This document shows, one piece after another, positions 1 to 64,000 of a DNA stretch of 64,000 bases (position 1 is the first letter of the stretch; each line of letters opens with the position of its first letter). The translations under genes were made by a program, and so were the position numbers. The DNA comes from an uncultured Actinomycetes bacterium (GTDB taxonomy: Bacteria; Actinomycetota; Acidimicrobiia; Spongiisociales; DATADW01). Under the pieces are notes generated by a model. It saw only the letters and a list, made by a program, of their open reading frames with translations, ran no database searches and had not been told where the DNA came from. The stretch covers positions 35,350 to 99,349 of the forward strand of contig CAVWWM010000010.1 in the NCBI GenBank assembly GCA_963758695.1, given 5' to 3'.

Positions 1-156
1 CGCTGCCACCGCCCTCTCGGTGAGCCGCATGCCGCGGCCGAAGCCGGTGGCGACGATCTCGGCGCCCTCCTCCTGGGCGATCCGGGCGGCGTGCCATGCG
101 ATCGAGTCGTCGGTCAGGATCCCCGTGACGAGTAGGCGCTTCCCCTCGAGCAGCAC
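1..156 (-). CDS. fabI: Enoyl-ACP reductase FabI/InhA, 5' part only (runs off the window)
   Basis: Not in the ORF track. Hand translation from GTG at 156 gives [41 protein letters not shown], matching the InhA N-terminus; GAGGAGG RBS upstream. Confidence 0.9.
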
Positions 157-217
157 GGTCCCTCCTCGCAGTCGGACGGTGCCCCGATGCTACGGGGCAG
201 CGACGTCGAGACCGAGC

Positions 218-575
218 TCAACCGGCAAACGTCTGGATCGCCCTCAGGCCGAGGCCCATGACGAACAGGAGCAGGAGCCCGTACCCGAGGGCGGGACGGG
301 TGCGGATCTGAGCGCGGTAGGCATAGGCGACGGCGAACGTGGCGGCGATGACCACCCCGTAGAAGGTGTGCAGCCCCACCGGCCGGGCACCCTGCGCATA
401 GAGCACCAGCCCGCTCGCAACCTGGATCAGCGCGGCTGCGATCGCCAGCCCGACTCGCCCATGAAAAGGCGGAGGCGGTGGTGCGCTTGATGATCGCCAG
501 AGCGATCCCCCACAAACCCACCAGCCCGGTCACGGCCACCGCCACCCAGGCGGAGGTGGCATGGAACCCGCTCAG
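218..575 (-). CDS. Small membrane protein, frameshifted, start uncertain
   Basis: Hydrophobic segments continue across two frames (WVAVAVTGLVGLWGIALA ... HTFYGVVIAATFAVAYAY ... LLLLFVMGLG). Confidence 0.6.
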
Positions 576-850
576 GTGACCTCGACCAGCTCGCCGCTCA
601 GCAGGTCGAGTACGAATTCCTTGTCGGAATGGGCGTCGGCTATCCATTCCGCCAAGGGGAGCCCTCGGCGCGCACCACCCACCATGCGAAATCGCGCCGG
701 CCGCTCCTTCGGAACTCGGCCCGGGCACTTGCGCGCTGCTTCCGCTGCCGCAACCGGAGTCTCGAAGGCGCCGAGGACGCGTGGCCGGGCAACTGCCGGG
801 GTGCCCCCCACACGGCCCCACACCTCGACGAACTCCACCGCTTCATACAT
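572..850 (-). CDS. Hypothetical protein, probably with internal compensating frameshifts
   Basis: 92-aa ORF co-oriented with neighbours; TACACT -10 upstream. Confidence 0.5.
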   Translation of the reverse strand: MYEAVEFVEVWGRVGGTPAVARPRVLGAFETPVAAAEAARKCPGRVPKERPARFRMVGGARRGLPLAEWIADAHSDKEFVLDLLSGELVEVT

Positions 851-907
851 CAGGCTCTCGTGGCGAGTGTATCCCCGCCCGAGCCTGATCCATGGCGGGC
901 GCCGGAG

Positions 908-2529
908 TCAATCGGACTGATCCTCCAGCAGATCGGAGAACTGGTCGCGCACCACCTTCTTGTCGAACTTGCCTGTCGCCGGTCTTGGGTATCTGCTCGA
1001 CGAGCAGCACCTTGTCGGGTAGCCACCACTTGGCGACCCGCTCAGCGAGGAACTCGATCAGCTCATCCTCTTCCGCCTCGGCGCCCGGTCTGAGGACGGC
1101 CAGCGCTACCGGTCGTTCCTGCCAACGGGGGTGCTTGAGCCCGACGACGGCGGCCTCGGCGACCGCCGGGTGGCCCATCAGAGTGTTCTCCAACTCCACC
1201 GACGAGATCCACTCGCCGCCCGACTTGATCAGGTCCTTGGCACGGTCGGTGATCTTGATGTACCCGTCGGGTGTGATCTTGCAGACGTCCCCGGTCCTCA
1301 TCCAACCGTCGGCAAAGGTCTGGGCGCTGCGCGGGTCGTGGAGGTACTCGGCCGCCACCCACGGACCGCGGATCAGCAACTCTCCGAACGCCTCACCGTC
1401 CTGGGGAAGCTCATCGCCCATCTCGTCGACGATCTTCACCTGGAGACCCGGCAGCGGCCGCCCCGCGGTCTCCAGCCGGTCGAGTTGCTGCTCGAAGTCC
1501 CATTCCTCCATCTCCGGCGTCAACGCCGGCCATCGAGGCGACCGGGTTGGTCTCGGTCATGCCCCACCCCTGGAGCACCCTGATGCCCCGGTTGCGCCAG
1601 TACCAATCGATCATCGCTCTGGGGACCGCCGACCCACCGCAGAGGAATCCCTGGATGCTCGACACATCCGCCTCGGGGTGATCGGCGAGGTACTGGGCGA
1701 TCCCCAGCCATACCGTCGGCACACCGGCCGAGAAGGTGACCCTCTCTCCTTCGATGAGGTCGACGATGCCCTTGGGGGACAGATCTGGCCCCGGGTAGGT
1801 GATCTTGGCGCCAGCGGTGGTGGCACTGAATGGGTAGCCCCAGGCGGCGGCATGGAACATGGGAACGACCGGTAGCACGTTGTCGGCTGGGCCGATGTGA
1901 AAGTTGGCAAGCCCCGAGATGGTGTGGAGATACGTGGAGCGCTGGGTGTAGGCGACGCCCTTGGGGTTGCCGGTGGTCCCCGACGTGTAGCAGTACATCA
2001 TCGGGCTTCGCTCGTCGAGCACCGGCCAGGCGCCATGCGGCTCGACTCCGTCGATCAACTCCTCGTAGGCGATCGCATTGGGCAGGCCAGAGGCGTCATC
2101 GCCCATGACGACGAATTGCTCGACCGTCTCCAACTGCGAGGAGATCGGCTCGACCAGTCCCACGAGGTCGGGGTCAACGAAAAGAACCCGGTCTCCGGCG
2201 TGGTTGACGATGTAGACGATCTGATCGGCGAAGAGCCGGATGTTGATCGTGTGACAGATCCGCCCGGTGTTGGCGGTGCTCCAGTAGAGCTCGTGGTGAC
2301 GCTGGTTGTTCCATGCGAAGGTCCCCACCGGCTCACCGACCCCGACGCCTAGGCGCTCGCCGAGAGCCGTCGCAAGCCTGCGCACTCTCTGGTCGGTCTC
2401 GCCGTAGCTGCTCCGCCTGATGCTCCGGTCGGCCTCGACCGAGACGATCTCGCGCTCGGGGTAGAGACGCACCGCCCTCTCATAGAGCGTCGAGAGCAAC
2501 AGCGGGAAGTCATCCATCATGTGCGGCAT
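908..2529 (-). CDS. Long-chain fatty acid-CoA ligase (frameshifts near 1520 and 975)
   Basis: YTSGTTGNPKG, GWGMTET, RTGD and DRAKDLIKSGGEWISS motifs over ORFs 1411-2529 and 843-1523; C-terminal GKFDKK lies in a third frame ending at 908. Confidence 0.92.
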
Positions 2530-2589
2530 TCGTCTCTCCCTGGCCTCGGATCGCCGATGCTATTCCGCGCGCTCTCGCCAAGACCGGCC

Positions 2590-2743
2590 AAACGCGGGAG
2601 AACCCCGAGTGAGCATCGGCGCGAACGCCGCCACCCTCTCGGGGCTCCCGGTCCCGCCCGCCTCCGACCGGGCGAACCCGGCCATCTGGCTGGCGGTGCG
2701 GTCTTTCGACCGCTGTCGCCTCCGGGGTGAGCCTTCGGCGACC
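2590..2743 (-). ncRNA. Putative structured ncRNA, copy B (~154 nt)
   Basis: Hairpins GCGGTC-GAAA-GACCGC, GGCCGGG-TTCG-CCCGGTC and CGGCG-TTCG-CGCCG inside a long 3' stem; TATGTT -10 at 2749-2754; similar to 3392-3547. Confidence 0.7.
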
Positions 2744-2804
2744 GGGGAAACATAGACGGGACCGGCACCTCACCCGGCTCGAAGCCAGGGGCGCTTTTCG
2801 CGAC

Positions 2805-3314
2805 TCAACCGGGATTTTCGCGGTCGGTGTGCATGGGGTGGCCGTTCTCCAGATAAGACGGGGAATCTCCCGTGCCGACGGCGAGCGCAGCCTCCATCCT
2901 CTTCCGTAGGTCGGGCTCGACCATGTCGAGCGCCTCGGCGGCGGCGAGAAAGGCGTGGCCCTTCAACTCGATGCGGGGTATCCGGATCCGGGAGATCTCA
3001 TCGGGTGCCAGGACGCCACCATCGAAGATCATCATCACCGCCTCGCTCCTGGTGCCTATCGCGGCGATGTAGTCGACACAGAGCAAGCGGCCCGGCGCAC
3101 GGCGAAGCCCGACCTCTTCGTCGACCTCGCGTTCCAGAGCGCGGCGGGGTGACTCGTTGCGCCCGATCATCCCCCCAGGAATGCTCCACCCGCGCCGATA
3201 CGTCGGGTTGACGATCAGCAGCCGGCCGTCGCCGTCGTGGAGCAGCGAGCCGACGGCCATCCTTTTGCCGGGGAATGGTCTGGCAACGCGCCTGACCAGG
3301 TCGATCATGGGCAT
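2805..3314 (-). CDS. Nudix hydrolase
   Basis: Nudix box GGMIGRNESPRRALEREVDEEVG; start probably at 3314 or 3308. Confidence 0.9.
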   Translation of the reverse strand: MPMIDLVRRVARPFPGKRMAVGSLLHDGDGRLLIVNPTYRRGWSIPGGMIGRNESPRRALEREVDEEVGLRRAPGRLLCVDYIAAIGTRSEAVMMIFDGGVLAPDEISRIRIPRIELKGHAFLAAAEALDMVEPDLRKRMEAALAVGTGDSPSYLENGHPMHTDRENPG

Positions 3315-3391
3315 GTGGGGGAGTTTCGCACCTGCGATGCCTCGAGAAGAAGCGGGTACCCGGCGATGCACCCCGACAGATGCCATCCGAC

Positions 3392-3547
3392 AAATGAGAA
3401 GCCCCGAGGGAGCTCGTAGCCGAAGCTACCAACCCTCTCGGGGCTCTCCGCCGATCGTCACTCCGACCCGAAGGTCGTTCTTCCGACCGATCTTCCGGCT
3501 GACCCTCTCAGGTCCTCCGTTTCCTCCGGGGGTTGCCCCCCAGCGGC
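3392..3547 (-). ncRNA. Putative structured ncRNA, copy A (~156 nt)
   Basis: Near-consensus promoter upstream; four hairpins capped by GCAA, GAGA, TTCG and TTCG tetraloops; long 3' stem followed by ATTTG. Confidence 0.8.
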
Positions 3548-3554
3548 AAGCGGA

Positions 3555-3583
3555 AATGTAGGGCACCCCCATGGCCACGTCAA
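3555..3583 (-). promoter_or_regulatory. Housekeeping sigma promoter for ncRNA copy A
   Basis: TTGACG (3578-3583), 17-nt spacer, TACATT (3555-3560) on the minus strand. Confidence 0.8.
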
Positions 3584-3667
3584 CCTCCAGGCCATGTTTG
3601 GTTTCGCGATCTGTCACCTTTTTTCGCGCTCCGCTCTGGGGGCCCTGAGTGTCGAGAATCCCAGGCG

Positions 3668-3689
3668 TGTCATTCCCATGTCGTAGAGT
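3668..3689 (+). promoter_or_regulatory. RecA-NDp/PafBC-type promoter, leaderless transcript
   Basis: TGTCAT-N10-TAGAGT, then 7 nt to ATG 3697. Confidence 0.6.
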
Positions 3690-3696
3690 GCCCGCC

Positions 3697-4497
3697 ATGG
3701 GGCTTGAGACACTCTCACCGAGCCGAGCGAGCGATTTCAAGGTATGTCCGCAGCTCTTCAAGTTCCGCGCCATAGACCGGCTCCCCGAGCCGACCACCGT
3801 TTGGCAGGCACGCGGGACCACCGCTCATCTCGCCCTGCAGCGGTTGTACGACCTGCCATCCGACGAGCGGAGCCCGGAGGCGCTTTTCGACCTGTTCCGG
3901 GCGGCGTGGACCGAGCTGCGCACCGACGACGAGTTCGCCGGGCTATTCGCATCGCTCGAGGAGGAGCGTGCCTGGGGCATGCAGAGCCTGACCGTCCTCG
4001 CCAACTACTTCGGGCTCGAGGACCCGAGCGCTCTGCAACCGCTCGACCGGGAGCTCGACATGATCGAGGACCTCGACGGAATGACCATCCGCGGGATCCT
4101 CGACCGGATCGACGAGCTACCAGACGGCAGCCTGGTGATCACCGACTACAAGTCGGGCAAGGCACCGCCGGAGATCTTCGCCCTGCCGGCGTTCTTCGCC
4201 ATGAAGATCTACGCCGTCCTCATCAGACGACGGCTGGGAAAGACTCCAACGGAGCTGCGGCTTCTCTACCTATCCGGTCCCACCATGTACCGGCTACGAA
4301 TCGACGACCGCCAACTCGACGCCATGGAGCGGCAACTCCGGGCGCTGTGGCAGGCGATCGACCGAGCCATCGACCGCGAGCAGTTCCCGCCCCGCCCCGG
4401 GCGGCTGTGCGATTGGTGCTCGTTCCGCTCGATGTGCCCGGCGTGGGAGGTCGTCGAGGTGGCCGAGCCCGCCCTGCCGCTGGTGGTCAACGGGTAG
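3697..4497 (+). CDS. Stand-alone RecB-family PD-(D/E)XK nuclease with Fe-S cysteines
   Basis: LSPSRASDF..CP, GTTAH, RGILDRID, TDYKSG and C-terminal CDWCSFRSMC motifs. Confidence 0.92.
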   Translation: MGLETLSPSRASDFKVCPQLFKFRAIDRLPEPTTVWQARGTTAHLALQRLYDLPSDERSPEALFDLFRAAWTELRTDDEFAGLFASLEEERAWGMQSLTVLANYFGLEDPSALQPLDRELDMIEDLDGMTIRGILDRIDELPDGSLVITDYKSGKAPPEIFALPAFFAMKIYAVLIRRRLGKTPTELRLLYLSGPTMYRLRIDDRQLDAMERQLRALWQAIDRAIDREQFPPRPGRLCDWCSFRSMCPAWEVVEVAEPALPLVVNG

Positions 4498-4571
4498 GAC
4501 AAGGTGGACGGCGGTCGATTCTCGGTTCTTGCGTGGTGAGTCGAAGCACCAGTCACGGCGGACGGCCCTGG

Positions 4572-6905
4572 TCAGGCGGCTTGGACTGCTCCGGTCGTCG
4601 GCTCCAGTGCCAACTCGATCACCATTCCGACCTCGTCTACCGGGTGGAAGGTCATCTCGGCCCGGACCGTCTCGGGGACGTCGTCGAGGTCATATTCGTT
4701 GCGGAGCGGGAAGATCACCTCACGGATACCGCCCCGATGGGCCGCCAGCACCTTCTGCTTGAGGCCACCGATCGGTAGTACCCGGCCCTGGAGCGTGATC
4801 TCGCCGGTCATGGCCACGTCGTGGCGCACCCGCCTACCGGTGAGGAGGCTGACCAGTGCGGTGGTCATGGCAATCCCCGCCGACGGGCCGTCCTTGGGAA
4901 CGGCTCCAGCCGGAACGTGGAGGTGGAATCGCCTCTCCAGCGCGGCGGGGTCGATCCCCAGATCGATGGCGTGCGAACGCACGTAGGAGAGGGCGATCTG
5001 CGCCGACTCCTTCATGACGTCGCCCAGTTGTCCGGTGATTGCCAGACCGGGTTCGCCATCCATCACCTGTGCCTCGACGAACAGGATGTCGCCACCGGTC
5101 CCTGTCACGGCGAGGCCCGTGACCACGCCGGGAGCCTCGGTGCGGTCGGCGGCTTCCTCCCGATACACGGTGGGCCGGCCGACCAGGTCCTTGAGGTCGT
5201 CGCGGTCGACCACGACGGGGATGTCTTGGCCGGCAGCGACCTTGGTGGCCACCTTGCGGACGAGCTTCCCCAGGACCCTCTCAAGACCGCGCACCCCGGC
5301 TTCACGGGTGTATCCGTCGATGAGGGCATCGAGCGCCCCGCCGGTCACTTCGATCTCGTCAGGACGGAGCCCGGAAGAATCGATCTGGCGTCCCAGCAAG
5401 TGACGCCGGGCGATCTCGACCTTCTCGACGTCGGTGTAACCGTCGATCCGAATCACTTCTGTCCGGTCGAGCAGCGGCGCCGGGATCGTCTCGAGCACAT
5501 TGGCGGTGCCGATGAAGAGGACATCGGAGAGGTCCAGATCAACCTCTAGATAGTGATCGCGGAATGTGTGGTTCTGCGCCGGGTCGAGCACCTCGAGCAA
5601 AGCCGACGAGGGGTCGCCCCTCCAGTCGGCACCGACCTTGTCCATCTCATCGAGCAGGAAGACCGGATTCATCGTGCCCGCCTCGACCAGGGCTCGCGCG
5701 ATACGGCCGGGTCGAGCGCCGACATAGGTGCGCCGGTGGCCGCGGATCTCTGCCTCGTCGCGCACTCCACCGAGGGCGACCCTCACAAACGAACGCCCCA
5801 TGGCCTTCGCCACCGACTCGCCGAGCGAGGTCTTCCCGACCCCAGGCGGCCCGGCGAGAAGGAGGATGGCACCGGTGCGCCTGCCCTCCTCGGGCTGCAC
5901 CCCGCGCTCCTGGCGGAGCTTGCGGACCGCCAGGTGCTCGAGGATGCGCTCCTTGACATCCTCCAGACCGGTGTGGTCGGCGTCGAGCACGCCCTTGGCG
6001 TCTTCGAGCTCGAGGTGGTCATCCGAGGTCTGGCCCCAGGGAAGGTCGAACATGGTGTCGAGCCAGGTGCGAATCCAGCTGTGCTCGGGGCTTTGCTCGC
6101 CGACCCGCTCCAACCGGTCGATCTCCCGGGCTACCGCCTCCTTGACCTTTTCCGGGAGGTCGGTCTCCTCGAGCTTCGTCCGGTATTCACCAGCGACGTC
6201 GCCGTCGTCTTCGCCGAGCTCCTTCCGAATGGCGGCCATCTGCTGGCGCAGCACATACTCCCGCTGGCCTTTGTCGAGCCGTTCCGCTGCGTCCTCGCGC
6301 ACCTTCTCGCGGAGGCTGAGCTCGCCGAGGACCGCCCCCATCCAGTCGAGCAGCATCGTGAGCCGCCGCTCGACCGAAAGGGTCTCCAACAGCTCGACCT
6401 TCTGGCCAAGAGTCAGGTCGGGCGAGTACGCGGCGAGGTCGGCTAGCTCACCTGGATCGTCCACCGCCAGCAACCGCTCGGCCAGGGCGGCAACCCCGCG
6501 GTGTTCGAGTATGGCGCCGATGACGGCGCGGTACTCGGCGGCCAGCGCTGCGATCTGCTCCGGGTCCTCGACGAGAGGCTCGTCGAGGATCTCGATTTCC
6601 ACCAAGAGGGCGTCGGCGTCGCCGATCTGCCCGGCCCCGACCCTGGCGCGGGCCAGACCCCTGACCAGGGCGCCACGCACCGAACCGGTGTTCTCGACCT
6701 GCTCGAGAGTCGCAACGGTGCCGACCTTGGCGTACTCGCCATCGATCCGAGGCACCAGCAGGACCCGCCCGGACCCGTCCTGAGCAGCGGCGACAGCGCG
6801 TCGAGCCTCCGAGGACTCGAGGGCAATGGTCACGACCATCCCCGGGAATACGACCCCGTTGCGCAGAGGCAGAACAGGCAGCGTCAGCGTCGCCGAATTC
6901 GACAT
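4572..6905 (-). CDS. lon: ATP-dependent protease La (Lon)
   Basis: GPPGVGKTS Walker A, LLDEMDK, PKDGPSAG catalytic Ser, IGGLKQK; 777 aa. Confidence 0.97.
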   Translation of the reverse strand: MSNSATLTLPVLPLRNGVVFPGMVVTIALESSEARRAVAAAQDGSGRVLLVPRIDGEYAKVGTVATLEQVENTGSVRGALVRGLARARVGAGQIGDADALLVEIEILDEPLVEDPEQIAALAAEYRAVIGAILEHRGVAALAERLLAVDDPGELADLAAYSPDLTLGQKVELLETLSVERRLTMLLDWMGAVLGELSLREKVREDAAERLDKGQREYVLRQQMAAIRKELGEDDGDVAGEYRTKLEETDLPEKVKEAVAREIDRLERVGEQSPEHSWIRTWLDTMFDLPWGQTSDDHLELEDAKGVLDADHTGLEDVKERILEHLAVRKLRQERGVQPEEGRRTGAILLLAGPPGVGKTSLGESVAKAMGRSFVRVALGGVRDEAEIRGHRRTYVGARPGRIARALVEAGTMNPVFLLDEMDKVGADWRGDPSSALLEVLDPAQNHTFRDHYLEVDLDLSDVLFIGTANVLETIPAPLLDRTEVIRIDGYTDVEKVEIARRHLLGRQIDSSGLRPDEIEVTGGALDALIDGYTREAGVRGLERVLGKLVRKVATKVAAGQDIPVVVDRDDLKDLVGRPTVYREEAADRTEAPGVVTGLAVTGTGGDILFVEAQVMDGEPGLAITGQLGDVMKESAQIALSYVRSHAIDLGIDPAALERRFHLHVPAGAVPKDGPSAGIAMTTALVSLLTGRRVRHDVAMTGEITLQGRVLPIGGLKQKVLAAHRGGIREVIFPLRNEYDLDDVPETVRAEMTFHPVDEVGMVIELALEPTTGAVQAA

Positions 6906-6981
6906 GAGTGTCCTTCCATCAGATTTGCAGCTTGCAAGTTACTAATGAAAGCGCACTACCCGAGACAGGTATTCCCGAGAG

Positions 6982-7080
6982 CGGAAGACGGAAGACGGAA
7001 GACGGAAGTCGGAAGTGAGAACGACCAGGCAGTTCCACATTTGTGTCCGCCGTCTGCCGTCTGCCGTCGCGTCGCCGTCT
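6982..7080. repeat. Heptamer tandem repeats in roughly inverted arrangement
   Basis: (CGGAAGA)3(CGGAAGT)2 at 6982-7016 and (CYGCCGT)3 at 7047-7067. Confidence 0.75.
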
Positions 7081-7105
7081 AGGTCGCTGCGAAGCAGCGA
7101 CCGTT

Positions 7106-7127
7106 TGTCACACCCTCCCGATATGTT
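7106..7127 (+). promoter_or_regulatory. RecA-NDp/PafBC-type promoter of the small ORF
   Basis: TGTCAC-N10-TATGTT, then 6 nt to ATG 7134. Confidence 0.65.
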
Positions 7128-7133
7128 GTTCCT

Positions 7134-7262
7134 ATGAGCACCGAACGCACGAACACCGAAAACTTGTTCGCTTCGCAAGGTTTGGAGGCCACCGAGATCT
7201 TCTCGGGTGATGCCACGGCGTGCCCGCATTGCGCGGCGGGTGACACTGCGCTCGCCGCCTGA
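7134..7262 (+). CDS. Unannotated 42-aa leaderless peptide with CxxC and C-terminal LAA
   Basis: Hand translation MSTERTNTENLFASQGLEATEIFSGDATACPHCAAGDTALAA*; ATG sits at the predicted transcription start. Confidence 0.65.
   Translation: MSTERTNTENLFASQGLEATEIFSGDATACPHCAAGDTALAA
7157..7170. promoter_or_regulatory. LexA (SOS) box candidate
   Basis: CGAAAACTTGTTCG, one mismatch to the Gram-positive CGAAC-N4-GTTCG consensus. Confidence 0.5.
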
Positions 7263-7274
7263 ACAGCCAGACGC

Positions 7275-7296
7275 TGCCGGCCCTCCTACCTACGCT
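7275..7296 (+). promoter_or_regulatory. RecA-NDp/PafBC-type promoter of adnA
   Basis: TGCCGG-N10-TACGCT, then 7 nt to GTG 7304. Confidence 0.55.
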
Positions 7297-7303
7297 TGAT
7301 CCC

Positions 7304-10300
7304 GTGGCCGAGACTGCGAGAGAGTGGCGGGTCGGCCCGAGCGATTGGCCGCAGGCGGTGGCCGATGTCGAGGGCCCTCAGTTGGTGGTCGCCGGGCCGG
7401 GGACCGGGAAGACCGAGTTCCTCGTCCGCCGTGCCCTCCATCTCATACGAAGCGAGATCGCTTCGCCCGACCAGGTCCTAGTGCTCACCTTCTCGCGGCG
7501 CGCCGCCGCCGAGTTGGGCCGCCGCATCGTAGGGGGCCTGGACCGGTCGCATCCGGGCGCAGCCGCCTCGACGTTCCATTCGTTCAGTTACCGCCTTCTC
7601 GAAACCTACGCCCCCACAACGCTCGGCTGGTCCGATATGCCCACCCTCCTGACCGGGCCCGAGCAGGTGGCCCTGGTTGGCGAGCTGTTGCGAGGTGAAA
7701 GCCCCGATGGATGGCCGCCGGCGCTGCGCGGCCTCCTCAGCACCCGGACCTTCGCCGAAGAGGTCACCGATTTCCTGCTCCGCTCCCGCGAGTTCCTCTT
7801 GGACGAGGCTGCACTCTCCGCGAGGTGCGCCGCCAACGAGGACTGGTCGGCACTCCCCTCGTTCGACAAGAAATACCGGAACGAACTGATCGGCCGTGGC
7901 CGGATCGACTACGGCACCCTGCTCGAGGCGGCGGTCGAGATCCTCCAGCGACCAGAGGTAAACACCGCGCTGGCCGAGCAGGACCGATATGTGCTCGTTG
8001 ACGAGTACCAGGACACGACCACAGTCCAGGCGAGGATGCTGCAACTCCTCACCGCCGTTCACCGCCGGCTCACCGCAGCAGCCGATCCCTACCAGTCGGT
8101 TTACAGCTTCCGCGGCGCCGAACTCCAGAACGTGGCTCGGTTCACCACCGACTTCCGAGACAGCGAGGGGCGGCCCGCCAAAAGGCTGGTGCTCACCACG
8201 TCGTTCAGGGTGCCGGCGGAGATACTGGTTGCTGCCGAGCGGATCACCGCAGGCGGCGAGTTGCCCGGTGCGGCGGGGCCGGTGACCCCGGCGCCGCATG
8301 CCGGGAGGGTTGAGGCGTATCTCTTCGCCCAGCAATCCGAAGAGGCCGAATGGATTGCGCGTGAGGTGAACCGTCTCCACCTCATGGAGCGGATGCCGTT
8401 CGCCGCCATGGCGGTTCTGGTTAGGACGAAGAGGCGCTTCCTCCCCGAGTTGTCGCGCGCCCTCGATCGGATTGGCATCCCCCACGATCCGCCCGATGCC
8501 CGCCTGGTCGATCAGGCGGCGGTGCGTGTCGTCTTCGATTGCGCCCTCGCCGCCCGCCACCAGAGGTCGTCCGCGCCTGGCCACGCCGCCGAAGCAGACC
8601 GTGCGATGCGACGACTTCTCCTCGGCCCTCTTTTCACGCTCCCTCTGGGGGTGGAACGCGAGTTGTTGCGGGAACGGGTCCGATCGGGTCTCCCGTGGAG
8701 CGATGTCCTCAGGGCGAACCTGCCCGCCGGGGGCGCCCTGGCTGAACTCCTGGACGACCACTCCTGGCTCGACATGCAGGCGGCCGAGGGCTTCTGGCAC
8801 CTCTGGACCACCCTCCCCCAATTCGCCACAGCGGTGAAAGACCCCGCCCGACGCGAGGAGAGGTCGGCCTGGGCGGCGTTCGCCCAGGCGCTGGAGCGGC
8901 AGGCGGATCGAGACCCCAAGCTCACCTTCTCCGCATATCTGGACCTCGCCGAGCAGGATGACTTCGAGGCGACGCCGCTTCTGAGCTATCGGCCCCATGG
9001 TGAGGACAGGCTCACCTTGACCACCCTTCATCAAGCGAAGGGACTCGAGTTCGACGTGGTGTTCCTCGCCGATGCGGTCGAGGGGGTCTTTCCGGACATG
9101 AGGCGCAGCCGGTCCCTACTCAGGCCCCATCTGCTCTCACCCGATCGCTCGGATGATCCCGCCGACGTGGTGCGGTTCCGGCTCCAAGAGGAGATGAGGC
9201 TGGCCTATACCGCCATGACCAGGGCGCGAACCCGTGTGGTGTGGACAGCGACCAGGGCTGGAATCGACGAGGGCGAGCGGCGTCCCAGTCGTTTCCTCAT
9301 CGCTGCCGGCGACCTCGATGACACCGATGCGGCGCTCTCACCTCCCCAACTCGGCCCGCTCACGGTTGCCGAGCACGAGGCCGTGCTCAGACGTCTTGTG
9401 CTCGATCCATCACAGCCTGCATCGTCCCGTCTCGCGGCCGCTTCGGTGCTGGCCTCGGAGCCGCATTCCGGGATGCGGCCCGCCAGCGAGTTCGCCTTCG
9501 TCCGTCGTCCCGGGCCAGATACGGGACTGGTCCCGGAGGATCTCAGGCTCTCGCCCTCGCAGGCGGACTCCTACAGGCAGTGCCCCAGGAGATACGCCTT
9601 CGAGCGCCGGCTCGGAGTGGGCAACGAGTCGTCGATCTACGCCGCATTCGGCACGCTGATCCATCTGGTACTCGAGCGGACCGAAGAAGCGGCATTGGAG
9701 GCGGGTCTCGCGCACGGGACCGTGGAGAGAGCGATGGAGGAACTCGATCTCGCCTGGCCCGACGTGGAGGGGGACTTCGGTGCCGAAGCTTTCGCCGAGG
9801 CATGGAGGCGGAGGGCCGAGGTGCTGATCGAGTCGATGTACGCCAACTGGATCCGGCCGGGTGACTCGGTCGTCGCCAACGAGCGCTCGGTGGCACTGCG
9901 GATGGACGGAATCGATTGGATGGGGAGGATCGACCGGGTCGAGGCCATCGGACCGGGACGGCTGAGGCTGGTCGACTACAAGACTTCAAAGTCTGCGCCG
10001 ACCTATGGGGATGCCGCCGAGGCACTGCAGCTTGGCTTCTACCTGTTGGCGGCGCAGTCCGACCCGGCGATTTCCGCACTTGGCGAGCCGGTGGAAGCCG
10101 AGTTCTGGTATCCGGCAATTGACTCCCCGAAGAAGATCCGGCCATTCAATCCAGACAAGCTGGAATCAGTCGGTGCGCTGCTGACCGAGGCCGCCGACGG
10201 GATCAAATCTGAGAATTGGGGATACCGCGCCGGCCCCCATTGCCGGACTTGCCGGGTGAGGGTGGTTTGCCCGGCATGGCCCGAAGGTCGGGAGGCCTAC

Positions 10301-10309
10301 GCCCGATGA
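7304..10309 (+). CDS. adnA: UvrD-like helicase with RecB-type nuclease (AdnA-like)
   Basis: AGPGTGKT, VDEYQD, TLHQAKGLEF, LAYTAMTRA; nuclease GRIDR..DYKT with four Cys. Confidence 0.85.
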   Translation: MAETAREWRVGPSDWPQAVADVEGPQLVVAGPGTGKTEFLVRRALHLIRSEIASPDQVLVLTFSRRAAAELGRRIVGGLDRSHPGAAASTFHSFSYRLLETYAPTTLGWSDMPTLLTGPEQVALVGELLRGESPDGWPPALRGLLSTRTFAEEVTDFLLRSREFLLDEAALSARCAANEDWSALPSFDKKYRNELIGRGRIDYGTLLEAAVEILQRPEVNTALAEQDRYVLVDEYQDTTTVQARMLQLLTAVHRRLTAAADPYQSVYSFRGAELQNVARFTTDFRDSEGRPAKRLVLTTSFRVPAEILVAAERITAGGELPGAAGPVTPAPHAGRVEAYLFAQQSEEAEWIAREVNRLHLMERMPFAAMAVLVRTKRRFLPELSRALDRIGIPHDPPDARLVDQAAVRVVFDCALAARHQRSSAPGHAAEADRAMRRLLLGPLFTLPLGVERELLRERVRSGLPWSDVLRANLPAGGALAELLDDHSWLDMQAAEGFWHLWTTLPQFATAVKDPARREERSAWAAFAQALERQADRDPKLTFSAYLDLAEQDDFEATPLLSYRPHGEDRLTLTTLHQAKGLEFDVVFLADAVEGVFPDMRRSRSLLRPHLLSPDRSDDPADVVRFRLQEEMRLAYTAMTRARTRVVWTATRAGIDEGERRPSRFLIAAGDLDDTDAALSPPQLGPLTVAEHEAVLRRLVLDPSQPASSRLAAASVLASEPHSGMRPASEFAFVRRPGPDTGLVPEDLRLSPSQADSYRQCPRRYAFERRLGVGNESSIYAAFGTLIHLVLERTEEAALEAGLAHGTVERAMEELDLAWPDVEGDFGAEAFAEAWRRRAEVLIESMYANWIRPGDSVVANERSVALRMDGIDWMGRIDRVEAIGPGRLRLVDYKTSKSAPTYGDAAEALQLGFYLLAAQSDPAISALGEPVEAEFWYPAIDSPKKIRPFNPDKLESVGALLTEAADGIKSENWGYRAGPHCRTCRVRVVCPAWPEGREAYAR

Positions 10310-13300
10310 CGAAGGAGTACTCCTTCACCCCGAGCACCGAGCAGGCGGCGGTGATCAACCGGCCCATGGAACCGCTGAGGGTCGATGCCGGAGCAGGGAC
10401 AGGCAAGACAGCAACGCTCGCCGGCAGGATCGTGCACCTGGTCGAGAGGGGCGAGGTCGAGCCAGAACAGGTGCTCGGCATCACCTTCACCAACAAGGCG
10501 GCGGGCGAGTTGGCGGATCGCATCCGGACCGCCCTGGGAGATGCCGTCGGTCCGGGCCGCGAGGTCGAGGTGCACACCTATCACGGCTTTGCCGCCCGTC
10601 TTCTCGAGCAATACGGAGCGCTGGTGGGCGTGGAGAGCGATGCGCGGATCGTCACCCCCACATTTGCTCGTCAGTTGATGGAGGACGCCCTGGCCGGTGG
10701 CAGCTACCGGTTGCTCGACCTGACCAACCGTGCCTACACCGTGAACAAGCTCGCCAGGCTGGCCGGCCAGCTCGGCGACAATCTCCTCACCCCCACCATG
10801 GCGATCAAGGTCGTTCCTGTCGAGACCGACGACATTTGGGACGAGCGGCGCGAGTTGCTGGAGACGCTGGAGCGGTACTGGAGCGAGAAGACCCGGATGC
10901 GAGTGGTCGATTACGCCGACCTGATCGAGAGGGCGGCGAAGCTGGTCGAGGAGCATCCGGAAATCGCCAAGCGGGTGGCGGACCGCTACCGGGTCGTACT
11001 GCTCGACGAGTACCAGGACACCAACCCGGCGCAGCGGGAGATGCTCCGGGGGTTGTTCGCCGGCGGGTACTCGGTGACGGCGGTCGGTGACCCAGACCAG
11101 ACGATCTACGAGTGGCGGGGGGCATCCCTGGAGAATTTCGCCGGGTTCCCCGGGCACTTCCCACTCCGGGGCGGCGGCGAGGCGGCGACGCTTCCCCTCA
11201 CTCTCAACCGCCGCTCGGGGAGCGCCATCCTCGATCTGGCCAACGACGTCAGAGACAAGATCGACGAGCGCGCTCGGAAGCCGCTCCAGCCGGTGCCGGG
11301 GACCCCGCCCGGCGAGATAACCGTGAGTTGGTCGACCAACGCCATCGACGAGGCGGAGAAGATCGCAACCATCATGAGATCGCTCCACGACGATGGGATT
11401 GCCTGGCGGGATATGGCGGTGCTCTTCCGTAAGAACAAGGACATCGCGATCGTCCACGACGCCCTCGAGGAGCATGGGATCCCAGTCGAGGTGGCCAACC
11501 TGGGCGGACTGCTCGGCATCCCCGAGGTGGCCGATGTCCACGCCTGGCTACGCATCCTCGGTGACCCCGACGAGAGCCCCTCCTTGATGAGGATTCTCAC
11601 GGGTAGCCGCTTCCGGCTGGGATTGGGAGACATCGCCCCGTTGGCGCGGTGGGTCCGGGCGCATCGGCCGACTCGCTCATCCGAGGGCGAGCCCGAGGGA
11701 CCGCTCCCCCCCGCCGGGTTGCTCGAGGCGGTGGATCATCTCGAAGAGATCCAAGGTCTGCGCTCGGGCGCCATCGAGTCGCTCGGACAGTTCAGAGACC
11801 TGTTCCGGGACCTGATCCGGGCCGCTCAGGGTGAGAGCCTGGTCGAGTTGACGCGTCAGATCCTCGACAAGACCGGCGCCTGGCAGGAGGTCGAGGCGAT
11901 GACAGACGCCCACAGGCTCTCGGCGCGGCTCAACCTCTACCGGTTCCTCGACCTCGCCGAGGAGTGGTCGCCGCTCGAGGGCCGTCCCTCGCTTCAGGCA
12001 TTCCTCGACCACCTCACCTTGATGCTGGAGAACCAGACAGAGGAACTCGACACCGCCCGGCTCAGCGGCGAGGACGCAGTGGCGCTGCTCACCGTCCACC
12101 GGGCCAAGGGACTCGAGTGGCCGGCCGTGTTCATCCCGGCGCTCTACGAGCGCAACTTCCCCAGCACGTCGGGGGGCTTCGACGACCCATACAAGTTCGC
12201 CTCGCTGCTCCCCTATCAGTTGCTGCTCGACTCCTCTTCGCTCCCCCCCATCACCCCCGACATGGCCGAGAGAGACCGCTCCAACCTGCTCCGGATCAGG
12301 CACGCGGCACAGGAATGGCGCGTCGCATATGTCGCCGTGACCAGGGCCAAACAACGTCTCCACATGAGCGGCGCCCACTGGTATGGGTCCCCCGAGCCGA
12401 CTAAGAACTCGGTTAAACCGAGCCCGCTTTTTCTCCTGGGGTGCTCCCACGCCGGCGAAGACGTCACCGAACTGGTCGGATCGCCGCCAGACAGACCTCC
12501 GCTGCTCAGATATGACAAAGCCGTCGATGGCGCTCCCGACCCGGTGTTCCCAAATGGCTGGAACGACGGCTTGCGCGCCGTGATCGACGACAACCGATGG
12601 GCGGCAGACCGCGCCGCCGAGTTGGGCGTCACCGCAGCCTTCGACCACGACCTCGAGGAGTTCCAACAACGTCTCTTCCGGATCCCAGAGCCTGCCGTAT
12701 CCGATGGACCACCCGGTCCGTCGCAGATGAGCGTCTCGTCGCTCGTCACCTATGCCGAATGCCCGCTCCGCTACTACTGGTCGGCTGTCGACCGGCTCCC
12801 CCGGCGGCCGTCTGCGGCAGCGCGACGAGGAGTCGATGTCCACCGGCGGATCGAACTCCACAACATGGGAGCGGTACCGCTCGACGATCGCGAGATCGAC
12901 AACTACGACATCACCCCGGCCGACCTGGAGACCGGCGATCGGGCAACCGACCCATACGAGTCCTTCCGCTCGTCGCGCTTCGCCACGGCTCGTCCCCTGC
13001 TGGTCGAGGCGCCCTTCGATCTCAGACTGGACGATGGGACCATCGTCCGCGGCCGGATCGACGCGGTGTACGGCGACGCCACCGCATGGGAGGTGGTGGA
13101 TTTCAAGTCGGGCCGGCCCCGTTCGGACCCCGCCCGCCGCGTCCAACTCCAGGCGTACGCGGTGGCGGTTCGCGACGAGGCTGTGGCACTCAGGCCCCCG
13201 AGCTCGCTTGCGGTGACCTTCGCCTATCTGGGCGACGGCCTTACGGAGGTGACCGAGCAGGCCGACGACGAATGGGTGACCGAGGCGCGCCAGCGGATCG

Positions 13301-13422
13301 ACCTGATCACAAAGGGCATCGCCGAGGAGGTTTTCGATCCGATCCCTTCGGAGGCATGCGCCCATTGCGACTTTCTGACGTTTTGCGCCACGGGACAGGC
13401 CTTCATGGCGGAAACCAGATGA
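10306..13422 (+). CDS. adnB: UvrD-like helicase with RecB-type nuclease (AdnB-like)
   Basis: ATGA overlap with adnA; AGAGTGKT, LDEYQD, TVHRAKGLEW, YVAVTRAK, RGRIDAV..DFKSG. Confidence 0.87.
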   Translation: MTKEYSFTPSTEQAAVINRPMEPLRVDAGAGTGKTATLAGRIVHLVERGEVEPEQVLGITFTNKAAGELADRIRTALGDAVGPGREVEVHTYHGFAARLLEQYGALVGVESDARIVTPTFARQLMEDALAGGSYRLLDLTNRAYTVNKLARLAGQLGDNLLTPTMAIKVVPVETDDIWDERRELLETLERYWSEKTRMRVVDYADLIERAAKLVEEHPEIAKRVADRYRVVLLDEYQDTNPAQREMLRGLFAGGYSVTAVGDPDQTIYEWRGASLENFAGFPGHFPLRGGGEAATLPLTLNRRSGSAILDLANDVRDKIDERARKPLQPVPGTPPGEITVSWSTNAIDEAEKIATIMRSLHDDGIAWRDMAVLFRKNKDIAIVHDALEEHGIPVEVANLGGLLGIPEVADVHAWLRILGDPDESPSLMRILTGSRFRLGLGDIAPLARWVRAHRPTRSSEGEPEGPLPPAGLLEAVDHLEEIQGLRSGAIESLGQFRDLFRDLIRAAQGESLVELTRQILDKTGAWQEVEAMTDAHRLSARLNLYRFLDLAEEWSPLEGRPSLQAFLDHLTLMLENQTEELDTARLSGEDAVALLTVHRAKGLEWPAVFIPALYERNFPSTSGGFDDPYKFASLLPYQLLLDSSSLPPITPDMAERDRSNLLRIRHAAQEWRVAYVAVTRAKQRLHMSGAHWYGSPEPTKNSVKPSPLFLLGCSHAGEDVTELVGSPPDRPPLLRYDKAVDGAPDPVFPNGWNDGLRAVIDDNRWAADRAAELGVTAAFDHDLEEFQQRLFRIPEPAVSDGPPGPSQMSVSSLVTYAECPLRYYWSAVDRLPRRPSAAARRGVDVHRRIELHNMGAVPLDDREIDNYDITPADLETGDRATDPYESFRSSRFATARPLLVEAPFDLRLDDGTIVRGRIDAVYGDATAWEVVDFKSGRPRSDPARRVQLQAYAVAVRDEAVALRPPSSLAVTFAYLGDGLTEVTEQADDEWVTEARQRIDLITKGIAEEVFDPIPSEACAHCDFLTFCATGQAFMAETR

Positions 13423-14033
13423 TCCTCGTGGCGGCTGCTCTCGCTGGAGCACTTGCCGGGTCCGCCCCGTCCATCGCCGTCCACCTGACGCACCGCCAGC
13501 AGGCCGGAGCACCCGACCGATCGATCCGGCCGATGCTGTGGGCGGCGCTCGAGGTCGCCGGGGGCATGGTCGCCGCTTTCGCCGGACGGCTGGTGGCGGA
13601 CGACATCGGTGGCTTGGTGGCGGGTGCCGCTGCGGTGCTGGCCGACATCATGGTCCCGTCGCTCTGGCCGAGAGAAGACGACCCCCGCGCCTCCGCCGGT
13701 CCCGGCGGGGGGCTGGGGATGGCGGGTGGTGCGCTCGTGGTGTTGTGGCCGGTGGGCGCTCTGGTGTGGGCGGCGGCGCTCACCCTGACCTACCGGATTA
13801 CCCACAGCCTGTCGCGGGCGGTTGTGACGAGCGCCCTGGTGTTGCTGGCGGTGGTGGCGGCTTGGGGCTGGTTCGGCTTGGCCAACTTCTGGGGCGTCGA
13901 GCCCGGTCCGGGGTTGATGCTGGCGGTGCTCACGATGACGATGCTGCTCGGCTTCAGGTTTCTGCGCGACCCGCGCACCGGTGAGCCCGGAGAAGGTGCC
14001 TCCGACCCCATGGGTTGGTCAACACCCGAATAG
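13419..14033 (+). CDS. Membrane protein resembling a degenerate PlsY
   Basis: ATGA overlap with adnB; MILVAAALAGALAGSAP start, several TM segments, PlsY-like spacing with altered motifs. Confidence 0.6.
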   Translation: MILVAAALAGALAGSAPSIAVHLTHRQQAGAPDRSIRPMLWAALEVAGGMVAAFAGRLVADDIGGLVAGAAAVLADIMVPSLWPREDDPRASAGPGGGLGMAGGALVVLWPVGALVWAAALTLTYRITHSLSRAVVTSALVLLAVVAAWGWFGLANFWGVEPGPGLMLAVLTMTMLLGFRFLRDPRTGEPGEGASDPMGWSTPE

Positions 14034-14051
14034 CTCCTCGCCGGCCACAAG

Positions 14052-14507
14052 TCACTGAATTCGGCCGTCGCCGACCTCGATCACCAGCGTCACCGGGCCC
14101 TCGTTGACCAAGCGGACCCTCATAGTGGCGCCGAATAGGCCGCTCGAGGCGGGAATACCTCTCCGGTGGAGACCTTCGACGACGGACTCCACGATCCCCC
14201 GGGCCTTCGCCGGTGGGGCGGCGGCGGCGAAGGACGGGCGCCTGCCTTTTCGCACCGTTCCCAACAGCGTGAACTGACTCACCACCAGGACCGATCCACC
14301 GGTGTCGAGCAGCGACAGGTTCATCAGTCCCTGCTCGTCGGACATGACCCTCAGGTTGGCCACCTTTTCCGCCAAGGCCTCGGCGTCGGCTTCGCCGTCT
14401 CCATGACCCACTGCGACGAGCACCAACAAGCCGGCGCCTATTTCGGCGACAGTCGCGCCATCGACCTCGACCGCCGCTTCCGAGACGCGCTGGACCACCA
14501 CCCGCAT
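14052..14507 (-). CDS. dtd: D-aminoacyl-tRNA deacylase
   Basis: MRVVVQRVSEA, SQFTL, GRRPSF, NEGPVT motifs. Confidence 0.96.
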   Translation of the reverse strand: MRVVVQRVSEAAVEVDGATVAEIGAGLLVLVAVGHGDGEADAEALAEKVANLRVMSDEQGLMNLSLLDTGGSVLVVSQFTLLGTVRKGRRPSFAAAAPPAKARGIVESVVEGLHRRGIPASSGLFGATMRVRLVNEGPVTLVIEVGDGRIQ

Positions 14508-14580
14508 CGTGTGATGTTGCCACCCCGGACCCACGCCCCCGTCCCGGCCGCCGCCGACGACCGGGGCATACACTCATTGC

Positions 14581-16970
14581 ATGGTCGCCACCACCGGCAG
14601 GGCACTCGAGGGTTCCGTGCCCGAGCCGGGTTGGCCGGCGGAGGTGACCGATATCACGGTTTGCCTGCTCGACGCCTCGTCCGAGTTCGAACATCGGCTG
14701 CTCGAGGCCTGGATCGATCGACATCGCCCCAACGGGTCCCATGTCGAGGTGATCGACGTCCCTTCGTCACGCCGCCGGCGGTTCCGGCGGATCGATCCTC
14801 GACTCGAGGCCCGGCTCAATCGGGATGACGACCCATGGCTGCTTCCTCTGCGCATCGCCTGGCTGCCGCCCCTCCGGCGCGGGAAGCGCACTTCCAACAT
14901 GATCGACGCACTGAAGTTGGGCGACCCAAGAGATCCGGATTTCCTCAGGCAACGCGTCATCTATGCGCAGCACCCGGACAGGTGCGTGGTCGTCGTCGCC
15001 GAACCGGCCACTGCAGGGCGGATCCGCGCCGACCATGCCGAGGCGGTGGAGCCCGAGCACCTCGACCGCTTCGTGGTCAGGCGCGCCATGCTGGCATTGG
15101 AGCGAGCCGAGCGCCGGCTCCGCGGCAACCGGTACAAGGTCCCAAAGTTCGTGATGGAGGACATCACGAGTCGTGGCTCGTTCCGCGACGAGTTGGTCCG
15201 GCTTGCGCCAATGGCGGGGATCGCACCGGAGCGGGCGATCGGACGCGGCGCCCGGTACCTCAGGGAGATCGCCGCCTCGCACAGCCCCTTCCTCATCGAC
15301 ATCATCGCCAACGCAATCCACTGGCTGTACCGGCAGGGCTACGGACGAATCGACTACGACACCGAGCAATTCCGCCAGCTATACCGGTTGGGAGAAGAGC
15401 ACCCGCTGGTGTTCCTTCCCTCGCACAAATCCCAGCTCGATCGGCTTTCGCTCCAGTACTCCCTGTGGGAGAACGACCTGCCACCGAACCACACGGCCGG
15501 CGGGATCAACATGAACTTCTTCCCGATCGGACCGCTCGTCCGCCGGACCGGTGTGTTCTTCATCCGCCGCAGCTTCAAGGACAACGCCATCTACAAATGG
15601 GTCCTGCAGAGCTATCTCGACTACCTGGTCGAGAAGCGGTTCTCCATCGAGTTCTACATCGAGGGGGGCAGATCTCGATCGGGCAAGCTGCTTCCTCCTC
15701 GTTTCGGGCTTCTCGCCTATCTCGTCGACTCATGGCGCCGGGGCAAGAGCGAGGACATCTACCTGATCCCGACGTCGATCGCCTACGACCAGATCCAGGA
15801 CGTCGGCTCCTATGCGGCTGAGCAACGCGGAGGGGAGAAGAGGGCCGAGAGCCTCGGTTGGGCGCTCGGCGCCATGCGACAGCTTCGAAGGCGCTACGGC
15901 GACATCTACATCAGGTTTGGCGAACCGGTCTCCGTCTCCAAGGAGCTAGCGGGGGCCGAGGAGACCGCCGAGCGTGACATCGACCTGCAGAAGCTGGCCT
16001 TCGAGGTGATGGTCCGCATCAACCGGGTGACCCCAATAACCGCCGCTTCGCTGGTAACCACGACGCTGCTGGCGCTCCAGGACCGAGCGGCAACGCTGGG
16101 TGAGATCACCGCCGAACTCGGCGAGTTGGTGGCCGACGTGGAACAGCGCTCTCTGCCGACCGCGGGCAGCATGCGACTAGGGGAACCGGACGAAGTCCGC
16201 AAGGTGCTCGAACTGCTGGCGGAGCACGACCTGGTGACGAGCTTCGCAGGGGGGACGGAGCCGCTCTATCTGATCACCCCCGAACAGCACATCGCAGCCG
16301 CCTTCTACCGCAACACGATCATTCACCACTTCGTTAATGGGGCGATAGCCGAAGTAGCCCTTTTGGGTGCAGACGAAGCCGCGCCGCCATCCGGTTTCTG
16401 GGACGACGCACTCGAACTGCGTGACCTACTCAAGTTCGAGTTCTTCTTTCCGCCCAAGGAGTCGTTTCTCGAGGAAATCCGCCAGGAAGTCGAGCGCCAG
16501 GTGCCCGGGTGGGAGCGCGGTTCGGAGACGGAGCACCGGTCATCGCCACGGTCGATCGGATGGCTCCCCTCAGGGCGCACTGGGTGCTCCGGCCATTCCT
16601 CGAGGCCTATCAGGTCGTCGCCGACGTCCTCGTGCGATACGACGCCCAGCCTGCGACCGACGAGAAGCACTTGCTCCAAGAGAGCCTGACGCTGGGCAAG
16701 CAGTATCGGATGCAACGCCGTATCGCCGCCGAAGAGTCGGTCTCACAACTGCTGTTTGGCAACGGGCTCAAGCTGGCGGCAAATCGGGGGTTGACCGAGG
16801 CAGCGCCCGACGTCGCCGACAAGAGGCTGGACTTCGCCCGCCAACTCGCCGAAGCACTGGACAGGGTGGACAAGATCGCGGCGTTGGCGGCGGGAAGACG
16901 CACCCGGGCATCCGGCCCGCCCCGAACCTGGTCCCCTCGGCTGGAAACGAATCCAAGTCCCGCTGATTAG
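14581..16970 (+). CDS. plsB: Glycerol-3-phosphate O-acyltransferase PlsB (frameshift near 16515)
   Basis: PSHKSQLD (HX4D), FFIRR, YIEGGRSRSGK; continues in ORF 16509-16970. Confidence 0.9.
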
Positions 16971-16981
16971 GGTCGGCGTCA

Positions 16982-17365
16982 ATGCTCGACCAGGAACTGA
17001 TCACGCTTGCCCAGGACAAGAACTTCGCCGTACTGAGCACCCTTATGCCGGACGGACATCCCGCGACTCAAGTGATGTGGGTAGACGCCGACGAGGATTC
17101 CATCCTGATCAACACCCAAGTTGACCGGCAGAAATGGCGCAACGTCCAGCGTGAACCGAGGGTGACGGTGACCATCTGGGACCGCACCGACCCGTATCAC
17201 TTCGCTGAGGTGCGGGGCAAGGTGACCGGCATCATTGAGGGGCAAGAGGCAAGGGATCACATCGATCACCTTTCGATGAAGTATCACGGTCACGAGTACC
17301 GCAACCCGGTCACGGCTCCCCGGGTGGTGCTTCGCGTCAGCCCCGACAAGGTGATCTGGCACTGA
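16982..17365 (+). CDS. PPOX-class F420-dependent oxidoreductase
   Basis: FAVLSTLMPDGHP..MWV, RQKWRNVQREPRV, EVRG. Confidence 0.88.
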   Translation: MLDQELITLAQDKNFAVLSTLMPDGHPATQVMWVDADEDSILINTQVDRQKWRNVQREPRVTVTIWDRTDPYHFAEVRGKVTGIIEGQEARDHIDHLSMKYHGHEYRNPVTAPRVVLRVSPDKVIWH

Positions 17366-17504
17366 AACGGGCTCACGCCCAACACTGCGTCAGGTAGTAG
17401 CCCTTCGACCCCCGTCTGGAACCACACATCCTGCCCGAGGCGGCGTGGCTAGCGTCAGGCCGGGAAGCGCCCCACAAGGGGGCGCCGCTACGGAGGGAGA
17501 TGCC

Positions 17505-18179
17505 ATGGCCTCGCGTGATAATTCGGCGCGCCGCATTCCGCTGCGCACCGCGATGCTGCTTGTCGCGGTGAGCGTGTTGGTTGCAGTGCCAACCGCGGTG
17601 CTCGCCGCCCATGTGTTCGACGACGTGCCCGACAGCAACACCTTCCACGACGACATCGCCTGGCTGGCCGACAACGAGGTCACGCTGGGTTGTGTCCCCG
17701 ACGGGAGCCTCTACTGCCCGAGCGAGGCGGTCACCCGACAGCAGATGGCCGGCTTCATGCGCCGACTCTCGGCGACATCCGGAGTGACCGGATTCCAGGT
17801 GGAGGACTTCGGCAGCGAGGTCGACATAACGTCGGACACGTTGGTCGAGTTGGGCGCAGTCACCGTCGACGCCAAGGGGCCCTCGGACGTGGTACTCACC
17901 GCCCATGCGTACCTGGAGAAGCCCGCCAGCGCCATCGAGCGATACCGGGTGATCATCGCCCGCGACGGGTGCGACGGCGAGGTTGTCGGCGCGACATTCC
18001 ACCGCCCACCTGATACCACAGCGACCGGTTTCACCGCTTTCACCATCTCACTCACCGGCTTTGATTCAGGGGTGTCTGGGAGCGTGAACTACGTCTTCTG
18101 CGCTGCCCAGTACGACGCCGGTCCCGACGTGTCTATCAACCAACGAGGCCTCATCGCCACCTGGGCACCGCAGCCCTGA
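17505..18179 (+). CDS. Secreted protein with S-layer homology-like domain
   Basis: Signal peptide, FDDVPDSNTFHDDIAWL...YCP...VTRQQMAGF; GGAGGGAG RBS. Confidence 0.8.
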   Translation: MASRDNSARRIPLRTAMLLVAVSVLVAVPTAVLAAHVFDDVPDSNTFHDDIAWLADNEVTLGCVPDGSLYCPSEAVTRQQMAGFMRRLSATSGVTGFQVEDFGSEVDITSDTLVELGAVTVDAKGPSDVVLTAHAYLEKPASAIERYRVIIARDGCDGEVVGATFHRPPDTTATGFTAFTISLTGFDSGVSGSVNYVFCAAQYDAGPDVSINQRGLIATWAPQP

Positions 18180-18276
18180 TCGACCAGGCTTGACCCCCTT
18201 GGGCCGCCCGGCCGGGCCGGCGGGTGGGACCGGGTCCGGACGGGCGGCCGATCAGGGGGCCTTTATCAGCTGGCTG

Positions 18277-18301
18277 GGTCAGCCGGGCGGGCCGGCTGAC
18301 C
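18277..18301. terminator. GC-rich hairpin between convergent genes
   Basis: GGTCAGCCGG-N5-CCGGCTGACC, 10-bp stem, no U-tract. Confidence 0.45.
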
Positions 18302-18305
18302 GAGT

Positions 18306-18737
18306 TCAGCCGAGTTGGCCGCGCACTGCCCCACCGGGGAACGGTGTTGTATGCACGTTGACGTAATACCCGGCCGGGTTGGCGATGATCGCTCCGATCA
18401 GCGCCGGGTCAACGCCGCTGACGCATCCCGACAGCATCCCCATGAAGTCCACCACAACCGATCCGTTGACCCCGGCTGGCGCCTGGTGGATGTGCGCCAG
18501 GATCACGTCATCGATGTTCGACACCTGGATGATGAAGCAGACCTGACCGCGTCCCTGGTGGAGGAAAACGCGAGCGGTTCCGGTGCCGTCGGGGTCACCA
18601 GACGGGACCTCGTTGGCACCGGAGAGCGCCACGGTGAAGCTTCGCTCCCCGATGGTTGGTGGGCTGGCAGTCGCGGGAGCGGCGAGCACTCCCACCAGCA
18701 AAAGGGCGGCTAACCCAGCTCGGACTACACGGCGCAT
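18306..18737 (-). CDS. Secreted CHRD-domain protein
   Basis: LSGANEVP, AHIH, YYVNVHT..FPGGAVRGQL; AAGGAGG RBS. Confidence 0.92.
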   Translation of the reverse strand: MRRVVRAGLAALLLVGVLAAPATASPPTIGERSFTVALSGANEVPSGDPDGTGTARVFLHQGRGQVCFIIQVSNIDDVILAHIHQAPAGVNGSVVVDFMGMLSGCVSGVDPALIGAIIANPAGYYVNVHTTPFPGGAVRGQLG

Positions 18738-18767
18738 GGAGGCCTCCTTCCCTCCCCCGACCATCTA

Positions 18768-18793
18768 GTACGCAGAACACCTACAGGCGGTTC
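18768..18793 (-). promoter_or_regulatory. ECF-sigma-type promoter
   Basis: GAACCGCCTG-N9-TGCGTAC, shared with 49560-49586. Confidence 0.6.
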
Positions 18794-18797
18794 TCGA

Positions 18798-19952
18798 TCA
18801 ATGGGTCAGGGTCGCCCGCAGCCGCCAGGTGGCCAGGCCGAGAAGAACCACGGCGAAGCCGAGGAGCACGCCCAGCTCGGGGAGGATGTCGACGATGGTG
18901 CCGTTGTTGCGCACCAGTTCCGCGAAGGCGTCGAGTCCCCAGGCATGAGGGGTGAAATGGGCGACCGTCTGCAGCGTCGGCGAAAAGAGCTCCAAAGGGA
19001 GCATGCAACCACCGAGGGCAGCCAGACCGAGTCCGAGCATCACCCCGACGCCTCCTGCCTGTTGGTCGTTGCGTAACACAGCCCCCATCAGCAAGCCGGC
19101 ACCCGCCCCCACCAGGGCAAATGCCACCACGACGGCGAGCGCACCGACCGGGTCGCCCCAGTTCACCTGGAAGAGCAGCAGGGTTGCCACGACGATGTAG
19201 GCGCCCTGGACGAACACCACGGCGAATCTGCCCAATGCTTCTCCCGCCACCACCTGACTCATCGGGGTCGGCGTTGACAGCATCCGGGTGGCGACTCCCA
19301 ACCGGCGCGTCTGGATGATCGCTGCCGAGCCGGTGAGACCTGTGAGGAACATGAACAGCAACAGTTGCGACGAAGCGCCGAGATCGAACTGGCCAAGGGT
19401 TGTTGGGAAGAGGGCGTCACCGGTGGTTGTGGTCGTCACCTCCAAACCGGGGAGCGATGACGCCATCGCCTGCGCCTGGCCAACCATCTGGTCGAAGTCG
19501 CTCCCAGTCTCGGCGGCAGCAAATGCGGCCGCGGTCACCACCGTATTCTGATCAGATGCTGCCGCAGCCACCAGCGCCTGGAGTTGCGGCTGACCATCGG
19601 GGCGGCTGGTGAAGAGGAGCTCTACTGGCTGGCCGCTGCGGAGGTCGGCGTCGTAGCCGGCGGGGACGACCAGCCCAGCATCGACCTGGCCCCGCTCAAC
19701 CGCATCCACCATGTCCTCCTCGGTGTCGTAGTGGACCACCTCGACCTCCTCGGCGAGTGCGGCCACCAACTGGTCGCCCAGTTCACCGGCATCGTTGGCG
19801 TGTACCCCGAGGGCGGGGGCGAATCCTCCCCCGCCGAATGCCAGCCCGATGACGAGCACGATGGCGAGGGGAAAGATGAAGACGAAGAACAGATTGCCCC
19901 GCTCCCTGATGAACCGGCGCAGGTTTACGCCGGCAACCGAAAGCGCCTTCAC
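18798..19952 (-). CDS. ABC-2 transporter permease
   Basis: N-terminal TM, extracellular domain, C-terminal TMs, TPHAW motif. Confidence 0.9.
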   Translation of the reverse strand: MKALSVAGVNLRRFIRERGNLFFVFIFPLAIVLVIGLAFGGGGFAPALGVHANDAGELGDQLVAALAEEVEVVHYDTEEDMVDAVERGQVDAGLVVPAGYDADLRSGQPVELLFTSRPDGQPQLQALVAAAASDQNTVVTAAAFAAAETGSDFDQMVGQAQAMASSLPGLEVTTTTTGDALFPTTLGQFDLGASSQLLLFMFLTGLTGSAAIIQTRRLGVATRMLSTPTPMSQVVAGEALGRFAVVFVQGAYIVVATLLLFQVNWGDPVGALAVVVAFALVGAGAGLLMGAVLRNDQQAGGVGVMLGLGLAALGGCMLPLELFSPTLQTVAHFTPHAWGLDAFAELVRNNGTIVDILPELGVLLGFAVVLLGLATWRLRATLTH

Positions 19953-21118
19953 AGCGACACCTTGCGGTAGAGCGTCACAGCCCCGATCGACCCGGTGACC
20001 AGAGCGAATATCAGGATGGCACCCACGGCGGGTAACACCGCGGCGGCGCCTTCCGCCACGTTGTCACCGAGACCGCGGATGAACCAGGCATTCGGGGTTA
20101 GCAGCGACAGGTCGGCGAGGATGCCGCGCCTGGCGAACTGGAAGAACGACCCGCCGAGCAGTCCGAGAACGACGGCCACGATCCCCTGGAGCGCGCCGGC
20201 CTGTTCGACGGTCTTGGCGAAACCGGCGACCAAAGACATGATCCCGACCGCGGCGAGCGACAAGGCAACCATGAGCAGGAAGGCGCCTAGCGGGTCGCCC
20301 CAATCAGCACCCAGGAGCAGGGTCGTCGCTACTCCGAGAACAACGAGGCTGGACAGGCCGAAAATGAAGCTGGTGAGCGCCTTCCCTCCGACGATCGAGA
20401 ACCGCGAGATCGGTGCAGCGAGCAGCCTGGCCATGGTGCCCTCTTCCTTCTCCTGGAGCAGACCCGTCACACCGAACGAGACGGTGAAGAAGAGAAAGAA
20501 CGACGCCATACCAGCGGCTAGATAGGTTGCCTGGTCGAGTTGGCGGGTCTCGGCTGACGCCTCACCGATGGTGATCGTCGGCGGCTGCTGCGCCGCCTCG
20601 GCGGCTATTTGACCCAGCTGGTCCTGGCTGACACCACCCCCCGACGCCACGAGAGCTACGGAAAGCTGTGTCGTCTCGATTCGCGCCGCCAACGCCTCGC
20701 CGATTGCGGCGGCGACCGCGGTTGTGGTGGGGGCATCCACGTTGCCGACAACCTCGATTTGCGCCGGCGAACCCTCCTGGGCAGCAGCAGTGAGACCTTC
20801 GGGGAGCAGGTAGAAGGCGTCGAGATCACCATCATCGACGCGCTGACGTGCCACCGACTCCTCGAGCCCGGTAGATACCTCCATCCCCAATTCCTCGCCG
20901 GCCGCCTGGATCCCGGTGACGATCTGCTCGCCGACGACACCGCCATCGAGGTCGACCACCCCGACGGTCGCCGAGAACTGGCCGGCGATGGTGTTGCCGA
21001 AGATGAGGTCGAATATGAAGGCGAGCACCAGCGGTGCGATGAGGCCGAGGATGATGGCGGAGCGGTCTCTGATCCGCTGTCGCAGGTCCTTCCAGGCGAT
21101 ATCGAAGGTCGCCCTCAT
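19949..21118 (-). CDS. ABC-2 transporter permease
   Basis: KDLRQRIRD, EKEEGTMARLLAAP, TPNAW. Confidence 0.9.
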   Translation of the reverse strand: MRATFDIAWKDLRQRIRDRSAIILGLIAPLVLAFIFDLIFGNTIAGQFSATVGVVDLDGGVVGEQIVTGIQAAGEELGMEVSTGLEESVARQRVDDGDLDAFYLLPEGLTAAAQEGSPAQIEVVGNVDAPTTTAVAAAIGEALAARIETTQLSVALVASGGGVSQDQLGQIAAEAAQQPPTITIGEASAETRQLDQATYLAAGMASFFLFFTVSFGVTGLLQEKEEGTMARLLAAPISRFSIVGGKALTSFIFGLSSLVVLGVATTLLLGADWGDPLGAFLLMVALSLAAVGIMSLVAGFAKTVEQAGALQGIVAVVLGLLGGSFFQFARRGILADLSLLTPNAWFIRGLGDNVAEGAAAVLPAVGAILIFALVTGSIGAVTLYRKVSL

Positions 21119-21121
21119 CGA

Positions 21122-22063
21122 TCAGTCCCGAAGCGCCTTGCCGGTGAGGTGGAGGAAGACCGCCTCGAGGTCTGGCTCCTCGATCTCGACACCCCTCACC
21201 GTGACCCCGGTACCGGTGACAGCTTCGAGGAGCGCGGGCAAGAGCGTGGTGGCCTCCACCGCCACCACCTGGATGTCACCTTCGCCCGACGACACCGCTT
21301 CGACGCCTTCGAGGGCGCCGGCAGCCTTGACCGCGTCCTCGAGCCTGCCTTCGGCAACCAGCCGGACGCGGTCTCTCTCGCCGACGATCGACACCAGCTC
21401 ACGCCTCGTCCCCTCGGCCTTGACTTGGCCCTGGTCGATGATCGCGACACGGTCGCAGAGGCGCTCCGCCTCCTCCATGTAGTGGGTCGTGTAGAGCACG
21501 GCCATGCCCTCCCGGCTGAGCTGTTCGACGCTCTCCAATATGGCGTTGCGCGACTGCGGGTCGACCCCGACAGTCGGCTCGTCGAGGATGAGAAGCTGTG
21601 GCTGGTGGAGCAGCCCGATGCCGATGTTGAGCCGGCGCTTCATCCCGCCGCTGTACTCCGCCGTCTTGTCCCCCTTCCGATCGGTCAGCCCGATGACTTC
21701 GAGCACCTCGGAGACGCGACGTTCCAACTCGGGCCTACCCATGCCATACAGGCGTCCGAAGAAGACGAGGTTCTCCGCCCCGGTCAGGTCGGGGTAGATC
21801 GCTACCTCCTGTGGGACCAGACCGATAGCGGCCTTGGCGCGTACGCTCCGGGTCGTCATCGCTTCCCCGGCGACAACCACCTCACCGGCATCACGTTCGA
21901 GTAGCCCGGCGATCATCGAAATGGTGGTGGTCTTGCCTGCTCCGTTCGGCCCGAGCAACCCATATGTCTCTCCGGCGTGGATTGTCAGGTCCACCCCATC
22001 CACAGCCACGAGGTCGGCGAACCGCTTGCGCAGCCCTCGCGCCTCAAGCACGACTTCGGGCAT
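21122..22063 (-). CDS. ABC transporter ATP-binding protein
   Basis: GPNGAGKT, YSGGMKRR, LDEPT; AAGGAG RBS before ATG 22063. Confidence 0.95.
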   Translation of the reverse strand: MPEVVLEARGLRKRFADLVAVDGVDLTIHAGETYGLLGPNGAGKTTTISMIAGLLERDAGEVVVAGEAMTTRSVRAKAAIGLVPQEVAIYPDLTGAENLVFFGRLYGMGRPELERRVSEVLEVIGLTDRKGDKTAEYSGGMKRRLNIGIGLLHQPQLLILDEPTVGVDPQSRNAILESVEQLSREGMAVLYTTHYMEEAERLCDRVAIIDQGQVKAEGTRRELVSIVGERDRVRLVAEGRLEDAVKAAGALEGVEAVSSGEGDIQVVAVEATTLLPALLEAVTGTGVTVRGVEIEEPDLEAVFLHLTGKALRD

Positions 22064-22125
22064 CGATGACACTCCTTGAACCACGGGGGATCGGGTCATG
22101 ACTCTTGCACATCGCCGCCCCCCCG

Positions 22126-22779
22126 ATGAAGCTTGAACCGGAGGCACAGCTGCGTTTCATCGACCGTGTTGACGCGGGTAGGCGGCTCGGCGCCGCTTTG
22201 ACCCATATCGCCGACGAGCATCCCGTGGTGCTCGGCCTCCCCAGGGGTGGCGTGGTCGTCGCTGCCGAGGTCGCGAGGGCGCTCGACGCCCCGCTCGACG
22301 TGATCGTGGTCAGAAAGCTCGGGGTGCCAGGTCATGAGGAACTGGCCATGGGAGCCCTGGCCGAGGGCGGCGCCATGGTGGTCAACGAGGATCTCGTCCG
22401 CCGCCTCGGCATCAGCAAGGCAGACCTCGATGCAGTCCGCCGCCGCGAGGAAGCGGAGATGGCAAGGCGGCGCACCGCCTTCCGTGGAGACCGCCCAGCC
22501 GTCGACCTCACCGATCGGACTGTGATCGTGGTGGACGACGGTATCGCCACCGGATCGACGGCACGCGCCGCCCTCGAGGACGTTCGCCAACGACGCGCCT
22601 CGCGGATCGTGCTCGCCGTCCCCGTCGGCGCCGCCGAATCGCTGGCCTCGATGGACAGGGCCGCAGACGAGGTCGTCTCGCTCCTCCGCCCAATGGAGTT
22701 GTGGGCCGTCGGGCAGTGGTACCACGACTTTTCGCAGACGAGCGACGACGAGGTGGTAACCCTCCTCTCGTCCGCCTGA
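22126..22779 (+). CDS. Phosphoribosyltransferase-family protein
   Basis: GLPRGGV, VVDDGIATGST, VGQWYHDFSQ; start uncertain. Confidence 0.9.
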   Translation: MKLEPEAQLRFIDRVDAGRRLGAALTHIADEHPVVLGLPRGGVVVAAEVARALDAPLDVIVVRKLGVPGHEELAMGALAEGGAMVVNEDLVRRLGISKADLDAVRRREEAEMARRRTAFRGDRPAVDLTDRTVIVVDDGIATGSTARAALEDVRQRRASRIVLAVPVGAAESLASMDRAADEVVSLLRPMELWAVGQWYHDFSQTSDDEVVTLLSSA

Positions 22780-22804
22780 CCGTGATTTGGCAGTCGGTGA
22801 GTTG

Positions 22805-24638
22805 TCAGGGTGTGGTTATCCGCCCCTCGCCGCCTTCGGGGTAGTCGGAGGCGGTGATCATTCCGCCGAGGCCCTCCTGGATGTAGTTGGAGAGCGCCTG
22901 CTGGTAGCTGGCACCGACGATGACGAACTCCTCACCGGCCAGCGGATAGAAGTCGCCGCCCCTCGCCAGGAAGTCGATGGTGGAGACCACGAGCGGGTCG
23001 CCGGCCACGACCTCTCCTCCCTCGACGATGGGTGTTCCGTCGTCGAGCGTGGCGCTCACCACACGAGACCCCGGGTCGACGATGTTCCCCTCGTCATCGA
23101 AGGTCATCGGAGGGAGCGCTGGGTCGTATACGAAGCTGAAGCCCGAGATCTGGGCGAAGCGCCCGTCGGCGCCGGGGCTTCCATCAGCGGGAACCTGGGA
23201 CACGGCGTTCTCCAGCACCAACTTGAACTGCTCGCGTGTCCACAGAAGGCAGCACTGCCACGAAGTTGGGGAACGGGAGGATGCTGAAGGTGTCGAGCTC
23301 GGAGATCGGCCCGGCCGGAATGACGCTGTTGTTGCGGATCCCCCCGCCATTCTGCAGGGCGACATCGGGTAGCGGCGCTCCGAACTCCTCGGCCAGCTGC
23401 TCGGCCTGCCACTTGAGCGAGTCGGCGACCAGGTTCCCCAAGTTGGTTTCCTGGCTGCGAACCCCCGGGCTGCGTTGCCCGTCGAGATCCACCTCGGAGG
23501 TCCCTATCACTGTCTCCGCAAGTCCGGCAACGAACGCCGCCACCGGGTCGACGACCGCCGCCTGGACCTCGGGATCGGGAGCGACCGCGTCGGGGTTGCT
23601 GCCACCGGCCACCCGAACCGGGCCGCTCGCCTCCTCGTTGACCGAGACCAGCTTCCCTCCTCGGTCGAAGGTCGCCACCAGCCGTCCTACGTAGCGGTAG
23701 TCACCCTGGCCTGTGACCAGCGGGACCGATCTCCCTATCGCGTCCTCGACGTACAAGGGGTACGGCCCGATGGGCACGTCACCTGGCACGAGGAGGTCGT
23801 CGTCGTCGGCAAGCACCTCGCTGCCGCCACCGGCAACCCAGAGATCGACACCACGCAGCAGCGGAGCGAGCGCGAAGTCGTTGTCCAGACCCTGGAGGTG
23901 AGGGGCGAAGATGATTATCTTCGCCCCTCGGTTCATCACCCTGTCGATCTCGGCTTGCACCGTGGTGACGAGGTCTGGATCGAGCACGACATCACGCGGG
24001 CTCGAGATGAATGGAAGGTCGGGCGTGGTGGCGGCGACGATACCGATCCTCCGGCCACGTTCCTCCACGATGGTGCTGCGAACGATCGTCCCCTGATCGG
24101 CGAGCGCGTCGAGGCGAGGCTCGGCGCTGACATCGAGGTTGGCGCTGATGAATGGCGGTGAGTCGGCGCCGAAGCTCTCTATGAAGTTGGCCAGCACGTC
24201 TGGCCCAAAGTCGAACTCGTGGTTTCCGATGGTCATGGCATCAAGCCCGATGAGGTCGAGCGCAAGGGCGTCGTAATAGGGGACACCCTTTTCGAGGCTG
24301 GCCTGGAACTCGGGCCCGGCGAGGAAGTTGTCACCGGCGCTGAGCATCACCATGCCGCGGTTCTTTCGCCCGGAGAGCGCCTCTTGCTTGAGTTGGTCGG
24401 CAACGGTGGCGAACCTGGCCACGCCCCCGAAGTCCTCGAGTCCGGTGCCGGCGTTGATCAGCTGGGATTCCGCGTCGTTGAAGTGGAGCAACGTGAGGGT
24501 GAAGTTCTGTTGTTGGGGCGGCGGCTGCTCCTGGGCGCCGACGGGAACGGCAGATGCCGCAAGTGCGGCCAGCGCAGCCATCAAGATCACCAATCGCCAA
24601 CCGGCGAGGGATCGTCTCAGCATGGGTGACTCCTCCAT
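22805..24638 (-). CDS. Secreted metallophosphatase/5'-nucleotidase (frameshift near 23240)
   Basis: LLHFND, AGDNF, GNHEFD, QNGGGIR, FLARGGDFY, EGRI. Confidence 0.9.
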
Positions 24639-24724
24639 GGCACGGGTCTGCCGAGAGTACCGCGCTCACAGAAAACGGGGTGATGCCGAGGGGGTGAACC
24701 CTCGCCCACCGTTGGCAAAGAAGA

Positions 24725-26124
24725 TCAGGCGGGGATCACAGAGGCGAGCCGAACAGGGTCCCAGGTGGCCGGCTCCGAACAACAGAACCACGACTCGGTT
24801 AGCCGGGGAGCGGTAGACGGAAGCGGGGGCATCGGTCCGAACCGACGTCCGAGCGCCGACCCGAGCGTGGATCGGATCCCCTCCATCGTTTCGATCGGCT
24901 CGGCGTCGTCGCCGGCAGCCCTGTCCACCAGACCGGCCAGTTCGCGCTGCAACATATCCAGTTCGGGGTCGTCCGACACCCAGCGATAGCCGAGGTCGTC
25001 GGGGTGATAGCCGCGCAAGTGCCTCTCTATGCCGGGAAGGCCGAGTACCAGGCTCCCGTCGGGGATGAGCAGTCTGATCGTCAGTTGGATCGGGTCGATT
25101 GCTCCCCACAGCAGGTTGTCGTCGAGGAACTCGATGAGCGATGCCAGCGAGGCACGATCGGTCCAGGGCGTGAATGGGAGCCAGGACGGCCGCACCGCAA
25201 TTCCCGCACCCGACAGGATCCGGCAGGCCTCGGCCATGTCGGCGATGGTGTGGCCTTTGTCGAGGCGTGTCAGCGTGCCGTCGTCGACGCACTCGAACGC
25301 CGAAACCACGAAGAGCACCCCGAGCTCTCGGAACTCGGACCACAGCTCGCGTCTGGGCGAGCACGTGCTCGACCTTGACGGTGATGTCCCAGGTGAGGTC
25401 TGGGAACGCCGCGTGTGACTGGTGGAGAACGCGACGGGCATGGGCAGGCCCGTTGAGGAAGTCTGGGTCGCCGAGTGTGATGTGGCGCGCTCCGAGCCCC
25501 ACGAGTTGCGCCACGTCCTCGAGTACCACCTCGGGCTGGACGACGCGGAACCTCCCGTCGTACACGACCGGAATGGGGCAGTGAGCGCACCGGTGTCTGC
25601 AACCGTGGCTTGCCTCGACATACCCGGCGAGACGCATCTCCCCGTCGACCGCCAATCGGGCGTACCGATCGAGTGGCGGTAGCAGCGAACGGTCGGGACG
25701 CTGGAACGACCCGTTGGCGATGTCGCGTACGACTGCCTCCGGAGGGCGATGTCCGTCCCCGAGTTCGGCCGCCCAGGCGAGGAGGCCCGGTTGGTACTCG
25801 CCGACGAGGGCGCGGTCGGCCAGTTCCCCGACCGTCCGATCGCTCCCCACCGCGGCGTACAACCCGTAGAAGGCGATCGACACCTCGTGGCGGTCGGCGC
25901 GCGACTCTCCGGGCGACCGGAACGGCGAGCCTCATGGCGGTATGCATCGGAACCGAGAACGCGATCCCGTCGGCCCACCGAGCAGCCTCGTCGTCGAACT
26001 CATCCACCGAAAGGTCGAGACAGCGAACCTCATGACCCGCCGCCTTCAGCGCCGCCGCCGGCGAAGCCAGGTGGAGCGGTTGATGACCCAGTTCGTATGT
26101 GGAGACAAGGAGCAGGCGCGCCAC
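24725..26124 (-). CDS. CUAEP/CCAEP-tail radical SAM protein, Cys form (several frameshifts)
   Basis: LVSTYELGHQP N-terminus, CRHRCAHC CX3CX2C motif, DPDFLNG, C-terminal RLTESWFCCSEP. Confidence 0.85.
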
Positions 26125-26218
26125 GTGGGGACGGTACAAGAGAAGACGGAAGACGGAAGACGAGCCTCCACCGGTGAGGGGGTCCGGCGCGAGCGCAGCG
26201 AGCGGACGAGGTGACAAC

Positions 26219-26291
26219 GCACCGTTGGGAGTTCGGTAGCCCCCCTACCCGCTGCTGCGCAGCGGGACCCTTCCCCCTGCGGGGGGACGGA
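26219..26291 (+). repeat. REP-like dispersed repeat, copy 1
   Basis: ~73 bp, near-identical to the reverse complement of 61205-61277; flanked by GAAGACG and GCCGTC(T/G) heptamer runs. Confidence 0.85.
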
Positions 26292-26342
26292 TTCGGATTG
26301 GCTGCCGTCTGCCGTCGGCCGTCGGCCGTCTGCCGTCCGCCG

Positions 26343-27026
26343 TTACCGAGCGATCAGCACCACCAGATCACCGTCAGCCACCGAGGGCATGGCGAAATCG
26401 AAACGGTCGATGTCGAGGCAGAGCTCTAGATCGTCCGGGTCGGCCCACGCAGCGGAAGACAACCGGCGAGCTCCCTGCCCGTCGGCTGCTCTCCGCCGCG
26501 CAAGAACTGGGTCGGCATCGTTGCCGGCGAGCAAGGAGGAGATCAGGTCGGCGCACGCCTCGTCCTCGTCTGCGGGGGCGACACCGTTCCAGCCCGATGC
26601 AACCAGCGTCACTTCCCCAGCACCGGCCATAGACGCCGCGGTGGCCGAGGCCACGGTCAACGACCCGGCCAGCACCGGGTCTGCCCCGGCGTGGCGGGCC
26701 GCCAGCAGAGAGCGCGTCCCGGCGCTGGTTCGCAGCACGAGGATCCGTCCGTCGAGACGGCCGAGTCGCAGCACCTCGGCGGGTGAATTCCCCAGATCGA
26801 AGCCGTCGGGGCGGGCACCTCCCACCTCGCCTGCGAGCAGCGAGTTGCTGAGCGTGCCGGCGAGGGTGCGAGCTTCGTCGACATCGGCGGCGAGCACCAC
26901 CCGGTCGGCTCCGGCTTCCAGAGCGAAGGCGGCTGTGGTGAAGGCGCGGAAGACATCGATCACCACCGTCGCACCCCGAGCCGTAGCCGCGCCATCGAGG
27001 TATCGGAGGCGGCGGATCCGATTCAT
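26343..27026 (-). CDS. 2-phosphosulfolactate phosphatase (ComB) family protein
   Basis: VVIDVFRAFTT, GE..G..PDGFDLGNSP, TSAGT, EDEACA. Confidence 0.88.
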   Translation of the reverse strand: MNRIRRLRYLDGAATARGATVVIDVFRAFTTAAFALEAGADRVVLAADVDEARTLAGTLSNSLLAGEVGGARPDGFDLGNSPAEVLRLGRLDGRILVLRTSAGTRSLLAARHAGADPVLAGSLTVASATAASMAGAGEVTLVASGWNGVAPADEDEACADLISSLLAGNDADPVLARRRAADGQGARRLSSAAWADPDDLELCLDIDRFDFAMPSVADGDLVVLIAR

Positions 27027-27090
27027 GCGGCAGGCGAGTCTATGGGCGGTCTCCCAACCTTCAGGGGGTCAGGGCTAGCCTGCCCGGCCC

Positions 27091-29443
27091 ATGGCCGCGC
27101 CGAGCTTGGGACCGAGCGGTCTCACCGAGGCCGAGGCCGCGGCGAGGCTGGGACGCCGCGGACGGGCCGTCCCCCGAACTGGCCGGTCATACGCCTCGAT
27201 CATCTGGGCCAACACCTTCAACCTCCCCAATGTCGTGCTCGGGGTCCTCGGCGTGGTGACCCTCGCCGTCGGCGAGGCGGCCGACGCCCTCTTCCTGGGC
27301 ATTGTCGTGCTCAACGCCGTGCTCGGGTCGGTCCAGGAGATCAGGGCCAAGCACGCCTTGGAGAGGCTCTCCGCTCTGATCCGGCCCTTTGCCCGAGTCG
27401 TGCGATCGGGGGTAGAACGCGAGGTTGCCGCCGCTGAGGTGGTTGTGGGTGACCTGGTCCATCTTCAACCCGGAGACCAGGTGGTGGCCGACGGCACGGT
27501 GCTATCCGAGGATCATCTCGAACTCGATGAGTCGGTGCTCACCGGCGAATCGGAACCGGTGAGACGGGCATCTGGCGAGGAGGTGCGGTCAGGATCGTTC
27601 GTCGTCGATGGGAGCGCGCTGGCCACCGTGACCGCAGTCGGGACCGAGAGCTACGCCGAACAGGTGGCCGGGACGGCCCGGGCTTTCCGCCACCCTGCAT
27701 CCCCCTTCCAGCAGGGGCTGGGACGGTTGATCCTCGCTCTCCTCGGTGTCGCCATACCGGCGGCGCTTGTTCTCATGGTCGCTTTGTGGATCAGGGATGT
27801 CCCCGTTCCCCGATGCCCTGCAGGCAGTGGTGGCCGCGATGGCCGGGATGGTCCCCGAAGGACTGGTGCTCCTGACGTCCGTGGCCTATGTGACCGGAGC
27901 ACTCAAGATGTCCCGCCGCGGGGTCCTGACCCAGCAACTGAACACGCTCGAGTCACTGGCGTCGGCGGACACGCTTTGCCTCGACAAGACGGGAACGCTC
28001 ACCGAGGGGCGTCTCAGGCTGGTGACACTGGTCCCTGCGCAGGGAACCGACGAATCGGAACTGGGGGCTCTCCTCGGTCGCTACGCCGCATCGTCCTCGC
28101 TGCGCAACGCCACGCTGGAGGCGATCGCCACCGCACTCCCCCAACCGGCCTCGCTCACCGAGGGCCAGATCCCGTTCTCGTCGCGATGGAAATGGAGCGC
28201 CATCCGCCAAGACGGCGCCACAACGGTGATCGGTGCACCGGAGCTATTCCCGCTGGCCGCCCTGGAGGAGGAGGCAACAAGAGAGAGCGCCAATGGTCGC
28301 CGGGTGCTGGCGGTGGCGGGGTCGGCCGCCTCGCTCGACGGAATCGACCCACTGGCAGGGATGCCTCCTGATCTCATCCCGCTCGGGCTTGCGGTCTTCG
28401 GCGAGGAACTGCGGGGCGACGCCGATCAGACCGTCCGATTCTTCACCGAGCAGGACGTGGAGTTGAAGGTTATCTCGGGTGACGCCCCGGCGACGGTGGC
28501 GGCGATCGCCTCCGACGTCGGCATCCCCATCTCGGCGCCTCCTCTCGATGGTCGAACCCTCCCCATCGACGACGCAGAGATGATCTCGCTGATGGAGCGC
28601 ACCTCGGTCGTGGGAAGGATCACGCCCGATGGGAAGAGGCGGGTGGTCGAGGGGCTGCGCAGTGCCGGCCGCTACGTGGGGATGGTTGGCGACGGTGTCA
28701 ACGACGTTCCTGCACTCAAGGCGTCGCAGGTGGCGATCGCCCAGGGGAGCGGTGCCCAGATGGCGCGCACCGTGGCCGACATGGTGCTGGTCAACGGGGA
28801 GTTCTCAGCCGTCCCCCGGTTGGTCGGCGAGGGCAGGCAGATCCTGCGCAACCTGCAGCGGGTGTCGAAGCTCTACGCCACCAAATGCCTCTTCACCGCC
28901 CTCCTCACCCTCACCGTCGGACTGGCGCCACTCGCCTTCCCGCTCCTCCCCCGTCAACTGACCCTGGCCAACCTCTTCACCACGGGGATCTCTGCCACGG
29001 TGTTGGCGCTGGCGCCGAGCAGAGGACCTTGGAAGATGGACGACTACCTGCGGCAGGTGGCCGGGTTCGCCGTAAGAGCGGCAGTGGCGCTCGCCCTCGG
29101 GGTTGGGGGGGCATACGTCACCGCCACCGCCATCGGGTACCCGATCGCTGCGGCTCGATCGGTGGCGACCACCGCACTGGTTGCTGGGTTCCTGCTCATC
29201 GTCTGGGTGCTCGAGGCGCAGGAGCGGCGCCGGGCACTCTGGGTGGGCCTCTTCTGCCTGACGCTCCTGCTGGCCTACCTGGCAGTTACCGCCATCCCCC
29301 TGGCGCAACAGTTCTTCCAACTCGACCCGAGCCCGGCAGGGCTGATGCTCGGGCTTGGTGGGATGGTGATCACCGGGATCGCCCTCGCCATCCTCGGCAT
29401 CCGGCCGAGACTGCGACACGAGCCGGAGGCCGCCACCGGCTGA
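27091..29443 (+). CDS. Cation-transporting P-type ATPase, CtpE-like (frameshift near 27800)
   Basis: LTGES, PEGL, DKTGT, ISGD, GDGVND. Confidence 0.92.
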
Positions 29444-29453
29444 CCCCGATGTT

Positions 29454-29508
29454 GCTGCCAACCCTGGGTTGGGAGTGCTGCAGGGGCGCGGTTCGAACCC
29501 TGGGTTCG
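29454..29508. repeat. Paired AACCCNGGGTT palindrome element, copy 1
   Basis: CCAACCCTGGGTTGG and CGAACCCTGGGTTCG, 36 bp apart; same layout at 63454-63507. Confidence 0.7.
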
Positions 29509-29513
29509 TGGGT

Positions 29514-30038
29514 TCAGTCCGGCTGCCAGGGGCGGCCGAATTGGTCGGAGTGGGCGAAATCTGAAAGCGGCTTGCGCCCACCGCCGGCAAACGGTCGGGT
29601 TCCCTCAGCCGGATGGCCGATGGCGATGGCCCAACGCACCCGGTGACCGCTGGGGAGACCGAGAACCTGTGCCGCCTTGGCGTCGTCGTGCAGTGTGACC
29701 GGGCAGGTCCCCAGCCCCCGGCCGGAAGCAGCCAGCATGAGGTTCTGGGCGAGCCTCCCCTGGTCGAAATCATTGCCGCCCGGGAGGCGAACCAGCGCAA
29801 CGGCGACCGGTGCGGCGACAAGCGGCGCGGCGTACCGGCCGGCGCCGGCGAGTTCCTTCTTCCTCTCGGGGTCGTCGACAACTACGACGGCCCACGCCTG
29901 ATCGTTCTTCGAGCTACCCGTCCACCGCCCCGCCTCGAGCACCGCAGCCAGGTCCTCGGCACTCACCCGATCGGGGAGGAAAGACCGGACCACCCGGAGG
30001 CGGCGTATCTGCTCCACGAAATTTTCGGATCCCGCCAT
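29514..30038 (-). CDS. Nitroreductase family protein
   Basis: RVVRSF, GRWTGSSKNDQ, FDQGRLAQNLMLAA, IAIGHP. Confidence 0.9.
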   Translation of the reverse strand: MAGSENFVEQIRRLRVVRSFLPDRVSAEDLAAVLEAGRWTGSSKNDQAWAVVVVDDPERKKELAGAGRYAAPLVAAPVAVALVRLPGGNDFDQGRLAQNLMLAASGRGLGTCPVTLHDDAKAAQVLGLPSGHRVRWAIAIGHPAEGTRPFAGGGRKPLSDFAHSDQFGRPWQPD

Positions 30039-30043
30039 CGGCG

Positions 30044-32792
30044 TCACCTTTCGTCGGGTTTGTCGGCGTCTGCTGCCGCCTCGTCGGCCAGCACCCGGAG
30101 GACTCCATCGACCCATCTGCGGACCCGCGGCACGATGAGGTAGTCCGAGTGCACCTGCACCACGGGGAATGGCTGTCCCGCATGGTGCCACCAACGCCAC
30201 GGGTCGGCGACCAGGTCATCGCCGTCGAGAGATGAGGCGTCCAACTCGTCCTCGCCGGTGAATATGGCGTCGGCTATCGGATCGGTCTCGCGGTAGAAGT
30301 TGCGCCAGACCGGTCGCTCCCCACCTGCGCCCATCGCGGTCGAGCAGCGAGGTGGCCCACCCCGGGTCGAACGCGATGGTGAAGTAGGGGCGGTAGAAGG
30401 TCGCCAGCGGGCTCCCGTGGGTGACGAGCACGCAACGACTGACCACGGGCTCCTCCAACGCAGTGAGCGTCGCCGCAGCCAGCACCGAGCCCTGGCTGTG
30501 CCCGGCGAGCAGCACCCGACGCCCCGCCGTTGTGGCGGCGCGCACCCGCTGTGCCAGCTCGGGGACTGCCCGGTCGGCGTATGTGGGCGGGGCCCACGGG
30601 TGGAATCGACGCGGCCAGAAGGTCGCCACGTCCCAGAGCGTCCCGATCCGCCGGCGAAGCCGCTCGTCGCTGTAGGCGCGACGCACCAACAACATGGCGC
30701 CGAGGGGGAGCGTCGTCACCACCCAACGCGATGCTGTGGCGAGCCACGACCAACTCTCCGGGACCGGCTGGTCGGCCCATTGCACGAGCGGCACCTGATG
30801 GCGGAGGAGCCAGCCAACCCCTGTGAGCAACCCGAGCACGACGAGCCCGGCGAGGGCGGTCACCACCAGATCGGCCGACCGAGCGGCTGCCGCCACGGCC
30901 CTGGACCTTCGAACCGCCGCCTCCATCCGCTCCGCCGGCTCGCCATCGACCATCTCCACGTCCTCACCCACTGGTGGTGGCTCACCGTCGCGTCCAACCG
31001 GCCTGGCACGCTGCTCACCGACCAGTCGCACCCACAGCGCCACCACCGCAGCCACCGTGAGGACCACCGCCGAAGCAAGCCCAACGGCGAGCCACTGGCC
31101 GCCGGGCGGCGTGCCGACCACGATCACAGGTCCCTTGGTGCGGATGCTCGCCGAGACCGCCTCGAGCACCTCGGAGCCGACCCCGATGGCGGTCAACTCC
31201 TCGATGACCACCCTCTCGGGAAGGGTCAATCCGTCGGAAGCGAGAAGAGCCTGCTCTATCTGTTCCGATGTGACTCTGTCGACGCCGGCTTCCTCCACCT
31301 CCTGCGCCAGCTCGCGCGGCGATCGGTCGCGGTCGAGCCAATCCGAAACCAACCCGGTCAAACCGGAGAGCGAACCGGCGAGCGTTGCCAGCCCGAGGAC
31401 CGAGACCACGGCGGGACCCATCCAGCGGAACCCGATTCCCGGGACCGAGTCGTGCTCGGCGAGCAGCAGACCCATGGCGGAGCCCAACATGGCAACCGCC
31501 ACACCGAGGTAGGCGAGTTCGCCTGTGGCGACGGTGAGGACGGCTCCTGGGGCCAGCAGACCGACGACCACCCACACCAATTGACCGGCACGTTCGCCCG
31601 AACTGCGCCAGAGGAATGCCACCAGCCCGGCCGCCGCCAACCCGGCGAGAAGGCGGAGCGAAGGTAAGACGGCGAGCACGAGACCCGCCACGGTGATCGA
31701 CACCGCCGTCCAATTGATTCGTCGCCCCCGTGGCCTCATGACCACCTGGACCACGGCGACGACACCGATGATTGCGGCGGTGAGGGCGAGCACCGCCATC
31801 GGTGCCCGTCCGAAACCAGGAGCCGGTCCCCGCTCGTTGACGCCAGGGGAGATCCAGGCGAGCACGGCCGCCGCCACTAGGAGCCCAGCGGGCAGCCACC
31901 AGACCAGCCTCTTGATCCACGGGTCCAGGGAGCGGTCATCCTCGGGACCGGGGCTTGCCCTCCAAGCGAGGAGGCACGCTGCCGCCGCCACGCTCATCGT
32001 CCCGACCACCACCACACCTGCGGCGACCGCGCCGATCACAGAGCCGGCGGCCCACCCGAACACCGCCCATCCGAGGAGCAGGGCGAGCATCCCCAGCGAG
32101 GCTCCCGCATGGAGAAGCGCCATGTCGCCGCTGAGCGTCGGCCGGTACCAGAAGGACAGTTGCTTGGGGGTGGCATCCTCGCCCGGCTCGACATCGACCA
32201 TGTCGCTCAGGGCGTACGCCTCGAATTCCCTCCGGCTTCTCCGACCCAGCATCGCCAGCAGGACGAGCACCCCGAGCGGGGCGAGCAGCCCGATGACCAT
32301 TCGCCTCCCCGGCGACGAAGCGAGCAAGTCGTTGTCGAAAAGCGCCAGCCACCATCGATCCTGCCGACAGGCCGCCGAGCCCCCGCACTGGTAGGCGATG
32401 AGGTCGATGCCGATGACGGCGGCCCAGAGCACGTAGAGCAGCGACAGGCCCATCCCGGCCACCCGCAGCAGCCGGGTCTGTAGCCCAACGAGCCGCTGGT
32501 GGTGTGGTCGCTCCGCCAGCCACCCGGCGACGTTCACCAAGGCGAATGGAAGGACCAGCAGCCAGAGCGCCTGCGAGGCGCCCCGCGAGGTGAGACCGCC
32601 CCAGACGTACGCCTCGGTGGTGACGGCACCATCCACGTGGCGCGGGCGGTAGAAACCGGCGATGTGATCGCCCGCCACCCGTTCCACGTCGGCGGTGCCG
32701 AGCAGGTCGGAAGGAGTCGATCCACCCACCCCATGTACCAGGATGCGGGTCACCCCCGGGTTCGGCGGGCGGAATCCGGTGGGTTCGTCCAC
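30044..32792 (-). CDS. Large membrane protein with split alpha/beta-hydrolase-like domain (frameshift near 30335)
   Basis: VHGVGG at the N-terminus, many TMs, GHSQG, THGSPL, WRNFYRETDPI, HSDY. Confidence 0.8.
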
Positions 32793-32849
32793 GGTAAGCC
32801 AAGCTAGACGAGCCCGTTGCGCCCGTTACCCTGACCTGGAGGCTCGGGA

Positions 32850-33521
32850 GTGGACCGCACCATCCTGGTGATCGAGGATGACCCGTCGATCCGGGAACTG
32901 ACCCAACTCGGGCTGTCCGCAGCCGGCTTCGAGGTGGTCACCGCGTCCGACGGTTGGTCCGGTTTGGGGCGCTTCCGCGACGACCGGCCCGATCTGGTCG
33001 TTCTTGATCTGATGCTTCCCGGAATGGACGGGCTCGAGGTGTGCCGCCAGATCAGGATGGTCTCGGTTGTGCCCATCGTGATGCTCACCGCTTTGGCCGA
33101 GAGCAGCAACGTCGTGGCGGGGCTCGAGGCAGGCGCCGACGACTACGTGACCAAGCCGTTCGAGCTTCCCGTGCTGGTGGCGCGGGTGAGGGCGGCACTG
33201 CGCCGTGTCCAGCTCACCATGGAGGAGCTCACCCTGGGCCCGGTGCGCGTCGATCTCGCCGGCCACACGGTTCACCGCAACGGCGATGAGGTCTCGCTGA
33301 CCGCGACCGAGTTCCGGCTCCTCTGTGTCCTCGCCTCGGCGCCGGGAAGGGTCCTCACCAGACAAGTGCTGCTCGACCAGGTTTGGGGGTACGACTACCT
33401 GGGCGACTCGCGGATGGTCGACGTGGCGGTGCAGCGTCTCCGGGCGAAGATCGAGAGTGACCCGGCCAGCCCCGAGCTCATCCAGACGGTGCGGGGCGTC
33501 GGCTACCGGGCAGCCCGTTGA
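32850..33521 (+). CDS. OmpR-family response regulator (MtrA/CseB-like)
   Basis: IEDD, LDLMLP, GADDYVTKPF, winged-helix TVRGVGY. Confidence 0.95.
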   Translation: MDRTILVIEDDPSIRELTQLGLSAAGFEVVTASDGWSGLGRFRDDRPDLVVLDLMLPGMDGLEVCRQIRMVSVVPIVMLTALAESSNVVAGLEAGADDYVTKPFELPVLVARVRAALRRVQLTMEELTLGPVRVDLAGHTVHRNGDEVSLTATEFRLLCVLASAPGRVLTRQVLLDQVWGYDYLGDSRMVDVAVQRLRAKIESDPASPELIQTVRGVGYRAAR

Positions 33522-34973
33522 CCCGCCTCGGCTTCCGCTCCCGCCTGGTCTTCACCGTCCTGGCGATGGTGATCCTGGTGACGGTCGCCCTCGGGGTCGC
33601 CTCCTGGGTGTTGGTGCGCGGCTCGCTCCGCTCGGATCTGGTCGACTCGGCGACGGAACAGGCCGCCTTCGTCGTCGGGGTTCTCGCCCCGGAGCGGTTC
33701 GACGACGATCCAACCGCAGAGGAGATCGCGGCCAGCCCCTTCCTGGCCGATGTTCGGCTCGGACCTGACGATGGTCTGCTCGTCGACCTTGAGGGAAGCG
33801 GCGACTTCTCGTCTGGCTTCGCCTTTACCGGTCCCCCGCCCCCCGACCTGGCGGCGCTCGTCGCCGAGGGTCAACTCGCATACGAGTGGGTCGACATCGG
33901 TGGGAACCCCTACCTCGCCGTCGGAGGCAGTTTCCCCGGGGGGCCGCCCATCTACCTGTATTACTCGGCGGCGTCGATCGAGGACACTCTCGGCGACCTG
34001 TTGACGGCCGAGGTGATCGCCGGCGTGGTGGTCGTGGCCATCGCCGGCATAGGTGTCGGGTCGCTGGCGCGTCGCGTGCTCACCCCGGTTGGAGCGGCCG
34101 CCGATGCCGCCACCCGTATCGCATCGGGTGACCTGTCGGCCCGGCTCGACGAGGGATCGGAGGACGAATTGGGGAGGATGGTGGCCGCCTTCAACCAGAT
34201 GGCCGGCTCGCTCGAAGAGAGCATGGGGCGGCTGCAACGTTCCGGCGATGCGCAGCGCCGATTCGTCGCCGACGTCTCCCACGAGCTGCGCACCCCGCTG
34301 ACCGCGCTGGTCAACGAGACGGCGATGCTCGCCGATCACGCAGACGATCTACCACCGGGAGATCGGAGGCTGGTGGAGCTCCTCGATGCAGACGTGGCGC
34401 GCATGCGCCTGCTGGTTGACGATCTGCTCGAGATCTCCCGCATCGACGCCGCCGACTCGGGGGCCCTACAGCACGAAACCCCCACCATCGACCTTCGCAG
34501 CCTGGTTACGGGGGTGGTGGAGGCCCGGTCTCCCGGCGCAGTAGTGATGCAACCATCGGCGGCCGGTGCCGGTGTCGGTCGATGCCGTCACTTTCGACCG
34601 CATCCTGGGCAACCTGCTCGACAACGCGGCACGTCACGGAATTGGGACGGTGGAGGTGGGTTTGTCGTCGTCGGATGGAGTCGCCCGCCTAACCGTTGCC
34701 GACAACGGCCCGGGCGTGCCTACCGACCAGTTGGAGCGGATCTTCGAGCGTTTTGCCAAGCTCGACCCATCGCGCTCGGGGTCGGGCACCGGGCTGGGAC
34801 TCTCGATCGCCCGGGATCACGCCCGTCGCCTCGGCGGTGAGGTCACCGCGAGGCCACGCCCCGGAGGCGGCCTTGTGGTCGAGGTGATCCTCCCTGTTTC
34901 CGGATCGTTACCCGACGGCGATGTGGCGGTGACAAACGGCCCTCACGATGGTGGGGAAGCCCGAGAGGAGTAG
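33518..34973 (+). CDS. HAMP sensor histidine kinase (frameshift near 34560)
   Basis: DVSHELRTPL, NLLDNA, DNGPG, GTGLGLSI. Confidence 0.93.
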
Positions 34974-34975
34974 CC

Positions 34976-35932
34976 ATGCGAAGGATCGGCGCCCTGTTGA
35001 TGCTGGCGGCTGTCGCCGCCTGCGGGAACGGAGCATCGCCGGTGGCGACCATCACCAGTCCCACCACCACCGAAGTGAGATCACCTACGACCACCGTGAC
35101 CGCCGAGCCGACAACGACCGCAACCGGCTCACCTTCGACCACGGTCCCGAGCGCGACGACATCACCCCCGACGACTGTCGGCTCCACGACCATCGGGGTC
35201 ACCGTCTTCTTCCTCTCCAACCAGGGAGGCAACCAGGCCCGTCAGGGACCGTTCCTCATCCCGGTGCACCGCACCGTGGCCGAGACCTCGGGCGTGGCGC
35301 GGGCAGCCATCGAGGAACTGCTCGGAGGCCCAGAACGAGACGAAGCAGCCGCCGGGATCGACACCGCAGTACCCGAGACGACCCTGTTGCTCGGGGTGAG
35401 CGTCGCCGACGGGGTGGCGACCGTCGATCTGACCCGGGACTTCGAGTCCGGCGGTGGGAGCACGTCGATGTTCGCCCGGCTCGCCCAGTTGGTCTACACG
35501 GTGACGCAGTTCCCCACGGTGGATGCCGTCGAGTTGCTGCTCGACAACCAACCGGTCGAGGTGTTCTCCGGCGAGGGGATCGTGATCGAAGGCCCTCTCA
35601 CCCGGGACGCCTTTCTCGACTACTTGCCCCAGATCATGGTGGAGGCGCCGGGGTGGGGAGGAGTGCTCGGCAACCCGGGGAGGATCGCCGGGACCGCAGC
35701 GGTCTTCGAGGCCGTGTTCCAGGTGCGGCTCAGCGACGCCAGCGGCGAGGTCGTCTATGAGGACTTCGCCATGACGAGCGAGGGCCAGGGGTGGGGCACC
35801 TTCGACACCACCATCGATTACACCGTCGACGAACCCCAGACAGGAACGCTGCGGGTTTGGGCGGATTCGCCAGAGGACGGCAGCGAAACTGGGGTCAGCG
35901 AACTTCCGGTCGAGATGGTGCCCGCCGGCTGA
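34976..35932 (+). CDS. GerMN-domain lipoprotein with C-terminal Ig-like (Gmad2-type) domain
   Basis: Lipobox VAAC, Thr-rich linker, ELLGGP, AQLVYTVTQF, GTAAVFEA. Confidence 0.88.
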   Translation: MRRIGALLMLAAVAACGNGASPVATITSPTTTEVRSPTTTVTAEPTTTATGSPSTTVPSATTSPPTTVGSTTIGVTVFFLSNQGGNQARQGPFLIPVHRTVAETSGVARAAIEELLGGPERDEAAAGIDTAVPETTLLLGVSVADGVATVDLTRDFESGGGSTSMFARLAQLVYTVTQFPTVDAVELLLDNQPVEVFSGEGIVIEGPLTRDAFLDYLPQIMVEAPGWGGVLGNPGRIAGTAAVFEAVFQVRLSDASGEVVYEDFAMTSEGQGWGTFDTTIDYTVDEPQTGTLRVWADSPEDGSETGVSELPVEMVPAG

Positions 35933-35935
35933 CGC

Positions 35936-36238
35936 TCAGAGGGCGGGGCGCACCATCGCCGTGTCCATCGACACGATGAAGCTCGCCGGATCGGGGTCGA
36001 GAGCCTGCCGCTCCGGGCTGTGGTAGTAGCGCTCGACCGCCTCGTCCCAATCACCGTCGCCGTGGTAGGTGGTGAGCCAGACGAAACGGTCCTCCCCGTC
36101 CACTACCCAGGCACCCTCGATGATGAAGCCGTAGGCGGAGCGTGCCGCCACCACCTCGCGGAACGACTCGATGAACTCATCCATCCGTCCCGGTTCGATT
36201 TGGTACATCCGCAATTGGGTCCGAGCGGCATCCGCCAT
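35936..36238 (-). CDS. NIPSNAP family protein
   Basis: QLRMYQIEPGRMDEF, FVW, YYHSPER; AGAGGAG RBS. Confidence 0.8.
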   Translation of the reverse strand: MADAARTQLRMYQIEPGRMDEFIESFREVVAARSAYGFIIEGAWVVDGEDRFVWLTTYHGDGDWDEAVERYYHSPERQALDPDPASFIVSMDTAMVRPAL

Positions 36239-36272
36239 GTTGAATCTCCTCTTTGCTTCGATTGTGCCCGCC

Positions 36273-38946
36273 TCAGCGCCGGCGGCGCCGCAAAAGGCGG
36301 TCGACCGTGGCCTCGTCCGTGGTGGCCGGCGGTTCGGGCGGCGGCTCCGGCGGAGGAGGTGGAGGTGGCTTGACCCCAGATGTTGCACTACCACGCACCG
36401 GCACCGCGCGGTCGGTGGTCAAGACCAGACGGCGCAGCGCCACGTCCAGACCGAACAACGCCAGCGCTGCCACAGCCAACCACGGCCAGGTGTCGACCTG
36501 CGCCCTGCCACCGGCAGGTGCGCGATCGAAACTACTGGTGGGCGCCGGGTCGACCCTGCCACCCGTGGCCTCGGCCACCGTCGTGGCCAACGCGGGGTCG
36601 GGGTCGCGGAAAGCGAACTCCTCTTCATAGCTGGAGACCGCACCCGAGCTACCCATCACCCGACCCCCCTCCGCACTCTCCACCGCGACCGATACCCAAT
36701 AGGCCCCAGGGCCGCGCAGCGGCAGCGAGCCGCTGAACGTGGTGGCGTCGGTGCGACGAAGGGCGAGCAGGGCGGTCTCGCCGTCGGGGAGCCTGACACG
36801 TGCGGTGCCGGCGGCGTCGAGGGGGACATCGCCGGCATCGAACGAAACCTGGAGCCGCCCACCGCTCGCCGTCACCTCGGGCGGGGTATCGAGCCCGGCG
36901 GGGAGCACCTGACGCAGCACATCTCCCCAGAAGGCCGACGTAGCCGTCCCACTCCACCCAGGCCGATGACCACCTGCTGGTGGCATCGGAGGTCCAAGCC
37001 GTCACCCTCCCCAACCCCCTCTGCCAGGTGCTGAGCAAGGGGTCGGCCGGGCCGACTTCGAGGGCGGTGGAGGCCGTCGCCTTGGCCTTGGTGAGCACGT
37101 ACCCGAAGAGCGCCGGGGCGTGGGTGAGACCATCGGTGACCGGTGAAGGCGCCGCCAGAGCCGGGAGGAACTCCCCCTCGGATGCCAGAGATCGCGCCAC
37201 CGTGAGCGTCTCCTCCACGAAAACCTCGGGTACCGCCTCGAGGTCGGTCCCCGGGTAGTAGCGGCCCCCACCAACCTCGGAAATGCGTTCCAGCGTGTTC
37301 CCCGCCCCCTCACCGGTCCCGAGCACGGAGAGAGTTATCCCGGCGTCGGCGATCTCGCGGGCGATCGGAAGCAAACCCGCCTCGTTTGGATCCCAGCCGT
37401 CGGTGAAGAGGACGATGTGGCGCAGCCCGACGGGTGCATCGCGCAACTCCTCGAGCGCCGCGGTCAGCCCATTGGCCAACTCGGTGTCACCCTGGGGACT
37501 CAGTGTGGCAAGAGCCGCTTCCACCTCGGTCGCATCGGGCCTTGGCCCGACGGGAAGCACCCAGCGCGTCCCCGAGCTCACCGCCACCACGCCAACCCGG
37601 TCCTCCGAGCTGAGTGCCTCGATGGCGAGTTGGGCTCCGGCACGTGAGATGTCCGTCTTGTTGACGCCACCCTCGACAAAGGTCTCGTCCCGGCAGTGGC
37701 ACGCAGCCATCGAGCCCGAGGTATCGATGACGAGCACCTCGGTGAGCGGCTGGCGCCTGATCAGGTCGTCGGGGTTGCTCTGGACCGGGAGCAGGTCCTC
37801 CAGCGGGGAGTCCTGGTATTGGCCAAGGCCATACGCCTGATCTCCACCGACGACGACCAGCCCGCGCCCGAGGTCTTCGACGAACCCCCGCAGCGTCTCA
37901 GACACCTCGGCGGATGGAGCGGGCACGTTGACCAACACCGCGGCGTCGTAGCGGAGCAGGGTCTCGGCCCCGGGAATTCCCCCGAGGACATCGGCTTCCA
38001 GATTCCCCGCCTCGAGCGCATCGGCCAGCTCGGCGCCTTCCCCGGCCCTGCCCTCCACCACCGCCACCCGTGCCGGGCCAAGCACTCTGGTGAGCCCGAC
38101 GGCCCGGTCGTTCTCCGACCTCGTGTCGAACCCGGCGATGATCTCGGCGCCCACGGTCATGAACCCCGGCTGGTCCGCCGGGACCTCCACCTCGATCTCG
38201 TTGCGCCCCGGCTGTAGCTCGACCGCCAGGCGCTGCTGTTCGCCCCCGGCATCCACCACCAGCTCGGCGGGACCAGCCTCGGTTGACCTGACCGACACGG
38301 TCACCGGTACCTGGTCACCGCGCCTCGCCGTGGCCGGTGCCTTGACACCGTCGAGCACGGCATCGGCCGATGTGTCGCCCCCGACCGGCACCACGTCCAC
38401 CGCGATCCCCTCGGCGGCGAGCTCGTCGGCGACCGCTCCGACGTCCCCTGTGGTGGGGACGAGGTCGGAGAGAACCACGACCCGTCGGGAACCCTCGGTC
38501 GGCAGCAGCGTCGCCGCGGCACGCAGGGCGGTAGCCATATCGGTGGCACTGTCGTCGACCTCGGTGCGGATCGGCCCGGGTTGTCGTCCCGCTGCCAGCG
38601 GGGTGTCCACCTTCGCCTCCGCACCGAACACCATGACACCTGACCGGTCCTCCGGCCGCGCCTGCTCGAGGGCATCGGCGATATAGGCCTCCTGCTCCTC
38701 GATGGCCCCCTGCCCGATCGACGCCGACCGGTCTACGAGAAAGAGCGTGGCGTGGGTGTCCACCGGCCGCGCCCACACCGGCTGCGCCAATGCGGCCACC
38801 AGCAGCGCAACCATCCCAACCCGGGCGGCCACGGCCCAGCGGTGCTGACGGGCTGGGACCGACCTGCTCCCACGACGGGCGGCGACCAGCACCGCGAGCA
38901 CCACCAGAGGCAGCGCCAAGAGCCACCAGGGCGAGCGGAGGGTCAT
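36273..38946 (-). CDS. VWA-domain membrane protein of MoxR operon (frameshift near 36945)
   Basis: Two MIDAS motifs (DRSAS, DTSGS), FTDG, GLGRVTAWTSD. Confidence 0.85.
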
Positions 38947-40816
38947 CGTTCCCCCTGCCCCGCGCCGGCCATCGCATCATCCGGCGACCCGACCTCCCGG
39001 CCCGGCACCGTGGCTCGGCGGCCGGCGCCGGAGTCGGCGATGTCCCAGCAACCACTCAGCCAGGGCGAGGAGCAAGAGCGCGCCGATGACCCAGGGTGCC
39101 CATTCGCGCACCAAGGAACCGGACGACACATCGGTACCGGGGGCTTGCACCGTGGCGATCTCGCGTGTTGCCCCCTCCGACTCCCCCGCTGCAAAACGCC
39201 GCACGACCACAGGTCCCGGCGCCTCGGAGCCGTCAGCCCGCAGGTAAGTGACCCGGTAGACACCGGGAAGGTCGGTGTCGATGAAGAGATCGACCGTGCT
39301 GCCGATGTCCCGGGACTCCCCGTCGGGGAGGAGCACGCGGCTGGTTCCTCCGGGCGGAGGGACGAGCGTGATGGGAACACCCGCCGTGTCCACCGCGGTG
39401 TCCCCACCCACCCCCGTGCCAGACAGCCATTCGAGCAGTCGGGTTCCGAGGATCGGGTAAGCGACCTGGACCGGGAGGTTGGAGTGGGCGACATCGAAGG
39501 TGAAGTAGACGACGCGCCGCCCACCGACCTCGCCGAGCAGGACGAGCGGCACGTCGCCAGCCCGGACCAGAGGCAACCAGCGCGGGGCATCCACCACCTG
39601 CGCCTCCCCCACGACCGTTTCGCTCAGGTCCACCCCGTCGAGCAAAGGATCACCGGGTCGCTGCCAGGTCACGGCCAGGTTCTGAGCCAGCTCGACAACC
39701 TCGATCCCTTCGGGAGGCTCGGCGGTTCTGATCACCCAAGCCGGACGGTCGAGCGAGGTCAGTTCCCCACCGTCGACGAGCAACAGATCGGCGTTCTCAT
39801 CACCATCCGACGGACGGAATCCGGGGGCGGCATCGACGAGAGCCTCGGTGAAGAAGGTCGGAGCGCCGGCGATCTCTACCACCTGCTCAGGTGCAGCTCC
39901 GATCACGAGCGCCGCGGAGTCATCTGCCGGCAGAGCGTCGCTCGCCTGGACAAGGCGGGCGGTCACCACGTCCCCCGGTCCCGCCTCGAGAGGCACTGTG
40001 ACCCGCCCCCTCTCCATCGGTGCCAGCTCGAACTCGCTGTTACCGATGGGGAGCCCGTCGACCTCTAGCTGCACGGTGGCGTTGCGTGCCTGCTCCGAGA
40101 CGTTTGAGACCTCGAGGAAGGCACGCGGGATCCCGGCGGTGGACGACTCGGTGGAGAAGGCCGTGATCGCCATGTTGTCGCCCACGTCGTCGAACACGAC
40201 GTGCTCTGCACCGACCACCGGCTCCTCCAGGGTCGAGTCCGCCGGTCCGCCGTCGCTGAAGATGAGGAGCCGCTGTCGGGCGATCCGGCGTCTCCAGCCC
40301 GCGGGCCAGCCGGAGCGCACTCTCCAGGTCCTCGACACCACCCCCGGCTTCGAGTGACCCGAGAGCCTCTTCCACAGCCTCTCGATCCTGAGAGAAAGCC
40401 ACCAGTACCCGCGGAGTCGGTCCGGCCTCGACCACGGAGACGAGGTTGGCTTCGGAGATGTCGGCGGCCAGCCCCGTTGCCTCCTCGACCGCTCGATCCA
40501 ATCGTCCGGCCATTGCCATCGAGCCCGATGTGTCCACCACGAAGACGGTGTGAGGGCCGAGAACGGTCTCCTGGAGGAAGAAGGGCCGTGCCAGGAGCAG
40601 CGTGAACAGCGCCAAGACGGCCAACTGGGCGAGCAACAGAGGCGTCGGGCGGAGCCGTTGCCAGGGCACGGCCGACGACACCGGGTTGCCCACCTGATCC
40701 CAGAGATAGACGCTCGACACCGGCGTCCGCTGGCGACGGCTCCTCAGCATGTAGAGCGCCACGAGCGGGATGGCCAGGGCCGCCAAAGCGAGCGCACCGG
40801 GAACGAGGAATCTCAC
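38943..40816 (-). CDS. BatA/VWA-domain protein (frameshifted)
   Basis: IPLVALYML N-terminus, DTSGSM, FSDG, C-terminal LAEW TM. Confidence 0.85.
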
Positions 40817-41682
40817 CGCAACACCCCGGCGCCAGCCAGCTCACGCAGAGCCGTCTCCTCGGCCCCGGAGATCGCCGGGACCATGAGGTGGTCCATCCCG
40901 GAGCGGCGGGCACGCCCCGCCACCGCGGCGAGGAACTCGTCGAGCCGTCGCTGGTACCCGTCGAGCGCCTCGACCGACGCCGAGAAGGGCAGACGCACCC
41001 CGGTCTCACCGTCCACCAGGTCGAGATCTCCCACCAAGGCCGGATCGAGCTCGCCCTCACCGAGCACCTGGAGCACCAGTCCCCCGCCGGTGGCACCGAG
41101 CTGGTCGATGGCCGCCTCCCATCCCGGGTCGAGAAGATCGGAGACGAGCACTGTCAGAGCACGTGCCGAGCCGGGGCTACCGGAGCGGATCGCAGCGTCC
41201 TCGAGTGCGGCGGCGCCCCCCGGCTCCAGCCCTTCGAGCCAGCGCTCGACCTGGGGCCACGACGAGAGATGACGGCCGAGCGGGCCGGTCACCGATCGGG
41301 CACCGCCCGCTCCGGCGAGAGCAACCGGTTGCACCCGGTCGCCCCCGGCCAACGCCAGGTAGCCGATCATGGCGGCGAGACGGCGCGCCGTGTCGAACTT
41401 CTCCTCGTACGCCATCGATGCCGAGGCGTCGAGGACGAGCCGCAGCGTCAGCTCCTCCTCCGCCTGGTAGCGCCGGACCAGAATCACCCCGAGGCGCGCC
41501 CACAACTGGTGGTCTATCCGCCGGAAGTCGTCACCCGGGGAGTATTCCCTGTAGTCGGCGAAGTCGAGGCTCTCCCCGAGCCGCATTGAGGAGTGCCTGC
41601 CCGACCACATTCCCCGGATGCGACGACGCGAGACCAGTGCAAGTCGCTCGAGCCTGGCCCTCAGTGCCGGCTCGAGCAGCAC
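40813..41682 (-). CDS. DUF58 protein
   Basis: FADYREYSPGDDFRRID, DASASM, VSDLL; start uncertain. Confidence 0.88.
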   Translation of the reverse strand: MLLEPALRARLERLALVSRRRIRGMWSGRHSSMRLGESLDFADYREYSPGDDFRRIDHQLWARLGVILVRRYQAEEELTLRLVLDASASMAYEEKFDTARRLAAMIGYLALAGGDRVQPVALAGAGGARSVTGPLGRHLSSWPQVERWLEGLEPGGAAALEDAAIRSGSPGSARALTVLVSDLLDPGWEAAIDQLGATGGGLVLQVLGEGELDPALVGDLDLVDGETGVRLPFSASVEALDGYQRRLDEFLAAVAGRARRSGMDHLMVPAISGAEETALRELAGAGVLR

Positions 41683-41713
41683 CTGAGCATCCCGGTGGAG
41701 AGCAGACGTGGGA

Positions 41714-42696
<983 letters not shown>

Positions 42697-42700
<4 letters not shown>

Positions 42701-44325
42701 TCGCCGGGCTCCAACTCGGTGAAGTAGGTCCGCACCAGGTCGCGCGAGGCCGGCGGAACCGTGAGCCGGTCGAATGCTTCGAGCGCTGCGCTCTGGTACT
42801 CGGCGAATCGCTCGGTGTATGGCGCCAGCGGCACATTCCTCAGCCCTTCACCCTCGACCCGTCCCCTCAACTCGCCCGGATCGAGACCTTCGAGACGCAC
42901 CCGCACCTCTTCGCCCTCCTCGAAGCCAACAGGGTCGAAGACGCTCACCCGGTCGGGCTCCTGGGCGGGGTCCTGGTCCCCGGTGCCACCCTGAACGGTG
43001 CCGTCGCCGCTGGCGGGATCGGGGGTCCCCGGGACCTGTGACCCCCCGGCACCCTGCCCGCCGCCCCCGCCGCCGGCACCCTGACCCTGACCTTGCCCCT
43101 GGTCCCTGGCCTTGCCCCTGCCCTTGGCCTTGTCCCTGGCCTTGGCCCTGGCCCTGGCCTTGCCCTTGACCCTGACCCTGCCCTGGCCCTGGCCTTCGCC
43201 CTGGCCTCTCTCCCTCGCCCTCTCCTTGTCCTTCGCCCTCCGCCTCACCGGTTCGCTGACTGTCCAACCGCTCCTGTGCGTCGCGCACCGCCGAGCGCGC
43301 CTGGGACTGCGGCTTCTGCCTCTGCAGCCTCCGACGTCGCCCTGTCCAGCTCGTCGGCGGCATGGCTCAGCGACTGTTCGCCCCCGGCTCCACCCCGTTG
43401 CAAATCGTCAGCCGCCCCTTCCAACGCCTCGGCCAGGTCGCCATCGATCCCTTGGAAGTCCTCGGCACGTTGCGCCAACTCGTCGGCTGCGGTCTCCAAC
43501 TCGGCGGGGGTCATCTCGCCCGCCCGCGGAGGCGAGGTCGCGAAGTTGGTCGGCCGCCGACTCGCCCTCCCCCAGCGGCTCCTGCTGCAGGCGGCGTTCC
43601 ATCCCGGCGAGCGCCGTTCGCCTCGCAAGCTCGGCGGGGTCGGATTGGGCGGCGAGCCTCTCCCGTGCCTCGCCGAGGCGGGCCAGCGCCTCATCGATGT
43701 CGTGCTGACTCACGCAGCCGGCGAGCAGTGTCCTCCAGTTGGCGCGCACCTCCTCGGGGAGGTCCGCCGCTTCCGCTTCGAGACGCTGTGCCTCCCGCTC
43801 GATCGCCTCGGACTGCCGATTTCTTTCCTGCAGCGCGGCGTCCGCCGGCGAAGGGATGAGTGCCAGGGTGAGAGCGGCGGCGACCCCGAGCGCGGCCAGC
43901 CAAGGCAAAGCCCCGCCGGTGATCACCGGACCGAGCGCCGTCGGATCCCGTCGCTCGGCCCATGCTGCTGCCGCGGTGACCTGGCGCCTTTCGGGCTCGC
44001 TCAGGTCGGGCCGGTCGACCAGCTCGAGGGCGGTGGAAACCCGGTCGTAGCCACCGAGGCGGCGGTCCGCCTCGAGAGCGGCCCGACCAAGCGAGGGGCG
44101 GCGTATCAGGGTCACCAATGCCACGACCACAAGCGCCGCCGCCAGGGTGAGAAGCGCAGCCGCCTCGGCCCAGGGAAGGATCACCATGCGACCAACGGCG
44201 AACACAGCAGCCGCCGCCACTGCGACCACCGCCACAGTGGTCAGCAGGCGCACCCACAAGGCGGCCAAGGTGAGCCGGCGACGAGCCACCGCCAGCAGGG
44301 ATCTGATCGACTCAGGCAGCGGCAT
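42697..44325 (-). CDS. Membrane-anchored coiled-coil protein with (GQ)n linker (several frameshifts)
   Basis: N-terminal TMs with DRVSTALE, helical middle, GQ repeats, C-terminal VPP..RDLVRTYF. Confidence 0.7.
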
Positions 44326-45351
44326 GCGTCACCTTGCCAGCCCTTTTCGATCCGTCCGGTGCTTTTACCCGCCTGGTTGCTGCGAACAGCGCCAGCAGCG
44401 AAATAAACCCGTAGATGGCCGCGGTACGGACCCACACCGGACCCCTCCTCGGGCGGAGCGGGGGAAGCTCGACTGCGTCCACTTCGTCCGGTCGGTCGTC
44501 GCCGAAGACAACCACATCCGGGGGAGCCACTCCGCCGCCGGCACTCTGGTCGGTGAACGGCGAGAGCCCGGCGCGAAGCGAGAGCAGAGCGTTGGGCGGC
44601 GAGAAGACAGCGACCTCGTTCATGACATCGGCCTCGATCGGCTCCTCCACCGCAGAGACCATTCCGATATACGGGTTGATCCACGAGGCGTAGATCTCAC
44701 GCCCTCCCACCGGGAAGAAGACATCCTGGGAGGGGCGGAAGGCGATGATCTCCGCAGCCATGACACCCAGGCTGAGAAATGCGATGAGGGCCGTCAGCGC
44801 GTATGCCCCCGCCACTGCGCCGCGGGTGCTGCGCGCCCTGGCCGATACCCAGAGCGAGATGCAGCCGAGGGTGAGGGCGGTCAACAGGATCATTCCCAGC
44901 CCGGCAACCGCCTCGCGGCAGCGATACACCACCGAAGAGGCTGGGCAGGGCGACGATCGGGGCGACCGCCACCAGAAGCAGCAGCACGTAGGACATCGAC
45001 GACATGAGCTTTCCACGCACCACCTGGCCGGCGCTCAACTGGCTGACCTGGAGAAGGGGGAGGGTAAGCCGCTCGCGCTCCCCGACGATGCTCAGCGCCA
45101 CCCCTCCGGGCACGACCATGACCACGCCGGTCATGAGCAGCACCAAAAGAGATTCGAACATGAACCTGCCCATGGTGGCCGCGGCGACGAAGGTGCCGCC
45201 CGGTGCCAAAGATGTTCTGGGCGACGAGCCGGGACAGTTGGTAGACGAGGTAGCCGAGCAGACCGACGGCGAGGATCCACAGGGTGAAGAGGACCGCCGA
45301 ACGGGGCCGCCGGAACCTCTCGGTGAGCTCGCGGCGGGCGACCGGATTCAT
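44312..45351 (-). CDS. ABC transporter permease (frameshifted)
   Basis: MNPVARREL, SIVGERERLTLPLL, GKL; spread over three frames. Confidence 0.82.
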
Positions 45352-46295
45352 GCCGGCTCCGCCTCGGTCTTGGCATCGTCGGTGATCCGGAGGAAGAGTT
45401 CCTCGAGGCCGGCGGACTCGACCCGCCACTCGGCAACGGCGATCCCTGCCTCGACCATCTCGCGCAACAGCGCAGCCGATAGCGTCCCATCGCCGCCCAT
45501 GGTGAAGCGGATCATTCCCTGCTCTACCGACAGGTCGCCGACCTCTGGGTGCTCCCTCATCAGACCGTCGGCGCGATCCACCTCGGAATCGGGGATGCGG
45601 GCCGTGACCCGTCTGCTACCCACCAGGGCGGCTCGGATGTCGTCGATCGAGCCCTGGGAGATCACCTTGCCCTTGTCGACCACCGCCAGGTGGCTGCAAA
45701 TCCCCTCCAGTTCGGAGAGGATGTGCGAGGAGATCACAACGGTCTTCCCCATGCGAGCCATCTCGGCGATGAGTTGACGGAGTTGAACCCTGGCCCGCGG
45801 GTCGAGCCCGGATGCGGGCTCGTCGAGGATCAGCACCTGTGGGTCGTGGACCAGTGCCCGTGCCAGCGAGAGACGCTGCTTCATGCCCCGGGACAGGGTG
45901 TTGACGTCGGCGTCGGCCTTGTCCTCCAGATCGACCAGTGAGAGCAGGTCGGTGACGAGGGCGGCTCTGGCTTCGGGGCGCACCCCGTGAGCGGCAGCGA
46001 AGAAGTCGAGGTACTCGGTCGAATCCAGGCTCTCGTACACGCCGAAGACGTCCGGCATCCAGCCGATCAACCGCCGAACCGACTTCGGATCGACCTCGGG
46101 ATCGACTCCGCCGACCCGCACCGACCCACCGTCCCGGGCGAGGAGGCTCGACATGAGCAGCATGGCCGTGGTCTTCCCGGCCCCGTTAGGGCCGACGAGT
46201 CCCATCACCGCCCCGTCGGGCACCGCCAGGTCGGCGCCGTCGAGCGCCCTCACCTGGCCATATCTCTTTTCGACGCCTTCCAACTCGATGATCAT
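45348..46295 (-). CDS. ABC transporter ATP-binding protein
   Basis: GPNGAGKT, LSRGMKQR, LDEPASGLDP. Confidence 0.95.
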   Translation of the reverse strand: MIIELEGVEKRYGQVRALDGADLAVPDGAVMGLVGPNGAGKTTAMLLMSSLLARDGGSVRVGGVDPEVDPKSVRRLIGWMPDVFGVYESLDSTEYLDFFAAAHGVRPEARAALVTDLLSLVDLEDKADADVNTLSRGMKQRLSLARALVHDPQVLILDEPASGLDPRARVQLRQLIAEMARMGKTVVISSHILSELEGICSHLAVVDKGKVISQGSIDDIRAALVGSRRVTARIPDSEVDRADGLMREHPEVGDLSVEQGMIRFTMGGDGTLSAALLREMVEAGIAVAEWRVESAGLEELFLRITDDAKTEAEPA

Positions 46296-48314
46296 GCCCC
46301 CGCCACCTCCCAGCTGAGGAGATGCTCGTACGGCAGGAAAGGCCCGCTGAGACGGCTCAGCCTGGCCATCACCTCGCCGCCAGGTGAGAGCAGTCCGTCG
46401 GCCACGTCGTCGCCGCGCTCGGGTCGAACCCACTCGCCTCGATCCCAATCCCACAAGTCGACGGCTTCCAGACCGCCGTCGAGGCGGAGACGACCCACGC
46501 CATCCGGGACCTGGTAGCGCAGCGCCAAGGTCCCCCCCTCGACAAATAGGATCCCATCGGTCCGGCTGACGAAACCGGCGTCGTCAACGTCGATCACCTC
46601 GGGCAGGGCCGTCCCCAACCCTGCGGTCTCGGCGTCGTCGAGGAACAGCGGGAGGAGAAGCAGCGATGGCCCCGAGGCTGCGATCGTCCGCTGGTCCACC
46701 TGCATCTCCGGTGCGAAGTCCTCGGTGAACCCGAACACGTAGAACCCGGCGAAGACCTCAGGGGCGAAAGCTCGCCCCCGACGACGCCAGCGGGTAGACC
46801 CGGTCCCACATCGTTGGGTCCTGGCCCGGGATGGCGAGCACCGCATCGGCGAGGGGGTTGCCTCCAAATCCCGACACTTCGGGTATCGCCAGTTCGATCA
46901 CCTCTTCCTCGCCGGGTTCGAGGGGATCGCCTGCCGGGGTCGCCCACCCCGGGCCTCCTGCTCCCCACGACCAGAAGGTCATCGGGGAGTCGTTGCGCAC
47001 CCGGACGGTGAGCATCCCAGCAGCGGTTTCAAGCTCCACCGCAGGCATCGCCACCTGCTCGCTCCACCTGGAATCGACTGCAGCCACCCCGAGCCTGGGG
47101 AAGTCGAAAGCGAGGCTGTGACCGTCCCCTTTGCCCTGGACGAGTGACCCGGACGGGCCGAACCAAACCTCCTCGGGCAGCGATGCACCGAGCCAGCCAT
47201 CTGGGAGGGTCATGACACGCTCGCCTTCGCTCCCCGATGCGAGCATGACCACCGATCCACCGCTGGCGGTCTCGGCGTCGGCGACGACCACCGAAGCGTG
47301 ACGGACCACCTCCTCCGAGACCCTGCTCCTACCGGCGAGCCAGAAGCCGGCAACGGCGAGCACGCTGATGACCGGGACCGTGACCCAGGCCAGCTCGGGG
47401 CGCCCCATGCGACGGAGGATCAAGAGGTTGACCGGCCCGACGATGACCGCATAACCCAAGATGGCCACAAGCAGCCATGAAATGTCGGGCACCAGCGCCT
47501 CGGAGGTGGCCATCGCGGCGGGAAGAAGGTTTGTGGCGGGCTGTGCGAACTGATCGCGGCCCAGCCCGGCGGTGGGGACGTCGCGCAGCAAACCTGCCCA
47601 GGTGGGCGCATCCAGACCGGCGATGCTCTCCACCGAGATGATCTCGCCGCGCCCGGATCTCTGCAAAGAGGAATCACCGAGCGGCGAGACCGTGTCGGCC
47701 TCGACCTCGAGAGCGGAGAGATCGCGGTCCTGGCCGATTACCCGGCCTCCCCGACGGACCCAAGAAACCACCCCTGACCGTTCTTCGGAACCGAGAGCCG
47801 CGAGATCGCCCGGGCCGGCTATCAGATACCCGAGTGGTCCGGGGTCGGCGAGGTCGGCGGCAGCGACCTCGATTGGGATGACAGGCCTCCCCAGAGGGGT
47901 GGAACGCACCGAGCCGAGGACCGCCGCCGTCTCCGGAGCGCCGAGCAACCCAACGAGCAACTCGTCATCGGGAGTGGACACCTGCACGTCCTCGGAGACG
48001 ATCTGGTCGCCACCGTCGGCAACGAGCGAGATGCTGACGCGGCCTCCATCCGAAGGGGGCATGTAGATCTCGTAGACCTTCGTTCCATCGCCGGGAACCT
48101 CCACCGGGACCTGCCGGGTGAGCCCGTCCAACTCCACCACGATCTCGCCAACCAGCAGCGCCGGAGACGTCACCTCGACCACCACCCTCACCGGCCTGTC
48201 CGGATGGACGTAGCCGGAGACGCCCGCCGTTGCGGTGACCGTGGCCGCTTCGGCAGGCGGCTCCCCTTGAGTGAACAGGGCGGCGAGGAGCAAGGGCGCA
48301 GCGAGTAGGCGCAC
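46292..48314 (-). CDS. Membrane protein, first gene of the MoxR/ABC operon (frameshift near 46770)
   Basis: Signal peptide, WVRRGG, YAVIVGPVN...LAWVTVP TM pair. Confidence 0.75.
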
Positions 48315-48417
48315 GTCGATCAGACGCCTGCCGAAGCCCGGTGGTTCCGCTCGCCTGCGGAGCAAACACCCGGCCCTGCGCCGAGGCGTGGAGGCCGGCT
48401 TTGCGGCCGGGTCATCC

Positions 48418-49515
48418 TCATGCGGGCCGAGCTTCTCGGACGGCTTCGATTGCCTCGCCGGCGACCAGGATCCCAACCACGTCGTCCCCTTCGACGACCA
48501 GAAAGACCCGGTTCCCGGAAAACTCCTTCTCGAGAACGCTCTCGAGGTCCTGGTCGGGCCCGATCATGTCGTCGGGACCCATCCGACGCATCACAGCCGC
48601 TACGGGTGTGGATTCCATCACTTGCTGGGGGAGGCGCCGAGCTGACGCCAGACTGACCACGCCAACCGCCCGCCCCCACGGGTCTACCACCGGGTGAAGA
48701 TCGCCGGCCGACTCATCGGCCAGAGCGAGCAGCCCTTCGACGGGTAGCGCCGGCGAAGCCGACCAAGACCGGGGTTCCATGGCGACCCGGACGCTCGTAC
48801 CGCGTCCCCGCCTCGCTCCGGCCGCCGGGCTCTCTGCCACCGAGGCCGCCTGCCACAGGAAAATGCCGATGAACACGAGCCACAACCCGGTCAAGCCCTG
48901 GGCCGCCCACATCCAGGCACCTGCCGCCACCAGAAGTGCCGCCACCACCCTGCCTGAGATCGCTGCAACCCTGGTTGCCTTCCGCAGGCTCCCGGTCCAC
49001 CGCCACACCACCGCCCGCAGCACCCGGCCGCCGTCCATGGGAAAACCGGGGAGCAGGTTGAACAAGCCCAATCCCACGTTCACAGACCCCAGCCAATCGA
49101 GGATCGACACCGCCAGGCGTGGCCCGGGCACAACCGCTGCTGCACCGAGGAATACGAGACCGATCACCACCGAGGAGAGAGGCCCGACCACGGTCACCAA
49201 AAGCTCCTCGCGTGCCGTCCGAGGCTCCTCCTCCAACTGGGAAACCCCACCGAAAACGAACAACCGGATCGAGCTGACTCCGAGACCGAGCCTTCGGGCC
49301 ATCGCGGAGTGACTCGCCTCATGGATGACGACCCCGACGAAGAAGAGGAGGGATGCCAGGACGGCTGCACCCCACAGGGCGGCCGACGACGATGTGGGAT
49401 TGGTCCGCTCGAATGTGGCTCTGAGACTGAGGGTGATGAGGCCCGCGATCACGAACCACGACGGTGACAAGACCACCGGGATGCCAAAGACGCGAAATAC
49501 GCCGGTTTGTGTCAT
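48418..49515 (-). CDS. Site-2 protease (M50) with CBS-like domains
   Basis: HEASH and FNLLPGFPMDGGR motifs. Confidence 0.93.
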   Translation of the reverse strand: MTQTGVFRVFGIPVVLSPSWFVIAGLITLSLRATFERTNPTSSSAALWGAAVLASLLFFVGVVIHEASHSAMARRLGLGVSSIRLFVFGGVSQLEEEPRTAREELLVTVVGPLSSVVIGLVFLGAAAVVPGPRLAVSILDWLGSVNVGLGLFNLLPGFPMDGGRVLRAVVWRWTGSLRKATRVAAISGRVVAALLVAAGAWMWAAQGLTGLWLVFIGIFLWQAASVAESPAAGARRGRGTSVRVAMEPRSWSASPALPVEGLLALADESAGDLHPVVDPWGRAVGVVSLASARRLPQQVMESTPVAAVMRRMGPDDMIGPDQDLESVLEKEFSGNRVFLVVEGDDVVGILVAGEAIEAVREARPA

Positions 49516-49559
49516 CCGCGTCCCGCCACGGTAACGCCGCGCCGGCGCTCTCAGGCTCC

Positions 49560-49586
49560 GAACCGCCTGGACCCGATGGTGCGTAC
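49560..49586 (+). promoter_or_regulatory. ECF-sigma-type promoter
   Basis: GAACCGCCTG-N10-TGCGTAC, shared with 18768-18793. Confidence 0.6.
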
Positions 49587-49617
49587 AGCAGCGTGCTGCT
49601 CAAGGGAGGAACGACCA

Positions 49618-50216
49618 ATGCGCACCATCCGGACCGTCATCATCGCCGCCCTGGCCCTGACCATGGCAGCTTGTGGTGGGGCCACCACCGATACCACTGC
49701 CGATGCCGGTGCCCAGGAGGCCACCACCATCGCCGCCGATACAACGGCGGCGGCGGACACCACGGCTGCAGCCGATACCACCGCGGCGCCTGACACCACC
49801 ATGGCCGCCGAGACCACGGCAACCTCGACCGAGGACACAACGGACGACTCGACGGATGACTCGGCGGGGCAGCCATGGAGATCGCGACTACGGAGAGCGA
49901 CCTCGGAACCATCCTGGTCGATGCAGAGGGCCGGACGCTCTACGCGTTCCTAAACGACGCCGATGGCGAGCCCACCTGCGCCGGCGACTGCGCCGAGTCC
50001 TGGCCGGCTTTCACAGGAACCGCATCGGCCGGCGAGGGTGTGGACGATTCGCTGATCAGCACCGTGGACGCGCTCGAAGGCGGGACGCAGGTGAAGTACG
50101 GCGACTGGCCGCTCTACTACTTCGCCGGGGACGAGGCGGCCGGGGACGTCAACGGCCAGGGTCTCGGTGAGGTTTGGTACGTGATCGGCCCGGACGGCGA
50201 GCCGATCCAGGGCTAA
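49618..50216 (+). CDS. Lipoprotein with secreted repeats (COG4315-type; frameshift near 49870)
   Basis: Lipobox MAAC, (AADTT)n linker, GRTLYAF..D, C...CAESWP, WPLYYF.GD..GDVNG. Confidence 0.85.
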
Positions 50217-50229
50217 CCAGCGGCCCGGG

Positions 50230-50862
50230 TCACTTCTTGGCGGACTCGTAGTAGGGATCGTCGCCGGAGGCGTGGTCGGTTACGTCGACCACGCCTACCA
50301 ACTCGGGGATCGCTTCGAGCAGGATGCGCTCGATCCCGTGCCTGAGGGTGACCTGGGCCATCCCGCAGCCCTGGCAGCCCCCCATCATCCGCAGGTAGAC
50401 GGTGTCGTCCTCCACCGAGACCAGTTCGGCCGCCCCGCCGTGGGCAGCGATCGCCGGGTTCACCTGGAGTTCGAGAACCTGACGCACCTGCTCGACGAGC
50501 GGACCGCTCAACTCACCGGTCGGGACCGATCCCATGGTCGGGCTCCCCGGTCGGTTCGGGTTGTCGATGGTCAGACCGGGCGCGGCGGGGTCGGCGGACA
50601 TCGCCAGGGTGGCGCCTTGGAGCTTTGTGGTGTCGCCCGCAGGGATCACCACTGCCAGCCCGTCGTGACGTTCGATGATGTCGTCGGTACGGGCATCGCT
50701 CAGTGGGATGAAAGACAGCTCGTATGCGAAGGCGGGCCACTTGATGCCGCTGACCTCGATCGCCAGCGCCAACTCCCCGTCTTCGTCCCCCTCGTCGGTC
50801 ATCACCTCGCGGACAAAGGCGATCGCCTCGTCGGTGAGGGTGAGGATGGTCTCGTCGGCCAT
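50230..50862 (-). CDS. nfuA: Fe-S biogenesis protein, NfuA-like
   Basis: Degenerate A-type N-domain plus NFU domain GGCQGC, DVTDH, PYY. Confidence 0.88.
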   Translation of the reverse strand: MADETILTLTDEAIAFVREVMTDEGDEDGELALAIEVSGIKWPAFAYELSFIPLSDARTDDIIERHDGLAVVIPAGDTTKLQGATLAMSADPAAPGLTIDNPNRPGSPTMGSVPTGELSGPLVEQVRQVLELQVNPAIAAHGGAAELVSVEDDTVYLRMMGGCQGCGMAQVTLRHGIERILLEAIPELVGVVDVTDHASGDDPYYESAKK

Positions 50863-50946
50863 TGGGGATGATGCTAACCCCCGGGGGGCACATTGCGATG
50901 AGAGGGGGCCGTCACCACAGCACCCGCGGCGGACCATCATGGCGAG

Positions 50947-52170
50947 GTGCCGACCGCTCTCCTCGTCCTCCCCACCACCGCCTACCGGGTGAGCGACTAC
51001 CTCGATGCCGCCGCAGCTCTCGGTGTGGACGTGGCAGTCGCCTCCGAGGAGGACCAGGCGCTCGCCGACCAGATGGGCGAGCGCTTCCTCCGCATCGACC
51101 TCCACCGCCCGGAATGGTCAGCCGACCGAATCGTCGAGCGCTCACAGAGCCAGGCGATCGACGCAATCGTCCCGGTGGACGACCAGGGTGTCCTGGTGGC
51201 GGCGCTGGCCGCCAGGCGGCTCGGGCTGGCGCACAATCCGCCCCATGCGGTGGCGCTGACACGAAACAAGGCGGGGATGCGACGCGCCATGAAGCTCCGG
51301 GGTGTGCCGCAGCCCGACTTCAGGGTGGTGGAAGGCGGTGACGACCCGGCCGTCCTGGCCGGGGAGATCGGCCTCCCCGTGGTCATCAAGCCGCTCTCGC
51401 TCAACGCCAGCCGAGGTGTAATCCGGGTCGACGAGCCGTCGGCCGTGACGGCTACCGCCGAACGGGTGCGCCGGATAGTCGCCGTGGCCGGTGGCAACCC
51501 CCAGGAGCCCATCTTGGTCGAGGAGTACGTCCCCGGCCAGGAAGTGGCGGTAGAGGGGTTGCTGCGCCGCGGCGAGATGGAATCGCTCGCCGTGTTCGAC
51601 AAGCCAGACCCCCTCGTTGGCCCCTACTTCGAGGAGACCATCTTCGTAACGCCCTCGCGGCTCCACCCCGAGATGGTCGATGAGGTGCTGGCGGTGACCC
51701 GGATGGCTGTGAGCGCCCTCGGTCTGCTCGAGGGACCCATCCACGCCGAACTCCGCGTCGACGGCAGCACTGTGCGTCTCGTCGAGGTCGCCTCCCGGCC
51801 GATCGGCGGTCTCTGTGCCCGCTCGCTCCGCTTCGGGATGATGGGAACGACGCTCGAGACCGTCTTGTTGCGCCACGCCCTCGATCTCCCCGCTGCCGGA
51901 GTGCGACGCTCGTTGCAGGCCTCAGGTGTGTTGATGATCAGGATCCCGCGAGCGGGGCGGTTGATGGGTGTCGAAGGCGTGGACGAGGCTCTCGGGGTCG
52001 ATGGGGTCACCGGCGTCGAGTTGTCGGTGTCAGCCGGCACCTACTTGATGCCGGTGCCAGAGGGGGGCCGGTATCTGGGCTTTGTGTTCGCCTCGGCCGA
52101 GCGCCCCGACGAGGTCGAGGCGGCGCTGCGGTCCGCCGATGACCTGATCTCTGTCCGGATCGAGGGCTGA
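50947..52170 (+). CDS. ATP-grasp domain protein
   Basis: NKAGMR, VIKP..ASRGV, VEEYVPG.EVAVEG, FDKPDPL.GPYFEET. Confidence 0.9.
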   Translation: MPTALLVLPTTAYRVSDYLDAAAALGVDVAVASEEDQALADQMGERFLRIDLHRPEWSADRIVERSQSQAIDAIVPVDDQGVLVAALAARRLGLAHNPPHAVALTRNKAGMRRAMKLRGVPQPDFRVVEGGDDPAVLAGEIGLPVVIKPLSLNASRGVIRVDEPSAVTATAERVRRIVAVAGGNPQEPILVEEYVPGQEVAVEGLLRRGEMESLAVFDKPDPLVGPYFEETIFVTPSRLHPEMVDEVLAVTRMAVSALGLLEGPIHAELRVDGSTVRLVEVASRPIGGLCARSLRFGMMGTTLETVLLRHALDLPAAGVRRSLQASGVLMIRIPRAGRLMGVEGVDEALGVDGVTGVELSVSAGTYLMPVPEGGRYLGFVFASAERPDEVEAALRSADDLISVRIEG

Positions 52171-52175
52171 CAATT

Positions 52176-52473
52176 TTGGCCCGTGGGGGGGACGACCCCC
52201 CTACACCCCCCCGCCGGCCCGCAGTGCGCTCGCTGCACCTGGGGAAGGGGAGAGCGCGTCGCTTGACCTCTCGATCGGTTGGCCCGTGGGGGGGACGACC
52301 CCCCCTACACCCCCGCCGGCCCGCGGTGCGCTCGCTGCCACTGGGAAGGCGGGAGCGCGTCGCTTGACCCTCGATTGGCTCGTGGGGGGGACGACCCCCA
52401 AGACCCCCGCCGGCCCGCAGTGCTCTCTCGCTGCACCTGGGAAGGCGGGAGCACGTCGTTTGACTCTCAATCG
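52176..52473 (+). repeat. Three tandem ~100-bp REP-like units
   Basis: Units start at 52176, 52279 and 52375 with TTGGCYCGTGGGGGGGACGACCCCC and end with GCRCGTCGYTTGAC; no spacers. Confidence 0.9.
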
Positions 52474-52494
52474 ACCGGCGTCTCCAGGGCCGGG

Positions 52495-53587
52495 TTATCG
52501 CCGCGGGCCCCACCTTCGGAACACCGTACGACGCTGTCCGGGTGCGGAGCGGTCCGAGGTCCACGGGGCGTAAGGCGCCATGGTCAATTCGGCCAGCGAG
52601 AGAAGCACCGTGTCGTAGTTGACCCGCCACCCGGCGAATGCCGCCCAGGCTGCGTCACGATCGTTGCGCATCGGGACGCCGGCTGCGGCCAAGGTTTCAA
52701 TCGCCTCGTCGAACTCGGCCCGCGTGATGCTCACCGGGTCGGTTGGCGACGGATCGGGGTCGAAGACGATCCCAAAGAAGGCGGCCACATGGCGGAGGGC
52801 GATGTAGCCGGCGCGCAGGCAGATGTCGGCGGAGGGATCGTGTGGGATGTCGAGCGCGGCGTTGATCAGCGCGGCCGTGTCGAGCACCGCACCCCCGGCG
52901 GTGATCCACGAACGATCGGGTTGGGGAGAGCGGAAGAAGACAAGCGGGGGGTATGAGGTATGGGTCTCGTCCACCTCGGCGAACCAGCGCTCCCAGTCAT
53001 CCCATAGTGCCGAGTAGGAGTCGGCCCACCCGATGCGGTGGAACCTGATGAGCAACCCCACCGCCGAGGGCGGGCTGCCCGCCCTGACCTCGAGCAACGC
53101 CACCTCCCTCTCCCGGCGGCTGAAGGCGTTGTACATCGTGGGCAGATAGCTGATGAGCAAGGCGACGATCCCAAGCCCTGCAGTCGCCTCGGCGAAGACG
53201 AGCACGTGGTCCCAGAAGGACTCGGCACGGACGAACCCCAGGGTCAGCAGCGAGGATCCGCTCAACGAGAAGGCCTCGAACCCTGTCCTCCCACCGAGCG
53301 ACCAGAACATGAGGGTGAAGCCCATGGCAACGGTGAACGCCCAGGCAAAGGGGAGCAGGACGAGACTGACCGGGGCGTAGAGGGCCATGACCCGGTCGCG
53401 GGCGACATACGTCGCGCCGCTCCGATGCGAGCAGACGGAAGAGCCTCCCGGTGGTGAAGAACACCGCTCTGGTGAGCAGGTTGACGTCGCCGCGGGGGAG
53501 AACGACGGTCCGCACCGCGGCCAGAAAACCCCAACCGGCGACCAGGAGGCCGCTGATGAAGGTCACAACTCGCAGGGCGGTCATCAC
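52495..53587 (-). CDS. Potassium-channel-like membrane protein (frameshift near 53410)
   Basis: TM-pore-TM with SGSSLLTLGF, ISYLPTMYNAFSRRE, ETHTSYP.L.FFRS. Confidence 0.7.
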
Positions 53588-53639
53588 GGGGCCGGGACGC
53601 TACTCGGGATAGCAGGCGGCTCCCTGCCAGGATGGACGG

Positions 53640-55124
53640 ATGGACATGCCGCGCTCCTCCGGGGTCCTCCTCCATGTCACCAGCCTCCCCGGACCCGACG
53701 GGATCGGTGACCTTGGACAGGCGGCATTCGATTGGGTGGACAGGCTGGCCGCCACCGGCTGCCACTACTGGCAGATACTGCCCCTCGGGCCGACAGGCTA
53801 CGGCGATTCGCCCTACCAGTGCTTCTCTGCGTTCGCCGGCAACAGCTACCTGGTCGCATCACAGCTACTGCTGGAGGAGGGACTCCTGGTGGCGTCGGAC
53901 CTGGGCGACCGCCCCTCGTTCTCCCCCCACCACATCGACTACGGCCGCGTCATCCCATGGAAGCTCGATCTGCTCGATCGTGCTTTCGACCGCTTCACAC
54001 CTGACGATTCGTACCTGGAGTTCCGCCGGACCGAGGCGGCGTGGCTCGACGACTTCGCCCTCTTCATGGCGCTCAAGGATCAGTACGGCGGCCGTCCCTG
54101 GGTGGACTGGCCCGCACCGTTCCGCGACCGGCACCCAGGGCAATTGGAGCGGGCGCTCGACGCCTATCGCCAGGAGGTCGAGCGTCACGCCTTCCGCCAA
54201 TGGCTTTTCCACCGGCAGTGGGAGGAGGTCCGGTGGCACGCCCACCAGCAGGGACTGGAGGTGATCGGCGACATCCCGATCTTCGTCGCCCACGACTCGG
54301 CCGACGTTTGGGCCAACCGTGACCTTTTTTTCCTCGATGACGAGGGGCGGCCCACCGTGGTGGCCGGTGTCCCTCCGGACTACTTCTCCCCGACCGGTCA
54401 GCTATGGGGCAACCCCCTCTACGACTGGGATCGGCACCGGATCACCGGGTACGAGTGGTGGCTGGGAAGGCTGCGTTCGGTGCTCTCGCTTGTCGATGTG
54501 GTCCGGCTGGACCACTTCCGCGGCTTCGCCGGCTACTGGGAGATCCCCGCCGACGCCGAAACCGCCATCGCCGGTCGCTGGGTCCCCGGACCGGGTGCAG
54601 ACTTCCTCCAGCACGTCCGGGCGGTGATGGGTGACCTGCCCATCATTGCCGAGGACCTCGGGGAGATAACGCCCGATGTCCACGAGCTACGCGACCGCTT
54701 CGAGCTTCCCGGGATGGCCATCCTCCAGTTCGCCTTCGACAGCGATCTGACCAATCCATTCCTCCCCCACAACCTCCGCGAGCGGAGCGTCGTCTACACC
54801 GGAACCCACGACAACGACACCACCTGGGGATGGTGGGCGACGGCGCCCGAGCACGAGCGGCGGCTGGCCATGGACTACCTGGGATCGGATGGGACCGACA
54901 TCGCGTGGGACCTGGTCCGCGCCGGTTGGCGCTCGCCGGCGGCGACGGCGGCGGCTCCGTTGCAGGACATCCTCGATCTGGGGACGGAAGCACGGATGAA
55001 CTTCCCAAGCCGGCCGGGAGGCAACTGGCGGTGGAGGGTAGGGGTGCCCACTCTGTCAGACGCCCTCGGGGATCGACTGGCAGCGCTCAACGCCGAGACC
55101 GGGCGCCTCGTCGTGGCCGGCTAG
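53640..55124 (+). CDS. malQ: 4-alpha-glucanotransferase
   Basis: GVLLHVTSLP, WQILPL, RLDHFRG, IAEDLG, YTGTHDNDT. Confidence 0.97.
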   Translation: MDMPRSSGVLLHVTSLPGPDGIGDLGQAAFDWVDRLAATGCHYWQILPLGPTGYGDSPYQCFSAFAGNSYLVASQLLLEEGLLVASDLGDRPSFSPHHIDYGRVIPWKLDLLDRAFDRFTPDDSYLEFRRTEAAWLDDFALFMALKDQYGGRPWVDWPAPFRDRHPGQLERALDAYRQEVERHAFRQWLFHRQWEEVRWHAHQQGLEVIGDIPIFVAHDSADVWANRDLFFLDDEGRPTVVAGVPPDYFSPTGQLWGNPLYDWDRHRITGYEWWLGRLRSVLSLVDVVRLDHFRGFAGYWEIPADAETAIAGRWVPGPGADFLQHVRAVMGDLPIIAEDLGEITPDVHELRDRFELPGMAILQFAFDSDLTNPFLPHNLRERSVVYTGTHDNDTTWGWWATAPEHERRLAMDYLGSDGTDIAWDLVRAGWRSPAATAAAPLQDILDLGTEARMNFPSRPGGNWRWRVGVPTLSDALGDRLAALNAETGRLVVAG

Positions 55125-55258
55125 GCAGCGAGGGCACGTCTGGGCGGCCACCTCTCGGGCGGCCACGTCTTGGGCTGCCACCTCTTGGTCAGCCATTGGA
55201 ACGATCGAGGTGCTCGCTGACCGCGGGCTCGTCGACGAGATTCAGACGAGGCGGTCAT
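55121..55258 (-). CDS. Possible 45-aa peptide with Trp pentapeptide repeats
   Basis: ATG 9 nt after the ppk2 stop, AAGG upstream; a 15-bp tandem repeat encodes WLTKR-WQPKT-WPPER-WPPRR. Confidence 0.35.
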   Translation of the reverse strand: MTASSESRRRARGQRAPRSFQWLTKRWQPKTWPPERWPPRRALAA

Positions 55259-55266
55259 CACCTTGG

Positions 55267-56103
55267 TCAGGCCTCGGCCACCAATTGATCGGCCACGTCG
55301 GGGACAGCCCGGTACAGATCGCGCGGCGGCCGCTGATAGTCGCCACCAGGGGGTCGCGACGGGAGCTCGAGCGGTGCCGTGTGCACATCCGAGTACGGGA
55401 TCTGGGCGAGGAGGTGAGAGATGCAGTTGAGCCGCGCCCGTCGCTTGTCGTCGGCCTCCACGGTGTACCACGGCGCCTCTGGGATGTCGGTGTGGACGAA
55501 CATCTCGTCCTTCGCCCGCGAGTACTCGACCCATCGGGTACGCGACTCGAGGTCCATCGGGGACAGCTTCCAACGCCTCATTGGATCCTTCATCCTCGAG
55601 GCGAAGCGGCGCTCCTGCTCCTCGTCGCTCACCGAGAACCAGTACTTGATCAGCCGTATCCCGTCCTCGATCAGCATCCGCTCGAAGACGGGGCATTGGT
55701 GGAGGAAGCGGCGGTACTCGTCCGGCGAGCAGAACCCCATCACCCGCTCCACTCCCGCCCGGTTGTACCAACTGCGATCGAAAAGGGCTATCTCACCGGC
55801 GGCGGGGAGGTGGGAGACGTACCGCTGGAAGTACCACTGGGAGCGTTCCCGCTCGGTGGGGGCGGGTAGAGCGATGATGCGCGCCACCCGCGGGTTGAGA
55901 TACTCGGCGATCCTCTTGATGACACCACCCTTGCCGGCAGCATCTCTGCCCTCGAACACCACCACGACACGCTCACCCTCTTGGCGCACCCATTCCTTGA
56001 GCTTGACCAGTTCGGCCTGGAGGTCGAGGAGTGCACGCTCGTAGGCCTTCTTGGGGAGCTTTGTGTGGTGGACGTGCTTGGAGCTTGCATCGTCTTTGGC
56101 CAT
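55267..56103 (-). CDS. ppk2: Polyphosphate kinase 2
   Basis: FEGRDAAGKGG, QWYFQRY, FDRSWYNR, WKLSPMD. Confidence 0.97.
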   Translation of the reverse strand: MAKDDASSKHVHHTKLPKKAYERALLDLQAELVKLKEWVRQEGERVVVVFEGRDAAGKGGVIKRIAEYLNPRVARIIALPAPTERERSQWYFQRYVSHLPAAGEIALFDRSWYNRAGVERVMGFCSPDEYRRFLHQCPVFERMLIEDGIRLIKYWFSVSDEEQERRFASRMKDPMRRWKLSPMDLESRTRWVEYSRAKDEMFVHTDIPEAPWYTVEADDKRRARLNCISHLLAQIPYSDVHTAPLELPSRPPGGDYQRPPRDLYRAVPDVADQLVAEA

Positions 56104-56147
56104 ATTGTGGCCAGGCTAGGTGAACCGCCAGATTTGGCTCGGAGGAT

Positions 56148-57479
56148 GTGCCCGCGCCGTTACGTAGCATCCGAGATGTGCCGCGGCGACTCCTCGGACT
56201 CTGCACCGTCCTGCTCCTGGCCATGGCCTGCTCAGGCTCGGGTTCGAGCGGGACCACGACGGCCGAGACCGAAACCCAGTCTACCGCGACTGGCAGCGCC
56301 ACCACCATCGGCACCGCCACCACGGCCGCCGGCACGGCGACCACTGCTGGAGCGGCGAGTGGGGAAGCCGACGGTGGTCTCGTGATCCTCGACGGGTCGG
56401 GCAACGTGGCCGTGCTGGCACCCGACGGGAGCGGGTCCAACCAGATCACCGACGACGCCGGTCCCGATCAGGTCTATCTCCAACCCACTTGGTCGCCAGA
56501 CGGCCACCGGGTCGTGGTGACGTCCCTCGCGCCCGAGGGCTCCGCCGTCCTGGTGGCGTCAATCGATGGCGAAGTAACTCCGACGACCACCGAGTTCGCC
56601 CCCTTTTATTACCAGTGGAGCCCGGCGGGCGACAGGGTCGCCTTCCTGGGGACGCCCGAGCAGGGAGGCATTGCCCTGGGGATGCTCGACACCGCGGCGG
56701 GGACGGTGGAGACGATCGACGCCGGCCAGCCCTACTACTTGCATTGGTCGTCCGACGGTTCCCGATTGGCTGTCCATGTCGGCTCCGACCGGCTCGACCT
56801 GATCGATCCTGTCACCGGGGATCTCACTCCGTTGGGGCAGACACCGGGCGCGTTCCAGGCTCCAGAATGGCACCCTGATGGGTCCCGTTTGGTGGCGGTC
56901 CTCCGTGCCGAGGCCGGTGGGGTCAACGCGGTGTACAACTCGGCGCTGGCGCAGGGGTCCAGCCAGCAGCTTGCGGTGATCGAGGTCGAGTCGGGTGAGG
57001 TAGAGGAGGTGGCAACCATCGAGGGTGCGGTCTCCTCGCAGATGTCGCCGGGCGGCGACCGCATCGCCTACAACGTCGCCGGGCCCAATGGAGGTGAGGT
57101 CTGGGTGACCGATCTCTCTGGGGGACGGCCCGAGCGGGTCGCCCGGGGCACGGTGGTGGCGCTCCAGTGGAGCCCCGGCGGCGACCGCCTCCTCATGCTG
57201 CGACTGGCCCCTGACAACGTGGCTCCGGTGGTCCCCCTCGTTTGGGACGGGAGCGAGCGCACCGAGTTCCCCGGCTTCACCCCGACACGGGCCTTCCTCA
57301 GCGAGTACCTCCCCTTCTGGGAGCAGTACAGCCGCGGGCTGACGCTGTGGTCCCCAGATGGACAGGCGTTTGCCTACCCGGCTGCCGGTCCGGACGGCGA
57401 CCGGATCATCGTCCAGCAGGTGGGTGCTTCCGAGCCCGTGGACTTCGGGGCGGGTACCGTGGTCGCCTGGTCACCCTGA
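56148..57479 (+). CDS. TolB/PD40-like beta-propeller lipoprotein
   Basis: Lipobox LAMAC, Thr-rich linker, repeated WSPDG-like motifs. Confidence 0.8.
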   Translation: MPAPLRSIRDVPRRLLGLCTVLLLAMACSGSGSSGTTTAETETQSTATGSATTIGTATTAAGTATTAGAASGEADGGLVILDGSGNVAVLAPDGSGSNQITDDAGPDQVYLQPTWSPDGHRVVVTSLAPEGSAVLVASIDGEVTPTTTEFAPFYYQWSPAGDRVAFLGTPEQGGIALGMLDTAAGTVETIDAGQPYYLHWSSDGSRLAVHVGSDRLDLIDPVTGDLTPLGQTPGAFQAPEWHPDGSRLVAVLRAEAGGVNAVYNSALAQGSSQQLAVIEVESGEVEEVATIEGAVSSQMSPGGDRIAYNVAGPNGGEVWVTDLSGGRPERVARGTVVALQWSPGGDRLLMLRLAPDNVAPVVPLVWDGSERTEFPGFTPTRAFLSEYLPFWEQYSRGLTLWSPDGQAFAYPAAGPDGDRIIVQQVGASEPVDFGAGTVVAWSP

Positions 57480-57519
57480 TCGCCGCGACCGGGTCTGCGT
57501 CGGTGTGAGAGACGGCAAC

Positions 57520-58833
57520 GTGGCCGACAACAACGGCGAGCCAGACGCCGAAGGCACCGCCCTCCCGGTGAGGATCCGCCCTCTAGTGGATTTTCTCCAC
57601 ACCGAGGCGGCAGGCGGTGTCGTCCTCCTCGCCGCCACGGTGGTGGCGCTGGTCTTGGCCAACTCGCCGTGGAGCGAGGCGTACCAGTCGTTCTGGCACA
57701 CCTCATTCTCCATCGAAGCAGGGCCATTCAGCCTGACCCTCGACCTGCAGGAGTTGGTCAACGACGGGCTGATGGCGGTGTTCTTCTTCGTGGTTGGGCT
57801 GGAGATCAAGCGCGAACTGGTCGAGGGAGAATTACGTGGAGCCGCGTCGGGCGGCGCTGCCGGCCATCGCCGCCGTCGGGGGGATGGTGGTTCCCGCCGC
57901 CGTCTATCTGCTGATCAACGCCGGAGGCCCGGGCGAGCAAGGTTGGGGAATCCCTATGGCGACCGACATCGCCATGGCGGTAGGGGTGCTGAGCTTGCTC
58001 GGCAGCCGGGTGCGCCCGTCCCTCAAGCTGTTCGTCCTGGCACTGGCGATCGTCGACGACATCGGCGCCATCCTCGTCATAGCCCTCTTCTACAGCGGTG
58101 GCATCCGAATCGCACCACTCCTCGGAGCAGCCGGGATGGTCGCCGTGGTGTTGGTGATGAGATCGATCGGGGTGCAGGCCATACCCGCCTATGTCGTTGC
58201 TGGCGGAGTTCTCTGGCTGTTTCTCCACGAGGCCGGGATCCACGCACCATTGCCGGGGTGATACTCGGGCTGCTGGCGCCGACCCGGCCGGCACGGCAAA
58301 GCGACATGATCGACGAGTCCGAGCTCACCGACCTGTCGAGCCCTCAGGCGGCCAGGCAGACGGCGGCGGCAGCCCGTCAGTCCGTTTCGGTGGTCGAGTG
58401 GCTCGAACACGGGCTGCACCCGTGGACCAGCTTCTTGATCCTGCCTCTCTTCGCCCTGGCAAACGCAGGCGTCCCACTGAACGCCGATGCCCTCACGATC
58501 GCCGTCGGGTCCCCGATCACCATCGGAGTGGTGATCGGGTTGGTCGTCGGGAAGACCGTTGGGATCACGGCTTTCGCCTGGCTGGCGGTGAGAACCCGGG
58601 CAGGCGAACTGCCCGACGGCGCCACGTGGCCATCGATCATGGGTGTGGCGGCAATCGCCGGAATCGGGTTCACCGTTGCCATCTTCATCGCCGGGCTCGC
58701 CTTCGAGGATCTCGGGCTGCAGGACCTGGGAAAGATCGGCATCCTGGCGGGCTCGCTACTCGCAGCCGTGATCGGGGTGCTCATACTCCGTTTGAGCGGG
58801 CCGGCACGGACAGGACCGCCTCCCGGGAGCTGA
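57520..58833 (+). CDS. nhaA: Na+/H+ antiporter NhaA (compensating frameshifts near 57835 and 58245)
   Basis: NDGLMAVFFFVVGLEIKRE, PMATDIA, LAIVDD, LFALANAG, GIGFT. Confidence 0.93.
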   Translation: MADNNGEPDAEGTALPVRIRPLVDFLHTEAAGGVVLLAATVVALVLANSPWSEAYQSFWHTSFSIEAGPFSLTLDLQELVNDGLMAVFFFVVGLEIKRELVEGELRGAASGGAAGHRRRRGDGGSRRRLSADQRRRPGRARLGNPYGDRHRHGGRGAELARQPGAPVPQAVRPGTGDRRRHRRHPRHSPLLQRWHPNRTTPRSSRDGRRGVGDEIDRGAGHTRLCRCWRSSLAVSPRGRDPRTIAGVILGLLAPTRPARQSDMIDESELTDLSSPQAARQTAAAARQSVSVVEWLEHGLHPWTSFLILPLFALANAGVPLNADALTIAVGSPITIGVVIGLVVGKTVGITAFAWLAVRTRAGELPDGATWPSIMGVAAIAGIGFTVAIFIAGLAFEDLGLQDLGKIGILAGSLLAAVIGVLILRLSGPARTGPPPGS

Positions 58834-58836
58834 TTC

Positions 58837-59706
58837 TCAGTTTGCCGTCATCCCGGCGACCGACTCGAGCGCCGCACCCAGCGGCACCGCCAGGCGGTCG
58901 ATGCCCGCCCACGGGTCTCCGTCGGAGATCCTCGGTGCAATGGTGCCGAGCCGCCACCGATCGGGTCTGCTCCTACCTATCTCGTCCCAGGTGAGCGGTA
59001 CCGCCACGGGAGCACGCGGCTTGGGGCGGATCGACCACGGGCAGACCGCCGACTGGGCGTACCGGTTTCGGAGCCAGTCGATGAAGACCCTGCCCTCTCG
59101 CTTGGCAATGCGGAACTCTGTCGTCAGTCGGTCGGGGTGCCGTGCCACCAGCGCGGCAGAGATCGCCCTGGCGGTTTCGCCGACCTGCTCGATGGTGGCT
59201 TCGGGGACGAGCGGCACAACGACGTGATACCCCTTCGACCCCGTGGTCATCGGGAGTCCCACGAGCCGCAGTTCTTCGAGGATGGCGCCGACCTGCCGCG
59301 CTGCCCAGCGAGCCGCCACAACGTCCCCTTCGGGGGGGTCGAGGTCAAAGATCATCCGGTCGGGTCGGTCGAGCGTCGGCACTCTGCTGGTCCAGACGTG
59401 GAAAGTCAGCGTCCCCTGGTTGGCCAGATAGGCCAGGCCCTCGCCATCGCCGACCACGGGGTGCTCGACGGTCCCGCCCTCCTTGAGGACCACAACCCGC
59501 CCGATCGACTCGGGGAAATAGTCGGCGGCATGCTTCTGAAAGAAACCCTGCTGGCCGATGCCGCTGGGGTACCGCTCGAGGGTGAGAGGCCGGCCCATGG
59601 CGTGCGGCACCATGATCGGGGCCACGGTCTCGTAGTACCCGACCACCTTGCCCTTGGTGATCCCGTCGTCGGGAAACAGCACCTTGTCGGGGTTGCTCAC
59701 CTCCAT
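58837..59706 (-). CDS. Stand-alone LigD polymerase (primase-polymerase) domain protein
   Basis: SNPDKVLFP, RYPSG, FFQK, FDLDP, TGSKGYH, IDWLRN. Confidence 0.92.
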   Translation of the reverse strand: MEVSNPDKVLFPDDGITKGKVVGYYETVAPIMVPHAMGRPLTLERYPSGIGQQGFFQKHAADYFPESIGRVVVLKEGGTVEHPVVGDGEGLAYLANQGTLTFHVWTSRVPTLDRPDRMIFDLDPPEGDVVAARWAARQVGAILEELRLVGLPMTTGSKGYHVVVPLVPEATIEQVGETARAISAALVARHPDRLTTEFRIAKREGRVFIDWLRNRYAQSAVCPWSIRPKPRAPVAVPLTWDEIGRSRPDRWRLGTIAPRISDGDPWAGIDRLAVPLGAALESVAGMTAN

Positions 59707-59733
59707 GGGCCGATTCTGCCTAGTGGTGGCCGT

Positions 59734-60177
59734 TTACGACGGATCGATATGGACCCGGCGCCCCCTCCGTTCCATTTCCTCTACGAGCGCCGTTTCGCTG
59801 AACGCGGCGAGGTCGATCGACCAGGGCCGCTCCGCCGGAGGTGGCGCGCCCACGACTAGCCGGGCGACCGGGTCGCGCAGGGTGCGCGCCCATGCCCGCC
59901 CCTTGGCGCCTGTCTCGAAGCTGAGTGTGCCGTCCGAGTTGGCGCGGTAAACCCGCGCCTCCACCTGAGGGTTGGCGCGCGATCCGCGCTCTCCGTACAC
60001 GAGGAGGACCGACCCAGCGGGGACGTCCTGGATGCCACCCGTGGCGACGAAGCTTCCCTCGTAGGCCCACCCCGAATCGAGTGAGCCGTCGACATTCGTC
60101 ACCACTTTGGCCCAGTTCTTGTGGCGCTCGTCGCCGATCAGCGGAATCTCGACCGGGACGAGAACGTCTTCGTCCAT
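59734..60177 (-). CDS. Hypothetical protein (147 aa)
   Basis: TACAGT -10 then 7 nt to ATG; globular-looking sequence RHKNWAKVV..VD..GWAYEG.F. Confidence 0.7.
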   Translation of the reverse strand: MDEDVLVPVEIPLIGDERHKNWAKVVTNVDGSLDSGWAYEGSFVATGGIQDVPAGSVLLVYGERGSRANPQVEARVYRANSDGTLSFETGAKGRAWARTLRDPVARLVVGAPPPAERPWSIDLAAFSETALVEEMERRGRRVHIDPS

Positions 60178-60244
60178 ACCCCCGACTGTAAGGGCCGGGA
60201 ATAGCGGACGGCAGATGTCCGCGGGGTGTGGCAACCTCGGTGCG

Positions 60245-61172
60245 GTGGACGCGGGATCGATCACATACGACCTGGCCGGACGGGGGCTCCTCATCGGGAC
60301 CTGCAGTTGGACCGACCCGACGCTCACCGGCAACACGTCGTTCTATCCGCGCAAGGAGATGACCGCCGAGGAGCGGCTCCGCCACTACGCGGGTCACTTC
60401 CCTATCGCCGAGGTCGACTCCACCTATTACGCACCGCCCAGCGAGATGACCGCCGGGCTGTGGGTGGATCGGACACCGGATGGTTTCACCTTCGACATCA
60501 AGGCCTTCCGGCTGATGACCCAGCACCCGACTCCTCTGTCCTCGCTGTGGAAGGACTTCCGAGAGAAGCTCCCCGACGAGGCGAAGGAGAAGAAGAACGT
60601 CTACGTGCGTGACCTTCCCCGTGAGCTCCAGGCCGAGGCGTTCTCCCGTTTTGCCGAGGCGCTCATGCCGCTGCACTCCTCGGGGAAACTCGGTCTGATC
60701 CTCTTCCAACTGCCGCCATATGTGTATCCCAACCGAGGGAGCTTCGGCTACATGAAGTGGGCGGCGGCACAGCTCCCCGACTATCGGATCGCCGTCGAGT
60801 TTCGCCAGGCGCAAGTGGATGGACGACGAGCACCGCGAGGAGACCCTGTCTTTCCTCGACCGACACGGCATGACCTATGTCGCCGTCGACGAGCCGCAGG
60901 GATTCAAGAGCTCGATCCCGCCGATAGCCGCCGCCACCACCGATGTTGGCGAGGTCAGGTTCCACGGTCGCAACACCGAGACTTGGGAGAAGAAAGGGAT
61001 CTCTGCGGCCGAGCGGTTCAAGTACGACTACGAGCGTCCCGAGATGGAGGAGTGGGTCCCCCGTATCGAAGCCCTCCAAGAGCGGGCCAAGGAGACCCAC
61101 CTCCTCATGAACAACTGCTACTCCGACTACGGCATCCGTTCAGCCCAACTCCTGGCGGGTCTGTTGGGCTGA
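60245..61172 (+). CDS. DUF72 protein (frameshift near 60810)
   Basis: IGTCSW, EVDSTYY, LFQLPP, VEFR, then RFHGRN, YDY, NNC in the next frame. Confidence 0.9.
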
Positions 61173-61204
61173 GAGAAGACGGGGACGGCGGACGGCAACA
61201 CGAC

Positions 61205-61277
61205 TCCGTCCCCCCGCAGGGGGGAAGGGTCCGCTGCGGAGCAGCGGGTAGGGGGGCTACCGAACTCCCAACCGTGC
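61205..61277 (-). repeat. REP-like dispersed repeat, copy 2
   Basis: Near-identical reverse complement of 26219-26291; a related double-hairpin element follows at about 61315-61367. Confidence 0.85.
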
Positions 61278-61411
61278 TCGACACTCGGCTCTCGCACCTT
61301 TGGGAGGGAACCAGCCCCCCTCCCCCGACGCCTCCGGCGCCGGGTACTCCCCCCGCCGGGGGGAGCGAATCAAGGCCGGTGGCAGCCCCCACGTCGCTAC
61401 GGTCGACGGCC

Positions 61412-63388
61412 ATGGCAAAACGACTCACCCCAGAGGCGCTGTGGGCCATCCCACGGGTCGGGGCACCGGTGGCGTCCAAGGACGGTTCCTTCCTGGTGGT
61501 CCCGGTGACCACCGCCGACATCGAGGCGAACAAGACGACCACCCGGCTGTGGCGGGTACCGACAGGCGAAGGCGAACCCGAGCCGATCACGTCGGCGGAT
61601 ACGAGCGCCTCGGGGCCGGCGATCAGCCCGGACGGTGCTCATCTTGCGTTCCTCCGGAAGGACGATGCGGGCGATAACCAGGTTTGGGTGCTGCCACTGC
61701 ATGGTGGTGAGGCACGCAGGATCACCGGTATGCCGCTCGGCGTCCTCGGGGCGAAGTGGCTACCCGACGGATCCGGTCTCGTTGTGCTCGCCGACGTATA
61801 TCGGGAAGCGCTCACCCTCGATGCGGCCCGCGAGCGTCGCAGCTCGTTGGACGAAGACCCTGTCAAGGCGCACGTCACCGAGGATCGCACCTATCGGTTC
61901 TGGGACGTATGGCTCACCGAGGGCAAAGTGCCTCATCTCTTCCGCGTGCCGGTGGATGGCGGCGAAGCCGTCGATTTGATCCCCGACTCGAAGAGGTGGT
62001 GGCAATTCCCCTCCACCGATAACCCGATGGCGGACTTCGACATCGCCCCCGATGGCTCCGAGATCGCCTTTGCCGCCGACATTTCGGAGCCTCCCCATTT
62101 CGAGCCGCGCTGGGCGGTATTCACGGTGCCGGTGGAAGGTGGCGAGGTGCGATGCCTCACCCCAAACCACACCGGGCACGACAGGCAGCCCCGCTACTCC
62201 CCCGACGGCGCCCACCTCGTCTTGGGTATGCAACGCATCCTCCAGTTCTATGCAGACCGGGTGAGACTCGTTGCCATCGAGCGCTCCACCGGCGCTGAGA
62301 CCGTCCTCACCGAGGACTGGGACGCCTCGGCCGCAGCGTGGGAGTTCGAGTCCAATGGCAGCTTGGTGATAGTTGCTGAGGATTCGGGGCGCCAAAGCCT
62401 CTACCGGATGGGTGTCGAGGTGGGAGATCCAGTCCTTTTAGTCGAGAGTGGAACGCTTTCCGACCCTGCTCCGGTCGCCGAGAACGAGGGCTATGTCCAG
62501 CACCAGAGTCTCTCCGAGCCACCCGAGGTCGCGTTCTACCGAGACGGAGAATTGCGTCGGGTGACCTCGTTCACCGTCGAGGCACTCGAGGGAATCGAGT
62601 TGGGGCCGGTCGAAGAGTTGGAGGTGACTGGGTCAGGAGAGGCCCCGATCCAGGTCTATCTGGTCAGGCCGCCGGGAGAGTTCACCGGCCCCTTGCCTCT
62701 GGTCCATCTGGTCCATGGAGGGCCTCACGGGACGTTCGGCGACGCGTGGCACAACAGGTGGAATGCCCATGCATTCGCCGCGCCGGGCCGGGCAGTAGCG
62801 CTGGTCAACTTCCACGGCTCGACCGGGTTCGGTGAGGCGTTCACCACCTCGATACACGGCGCCTGGGGAGAGCACCCCACGGCCGACGTCCTCGCCGTCA
62901 CCGACCACCTGATCGAGCGGGGGGTGGCGGATCCCGACCGCATGGCGTTGGCCGGCGGTTCTTACGGCGGGTACCTCACCTGCTGGATCACCGCCAACAC
63001 CGACCGCTTCACCTGCGCTGTGGCACACGCGGCCGTGACTGACCTTCCGGCCATGTATGCCTCGGACTGGACCACCGACACCAATCTCGCCTTCGGGGCG
63101 CTGCCCTGGGACGACCTGGATCGGGTCAACCTATGGAGTCCGTTCGCCCAGGTGACAAAGATCCAGACCCCGACTCTCGTGGTCCACGGTGAACTCGATC
63201 TGCGCGTACCTGTGACCCAGGGGCTCGCCTGGTACGGGATGCTCAAGGCCAGAGGAGTCGAGGCCCGACTGGTCCACTACCCCGACGAGAACCACTGGAT
63301 CCTCCAGCCACGCAACTCGCTCCACTGGTATGGAGAGGTTCTCGGATGGCTGGAAAGACACCTGGGGTCGGCGATACCCTCAAGTTGA
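61412..63388 (+). CDS. S9 family peptidase
   Basis: Propeller repeats, VHGGPH, GGSYGG, HGELDLRV, ENHW; TACGGT -10 before ATG. Confidence 0.94.
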   Translation: MAKRLTPEALWAIPRVGAPVASKDGSFLVVPVTTADIEANKTTTRLWRVPTGEGEPEPITSADTSASGPAISPDGAHLAFLRKDDAGDNQVWVLPLHGGEARRITGMPLGVLGAKWLPDGSGLVVLADVYREALTLDAARERRSSLDEDPVKAHVTEDRTYRFWDVWLTEGKVPHLFRVPVDGGEAVDLIPDSKRWWQFPSTDNPMADFDIAPDGSEIAFAADISEPPHFEPRWAVFTVPVEGGEVRCLTPNHTGHDRQPRYSPDGAHLVLGMQRILQFYADRVRLVAIERSTGAETVLTEDWDASAAAWEFESNGSLVIVAEDSGRQSLYRMGVEVGDPVLLVESGTLSDPAPVAENEGYVQHQSLSEPPEVAFYRDGELRRVTSFTVEALEGIELGPVEELEVTGSGEAPIQVYLVRPPGEFTGPLPLVHLVHGGPHGTFGDAWHNRWNAHAFAAPGRAVALVNFHGSTGFGEAFTTSIHGAWGEHPTADVLAVTDHLIERGVADPDRMALAGGSYGGYLTCWITANTDRFTCAVAHAAVTDLPAMYASDWTTDTNLAFGALPWDDLDRVNLWSPFAQVTKIQTPTLVVHGELDLRVPVTQGLAWYGMLKARGVEARLVHYPDENHWILQPRNSLHWYGEVLGWLERHLGSAIPSS

Positions 63389-63453
63389 ACTCTAGGTCGA
63401 GCCCTCGGAGGCGAATGACAAAATCGTCTTAGCCTCTACTTGAAGGTAAGACG

Positions 63454-63507
63454 GCTGCCAACCCGGGGTTGGCAGCTACCTCCCCGGTACTCTCCAACCC
63501 TGGGTTG
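63454..63507. repeat. Paired AACCCNGGGTT palindrome element, copy 2
   Basis: GCTGCCAACCCGGGGTTGGCAGC and CAACCCTGGGTTG, 36 bp apart. Confidence 0.7.
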
Positions 63508-63519
63508 ACGGGAAAGCAC

Positions 63520-64000
63520 CTAGCTGGCGGGCATCACCGCCAGTAGCGTCCCGGTCCGAAGCCGCACCGAGGCGACGGGCAGGAGGAACTCGTTGCTCAC
63601 TCCCCAAGTGGACCCGGGTTCGATGGTGGCGTCGTCCAACTCCCAGCGCAGCCCCTCGGTGGTTACTCCCTCGGCGGCGCCGTGGAAAGGAATGAGGGAG
63701 ACCAACCCGCCGACCGAGCCGTGGAGCCGGTTTGCACTGTGTATGACCATCGATCTCGCCCCAGCGACAAGCCACTCGATCTCGATCCCGGCATGCGCCG
63801 GGGCCGTCAACAGGTGGGCGTTGCCCAGCGTGTGATCGAGTCGGCCCCCGCGTCCGCCAACCACTACGACGCGGTCGGCTTCGGCGCGGTGAGCCGCTCC
63901 CAAGGCGAGTTCGAGGTCCGTGGAGTCCTTGTCTTGGGGATGGCGCTCGACCGCCGCCCCGGGCATCGATGCCAACGCTTCGGGCGACACCGAGTCGAAG
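63520..64000 (-). CDS. Thiamine pyrophosphokinase, 3' part
   Basis: DKDSTDLELAL, GGRLDHTLGN, VSLIP, GLRWEL, GVSNE. Confidence 0.92.
   Translation of the reverse strand, partial: FDSVSPEALASMPGAAVERHPQDKDSTDLELALGAAHRAEADRVVVVGGRGGRLDHTLGNAHLLTAPAHAGIEIEWLVAGARSMVIHSANRLHGSVGGLVSLIPFHGAAEGVTTEGLRWELDDATIEPGSTWGVSNEFLLPVASVRLRTGTLLAVMPAS

What the first reader, a model, noticed from the sequence alone, without database searches (positions are those of the whole stretch)
2590..3583. Two related ~155-nt structured RNA genes in tandem, bracketing a Nudix hydrolase: candidate new ncRNA family
Seen in sequence: both intergenic regions flanking the Nudix gene read, on the minus strand, as the same kind of element. 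They share length (~154 and ~156 nt) and ordered motifs: CCCCGGAGG, a GNRA hairpin, a UUCG hairpin followed by GGTCGGAG, and an identical 15-mer GAGCCCCGAGAGGGT (2633-2647 and 3432-3446). The 3' hairpin keeps its shape while the sequence changes: GTAGC-TTCG-GCTAC versus CGGCG-TTCG-CGCCG, with a 1x1 mismatch and a 2x2 loop at equivalent positions. The closing stem also swaps (GCCG/CGGC versus GGTC/GACC). Inference: these compensatory changes point to selection on RNA structure. I recognise no match to SRP, 6S/Ms1, tmRNA, RNase P, 6C or a riboswitch I know. They could be protein-binding sRNAs or cis leaders. A functional link to the Nudix enzyme (RNA 5'-end processing) or to the divergent RecB-family nuclease is speculation.
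Basis: partly seen in the sequence, partly recalled or inferred. Interest (0 to 1): 0.85.

Follow-up and report, generated by a model that had tools for sequence, protein, structure and literature searches.

The report
New structured small-RNA family in Acidimicrobiia
The two elements are real sibling genes for highly folded small RNAs that belong to a previously undescribed family found in nearly every genome of one order of Acidimicrobiia, each copy with its own conserved promoter and a shared 3' hairpin; what the RNAs do is still unknown.

Summary
On the minus strand, copy A (about 3548-3392) and copy B (about 2743-2588) each fold into four successive hairpins. Both end in the same conserved 3' hairpin, here called P4. 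No Rfam family matches them.

They are members of a larger family. A covariance model of P4 hits 136 of 151 genomes of the same order (66 of 69 genera), with 1-8 copies per genome, usually 2, clustered on one strand. Outside the order only weak hits appear.

In 80 of 94 copies an exact pair of CGCGAAA boxes precedes a TTG -35 and a TAnnnT -10 at fixed distances. In this genome that box pair occurs only upstream of A and B.

The roughly 155-nt form that includes copy A shows strong covariation: 26 of 47 pairs carry compensatory changes.

The Nudix gene lies between the copies only in this genus. The conserved neighbour is a PD-(D/E)XK nuclease gene.

Best reading: independently transcribed, regulator-controlled structured sRNA genes, with P4 serving as terminator and probable protein handle. 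A role as cis-acting leaders is not excluded.

The parts
3392..3548 (-). Copy A, predicted RNA of about 155 nt (type I). Four hairpins: P1 with a GCAA loop, P2 with a GAGA loop, P3 with a UUCG loop, and P4.
   Evidence: Sequence; folds; full-length model R2 scores it 105 bits, E 2.5e-25; covariation of type I. Both ends are predicted, not mapped.
3396..3449 (-). P4 of copy A: the conserved 3' hairpin, followed by a U-rich tail.
   Evidence: R1 match at G000:C10:38728-38803, 67.6 bits; alignments A2 and A3.
3555..3583 (-). Promoter of copy A: TTGACG, 17 nt, TACATT.
   Evidence: Consensus scan; the same layout is seen in 70-74 of 80 family units.
3602..3628 (-). Pair of CGCGAAA boxes upstream of copy A, 20 nt start to start; the second box ends 41 nt before the -10.
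   Evidence: This is one of only two such pairs in the whole assembly.
2588..2743 (-). Copy B, predicted RNA of about 150 nt. It has the same four-hairpin layout with a different 5' domain, and lies 60 nt upstream of the acyl-CoA-ligase-like ORF.
   Evidence: Sequence; folds. RNA-library contigs of 171, 178 and 232 nt lie on 2555-2733, 2555-2731 and 2485-2725, and a 99-nt contig identical to the window lies on 2616-2714.
2596..2650 (-). P4 of copy B.
   Evidence: R1 match at G000:C10:37928-38004, 68 bits.
2749..2754 (-). Predicted -10 hexamer (TATGTT) of copy B. The -35 position reads CCGGGT, which is a poor match.
   Evidence: Read from the sequence; its distance from the boxes is the same as in copy A.
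2796..2822 (-). Pair of CGCGAAA boxes upstream of copy B. It overlaps the stop codon of the Nudix ORF.
2805..3386 (-). Nudix hydrolase ORF between the two copies (start codon uncertain). This is a genus-specific insertion, not part of the family's conserved context.
   Evidence: Pfam NUDIX, E 5.6e-12. It lies between the RNAs only in the same-genus loci.
3649..4497 (+). Divergent PD-(D/E)XK (RecB/Cas4-like nuclease domain) gene, the conserved neighbour of the RNA cluster.
   Evidence: Pfam PDDEXK_1, E 5.4e-36. Found at 56-79% identity next to the RNAs in 32 of 44 loci.
843..2529 (-). AMP-binding (fatty-acid-CoA-ligase-like) gene downstream of copy B. In this assembly it is split into two frames: 1411-2529 and 843-1523.
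   Evidence: Pfam and NCBIfam; it lies downstream of the cluster in 13 of 44 loci.

Best explanation
Copies A and B are two sibling genes for stand-alone, highly structured small RNAs. The family is restricted to one order of Acidimicrobiia.

Each gene is its own transcription unit. Two CGCGAAA boxes, 20-21 bp apart, probably bind a dedicated transcription factor. They sit 41-42 bp upstream of the -10 of a sigma-A-type promoter. Transcription starts about 7 nt after the -10.

The RNA folds into a variable 5' domain built of hairpins capped by UUCG or GNRA tetraloops. This domain is about 100 nt in A and B and up to about 550 nt in relatives. The RNA ends in the invariant roughly 27-bp hairpin P4, followed by a short U-rich tail.

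P4 is the one part shared by all members, and its helix is conserved in sequence, not only in pairing. I therefore read it as an intrinsic, partly leaky terminator that also serves as the handle for a common partner, most likely a protein. On this reading the RNAs act in trans as ribonucleoprotein regulators or sequestering RNAs, and gene dosage is adjusted by tandem duplication.

Shown: the existence of the family, its strand, its structure, its promoter layout, its copy number, its distribution and its synteny.

Inferred: the transcript ends, the transcription factor, termination at P4, the protein partner and action in trans.
For: - Distribution. P4 model R1 hits 136 of 151 genomes of the order and 66 of 69 genera, with 1-8 clustered same-strand copies per genome. 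In the class sample only 2 of 114 genomes outside the order hit, both weakly. In the phylum sample the 6 hits outside the order were all at E>1e-4.
- Strand. Forward matches score 37-85 bits and their reverse complements at most 33 bits. One G-U pair is invariant in 23 of 23 sequences.
- Own promoters. 80 of 94 P4 modules in 44 loci have an exact box pair upstream. The spacing is 20 nt (42 units) or 21 nt (38 units). The distance to the -10 is 41-42 nt in 77 of 80. TAnnnT is present in 74 of 80 and a TTG -35 in 70 of 80. In G000 the box pair occurs only upstream of A and B.
- Structure. In type I, 95.6% of cells are paired against 85.6+-0.6% in shuffles. 26 of 47 pairs carry double changes against 17.9+-1.9 in shuffles (0 of 500 shuffles reach it). 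Slid controls give 2-17.
- Loops. Of 561 predicted hairpin loops in 75 RNAs, 209 are UUCG, 73 GCAA, 63 GAGA and 51 GAAA.
- Independence from any one downstream gene. The next gene is Nudix or an acyl-CoA ligase in this genus. Elsewhere it is a bPH_2/SHOCT membrane protein, a methyltransferase, an ECF sigma factor, the PD-(D/E)XK gene (one unit is inverted in G030) or another RNA unit.
- Arrays. Up to 8 near-identical units occur in one genus.
- Full-length type I copies occur away from the main locus, with their own boxes.
- RNA-library contigs of 171-232 nt start 10-18 nt downstream of copy B's predicted start (one study, contigs only).
Against: - No transcript end has been mapped. The RNA-library contigs run 35-105 nt past P4 (to 2555 and 2485). 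One deeper-run contig crosses the predicted start of B (2720-2867). P4 is therefore not a tight terminator in those samples, and DNA carry-over cannot be excluded.
- The last unit of a cluster is always followed by a co-directional ORF. The gap is 30-140 nt after the P4 match in the loci, and 60 nt for B. That also fits a leader.
- The simple terminator scan flags only copy A. The U-tail is short and interrupted.
- No partner protein or transcription factor has been identified.
- Complete genomes of one family of the order lack the RNA at this locus, so it is dispensable there.
- GGAG motifs, my first idea for a repeated protein site, are barely enriched: 264 against 231+-12.
Confidence: 0.5

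Rival explanations
1. The elements are cis-acting 5' leaders. P4 is a conditional terminator (attenuator) controlled by a protein or ligand that binds the 5' domain or the invariant 5' arm of P4. It sets read-through into the gene that follows: Nudix and the acyl-CoA ligase here, the bPH_2 membrane protein and the ligase elsewhere.
For: - Each copy here is followed directly by a co-directional ORF: B by the ligase start after 60 nt, A by the Nudix ORF.
- In 8 of 10 other loci a conserved 'M(G/S/A)YP...FRPHW' ORF starts 30-140 nt after the last P4 match.
- RNA-library contigs continue past P4, one of them 44 nt into the ligase ORF.
- The 5' arm of P4 (CCCCGAGAGGG) is invariant and could also form a small CCC-GAGA-GGG hairpin like P2. 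Alternative pairing of this kind is expected of an attenuator.
Against: - Units have their own promoters and occur as arrays of up to 8, most of them followed by another unit and not by a gene.
- The 5' domains differ in kind and in size, from 114 to 609 nt in total length. There is therefore no single aptamer.
- Downstream genes are functionally unrelated.
- One unit is inverted in G030.
- The downstream genes may have their own -10 elements in the tail region. I read this from the sequences; it was not tested.
Confidence: 0.25
2. The RNAs are the RNA partners (substrate mimic, inhibitor or guide) of the neighbouring PD-(D/E)XK nuclease.
For: - The nuclease gene lies next to the cluster in 32 of 44 loci. 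Most of the remaining loci are cut before the gene could appear.
- Adjacency survives changes of relative orientation in G030 and G017/G123.
- The box pair lies within about 20-110 nt of the nuclease start, so one regulator could control both.
Against: - Orthologues occur in 58 of 121 genomes of the phylum.
- None of the 16 loci examined outside the order has boxes next to them, and predicted tetraloop hairpins there number 0-3, against 9 at the same-order locus of G020 (two of the 16 loci are from unpublished genomes).
- Complete genomes of family f10 keep the nuclease without the RNA.
- Extra RNA copies sit at loci without the nuclease.
- The protein shows only a nuclease domain.
Confidence: 0.07
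3. The RNAs are functional analogues of 6S or Ms1 RNA: abundant RNAs that bind RNA polymerase.
For: - Rfam's 6S model finds nothing in 5 of 5 genomes of the order, while the control genomes do respond. The niche may therefore be open.
- The RNAs are near-universal in the order and have strong promoters.
- Ms1 homologues are known to share no detectable sequence similarity between genera (passages of PMC9130861).
- 'PH' is one of that paper's synteny phrases, and a bPH_2 gene follows the cluster here.
Against: - The predicted and covariation-supported fold is a row of separate hairpins, not a rod with a central bubble.
- The hallmark Ms1 neighbour, a HAD-IB hydrolase, is not at this locus.
- Sizes range from 114 to 609 nt.
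Confidence: 0.08
4. The elements are a REP/MITE-like mobile element, or simply a conserved terminator module without an RNA function of its own.
For: - P4 is a long GC-rich hairpin with a U-rich tail.
- Tandem duplication is frequent.
- One extra copy lies 1.2 kb from an integrase gene.
Against: - This genome has two copies, both at one syntenic locus on one strand.
- The family is conserved across 66 of 69 genera at the same locus.
- Each copy comes with a promoter.
- Covariation extends through the 5' domain.
Confidence: 0.03

Closest known systems
Sibling or sequestering sRNA families with a dedicated upstream activating site (RsmX/Y/Z, CsrB/C, Qrr1-5, LhrC1-5). Their properties are recalled from general knowledge and come from no call.
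   Same: - Several paralogous sRNA genes per genome, sometimes in tandem.
- Each has its own promoter carrying a conserved regulator site.
- Each has a terminator hairpin.
- Members differ in size but share modules.
   Different: - No CsrA was found in this genome (the assembly is 72% complete).
- No clearly enriched short single-stranded motif was found.
- The shared module is a sequence-invariant 3' hairpin, not loop motifs.
- The bodies are dominated by UUCG/GNRA-capped helices, with covariation typical of complex-folded RNAs.
Ms1 RNA and 6S RNA (RNA-polymerase-binding RNAs). I read passages of PMC9130861.
   Same: - Abundant-type, structured, lineage-wide non-coding RNAs of Actinomycetota or of bacteria in general.
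- Ms1 homologues are recognisable by synteny and not by sequence.
- No 6S match was found in this order.
   Different: - The fold is a row of hairpins, not a rod with a central bubble.
- The gene neighbourhood is different.
- Several copies and size classes occur per genome.
- Binding to RNA polymerase is untested.
Orphan large structured ncRNAs such as the raiA motif. I read passages of PMC10861870.
   Same: - Widespread within a lineage, highly structured and of unknown biochemical function.
- That paper reports the raiA motif in Acidimicrobiia.
   Different: - Rfam's raiA model gave no match on these loci.
- It gave no match in 5 genomes of the order either, but that search also rang in none of the control genomes, so it is uninformative.
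- raiA has a single conserved architecture, whereas here only P4 is common to all members.
Protein-dependent antitermination leaders (RAT/terminator systems of the LicT/SacY type). Recalled from general knowledge; from no call.
   Same: A sequence-conserved element overlaps the 5' arm of a terminator hairpin upstream of genes.
   Different: - No antiterminator protein has been identified.
- Units occur in arrays with their own promoters.
- Downstream genes are unrelated to one another.

Membership tests
Any Rfam 15 family | A match to a curated covariance model | tested here: not met
   No match at gathering score in the 64-kb window. At E<=10 nothing lies on the RNAs' predicted bodies; the one hit nearby (mir-9279, 19 bits, 2756-2808) overlaps copy B's promoter region. 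No match at E<=0.1 in 8 related loci.
6S RNA | A roughly 180-nt rod-like hairpin with a central bubble; a match to RF00013 | tested here: not met
   RF00013 finds nothing in 5 of 5 genomes of the order, G000 included, while it rings in 5 of 14 control genomes. The consensus fold is four separate hairpins.
6S RNA / Ms1 RNA | Binds the RNA polymerase holoenzyme (6S) or core (Ms1) | not testable with these tools
   This needs RNA polymerase co-immunoprecipitation.
Ms1 RNA | Conserved neighbourhood with a HAD-IB hydrolase ('inhibition of morphological differentiation') and an oxidoreductase (PMC9130861, passages read) | tested here: not met
   The neighbours here are PD-(D/E)XK, Nudix, bPH_2/SHOCT, AMP-binding and Lon. 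Only the phrase 'PH' overlaps. I did not search for a HAD-IB gene elsewhere in these genomes.
CsrB/RsmZ-type sequestering sRNA | Many GGA motifs in loops or single strands, and a CsrA/RsmA protein in the genome | tested here: not met
   GGAG counts are 264 against 231+-12 in shuffles. PF02599 was not found in G000, which is 72% complete. Other genomes of the order were not searched.
Riboswitch or cis leader | One conserved ligand-binding domain upstream of functionally related genes, with an expression platform | tested here: inconclusive
   P4 could be an expression platform, and ORFs do follow the last unit. But the 5' domains are of several unrelated kinds and sizes, the downstream genes are unrelated, and most units in arrays precede another unit.
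REP / MITE | Many scattered copies, random in strand | tested here: not met
   This genome has two copies at E<=1, on the same strand and at the same locus. The position is syntenic across the order.
Stand-alone (sibling) sRNA genes | An own promoter and terminator for each copy, with discrete transcripts | tested here: inconclusive
   The promoter layout is conserved in 70-80 of 80 units, and the P4 hairpin with a U-rich tail is present in all. Discrete transcripts are not shown: only RNA-library contigs of 171-232 nt over copy B from one study.

The most novel reading that the evidence does not exclude
An order-wide RNA-protein system that has not been described. It would consist of modular structured RNAs of 110-600 nt that all carry one invariant 3' hairpin. 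A dedicated, still unknown protein would recognise that hairpin, and a dedicated regulator acting through the CGCGAAA box pair would switch the genes on. On this reading the hairpin works like the Hfq or ProQ handle of enterobacterial sRNAs, in a phylum in which no general sRNA chaperone is known (recalled from general knowledge, from no call). The variable 5' domains would carry the specific functions.
Probability: 0.3. Interest if true: 0.8.

Novelty: new member of a known kind. Interest (0 to 1): 0.65.

Why it matters
Acidimicrobiia are abundant, and the records I retrieved here are all uncultured assemblies. My searches turned up no paper on regulatory RNAs of this class.

This family is near-universal in one order. 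It has covariation-supported architecture, a recognisable promoter code and gene dosage that varies from 1 to 8 copies. Together these mark an RNA with an important, conserved role.

It also gives ready handles for finding that role:
- a transcription-factor site that occurs only at these genes;
- an invariant hairpin that can be used as bait for a partner protein.

In addition it supplies two covariance models that could be used to annotate these genes in hundreds of metagenome-assembled genomes.

Tried and rejected
- CsrB-like sponge with repeated GGAG sites. GGAG is barely enriched in the RNA bodies (264 against 231+-12), and no CsrA was found in G000. I dropped this as the leading idea.
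- Link to Nudix. The Nudix gene lies between the copies only in the genus of the window.
- raiA motif. The RF03072 search found nothing in 5 genomes, but it also rang in none of the control genomes, so it is uninformative. Rfam scans of the loci themselves also gave no raiA hit.
- Looking for the same RNA next to PD-(D/E)XK orthologues outside the order. 16 loci were examined and none had boxes or a tetraloop-rich region.
- Box-pair pattern across 400 genomes of the phylum. Outside the order there were only sporadic single matches. The reversed-pattern control also gave scattered single matches.
- Naming the transcription factor from the box sequence. A literature search for the box gave nothing relevant; I saw only the listing of titles and abstracts.
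- Literature searches for an earlier description ('Acidimicrobiia'+'noncoding RNA'+'motif'; 'Acidimicrobiales'+'small RNA'; 'Acidimicrobiia'+'sRNA'; 'sibling sRNAs'+'tandem'+'Actinobacteria') found no paper on this RNA.
- Metatranscriptome cover. The parts of the stretch without contigs (the Nudix body in runs X1-X3) are not evidence of anything.
- Small ORFs overlapping the elements (3426-3821 and 2510-2773, minus strand) have no Pfam match. The indels among relatives are not multiples of three. I rejected a coding reading.
Full report
**What is in the window**

These include the identical 15-mer at 3432-3446 and 2633-2647 and the swapped upper stem of the 3' hairpin.

Both regions fold better than dinucleotide shuffles, with z -4.69 and -3.23. 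Folded from their predicted starts, each gives four successive hairpins. In copy A these are P1 with a GCAA loop, P2 with a GAGA loop, P3 with a UUCG loop, and a long 3' hairpin that I call P4. Copy B has the same layout with a different 5' domain.

Rfam 15 has no match at gathering score in the whole window. At E<=10 nothing lies on the RNAs' predicted bodies.

The neighbours are as follows:
- a divergent PD-(D/E)XK nuclease-domain gene at 3649-4497;
- Lon at 4572-6905;
- the Nudix gene between the copies;
- an AMP-binding, fatty-acid-CoA-ligase-like gene 60 nt downstream of copy B.

**How alike are A and B**

By plain BLAST only the P4 part of B resembles A (E 0.019 in the genome). Two separate shared 8-mers arise in 4% of dinucleotide shuffles, and a shared 9-mer in 10%.

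The relatedness of A and B therefore rests on three things: P4, the promoter architecture described below, and the common four-hairpin layout.

**The family**

BLAST of the locus against 40 relatives showed the whole locus in 5 of 5 same-genus genomes at 84-95% identity. The P4 segment alone appeared in many other genomes of the order, often two or three times a few hundred bases apart.

I aligned 27 P4 segments (A2). The 5' arm CCCCGAGAGGG and the 3' arm CTCGGGG are invariant in these, and the upper stem under a UUCG loop varies with compensation.

Results with model R1, built from that alignment:

| Search | Result |
|---|---|
| G000 itself, E<=1 | exactly two matches, plus the reverse complement of A at 24 bits |
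| Same order | 136 of 151 genomes, 66 of 69 genera; 1-8 copies, mostly 2, clustered on one strand |
| Class sample | 36 of 37 same-order genomes, G000 included; 2 of 114 from other orders, both at E about 3e-4 |
| Phylum sample | outside the order only 27-36-bit matches |

The order tally includes G000 and the two unpublished genomes G010 and G021.

On 51 loci the forward matches score 37-85 bits and their reverse complements at most 33 bits. The strand is therefore not in doubt.

Titles of public records that hold the P4 pattern are nearly all 'Acidimicrobiia bacterium' MAGs.

**Each unit has its own conserved promoter**

Upstream of nearly every unit lies a pair of direct CGCGAAA boxes, followed by a -35 and a -10 at fixed distances. 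Counts for the 94 P4 modules in 44 loci:

| Feature | Count |
|---|---|
| Exact box pair upstream | 80 of 94 |
| Box start-to-start spacing | 20 nt in 42 units, 21 nt in 38 |
| End of second box to -10 = 41-42 nt | 77 of 80 |
| TAnnnT -10 | 74 of 80 |
| TTG -35 | 70 of 80 |

In the G000 assembly the pair CGCGAAA-N8-20-CGCGAAA occurs only twice, upstream of A (3602-3628) and upstream of B (2796-2822). The pair for B overlaps the end of the Nudix ORF.

Copy A has TTGACG-17-TACATT. Copy B has TATGTT at the same distance but a poor -35, as expected of an activator-dependent promoter (this last point is inference).

Across 400 genomes of the phylum the box pair is common only in the order: 6 of 7 same-order genomes (G000 included) had 2-4 matches. 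Elsewhere there were scattered single matches, and the reversed-pattern control gave scattered single matches too.

**Sizes and build**

Predicted lengths of 75 non-redundant RNAs fall into two groups: 36 are 114-183 nt and the rest are 200-609 nt. Many genomes have one short and one long form. In G000 both are short.

Of 561 predicted hairpin loops, 209 are UUCG, 73 GCAA, 63 GAGA, 51 GAAA and 18 GUAA. A long form from a near-complete genome folds with z -9.95.

The 5' domains are of several kinds. Only the promoter and P4 are common to all.

**Covariation**

I aligned 23 short forms of the kind that includes copy A, which I call type I (A3). RNAalifold predicts 47 pairs, 26 of them with compensatory changes. 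The counting tool gave these figures:

| Measure | Observed | Control |
|---|---|---|
| Cells forming a standard pair | 95.6% | 85.6+-0.6% in shuffles |
| Pairs with a change on both sides | 26 | 17.9+-1.9 in shuffles (0 of 500 reach it) |
| Same measure, partners slid 1-3 columns | 26 | 2-17 |

Invariant unpaired or mismatched positions mark a GNRA loop in P1, the GAGA loop of P2 and a 2x2 internal loop in P3 (GGGAGACC opposite GGAGUUCC).

Even the invariant part of P4 shows rare compensated changes: G-C to A-U in two relatives and C-G to U-A in two others.

The full-length model R2 scores copy A at 105 bits. It finds full-length matches above 85 bits in at least six families of the order (f1, f2, f3, f4, f7, f12). 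Copy B's score lies below the 150 matches listed, the weakest of which scores about 54 bits; I take it to match mainly through P4.

**Genomic context**

The cluster sits at a conserved locus:
- The PD-(D/E)XK gene lies on one side, mostly divergent. It is present in 32 of 44 loci, and most of the others are cut short.
- In other genera, a roughly 200-aa membrane protein follows the last unit. In 8 of 10 loci it starts 30-140 nt after the last P4 match. The one tested has bPH_2 and SHOCT domains.
- The AMP-binding gene comes next (13 of 44 loci).

The Nudix gene lies between the units only in the genus of the window.

Orientation can change. One unit is inverted in G030 and then precedes the nuclease gene. 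In G017 and G123 the nuclease gene is co-directional with the RNAs.

Extra full-length type I copies lie at other loci. One, read in full in one genome, has its own boxes and sits upstream of a methyltransferase gene. Elsewhere a unit precedes an ECF sigma factor gene, and one copy lies 1.2 kb from an integrase gene.

Orthologues of the nuclease occur in 58 of 121 genomes of the phylum. In 16 loci examined outside the order their upstream regions have no boxes and few predicted tetraloop hairpins (two of these loci are from unpublished genomes). Five complete or near-complete genomes of family f10 that lack P4 have the nuclease next to an inverted AMP-binding gene, with no RNA between.

**Expression**

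Four rRNA-depleted metatranscriptome runs of one study hold parts of the stretch. They are kept as contigs. When laid on the stretch they give the following:

| Contig | Position | Likeness |
|---|---|---|
| 171 nt | 2555-2733 | 90-95% |
| 178 nt | 2555-2731 | 90-95% |
| 232 nt | 2485-2725 | 90-95% |
| 99 nt | 2616-2714 | identical |
| 62 nt | 3441-3480 (copy A) | above the 90% threshold; 2 other letters |
| 85 nt | 3451-3535 (copy A) | above the 90% threshold; 8 other letters |

The contigs over copy B begin 10-18 nt downstream of B's predicted start (2743). They run 35-105 nt past P4. One contig in the deepest run crosses the predicted start (2720-2867).

This shows that the region is present in RNA libraries and is compatible with a start near 2743. 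It also shows that P4 does not stop everything. Contigs cannot show ends, strand or level, and DNA carry-over is possible.

**Interpretation**

Four sets of facts are best explained by stand-alone RNA genes under one dedicated regulator:
- the conserved promoter code;
- arrays of up to eight units;
- the inverted and relocated units;
- the unrelated downstream genes and the several kinds of 5' domain.

Because P4 is shared by all members and conserved in sequence as well as in pairing, I take it to be both the terminator and the handle for a common partner, probably a protein. This is inference.

The main rival is a cis-acting leader or attenuator role for the last unit of a cluster. The short distance to the next ORF and the read-through contigs keep that rival alive. 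The two roles are not exclusive.

The rod-and-bubble fold of 6S or Ms1 is not seen, although Rfam's 6S model finds nothing in 5 genomes of the order. A CsrB-like model is weak. A REP/MITE reading is excluded by copy number and synteny.

**Novelty**

No Rfam family matches. Four literature searches found no description. Of the papers I opened, I read only passages of PMC10861870 and PMC9130861. Supplements were closed.

I rate this a new family of a known kind, structured bacterial sRNAs. It has unusual features: an invariant 3' handle, modular bodies and a private promoter code.

Noticed in passing
window 52186-52471: Three direct repeats of about 95-100 nt, each starting with a G-run/C-run hairpin and ending in GCGTCGCTTGAC (families D3, D11 and D14).
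   Followed up: no
window 26219-26307 and 61189-61277: An 89-nt inverted repeat, 87% complementary, with arms 35 kb apart (I1).
   Followed up: no
window 843-2529 (minus strand): The AMP-binding (acyl-CoA-ligase-like) gene is split into two overlapping frames here (1411-2529 and 843-1523). In same-genus relatives the N- and C-terminal matches lie in one frame. This is either a frameshift or an assembly error.
   Followed up: partly
window 43072-43207: A run of CCCTGG/CCTTGG-like units with 12- and 18-nt periodicity (D1 and D2). It probably encodes a Gly/Pro- or Gln-rich repeat.
   Followed up: no
window 6984-7018 and 26142-26162: The same GAAGACG heptamer repeat occurs at two places 19 kb apart (D15).
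   Followed up: no
tails after P4 in related loci, e.g. L053 at 1012, 1986, 2297 and 2608: The conserved tail after P4 (TTTCTCGCG or TTTTTCGCG) is the reverse complement, or nearly so, of the CGCGAAA promoter box. Each unit thus has two direct boxes upstream and one inverted box-like site downstream. This is unexplained.
   Followed up: partly
L084 and L085 (other families of the phylum and class): The weak R1 matches outside the order (33-35 bits) look like related hairpins, with the same lower stem or a compensated version of it. Distant relatives of P4 may exist beyond the order.
   Followed up: partly
L278 (G112:C6), RNA unit at about 2900-3075, ORF 4270-5331: An extra type I copy with its own box pair lies 1.2 kb upstream of a phage-integrase-family gene.
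   Followed up: partly
several genomes of family f41 (another class): A recurring box-like pair ending in ATGAGCGCGAAA turns up in four genomes of one other family, one of them unpublished. It may be an analogous regulator site.
   Followed up: no
L268-L271, about 100-150 nt upstream of the PD-(D/E)XK gene: Genomes of family f10 that lack the RNA share a TGTAACTATA motif in the short region upstream of the nuclease gene.
   Followed up: no
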